Of a DNA stretch of 11,554 nt, positions 1 to 11,554 are shown piece by piece. The position numbers and the translations under genes are program-made. Within the stretch, counting starts at the first letter, position 1. Each line of letters starts with the position of its first letter. The notes beneath the pieces are model-generated. The model did not search any database. It was not told the origin of the DNA and saw only the letters and a program-made list of their open reading frames with translations. The stretch comes from an uncultured Deinococcales bacterium (lineage in GTDB: Bacteria; Deinococcota; Deinococci; Deinococcales; JAAFIG01), in assembly GCA_964244895.1 (NCBI GenBank), contig CAXTKV010000014.1, forward strand, positions 18,865 through 30,418. Reading direction: 5' to 3'.

Positions 1-94
1 TCGTGCGGTGCGCCGATCCTACCGTCTCGAGGGCTGGCTTGAAAGCCTCGAAATCTGAAGTTTTCTCATCCTCGCGGTTCGGGATGAGAATGGG

Positions 95-157
95 AGAACC
101 GTGCTGGACAGTGTTCTTTTCAGGTCAAAAAACACTGTTCCAGACGGTATTCTCGAG
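95..157. repeat. Inverted doublet of the intergenic palindromic repeat family (REP/REPIN-like)
   Basis: AGAACCGTGCTGGACAGTGTT (95-115) faces AACACTGTTCCAGACGGTATTCTCGAG (131-157). The right unit closely matches the copies at 9105-9134 and 7511-7540 (reverse complement). Confidence 0.8.
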
Positions 158-237
158 AAAATCCTTTAGAGTCCGAGGCGCGCCGGGTGCGCGCACACCC
201 TGGCCGCACCCTCGAGCATCGCATTCGAATGTCGGTC

Positions 238-1077
238 TCAGCCCTTGACCGCACCCGCCGTCAGCGCCCGCGCGAGCTGGCGGTAACTGAACAACCCGAT
301 CACCAACGGCGGCAGGGTGCTCAAGACCATCGCCGCGCTGATCTCGCCCCATTTGACGCCCCAGGAGGTGATGAACAATGTTGCGCCGACCGTGACGGGC
401 GTGGCGTTGCGGGTGGTCAGGATCAGGCCGAACAGAAATTCGTTCCAGACGTAAATGAATGACAGGATCGCGGTCGCGGTCATCGCGGGGCGCGCGAGCG
501 GCACGATCACCAGCCGGAAGACATCCCAGGTTCCGGCTCCGTCCACGCGGGCGGCTTCCTCAACCTCGAGCGGGAAGTCCTGCACGAAACCCACGAACAA
601 CAGGAGGGCCAACGGGATGTTGATGATTGCGCCGATCAACCCCAGGCCCAGGTGCGTGTCCAGCAATCCGACGGCTTGGAACATCAGGTAAAACGGGATG
701 GCGAAAATCACCAGCGGCACGGCTCGCAGATTCGTGATCAGCGGCAACAGCACCCTCGAGCCAATTTTGAAACGCACCATCGCGTACGCGGCGGGCAGCG
801 TCAACGCGATGGCGATGACCGTGCCCAGCGTGGCGATGACCACGCTGTTGAGCAGGTAACGCGGAAAATTCAAGGTCGGGTCTGACAGCACGATTGCGTA
901 ATATTTCAGCGTCGGCGAGAAGACCCACACGGGCGGGTTCTTGTAGATGTCCGCAATCGGTTTGAACGACGTGAAGGCCGTGGCGATCAACGGAAAGTTG
1001 ATCAGCAGCACGACTGCGCCGAATACGATCCAGCGCAGCGTCTCGAACGCGATGCTGACCGGTGATTGGCGCTTCAC
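238..1077 (-). CDS. Carbohydrate ABC transporter permease (MalG-like), transporter 2
   Basis: Several hydrophobic segments and an EAA loop (EVEEAARVDGAGTWDVFRLVIVPL). Start placed at GTG 1077 (MKRQSP...); GTG 1080 or 1098 are alternatives. Confidence 0.92.
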   Translation of the reverse strand: MKRQSPVSIAFETLRWIVFGAVVLLINFPLIATAFTSFKPIADIYKNPPVWVFSPTLKYYAIVLSDPTLNFPRYLLNSVVIATLGTVIAIALTLPAAYAMVRFKIGSRVLLPLITNLRAVPLVIFAIPFYLMFQAVGLLDTHLGLGLIGAIINIPLALLLFVGFVQDFPLEVEEAARVDGAGTWDVFRLVIVPLARPAMTATAILSFIYVWNEFLFGLILTTRNATPVTVGATLFITSWGVKWGEISAAMVLSTLPPLVIGLFSYRQLARALTAGAVKG

Positions 1078-1148
1078 CACGACCCCAGCCCCGAGCACTC
1101 GAGTCTCGAGCGAAACAAAAGTTGATTCTCGTTTATGTGATCACTCAC
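1074..1148 (-). other. Putative 24-aa bridging mini-ORF (MSDHINENQLLFRSRLECSGLGSW)
   Basis: GTG 1148 overlaps the upstream permease stop (GTGAGTGA) and follows GGAG by 5 nt. Its TGA (1076-1074) overlaps GTG 1077 (GTGA). No recognisable homology. Confidence 0.3.
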
Positions 1149-2052
1149 GACCGCTCCCGCGAACCGCGAACCGCATCGAAATCAAAAGCGGCACGAGCGA
1201 GATCAGCAAGAGCAAAATGGAGGCCGATATCGCCGGACCGAGCGCGTCGGATTGAAAAAAGTGCTTGTAGATGTAGATGCTGATGCTGGTCGTGGCCGTG
1301 CCCGGCCCGCCCGCCGTCAGCACGTAGATGTGATCGAAGACGCGGAACGAATCGATGAAACGCACGAAAGCGCTGATCGCGATCGCGGGTGTCAACAGCG
1401 GCAGCACCACGAAGCGCACCGTCTGGGTCGATGTCGCGCCGTCCACGCGGGCCGCCTCGAGCAACTCCGGGGGCACGGTCTGGAGGGCGGTGTACAAAAT
1501 CAGAAACGCGAACGAGGTCCATTGCAAAATCTCGATGGCCACCAGCGTGACCATCGCGGTCGAGGGGCCGAACAGATCGGTCGGCGGCACGCCCAGCAGT
1601 TCCAGGTAGCGCGGCACGACACCCACGAAATCGTTCAGGATCAACCGGTACATCACGCCCAAGAGGGCGGGCGAAATCATCATCGGCAGCAACAGCAGCG
1701 CCAGCAACCACTTGCGCCGCTCCAGGAGCGGCTGGAAGTACAGCGCCATACAAAGACCCAGCACGACTTCCAGCAGCGTGCAACTGAGGGCGAAGCGCAG
1801 CGTGAACCACAGCGCCTCGTAGAACTGCGGGTCGGAAAGCGTCTCGGTGTAATTCCTGATGCCCACGAATTCCGGCGTGCGGAGCGTGCGCAGCGTGAAC
1901 GAGGTCAGGCTCGAGACGAGGTTCGAGACGAGCGGGTAACCCAGCATGATCGCCAGGAACACCAACAACGGTGCGACCAGCGCGAGCGCGGCCCGGTCGA
2001 ACCTGGGTTTTCTCGAGCCCTGAGGCGCGGGCGTGACGAGTCTTTCCTGCAT
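1141..2052 (-). CDS. Carbohydrate ABC transporter permease (MalF-like), transporter 2
   Basis: EAA loop (ELLEAARVDGATSTQTVRFVVLPL), FVGIRNY and GGPGTATT motifs. ATG 2052 is preceded by GAGGA. The ORF-track extension to 2193 runs through repeat DNA. Confidence 0.93.
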   Translation of the reverse strand: MQERLVTPAPQGSRKPRFDRAALALVAPLLVFLAIMLGYPLVSNLVSSLTSFTLRTLRTPEFVGIRNYTETLSDPQFYEALWFTLRFALSCTLLEVVLGLCMALYFQPLLERRKWLLALLLLPMMISPALLGVMYRLILNDFVGVVPRYLELLGVPPTDLFGPSTAMVTLVAIEILQWTSFAFLILYTALQTVPPELLEAARVDGATSTQTVRFVVLPLLTPAIAISAFVRFIDSFRVFDHIYVLTAGGPGTATTSISIYIYKHFFQSDALGPAISASILLLLISLVPLLISMRFAVRGSGRE

Positions 2053-2068
2053 CTGTTCCTCAAATCGT

Positions 2069-2130
2069 CCCACGAGAACACCGTCTGGTACGGTGTCTCG
2101 AGATCGCGCGCTGGACGGTGTTCTCGTGGG
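2069..2130. repeat. Inverted doublet of the intergenic palindromic repeat family
   Basis: Perfect 17-bp inverted repeat CCCACGAGAACACCGTC (2069-2085) / GACGGTGTTCTCGTGGG (2114-2130), with an internal unit GAGAACACCGTCTGGTACGGTGTCTCGAG. Confidence 0.88.
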
Positions 2131-2165
2131 GTGCGCACCGCATCCCGATACTCGAGCCCTCGTGA

Positions 2166-2189
2166 AGGGGCGAGGTGCGTCTCGCCCCT
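2166..2189. terminator. Stem-loop downstream of the binding-protein gene (stabiliser or weak terminator; resembles a degenerate GTAG-type REP)
   Basis: AGGGGCGAG-GTGCGT-CTCGCCCCT, a 9-bp stem about 22 nt after the stop at 2212. No good U-tract follows it in the sense direction. Confidence 0.5.
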
Positions 2190-2211
2190 CCAAAAAGACC
2201 GCGCTCGAGGC

Positions 2212-3552
2212 TTACTTCCCGCTCGAGAGTTTTGTCATCTTTTCCGTCGCGGCCTTGAGCGCGGCGTCCACGGTTTTCTGTCCGGCCCAGACCGCGCTGA
2301 ATTCCTCGGCCAACGCCGTGTAGACGGGCACGGCGTAGGCGGCAGTTCCGCCCGTCACCACGAAGCCGTACTTGCCCAGGTGATCGGCCACGATCGGGAA
2401 CTCGGGGCGTTGGGCGGCCATGCTCTTGAGCACGTTCGCCACAGGCGGCAGGCCGCCAGCGTCGGCGTAGATCTTCATGGCGGCCTCAGAGCCCAGGTAG
2501 GCCAGGAACTTGCCCGCCGCGTCTTTTTTCTCCGAGGCTTTGTTCAAGCCGATGCCGAGGCTGTGAACGTGCGTCTTGTGGCCTTTCGGCCCGGCGGGCA
2601 TCGGCGCGATGGCGACCTTGTCGAACACCAGGGGTGATTTTTCCTTGTCGGAGAGTTCGTTGAAGGCGGCGCTCCACTGCAAGGTCAGCGCGACGTTGCC
2701 GGTGCGGAAGGCTTCGTTGGCCTCGCCGTACTCGTAGGTGGTCGCGCCCGGCGGCACGGCCTTGTTCTTGATGATCGTGTTGTAGACGTTCAGGCCCTGG
2801 CGCGCGGCCTGAGAATCGATGGTCGGCTTGCCGTTCTTATCGAACAGATCGCCGCCGTAGCTGACCAGCGTGCTCTGCCAGATCATGATGTTGAACAGAA
2901 TGTTTTTCATCTGCAAGGCCGCGCCGTAGGTGGTCGGCGATTCTGGGTTGAGGGACTTGGTGAAGAACAAGGAGGTGGCGATGAAGTCGTCCCACGTCCA
3001 GTCCTCGGCCTTCTTCGGTACGAGCGCCTTGCCGAGCGCCTTCTGCGAGATGCTCGCGTAAGCCGCCTTCCATTTGGCGTCCGTCAGGAGCTTCTGAACC
3101 AGGTCCTTGCGGTAGTACGTGAAGTGGTTGCTGACGTCGGTGGGCACGCCGTACTGCTTGCCGGTGAAGTTGAGCGAGCTGACGGCGGACGGCAAGAAGC
3201 CCGCGATGCTGGTCTTGTTCAGGTAAGCGTCGATGGGCTCGAGGTACGGCGCGTACCGCCCGAGCGTGTAGGTCGTGATCAGTCCGAGATCGAATTCTTT
3301 CGAGCCCGCCGCCAGATCGGTCTCCTCTTTCTCGAAGTAACCCTGTCTGGAAAAAAGAATCTGCTTGACGCTGACGCCGTCCTTCGCGCCCACCCCCTTG
3401 TTGTAATCGTCGATGACTTTCTGCATCGCTTCCGATTCCGGGCCGGGCCAGAACAGAAGCCCGACCTCGGTGGGGGATTGCGCTCTCGAGAGCGAGAACG
3501 TCAGCGCGGTGGCGGCGGTCAGTCCAATTCCGACGAGAATCCGCTTCCTCAT
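2212..3552 (-). CDS. Sugar ABC transporter substrate-binding protein, transporter 2
   Basis: ATG 3552 with SD AAGGAG. Signal peptide MRKRILVGIGLTAATALTFSLSRA-Q has no lipobox Cys. Family 1 binding-protein-like motifs YGVPTD, YYRKDL, WTWDDF. Confidence 0.92.
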   Translation of the reverse strand: MRKRILVGIGLTAATALTFSLSRAQSPTEVGLLFWPGPESEAMQKVIDDYNKGVGAKDGVSVKQILFSRQGYFEKEETDLAAGSKEFDLGLITTYTLGRYAPYLEPIDAYLNKTSIAGFLPSAVSSLNFTGKQYGVPTDVSNHFTYYRKDLVQKLLTDAKWKAAYASISQKALGKALVPKKAEDWTWDDFIATSLFFTKSLNPESPTTYGAALQMKNILFNIMIWQSTLVSYGGDLFDKNGKPTIDSQAARQGLNVYNTIIKNKAVPPGATTYEYGEANEAFRTGNVALTLQWSAAFNELSDKEKSPLVFDKVAIAPMPAGPKGHKTHVHSLGIGLNKASEKKDAAGKFLAYLGSEAAMKIYADAGGLPPVANVLKSMAAQRPEFPIVADHLGKYGFVVTGGTAAYAVPVYTALAEEFSAVWAGQKTVDAALKAATEKMTKLSSGK

Positions 3553-3626
3553 GTAGAACTCCTTCCCAGGCCAGCGTCTGCTGGCATCACTGGCTGATAC
3601 GGCGGTACTGCGCCCACCACGTGCAT

Positions 3627-3656
3627 AATTTATCAATTTCGTGCAATTTTTTGCAA
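3627..3656 (-). promoter_or_regulatory. Putative sigma70-type promoter for transporter 2, with an overlapping palindrome
   Basis: AT-rich patch. Minus strand reads TTGCAA (3656-3651), 18 nt, then TAAATT (3632-3627) preceded by TGn. The palindrome TGCAA-TTTT-TTGCA lies at 3642-3655. Confidence 0.5.
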
Positions 3657-3703
3657 CGCACCTTTTTGCTCAATGGTTCGGTCGAAAGCCGCCCGCTCGT
3701 CCT

Positions 3704-4552
3704 TCAAAAACTTTTATCCACCACGGCTTCGGCGGTGCGGCGCACAGCCTCGCGTCCACCCTCGAGCCGCGCCAGCAAAGCCGTAAAGATCACTTCCAGA
3801 ACCAACATCTGACCGACCTTGCTGCTGACCGCACCGCCTTCGGTCGGACTTTCCGGGCTGGAGGTGTACAGCACGGCGTCGGCAGCCGTGATCGGGCTGC
3901 GCGAGCGGTGCGTGATGGCGATGGTGAACGCGCCAGCGCGCCTGGCCAACTCGAGCGCGTGAACGGTGTCCTTGGTCGAACCGGATCTGGAAATACCGAT
4001 GGCGACGGTATTTTTGCTCAGGTTGGCGGCGCTCATGGCGGCCATGTGCGGGTCGGTCTGCGCCAGCGCGTTCAGACCCAAGCGCACGAATTTGTACGCG
4101 AAATCCTGGGCAGTCACGCCGGAGGCGGCCACGCCGTAGACCTCGATCCGCCCGGCGGTTTCCAGGGCGTCCACCACGCGATCCACGGTTTCGGGCTCGA
4201 GAATCTGCGCGGTTTCTTCCAGCGCGCGCTCGGCGCTGTGAACCGCGTGCGCGATGATGGCTGGCGTGCCCTGAAGCGCACTGGACGGGCTGGAGACGTT
4301 CGACGAGGCCAGGTCAGCCGTCAAGGAGAGCTTGAAATCCTGGAAGCCCTGGTAGCCCAGATCGCGGCACAATCGGATCACGCTGGCCTCGCCGGAACCG
4401 GAGAGTGAAGCCAGCTCCGTGACGGACAGGTAGATCACGTCCTCGGGTTTTTCCAACGCGTACTCCGCGACGCGTTGCAGGGCGGGCGTCAACGATGGCA
4501 AACTCGAGCGCAAGCGCGCGACCGTACCCGCCGTCGGCGCGAACCTGGTCAC
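3704..4552 (-). CDS. RpiR/MurR family transcriptional regulator (HTH + SIS domain)
   Basis: N-terminal HTH (LSVTELASLSGSGEASVIRLCRDLGYQGFQDFK) and SIS motifs (YGVAASG, IGISRSGST). Start placed at GTG 4552; the ORF-track start at 4768 overlaps nanE. Confidence 0.92.
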   Translation of the reverse strand: MTRFAPTAGTVARLRSSLPSLTPALQRVAEYALEKPEDVIYLSVTELASLSGSGEASVIRLCRDLGYQGFQDFKLSLTADLASSNVSSPSSALQGTPAIIAHAVHSAERALEETAQILEPETVDRVVDALETAGRIEVYGVAASGVTAQDFAYKFVRLGLNALAQTDPHMAAMSAANLSKNTVAIGISRSGSTKDTVHALELARRAGAFTIAITHRSRSPITAADAVLYTSSPESPTEGGAVSSKVGQMLVLEVIFTALLARLEGGREAVRRTAEAVVDKSF

Positions 4553-4653
4553 GGGCGCGACCCGAAGGTGAATCGAGAAACACCGTCCGGGACGCGCAAT
4601 TTTATTTGCGTCCTGGACGGTGTTCTCTTGAACTGGAATCGTTCGGGACTCAT
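4549..4653 (-). other. Putative 34-aa bridging mini-ORF (MSPERFQFKRTPSRTQIKLRVPDGVSRFTFGSRP)
   Basis: ATG 4653 overlaps the nanE stop (TGATG). Its TGA (4551-4549) overlaps the regulator GTG 4552 (GTGA). It reads through the repeat doublet. Confidence 0.35.
4575..4627. repeat. Inverted doublet of the intergenic palindromic repeat family
   Basis: GAGAAACACCGTCCGGGACGC (4575-4595) / GCGTCCTGGACGGTGTTCTC (4608-4627) around an AT-rich loop. Confidence 0.88.
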
Positions 4654-5354
4654 CAGCGACCTGCCGAGCGCACCGCGTTGGCGTACCAGCCGACCACCAC
4701 GTCGGGCCGCGTGATGACCGTGCCGACCACCACGGCGTGCGCACCCAATTCCAGCGCTCGTTTCGCATCGGTGGGGCTCGAGATGCGCCCCTCTGCGATC
4801 ACGGGTTTGCCCAGCCCAACGGCGGCTTCGATGAAATCCCAGTCCGCACCCATCACGCCCGTCAGCGCATCCGGCGCGGGTCTGGGCGAATCCGGCGTGT
4901 AGCCGCTCATGGTCGTGCCGACGAAATCCGCGCCCACCGCAATCGCTTCCCTGGCGTCCTGAAGCGTCGCGCAGTCCGCCATGGCGAGCGCGCCCGCCGC
5001 GTGAACGGCCTCTGTCAACTCGAGCACGCTGTGCGGCCTCTCGCGCCGGGTGGCGTCGAAGGCCACGATGCTGGAACCCGCCGCGACCAGCGCCCTGACC
5101 TCGTCCGGCGTGGGCGTGATGTAGACATCGAAGCCGTCCATGACGCGTTTGGTCAGACCGATGATCGGCAACCGCACGGCCTCTCGCACCGCCCGCACGT
5201 CGTCCACCGATTGGATCCGCACGGCTCGAGCCCCACCGATTTCCGCAGCTCTGGCGAAGGCCGCGATCACGCGCGAATCGCGGAACGGGCTGCCCGGATC
5301 GGCCTGACACGAGACGATCAGCGCACCGCGCAAGGAGTCCAGAAGCTCACTCAC
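4653..5354 (-). CDS. nanE: N-acetylmannosamine-6-phosphate 2-epimerase
   Basis: NanE motifs LIVSCQA, PIIGLTK, YITPT, GTTMSGYT, IAEGRI and VVGTVITRP. GTG 5354 has SD GGAGG. Confidence 0.93.
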   Translation of the reverse strand: MSELLDSLRGALIVSCQADPGSPFRDSRVIAAFARAAEIGGARAVRIQSVDDVRAVREAVRLPIIGLTKRVMDGFDVYITPTPDEVRALVAAGSSIVAFDATRRERPHSVLELTEAVHAAGALAMADCATLQDAREAIAVGADFVGTTMSGYTPDSPRPAPDALTGVMGADWDFIEAAVGLGKPVIAEGRISSPTDAKRALELGAHAVVVGTVITRPDVVVGWYANAVRSAGR

Positions 5355-5448
5355 AGCCATCCTCCATGGGTTCGAGAAAACCATCGCACCAGAATTTCTC
5401 GAGTCTCGAGCGCACCGTCCTGAACGGCTTTCTTTTGACCACGCTCAC
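5347..5448 (-). other. Putative 33-aa bridging mini-ORF (MSVVKRKPFRTVRSRLEKFWCDGFLEPMEDGCE)
   Basis: GTG 5448 overlaps the permease stop (GTGA). Its TGA (5349-5347) overlaps the nanE start region (GTGAGTGA). Confidence 0.3.
5398..5432. repeat. Degenerate repeat unit preceded by tandem CTCGAG
   Basis: CTCGAGTCTCGAGCGCACCGTCCTGAACGGCTTTC; the core CACCGTCC-T-GAACGG matches the family. Confidence 0.6.
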
Positions 5449-6332
5449 GATTTCACCGCGCCATCCAGCCCGCGCATGAACAAACGTTGCGCCAGCAAAA
5501 ATACGATCAGCACGGGAACCATCAAAATCATCGCGCCCGCCGCCACGTTGAACGGCGAGTAATTGAACTGACCCTGAAGTTTCAGCATCGCCACCGAAAG
5601 CGGATGCAGATCTTCCGCGCCGATCAGCGCGATGCTCGGCCAGAAGTACGCGTTCCACGTGCCGACCAGCGTGAAGATACCCAGCGCCGTCAGCGACGGC
5701 ACGGACAGCGGAATCATCAACCGAAACAGAATCCCGAATTCCGTGGCGCCATCGATCCGCGCGGCCTCGAGCAACGAATCGGGAACCTGCATGTACGCCT
5801 GGCGCATCACGAAAATTCCGAAAGCGGTCGCAATCACCGGGATCACCACGCCCGCGTAGGTGTTCAGCAAACCCAATCTGTTCAGGGTCAGCACCTTGAC
5901 GATGAAGCTCGTCTCGTCGGGCAGCACCAGCGTCGCCAGGATGGCCGCAAAAATGATCGCCTGGCCCGGAAAGCGCAACTTGGCCAACGGGTAGGCCGCC
6001 AGCGCCGAGACGATCAGCGTACCCACGACCGTCAGACCGGAAATGATGATCGAGTTCAGCAAGTATTTTTGAAGGTTGAAGACCCGGAAGACCTCGATGA
6101 AATTGTCGATCGTGACGCGCGACGGGAACAGGCTTTTCGGGAAATCGTAAATGCCCGCGCCGCCCGCAACCGTTTTATCGGTGATCGAAATGGCCAGCGT
6201 CCACAAAAACGGGAAGAGCGCAAAGACCGCGATCAGCACCAGCACCAGGTAGGTCAACGCGTTCGAGAAGACCTTGCGCCACGGGATAACGCGGGTGTTC
6301 GAGCGCTCAAAGGTGGGAGTGGAGAGGCTCAC
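5445..6332 (-). CDS. Carbohydrate ABC transporter permease (MalG-like), transporter 1
   Basis: EAA loop (SLLEAARIDGATEFGILFRLMIPL), plus LAAYPLAKLRFPG and WNAYFWP motifs. GTG 6332 has GAGG 7 nt upstream. Confidence 0.93.
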   Translation of the reverse strand: MSLSTPTFERSNTRVIPWRKVFSNALTYLVLVLIAVFALFPFLWTLAISITDKTVAGGAGIYDFPKSLFPSRVTIDNFIEVFRVFNLQKYLLNSIIISGLTVVGTLIVSALAAYPLAKLRFPGQAIIFAAILATLVLPDETSFIVKVLTLNRLGLLNTYAGVVIPVIATAFGIFVMRQAYMQVPDSLLEAARIDGATEFGILFRLMIPLSVPSLTALGIFTLVGTWNAYFWPSIALIGAEDLHPLSVAMLKLQGQFNYSPFNVAAGAMILMVPVLIVFLLAQRLFMRGLDGAVKS

Positions 6333-6373
6333 GAAGTTTCCTCGAGAAAGGGTGCGATTTGCGGGTTCGCGCG

Positions 6374-6437
6374 AGGGCAACCATGAAGGTTGCCCCTACA
6401 GGACAGGATGTTGTGGGGGTAGGCCTTGTCTCTACCT
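6374..6437. repeat. GTAG-type REP doublet
   Basis: The reverse complement of 6374-6399 is GTAGGGGCAACCTTCATGGTTGCCCT (GTAG tetranucleotide plus hairpin). An oppositely oriented degenerate copy GTGGGGGTAGGCCTTGTCTCTACCT lies at 6413-6437. Confidence 0.7.
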
Positions 6438-6496
6438 TTCCCTCGGAACGTTTCTGAGCGCTCTCGCAGGAGGTCTGATCTTTTCGCGCGCGAGGG

Positions 6497-6540
6497 CAGC
6501 GTCTGGCACGCACGCTCGGAATCGCGTCCCGGACGGTATT
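6497..6540. repeat. Degenerate inverted doublet of the intergenic palindromic repeat family
   Basis: CAGCGTCTGGCACGC (6497-6511) faces GCGTCCCGGACGGTATT (6524-6540), the same layout as 4575-4627. Confidence 0.65.
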
Positions 6541-6555
6541 TATTGGGCTCGAGCT

Positions 6556-7452
6556 TCACGGCTTGACCTCGTTCTCTCGGGTCAGGCGGAAGTTCAGGTA
6601 GCTCAGCACGAAACCGAACGCGGCGATCACCAGTCCGGCGGCGCTGGCCTTGCCGAAATCGAAATCCAGCCCGATGCTCTTGCGGTACACGTACAGCAAG
6701 GCCGTGAAGGTGCTGTTCAACGGGCCGCCCTCGCCCCTGGTGAAGACCAGGATTTCTTCCAGCACGCGGATCGCGGCCAGCGTGGACAGGAGTGAACACA
6801 GCAGAATCGTGGGTCGCATCAACGGCACGATGATCCGCCAGAAGGTCTGCCAGGCGTTCGCGCCGTCCAGCCTCGCGGCCTCCTCGAGTTCGGACGGGAT
6901 CGCCTGAAGGCCGCCCAGGTACAGCACCATGTAATAGCCGAAGCCGCGCCAGAACGTCACCAGCATGATCGCCCAGAGCGCCGTGGAGGGGTTGTTCAAC
7001 CAGCCATCCTTGTTGACGACGCCCAGAAAGGACAATCCCCAGTTCAGCACGCCCTCGCGGGCGTAGACCCATTCGAACATCACGGCGGCCAGCGTGATCG
7101 ACGTGATCACGGGCACGTAATACGCAGCACGGAAGAACGTGATGCCGACCAGTCGGCGGTTGACCAGCACGGCCACCGCCAGCGCCGCGACCTGAAGGAT
7201 CGGAACGACGATCAGGTACTTGGCGGAATTCCACAAACCCGTCACGAACAAGGGATCGTTGAAGACCGTGCGGAAATTTTCCAGACCGATCCATTTGGGC
7301 GCTTCACCCGCCCCGAAGGTCGCACCCGTGTACTCCGTGAAGCCCAGGTACGCGCTGTACAGCACCGGATAAAACGTGAAGACCGCCATCAGTAAGAGCG
7401 CGGGCAGCAACAGCCCGTAAGCGATCAAGGTGATGGTCGGTGTTTGCCTCAT
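6556..7452 (-). CDS. Carbohydrate ABC transporter permease (MalF-like), transporter 1
   Basis: EAA loop (ELEEAARLDGANAWQTFWRIIVPL), WIGLENF and GGPLNST motifs. ATG 7452 has SD GAGGT. Confidence 0.93.
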   Translation of the reverse strand: MRQTPTITLIAYGLLLPALLLMAVFTFYPVLYSAYLGFTEYTGATFGAGEAPKWIGLENFRTVFNDPLFVTGLWNSAKYLIVVPILQVAALAVAVLVNRRLVGITFFRAAYYVPVITSITLAAVMFEWVYAREGVLNWGLSFLGVVNKDGWLNNPSTALWAIMLVTFWRGFGYYMVLYLGGLQAIPSELEEAARLDGANAWQTFWRIIVPLMRPTILLCSLLSTLAAIRVLEEILVFTRGEGGPLNSTFTALLYVYRKSIGLDFDFGKASAAGLVIAAFGFVLSYLNFRLTRENEVKP

Positions 7453-7510
7453 CGTGAACCTCAAGATCAAAAGTGGGCGCGTGCTCGAGATTCACAGCCA
7501 AATGATCATG

Positions 7511-7540
7511 CTCGAGAACACCGTCTGGAACGTGCTTTTT
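7511..7540. repeat. Single unit of the intergenic palindromic repeat family
   Basis: CTCGAGAACACCGTCTGGAACGTGCTTTTT; its reverse complement closely matches 127-157. Confidence 0.8.
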
Positions 7541-7612
7541 TATTCTTTGATTTGTGCGTGCTGGATGGTCTTCGTGAACCCTCGACTCGAGCATCTCGAG
7601 TCAGGCCGGAAG

Positions 7613-7644
7613 AGGTGGAGGCGCACACGCGTGCGCCTCCACCT
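7613..7644 (-). terminator. Strong stem-loop immediately after the binding-protein stop (mRNA stabiliser or partial terminator)
   Basis: Perfect 14-bp stem AGGTGGAGGCGCAC-ACGC-GTGCGCCTCCACCT, 5 nt downstream of the stop. Only a weak pyrimidine tail follows. Confidence 0.65.
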
Positions 7645-7649
7645 GGAAA

Positions 7650-8912
7650 TTACTTGTTGTTCGCGTTCCAGTAAGCGGCTGCGTCCTGAAGCGCCTGGAG
7701 CGGGGTTTTCTTGCCCAGGAACGCGGCTTCGATGTTGTCGTTGAAGTTCTTCAGGATCGCGTCGCTGTTCTTGGCGGGTGGCGTCCAGCCGGGGTTGATG
7801 AAGCCGCCGGTGGTGGCGACCATGTTGGTGGCCTTGGTGATCGCGTCGTCGCTCGCGCCGTCGAAGGCGGGGTCTTTCTCGGCGGCCTTGGTGGTCGGCA
7901 CGATCGGCACGACCTTGGCGAACTTGATCTGGTTGACGTTGTTGGTCAGGAATTGCGCGAACAGCGCGGCTTCTTTCTTGTTCTTGCTGGCTCTGGGCAC
8001 GACCACGTTGAACGCGCCGCCGGTCTGCACGCCCGCGCTACCGAGGGGCGCGGCCACGACTTTGGTCTTGGCGTAGATGTCCTTGCTCGAGTCTCGCACG
8101 CGCGTCAGGGCTTGCGGGCCACCGACGATGAAGGCGGCTTTGCCCTGCGTGTAGAGTTCGTTCGTGACCTGGAAGGCTTCTTTGCGCAGGATGTCCTGCG
8201 GGATCACGTCTTCTTTCATCAAATTGACGAAGGTTTGCAGCACGGCGGCGTGCTTGACGGTGTTGAACGCGGCCTGACCGTTGGTCGTGATCGGCAGTCC
8301 TTCCAGGAAGAACTGTCCGAGCATGCTCGCGCCGTTGGGGTCCTTGACGCTGGGAATCCAGCCGTAGGCGCCCGTCTTGCGTTTGATGATGCGCGAGAGG
8401 TTGATCAGTTCCTTGTTGGTGGTCGGCAGTTTGGTCAGTCCGGCCTTCTTGAAGAGTTCGCTGTTGTAGGCCATTACGCCCTGATCGACGTAGCCGTACC
8501 ACGGGAAGCCGTAGACCTTGCCGCCGATGGTGAAAATCTTGGTGACGTTCTCGTAGTAAGTGCTCTTGACGAAGTCCGCCGGGACGAGTTCATCCAGGGG
8601 CGTCAAGAGATTGCTTTGAACGGCGGCGAAGGTGCTGTCGTTCCAGAAATTGACCACGTCCGGGGCGTTCCCCAGGTTGATCTGGGCGACAAAATCGCGC
8701 TCGATGGTGTCCTGCTTGTCGACGTGCTTGACCTTGATGCCGGGGTTGGCTTTTTCAAAATCGGCGATCACGCCGTTGATGAAGCCGTCGAAGTTCGGGC
8801 TGAGGTACCACGTCCAGAATTCGATTTCGGTCGGTTGTTGGGCGCGGGCGGCCAGGAATCCGAAGCCGAGGCTCGCCGTGAGGATACTGGCTGCGATCAG
8901 ACGTTTTTTCAT
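7650..8912 (-). CDS. Sugar ABC transporter substrate-binding protein, transporter 1
   Basis: ATG 8912 with SD AGGAGG. Signal peptide ends in ARA-Q with no lipobox. Motifs IEFWTW, FEKANPGIKV, YGFPWY, YNSELFKKAG. Confidence 0.94.
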   Translation of the reverse strand: MKKRLIAASILTASLGFGFLAARAQQPTEIEFWTWYLSPNFDGFINGVIADFEKANPGIKVKHVDKQDTIERDFVAQINLGNAPDVVNFWNDSTFAAVQSNLLTPLDELVPADFVKSTYYENVTKIFTIGGKVYGFPWYGYVDQGVMAYNSELFKKAGLTKLPTTNKELINLSRIIKRKTGAYGWIPSVKDPNGASMLGQFFLEGLPITTNGQAAFNTVKHAAVLQTFVNLMKEDVIPQDILRKEAFQVTNELYTQGKAAFIVGGPQALTRVRDSSKDIYAKTKVVAAPLGSAGVQTGGAFNVVVPRASKNKKEAALFAQFLTNNVNQIKFAKVVPIVPTTKAAEKDPAFDGASDDAITKATNMVATTGGFINPGWTPPAKNSDAILKNFNDNIEAAFLGKKTPLQALQDAAAYWNANNK

Positions 8913-8946
8913 ACACCCTCCTGCTCGAGAACCGCTCGTTCGCGCG

Positions 8947-8970
8947 CTCGAGAACGCGCCGTCCGGGCGC
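8947..8970. repeat. Degenerate half-unit of the palindromic repeat family
   Basis: CTCGAGAACGCGCCGTCCGGGCGC resembles CTCGAGAACACCGTCCGGGACGC. Another CTCGAGAAC lies at 8924-8932. Confidence 0.5.
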
Positions 8971-8989
8971 AGGCGTGCACCTCGGGCGT

Positions 8990-9040
8990 TTGGAGTTTTA
9001 TTCCAACGAGAGTCTGTCAGTTGGAGTGTTACCCTGTCAA
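8990..9040 (-). promoter_or_regulatory. Putative promoter of the binding-protein/nanE operon, with a candidate operator
   Basis: Minus strand reads TTGACA (9040-9035), 18 nt, then CAGACT (9016-9011) preceded by TGn. The palindrome TTGGA-N7-TCCAA (8990-9006) covers the expected start site. Confidence 0.55.
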
Positions 9041-9104
9041 GGGGTGGCTCGATTCGGGACGCGTGAACAAAAAGATCGTCCTGGACACGATTTATCGAGA
9101 TTCG

Positions 9105-9134
9105 GAAAACACCGTCCCAGACGGTATTCTCGAG
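9105..9134. repeat. Near-consensus single unit of the palindromic repeat family
   Basis: GAAAACACCGTC-CCA-GACGGTATTCTCGAG. Confidence 0.85.
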
Positions 9135-9195
9135 CAGCCATTTTCAGCGTTCCGGGACGCTCCCGCGCGAACCCATCAAGTTTGGAGAGGACAAC

Positions 9196-10680
9196 ATGAT
9201 CAACCGACTCGTGATGGTGGACATTCCCGGCTACACCCTCTCGCCCGAAACGCGCGCGCACCTGGAGCGCTACAGACCGGGCGGCGTGATTTTATTCAAG
9301 AAAAACATTCAAACCCGCGATCAGGTGCGCGCCCTGACGGACGACCTGAAAAGCGTTCTCGGGCCGGAATTGCTGATCGCCATCGACCAGGAAGGCGGCG
9401 GCGTGCTGCGCACCAGCGACCTGCCATTCGCGCCATCGGCCATGAACCTCGGCGCGGCCAACGACGTTGAAAATGCCCGAGCCGTCGGCGCGCTGATCGC
9501 CCGAGGCTTGCGCGCCATGGGCATCAACTGGAATTTCGCGCCCGTGATGGACGTCAACAACAACCCGCAGAACCCCGTGATCGCGGATCGTTCCTTCGGG
9601 GAAAACCCGAAGCGCGTCGCGGAACTCGCGCTGGCCTACGCGGACGGGTTGATGTCGGAAGGTGTCGCGCCGTGCGCCAAGCACTTTCCGGGTCACGGCG
9701 ACACCTTCCAGGATTCCCACCACGACCTGCCGACGGTCGCGCGCACCCTCGAAAGCCTGGAGGAATTCGAGTTCGTGCCGTTCCGCGCGGCGGCAGCGGC
9801 GCAGCTTCCGGCGATCATGACGGCGCACATCGTCTACCCGGCGATCGACCCGGATTTGCCCGCGACGCTTTCCAGGAAAATCTTGACGGGCTTGCTGCGC
9901 GAACGCGGATTCGAGGGCGTGATCGTGACCGATTCGATGGGCATGAGCGCGATTGACCAGAACTGGGGTCGCGGCGAGGCCGCCGTCATGAGCCTGCTGG
10001 CGGGTTCCGACATGGTCGAAGCGCTCGGGTCGCTGCCATCGCAGATCGCGAGTATCGAGGCGCTGGAAAGCGCCGAAAAAGACGGCACGATTCCCGCCGC
10101 GCGCATCGCGGCATCCGTCGCCCGACTGCGCGACCTCGCGCGGCGCTTTCCCGCCGTGGCCCGCGATTACCCGCGCGATCTCGAGGCCGCCGACCGCGCC
10201 TTCGCGGTCGATGCCTGGGGAAAGGGCATCACGCTTCACCGCGACCCGATCATCCCGAAACCCGGCGCGCGCATCGCGTTGATTGCCGCCGAGGGCGTCC
10301 CCGGCGAGAACGTCGCGGAGGCCGGACTGGACGGCATGGAACTCGGGTTTCAACTGGCGCAGGTCTACGCGGTTGAACCGATTCTGTACGACATGTCCAA
10401 CCCCACGACATCGCTCCAGGCCGTGCGCGAGGCCCGCGCGGGCGGTGCGACCATCGTGTTTGCCGCCACCAGCCGCCACCGCCTTTCGCCCGCCGCGCGA
10501 GAACTGGCTCGAGCCGCGAAACCCGACCTGACGCTGGCGCTCTGGAACCCCTACGCGGTGGTGGACGTGGACGCGCCCGCAATCATCACGTATGGCTATC
10601 GGCCAGAGGGGATTCAGGCGCTCCTGCGCGTGATGCGCGGTGAAAAGAAGGCGTCGGGAGTCCTACCGATCGAGCTGTAA
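9196..10680 (+). CDS. nagZ: Beta-N-acetylhexosaminidase, glycoside hydrolase family 3
   Basis: NagZ signature KHFPGHGDTFQDSH, plus IAIDQEGG, FAPVMDV and the nucleophile region IVTDSM. SD GGAGAGG. No signal peptide; an extra C-terminal domain is present. Confidence 0.93.
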   Translation: MINRLVMVDIPGYTLSPETRAHLERYRPGGVILFKKNIQTRDQVRALTDDLKSVLGPELLIAIDQEGGGVLRTSDLPFAPSAMNLGAANDVENARAVGALIARGLRAMGINWNFAPVMDVNNNPQNPVIADRSFGENPKRVAELALAYADGLMSEGVAPCAKHFPGHGDTFQDSHHDLPTVARTLESLEEFEFVPFRAAAAAQLPAIMTAHIVYPAIDPDLPATLSRKILTGLLRERGFEGVIVTDSMGMSAIDQNWGRGEAAVMSLLAGSDMVEALGSLPSQIASIEALESAEKDGTIPAARIAASVARLRDLARRFPAVARDYPRDLEAADRAFAVDAWGKGITLHRDPIIPKPGARIALIAAEGVPGENVAEAGLDGMELGFQLAQVYAVEPILYDMSNPTTSLQAVREARAGGATIVFAATSRHRLSPAARELARAAKPDLTLALWNPYAVVDVDAPAIITYGYRPEGIQALLRVMRGEKKASGVLPIEL

Positions 10681-10685
10681 TGCCT

Positions 10686-10732
10686 GAGAACACCGTCCCG
10701 GACGCATGCCCGGAATTGCGTGCTGGACGGTG
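10686..10732. repeat. Inverted doublet of the palindromic repeat family between convergent genes
   Basis: GAGAACACCGTCCCGGACGCA (10686-10706) / TGCGTGCTGGACGGTG (10717-10732). Confidence 0.85.
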
Positions 10733-10754
10733 CCCGCGAGTTTATCGCCACGGG

Positions 10755-11180
10755 TCAAGCCGATGGAACGGACTCGGCGTGCTTTCTGAAATTCTCGAGA
10801 ATCGCCGACCAGCCCGCGCGCTGCATCTCGTGCGGGTTGGTTCCCTCGGGCTCGAAGCTTTCAACCAGCCTGGTCTTGCCGCCCGGAATCTCCTCGAAGC
10901 TCACGCGCATCAGACGCCCGTCACCGAGGGCGGATTCGATCAGGCGATGCTCGATCACCCTGCTGTGGGTGCCGCCGAAATCGAAGCCGAGGCTGCCATC
11001 CTTGGCAGCCATTCGGTAAGAGAACGAACCGCCGTCCCGAAGGTCGTTGGTGGCTTCTGGGCAGGCCCAATCTTCGGACGCGAAGTTCCATTGCGTGATG
11101 TGTTCGGGTCGCGTCCAGGCCGACCAGACGCTCGAGATGGGGCGGTCTATCACGGTTTCAATGACAATCGGATCGTTCAT
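10755..11180 (-). CDS. SRPBCC/AHSA1-like (START-fold) domain protein
   Basis: ATG 11180 with SD AGGAGG. Motifs VWSAWTRPEHITQWNFASEDW, DLRDGGSFSYRM and QRAGWSAILENF. Confidence 0.9.
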   Translation of the reverse strand: MNDPIVIETVIDRPISSVWSAWTRPEHITQWNFASEDWACPEATNDLRDGGSFSYRMAAKDGSLGFDFGGTHSRVIEHRLIESALGDGRLMRVSFEEIPGGKTRLVESFEPEGTNPHEMQRAGWSAILENFRKHAESVPSA

Positions 11181-11266
11181 CTGAACCCTCCTGTTTCGTT
11201 GCGGCACGCTTCGATCAGAACCATACCGCGCACGAACCCGGCGCGACCGCGAACAGATTTCAGGTC

Positions 11267-11287
11267 GCTCAGGACAGTCTTCTCGAG
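11267..11287. repeat. Degenerate half-unit of the palindromic repeat family
   Basis: GCTCAGGACAGTCTTCTCGAG compared with the family arm GTCCNGGACGGTGTTCTCGAG. Confidence 0.45.
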
Positions 11288-11369
11288 CGTTCGACCGGAG
11301 TTCGGAAGCCCGTTCTCGCGTCCGCAATCCGGGGGTGCGGTGTGATGATTCTGTCAGGCCACCTGGACG

Positions 11370-11398
11370 ATCATGAAACCACAAGCAATGCGCGTCAA
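11370..11398 (-). promoter_or_regulatory. Possible promoter for the SRPBCC gene
   Basis: Minus strand reads TTGACG (11398-11393), 17 nt, CATGAT (11375-11370). Confidence 0.3.
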
Positions 11399-11441
11399 AC
11401 GTCACGGGTGGTGACGCCGCACGCGCACCTGGAGGTGTCTC

Positions 11442-11554
11442 GTGATCGCCCAACTTTCCGCGACCATCGCACGGTTCAAATCGAGCTTTCGTCCGGCGCA
11501 CGAGAAGCGCCACGAACGATTGTTGAAGCGCACCAGGCGGGCGTTGCGCGCAGC
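11442..11554 (+). CDS. Probable 5' end of a gene of unknown function, truncated by the window edge
   Basis: SD GGAGGT at 11431-11436, GTG at 11442, and an open frame to the edge (MIAQLSATIARFKSSFRPAHEKRHERLLKRTRRALRA...). Confidence 0.4.
   Translation, partial: MIAQLSATIARFKSSFRPAHEKRHERLLKRTRRALRA

Follow-up and report, generated by a model that had tools for sequence, protein, structure and literature searches.

Several described systems place repeat DNA or small ORFs between neighboring genes. MIRUs (Supply et al. 1997, as described in PMC12548453 and PMC3184786) are units of 40–100 bp, present 40–50 times per genome, that include an ORF and tetranucleotide direct repeats and whose insertion is presumed to affect expression little. 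For mycobacteria, one report describes an over-representation of the geometry of RTGA-coupled small ORFs, 23/220 versus 32/1000 (Shell et al. 2015, PMC4633059), and an account of BRE repeats mentions overlaps by a few bases but not coupling (PMC3110155). Direct coupling is lost beyond about 20–30 nt (PMC10666635; PMC12548453), so an insertion of 60–350 nt would uncouple a gene pair unless it can be read in phase. A 2025 review explains the abundance of −4 overlaps chiefly by the ease with which they evolve (PMC12548453), a view that leaves the selected share of coupling undecided. Our literature search, in which few subscription journals were covered, found no report of a genome-wide excess of ORFs that bridge two genes by overlapping both.

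Four bridge ORFs in the window

A sequence-only reading of the window, the whole 11,554-nt stretch of DNA that was analyzed, had proposed that four of its gene junctions are each spanned by a mini-ORF coupled to both neighbors. We found all four on the minus strand, with the coordinates, lengths and overlaps that had been reported, and the repeats and/or CTCGAG sites ascribed to each spacer were likewise present junction by junction. Bridge ORF 1 (6329..6559; 76 aa), entered and left through GTGA, shares 4 nt with the stop of sugar ABC permease 1a (6556..7452, minus strand; gene call, PF00528) and 4 nt with the start of permease 1b (5445..6332, minus strand; PF00528), whose N-terminus, VSL, is that of the orthologue in relative G006, where the start sits in a direct overlap. 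The start of this bridge is preceded by a Shine-Dalgarno (SD)-like site (predicted anti-SD duplex −6.6 kcal/mol), and its spacer holds two CTCGAG sites, a degenerate copy (6492..6539; family D1) of the genome's palindromic REP-like repeat and, on the minus strand, a second hairpin type identified by folding (6374..6399), which begins with GTAGGGGC, an 8-mer present in 161 copies genome-wide. Bridge ORF 2 (5347..5448; 33 aa) leads from permease 1b, through a 4-nt GTGA overlap, to nanE (4653..5354, minus strand; N-acetylmannosamine-6-phosphate epimerase, PF04131), through an 8-nt GTGAGTGA overlap, across half a repeat and two tandem CTCGAG sites. From nanE, bridge ORF 3 (4549..4653; 34 aa; 1-nt TGATG overlap in, 4-nt GTGA overlap out) crosses a full palindromic REP-like repeat that forms a long predicted hairpin (4575..4627; region fold z = −3.2), in a spacer lacking CTCGAG, and reaches the gene for an RpiR-family regulator with HTH_6 and SIS domains (3704..4552, minus strand; PF01418, PF01380).

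Bridge ORF 4 (1074..1148; 24 aa) links permease 2a (1141..2052, minus strand; PF00528) to permease 2b (238..1077, minus strand; PF00528), entering through an 8-nt GTGAGTGA overlap and leaving through GTGA; its spacer contains tandem CTCGAG alone, and among the four bridges the peptide RSRLE is restricted to those at junctions 2 and 4. Gene starts throughout are predictions of our own caller, of which at least one in the window, and probably several others, is miscalled. The caller, blind to overlap information, chose the downstream starts 6332, 5354 and 4552, and for permease 2b it chose 1098; three orthologous N-termini favor 1077 or 1080, so that junction 4 ends in a 4-nt (start 1077) or a 7-nt (start 1080) overlap. 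Pfam returned no match for any of the four bridge ORFs, and Rfam gave 0 matches at gathering score across the window.

Two repeat-containing spacers on the minus strand serve as internal controls: those from binding protein 1 to permease 1a (7453..7649) and from binding protein 2 to permease 2a (2053..2211). As had been claimed, neither holds a bridge, nor does the spacer from rpiR to a binding-protein gene (3553–3703), although the label "promoter-bearing" given to the latter was not borne out by a sigma-70 scan, which gave no site there. The four bridged junctions out of seven are a high count even against the window's own genome: the chance of four in six at the genome rate is 4e-4, and for seven junctions about twice that by an arithmetic estimate.

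Frequency, phase and overlap geometry across the genome

Defining a bridge as a frame that overlaps the stop of the upstream gene as well as the start of the downstream one, we identified 136 among the 1829 same-strand spacers of 30–400 nt. This is well above a frameshift null (30), a chimera null (42 ± 6) and a shuffle null (57 ± 5), the kind of comparison that the sequence-only reading had proposed as a check, with about 30–57 of the 136 being the share attributable to chance. Repeat-containing spacers account for 97 bridges in 970, where 12.5 were expected, and two-step relays number 11 against 3.

Could such frames be the product of chance, combined with miscalled starts, in DNA rich in GC and TGA? 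RTGA is frequent at either end of genes (15–27% of stops, 45–50% of starts), random expectation covers about one quarter to two fifths of the 136 bridges, and the caller absorbs in-frame extensions, which depletes one phase class. However, the frameshift, chimera and reverse-complement controls leave ends, starts and composition unchanged. Sorted by length modulo 3, the repeat spacers that have RTGA on either side divide 29/80/20, of which 6/68/0 are open in the bridge frame, and in-frame junctions are open in 95 of 123 native cases versus 53 after the interior is reverse-complemented (p = 7e-8). The phase excess also persists against the class unaffected by the caller (123 versus 55, p = 4e-7) and with long genes only (92 versus 16.5), and the window junctions are anchored by orthologues. 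Chance is thus refuted at the scale of the genome, and as a general explanation it is scarcely credible; single bridges lacking orthologue support may be random.

Stop-start overlaps peak sharply at 4, 1 and 8 nt at both ends of bridges. These spacings lie within the range of about −8 to +3 nt that characterizes termination-reinitiation coupling, and an SD-like site lies within the upstream coding region. The predicted SD duplex before bridge starts (median −5.3) approaches that of true overlaps (−6.2), compared with medians of −3.1 for unbridged RTGA and −2.8 for convergent RTGA. Genes downstream of bridges retain their own SD (median −6.1) and hence may initiate independently. The sequence-only reading had further noted that strong hairpins near a start can block initiation, and start regions are predicted to be less accessible in bridged than in length-matched unbridged spacers (0.375 versus 0.457). 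The predicted gap is modest, and the unbridged set includes true operon boundaries.

These data bear on a protective role without any hand-over, according to which the old start fires and ribosomes either shield the spacer from Rho or RNases or stop before an out-of-frame run over the start of the downstream gene (gene B), which uses its own SD. The SD of bridged genes is as strong as that of overlapped genes, Rho is present in 40/40 relatives, and half of all starts read RTG-A, so that an open frame in the right phase will often terminate on the start by default. Plain coverage, however, would enrich any phase, whereas enrichment is confined to the start-ending phase (68/80 versus 6/29), and stops cluster at overlaps of 4, 1 and 8 nt rather than upstream. 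Moreover, bridges favor 1:1 partners; spaced permease-permease junctions are bridged in 9 of 21 cases and binding protein-permease junctions in 2 of 24 (p = 0.013), in keeping with the prior claim that the latter are seldom bridged. We consider protection as a whole unlikely, and avoidance of ribosome run-over onto the start of gene B may be compatible with the data. Regarding Rho itself, a search with TIGR00767 gave no match in this genome (G000). Loss of the gene was rejected, as the neighbor that follows rho in three relatives corresponds to a G000 gene truncated at the end of a contig (C149:0), making an assembly gap the likely cause.

Orthologous junctions and the repeat DNA

Direct overlaps had been anticipated at the orthologous junctions of relatives, which we located through permease and rpiR searches, synteny around nanE being absent in the nearest relatives. 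Junction 1 is a direct 4-nt overlap in 13 of the 13 relatives examined, and at junction 4 the genes overlap directly by 8 nt, at the equivalent position, in 3 of 3; at junction 2, the permease and nanE genes overlap by 4 nt in L209 and lie 10 nt apart in L203. Across the genome, the orthologous junction is overlapping or no more than 2 nt apart for 19/31 bridged versus 27/122 unbridged spacers (p = 5e-5), and for 52/74 junctions in the still-overlapping class. Thirty-seven junctions that are at −4 in a relative are 30–400 nt long in this genome, of which 18 are bridged and 19 unbridged. Many of the bridged junctions of this genome are ancestral overlaps split by repeat DNA.

At the nanE-rpiR junction, 12 of 20 relatives have a bridge, 6 a direct overlap and 2 a short, ambiguous arrangement. 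The bridges of 11 relatives encode 14–58 aa, are mostly unalignable and span eight spacer lengths (33–165 nt), all multiples of 3, the type of length change that had been foreseen, here seen at one orthologous junction. Bridges thus keep phase while their length and sequence turn over. Observed bridges also exceed expectation in relatives (15 versus 5.8, 11 versus 2.0 and 3 versus 0.7), counts that come from genomes read in part and not independent of one another. Pooled non-Deinococcota (23 loci) gave 0/48 against 1.0 expected, a sample too small for power.

That bridges are ordinary unannotated small genes with functional peptides we regard as very improbable. Bridges have start codons and SD sites as genuine coupled genes do, a handful of the 136 resemble real proteins (for example a 69-aa ORF, C39:20171), and one close nanE-rpiR pair has a dN/dS-like ratio of 0.40. 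Yet that ratio and the other obtained, 0.81, compare with 0.06 and 0.07 for rpiR, all resting on about 11 substitutions per pair. The median coding score of bridges is −0.51 per codon versus +0.49 for genes, the peptides are a species-specific repeat translated in three frames, the nanE-rpiR bridges mostly cannot be aligned, and orthologous junctions often have no bridge at all. Bridges accordingly show neither the sequence conservation nor the coding-like composition of conserved small proteins.

The REP-like repeat consists of many palindromic, extragenic, species-restricted copies: a 12-mer of its arm occurs 679 times in this genome and at most 5 times in each of 40 relatives. Its arms are read within bridges in all three frames (23/16/20 and 29/10/21), and therefore the bridge ORF is not built into the repeat. 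In-frame N- or C-terminal extension by the repeat was rejected as the usual outcome of insertion, since repeat words lie within 150 nt of only 10/354 overlapping junctions. The proposal that bridges originate by repeat insertion needs qualifying, in that bridges do not require this repeat; they also occur in relatives that lack it, and one bridge is a deletion relic. The repeat is cargo, not the cause of the bridge frame.

Another idea is that bridges are an unselected mutational by-product, arising either when a MIRU-like element that carries an ORF enters an RTGA site and duplicates its target, or when the junction is duplicated in tandem. The upstream gene (gene A) still has its ancestral end and gene B its ancestral start, so that RTGA is effectively doubled. 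The 10-nt stretches on the left side of the two sites resemble each other slightly more than permuted pairs do (3.60 versus 3.19, p = 0.001), one short bridge consists of an exactly duplicated junction, and the repeat core is poor in stops. Against this, bridged spacers have no fixed unit and measure anywhere between 31 and 355 nt, the arms occur in three frames, ATGA/GTGA identity at the two ends is uncorrelated (p = 0.52), and shared words of at least 8 nt number 10 versus 6.2 ± 2.1; a built-in ORF and strict target duplication are thus unsupported, in a comparison where relatives are too distant to supply empty and filled alleles. The reverse-complement control, moreover, keeps repeat content while halving open frames, phase is held over eight different lengths in a lineage that lacks this repeat, and a Y1 transposase (PF01797) was not found in the 91% complete, 328-contig assembly. 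The by-product reading, which we judge improbable overall, is largely refuted for frame and stop avoidance and may still explain the origin of the doubled RTGA.

A putative ribosome relay compared with known systems

Taken together, the null, orthologue, phase, binding-protein and accessibility comparisons support the relay interpretation of the sequence-only reading, and we think it probable that bridges are kept by selection as a ribosome relay with a disposable peptide. A ribosome terminating at gene A would reinitiate at the old overlapped start, translate through the inserted repeat DNA, unwinding its hairpins, terminate on the stop that overlaps the start of gene B and reinitiate there; hairpin melting and reinitiation are what the arrangement of the sequence suggests. 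Insertions, expansions and deletions that keep phase and introduce no stops would survive, and phase-breaking or stop-bearing changes would be purged or would demand an independent start. Origins would be mixed, comprising repeat insertion, local expansion, occasional junction duplication and in-frame deletion. A further suggestion, that bridges seed de novo peptides, found no support in this analysis.

Bridges separate ease of evolution from selection: they save no DNA, come at the price of a junk peptide and must stay in phase and free of stops for as much as 350 nt, and despite this cost they are found at about half of the junctions where a relative has a −4 overlap. Were the relay true, bridges would provide a sequence-only marker of gene pairs that need coupling, explain the tolerance of massive repeat expansion inside operons, imply that this genome holds about 100 translated ORFs lacking annotation and mean that its intergenic DNA is no neutral baseline; natural alleles suited to reporter work exist in the nanE-rpiR series of near-complete relatives. 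More tentatively, and with somewhat less than even confidence, we suggest that Deinococcota operons, perhaps those of many GC-rich prokaryotes, may contain a hidden class of sequence-free linker ORFs, such that when a coupled junction is split, selection would make a phased relay of whatever DNA lands there. Such relays would occupy about half of the junctions split in this genome and a few percent of relatives' spacers. This would be a natural experiment indicating that coupling is adaptive, and would maintain a standing pool of translated junk for new peptides.

The principle has precedents in MIRUs, coupled mycobacterial small ORFs and integron attC ORFs. Like MIRUs, bridges combine repeat DNA in operons with an ORF that overlaps adjacent genes in the same direction through −4 nt coupling. 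Unlike MIRUs, which are discrete units of 40–100 bp each bearing an ORF, bridge spacers are mosaics of 31–355 nt; they show no correlation between the two RTGA sites, the reading frame may pass through the repeat in any phase, and some bridges arise where the repeat is absent. The hundreds of species-specific intergenic hairpins recall REP/BIME repeats (PMC3184786), although the Y1 transposase of REP/RAYT systems was not found in this assembly. As with mycobacterial RTGA small ORFs, coupling can be conserved where the peptide is not; those ORFs, however, are leaderless, come first and are coupled at one end, whereas bridges are internal, coupled at both ends and stand in place of an ancestral direct overlap (PMC4633059). 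Short ORFs of integron attC/attI1 sites similarly are non-functional ORFs that ferry ribosomes over a hairpin by termination-reinitiation, but they are confined to recombination sites, whereas bridges occur genome-wide in ordinary operons (PMC8876359). Finally, bridges share with −4/−1/−8 termination-reinitiation coupling an identical geometry, an SD inside the upstream gene and enrichment among subunits of heteromeric complexes (PMC10666635; PMC12548453), and differ from direct coupling in that this geometry would be used twice in series, by way of a disposable ORF, spanning distances at which direct coupling fails.

Bridged junctions in the window

We called 4464 genes in G000, the 5.1-Mb assembly (62.7% GC, 328 contigs, 91% complete) that carries the window on its contig C14, using a caller written for this study that scores hexamers and Shine-Dalgarno (SD) sites and is blind to overlaps. 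The minus strand of the window encodes binding protein 1, two permeases (1a and 1b), nanE (closest named relative a Deinococcales MAG at 71% identity, locus L021), an RpiR regulator, binding protein 2 and two further permeases (2a and 2b); no Rfam matches were found within it. The sequence-only reading described four mini-ORFs that each overlap the stop of the upstream gene and the start of the downstream gene, hereafter bridges, and all four are present, at permease 1a-permease 1b (junction 1), permease 1b-nanE (junction 2), nanE-rpiR (junction 3) and permease 2a-permease 2b (junction 4). The downstream starts it assigned at 6332, 5354 and 4552 were also chosen by our caller. For the last permease the caller chose 1098, but orthologues indicate 1077 or 1080. 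The remaining three same-strand spacers lack a bridge, as had been reported; the promoter ascribed to spacer 3553-3703 was unconfirmed when checked.

The 159-nt spacer between binding protein 2 and permease 2a (2053-2211) contains no stop in the frame common to both genes, so that read-through of a single TAA would fuse them. A second type of hairpin repeat, at 6374-6399, begins GTAGGGGC and resembles GTAG-type REPs; its 8-mer occurs 161 times in G000, in which TAGGGG is the most over-represented hexamer. CTCGAG density is 4.3/kb in G000 and 4.5, 6.1 and 0.06 in the relatives G006, G003 and G028, respectively, and in G000 the SD site of the next gene is often made up of CTCGAG plus a following G. 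CGGCCG and CCCGGG are strongly avoided across G000 (0.009 and 0.027 of expected), which suggests restriction-modification pressure. Of 41 genomes G000 is the only one in which Rho was not detected; because its usual neighbour is cut at a contig edge (start of C149), we rejected loss of Rho in favour of a probable assembly gap.

Frequency and phase of bridges across the genome

Same-strand junctions of G000 are unusually inflated, with only 659 of 2766 (both genes at least 200 nt) shorter than 30 nt. We scored a bridge where the overlap of an ATG or GTG with the upstream stop was 4, 1 or 8 nt and the first stop in its frame overlapped the downstream start likewise. By this measure 136 of the 1829 spacers of 30-400 nt are bridged, as against 57 +/- 5 after shuffling of spacer interiors, an excess that the sequence-only reading required. 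Insertion of one or two bases mid-spacer left 30 bridges, and chimeras joining two junctions gave 42 +/- 6. Spacers with the palindromic, REP-like repeat of G000 were bridged in 97 of 970 cases (12.5 expected), those with CTCGAG only in 21 of 521 (7.8 expected) and those with neither in 18 of 338 (9.5 expected).

The enrichment holds separately for phase and for stop avoidance. Repeat spacers with ATGA or GTGA (RTGA) at both ends fall into length classes modulo 3 of 29, 80 and 20, with the bridge frame open in 6, 68 and 0. As the shortfall in the third class is partly due to the gene caller, we restricted the phase test to the first two, which across all spacers gave 123 versus 55 (p = 4e-7). 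Reverse-complementing the interior, which keeps length and repeat content, left 53 of the 123 in-phase junctions open, down from 95. Overlaps peak at 4 nt at both bridge exit (101 versus 24) and entry (86 versus 18), with lesser peaks at 1 and 8 nt at both ends, and two-step relays number 11 versus 3. With periods that are multiples of 7 set aside (13 bridged and 54 other arrays), the period was divisible by 3 for 8/8 tandem arrays in bridged spacers versus 51/102 elsewhere. Heptamer arrays, which appear stop-free in all frames, are common in spacers of G000, G028 and loci L204, L216 and L218, bridged ones included; period 7 accounts for 10 of the 21 arrays in bridged G000 spacers.

Within bridges the repeat is cargo. 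Its 12-mer arm has 679 copies in G000 and at most five in each of 40 relatives, its arms are spread over all three bridge frames, and bridge peptides score -0.51 per codon for coding, versus +0.49 for genes. The identity of one bridge end (ATGA or GTGA) does not predict that of the other, and the flanks of the two ends show slight likeness on the left side only. Short bridges mostly read RTGA, new SD, RTGA, and one is an exact duplicate of its junction. A Y1 transposase was not found in G000 (91% complete, 328 contigs). Two bridges, of 69 aa at G000:C39:20171 and 97 aa at L141:9108, read like real unannotated small proteins rather than junk.

Ancestry of bridged junctions

We scanned relatives in 20-kb pieces (G006, 1.24 Mb; G028, 0.84 Mb; G003, 0.28 Mb) and paired genes by best BLAST hit, which yielded an orthologous pair for only 31 of the 136 bridges. 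Orthologous junctions were no more than 2 nt apart for 19/31 bridged, 27/122 unbridged and 52/74 overlapping G000 junctions. Among comparisons in which the relative has a -4 junction and G000 a spacer, 18 of 37 are bridged, and some of the 19 unbridged look like start miscalls by the gene caller. At bridged junctions the end of the upstream gene and the start of the downstream gene both keep their ancestral positions, and bridge starts are preceded by an SD site that almost equals that of true overlaps in strength and far exceeds that at chance RTGA ends. These patterns suggest that bridges mark ancestral coupling.

The direct overlaps postulated for the ancestors of the window's junctions were found in relatives: junction 1 is a 4-nt overlap in the best 13 of 33 other matches (one with an internal stop), with both G000 ends matched by G006, and junction 4 is an 8-nt overlap in 3/3 relatives, placed where the bridge begins in G000. 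For junction 2, a permease-nanE pair lies at -4 in locus L209 and at +10 in L203. Binding-protein junctions are rarely bridged, as the window had suggested (2/24 binding protein-permease junctions in G000, which never overlap directly); spaced permease-permease junctions are bridged in 9/21 cases (10 if junction 4 is counted), and a further 14 are direct overlaps. Two G000 junctions, C137:3164 and C31:4874, are bridged also in a relative (G006 and G003, respectively) with unrelated spacer sequences. Bridges are in excess in relatives that lack the repeat (G006, 15/415 versus 5.8; G028, 11/294 versus 2.0; G003, 3/95 versus 0.7; pooled p = 4e-5, these genomes being kin and not independent).

Junction 3 is the clearest of the window's junctions. 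Besides the window we compared 39 rpiR loci: upstream of rpiR, 18 carry none of the window's genes, one carries a permease at -4 and 20 carry nanE. These 20 comprise 11 bridged junctions (4 nt in, 8 nt out), one bridged by a remnant, six direct overlaps and two short, ambiguous cases, with no long unbridged junction among them. The 11 bridged spacers measure 33, 48, 69, 75, 93, 96, 132 or 165 nt; as the genomes are kin, the relevant count is these eight lengths rather than 11 loci, and those of 93, 132 and 165 nt occur in three genomes with 95% identical rpiR. The bridge frame is open in 11/11 and the other frames in 10/22. In two close pairs dN/dS-like ratios, from about 11 changes each, were 0.40 and 0.81 for bridges versus 0.06 and 0.07 for rpiR. 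The 43-aa bridge of locus L206 (G082:C231) is the C-terminus of permease 2b: an in-frame deletion there removed a whole ABC transporter, and what remains of it is coupled on either side.

A putative relay and its relation to known systems

Translational coupling is effective when stop and start are spaced by about -4 to +3 nt and is nearly gone by 20-30 nt (PMC10666635; PMC12548453). The bridges, whose excess is real and far beyond chance, are best read from these sequence comparisons as a selected translational relay, in which a ribosome would terminate at the upstream gene, reinitiate at the bridge start, read through the insert, terminate at the bridge end and reinitiate at the downstream gene. 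The downstream start has a lower predicted accessibility and a shorter distance to the last repeat arm in bridged than in unbridged spacers, and both differences persist after length matching (0.375 versus 0.457, and 45 versus 67.5 nt); they would fit hairpin melting, though the unbridged set includes operon boundaries. Counting against a relay, bridged downstream genes carry their own SD sites and a bridge is absent at half of split junctions. In the best rival explanation, selection only prevents ribosomes that initiate at the old start from running out of frame over the start of the downstream gene, or keeps the RNA covered; the phase specificity of bridges argues against plain RNA coverage, not against avoidance of such run-over.

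The comparative support for the putative relay is unusually strong, and no paper describing doubly coupled bridges across a whole genome was found in the literature accessible to our search. The bridges would function like MIRUs (PMC12548453, PMC3184786), like the mycobacterial small ORFs coupled at RTGA (Shell et al., PMC4633059) and like attC ORFs (PMC8876359); they are not MIRUs, since they have neither a fixed unit nor a frame built into it.
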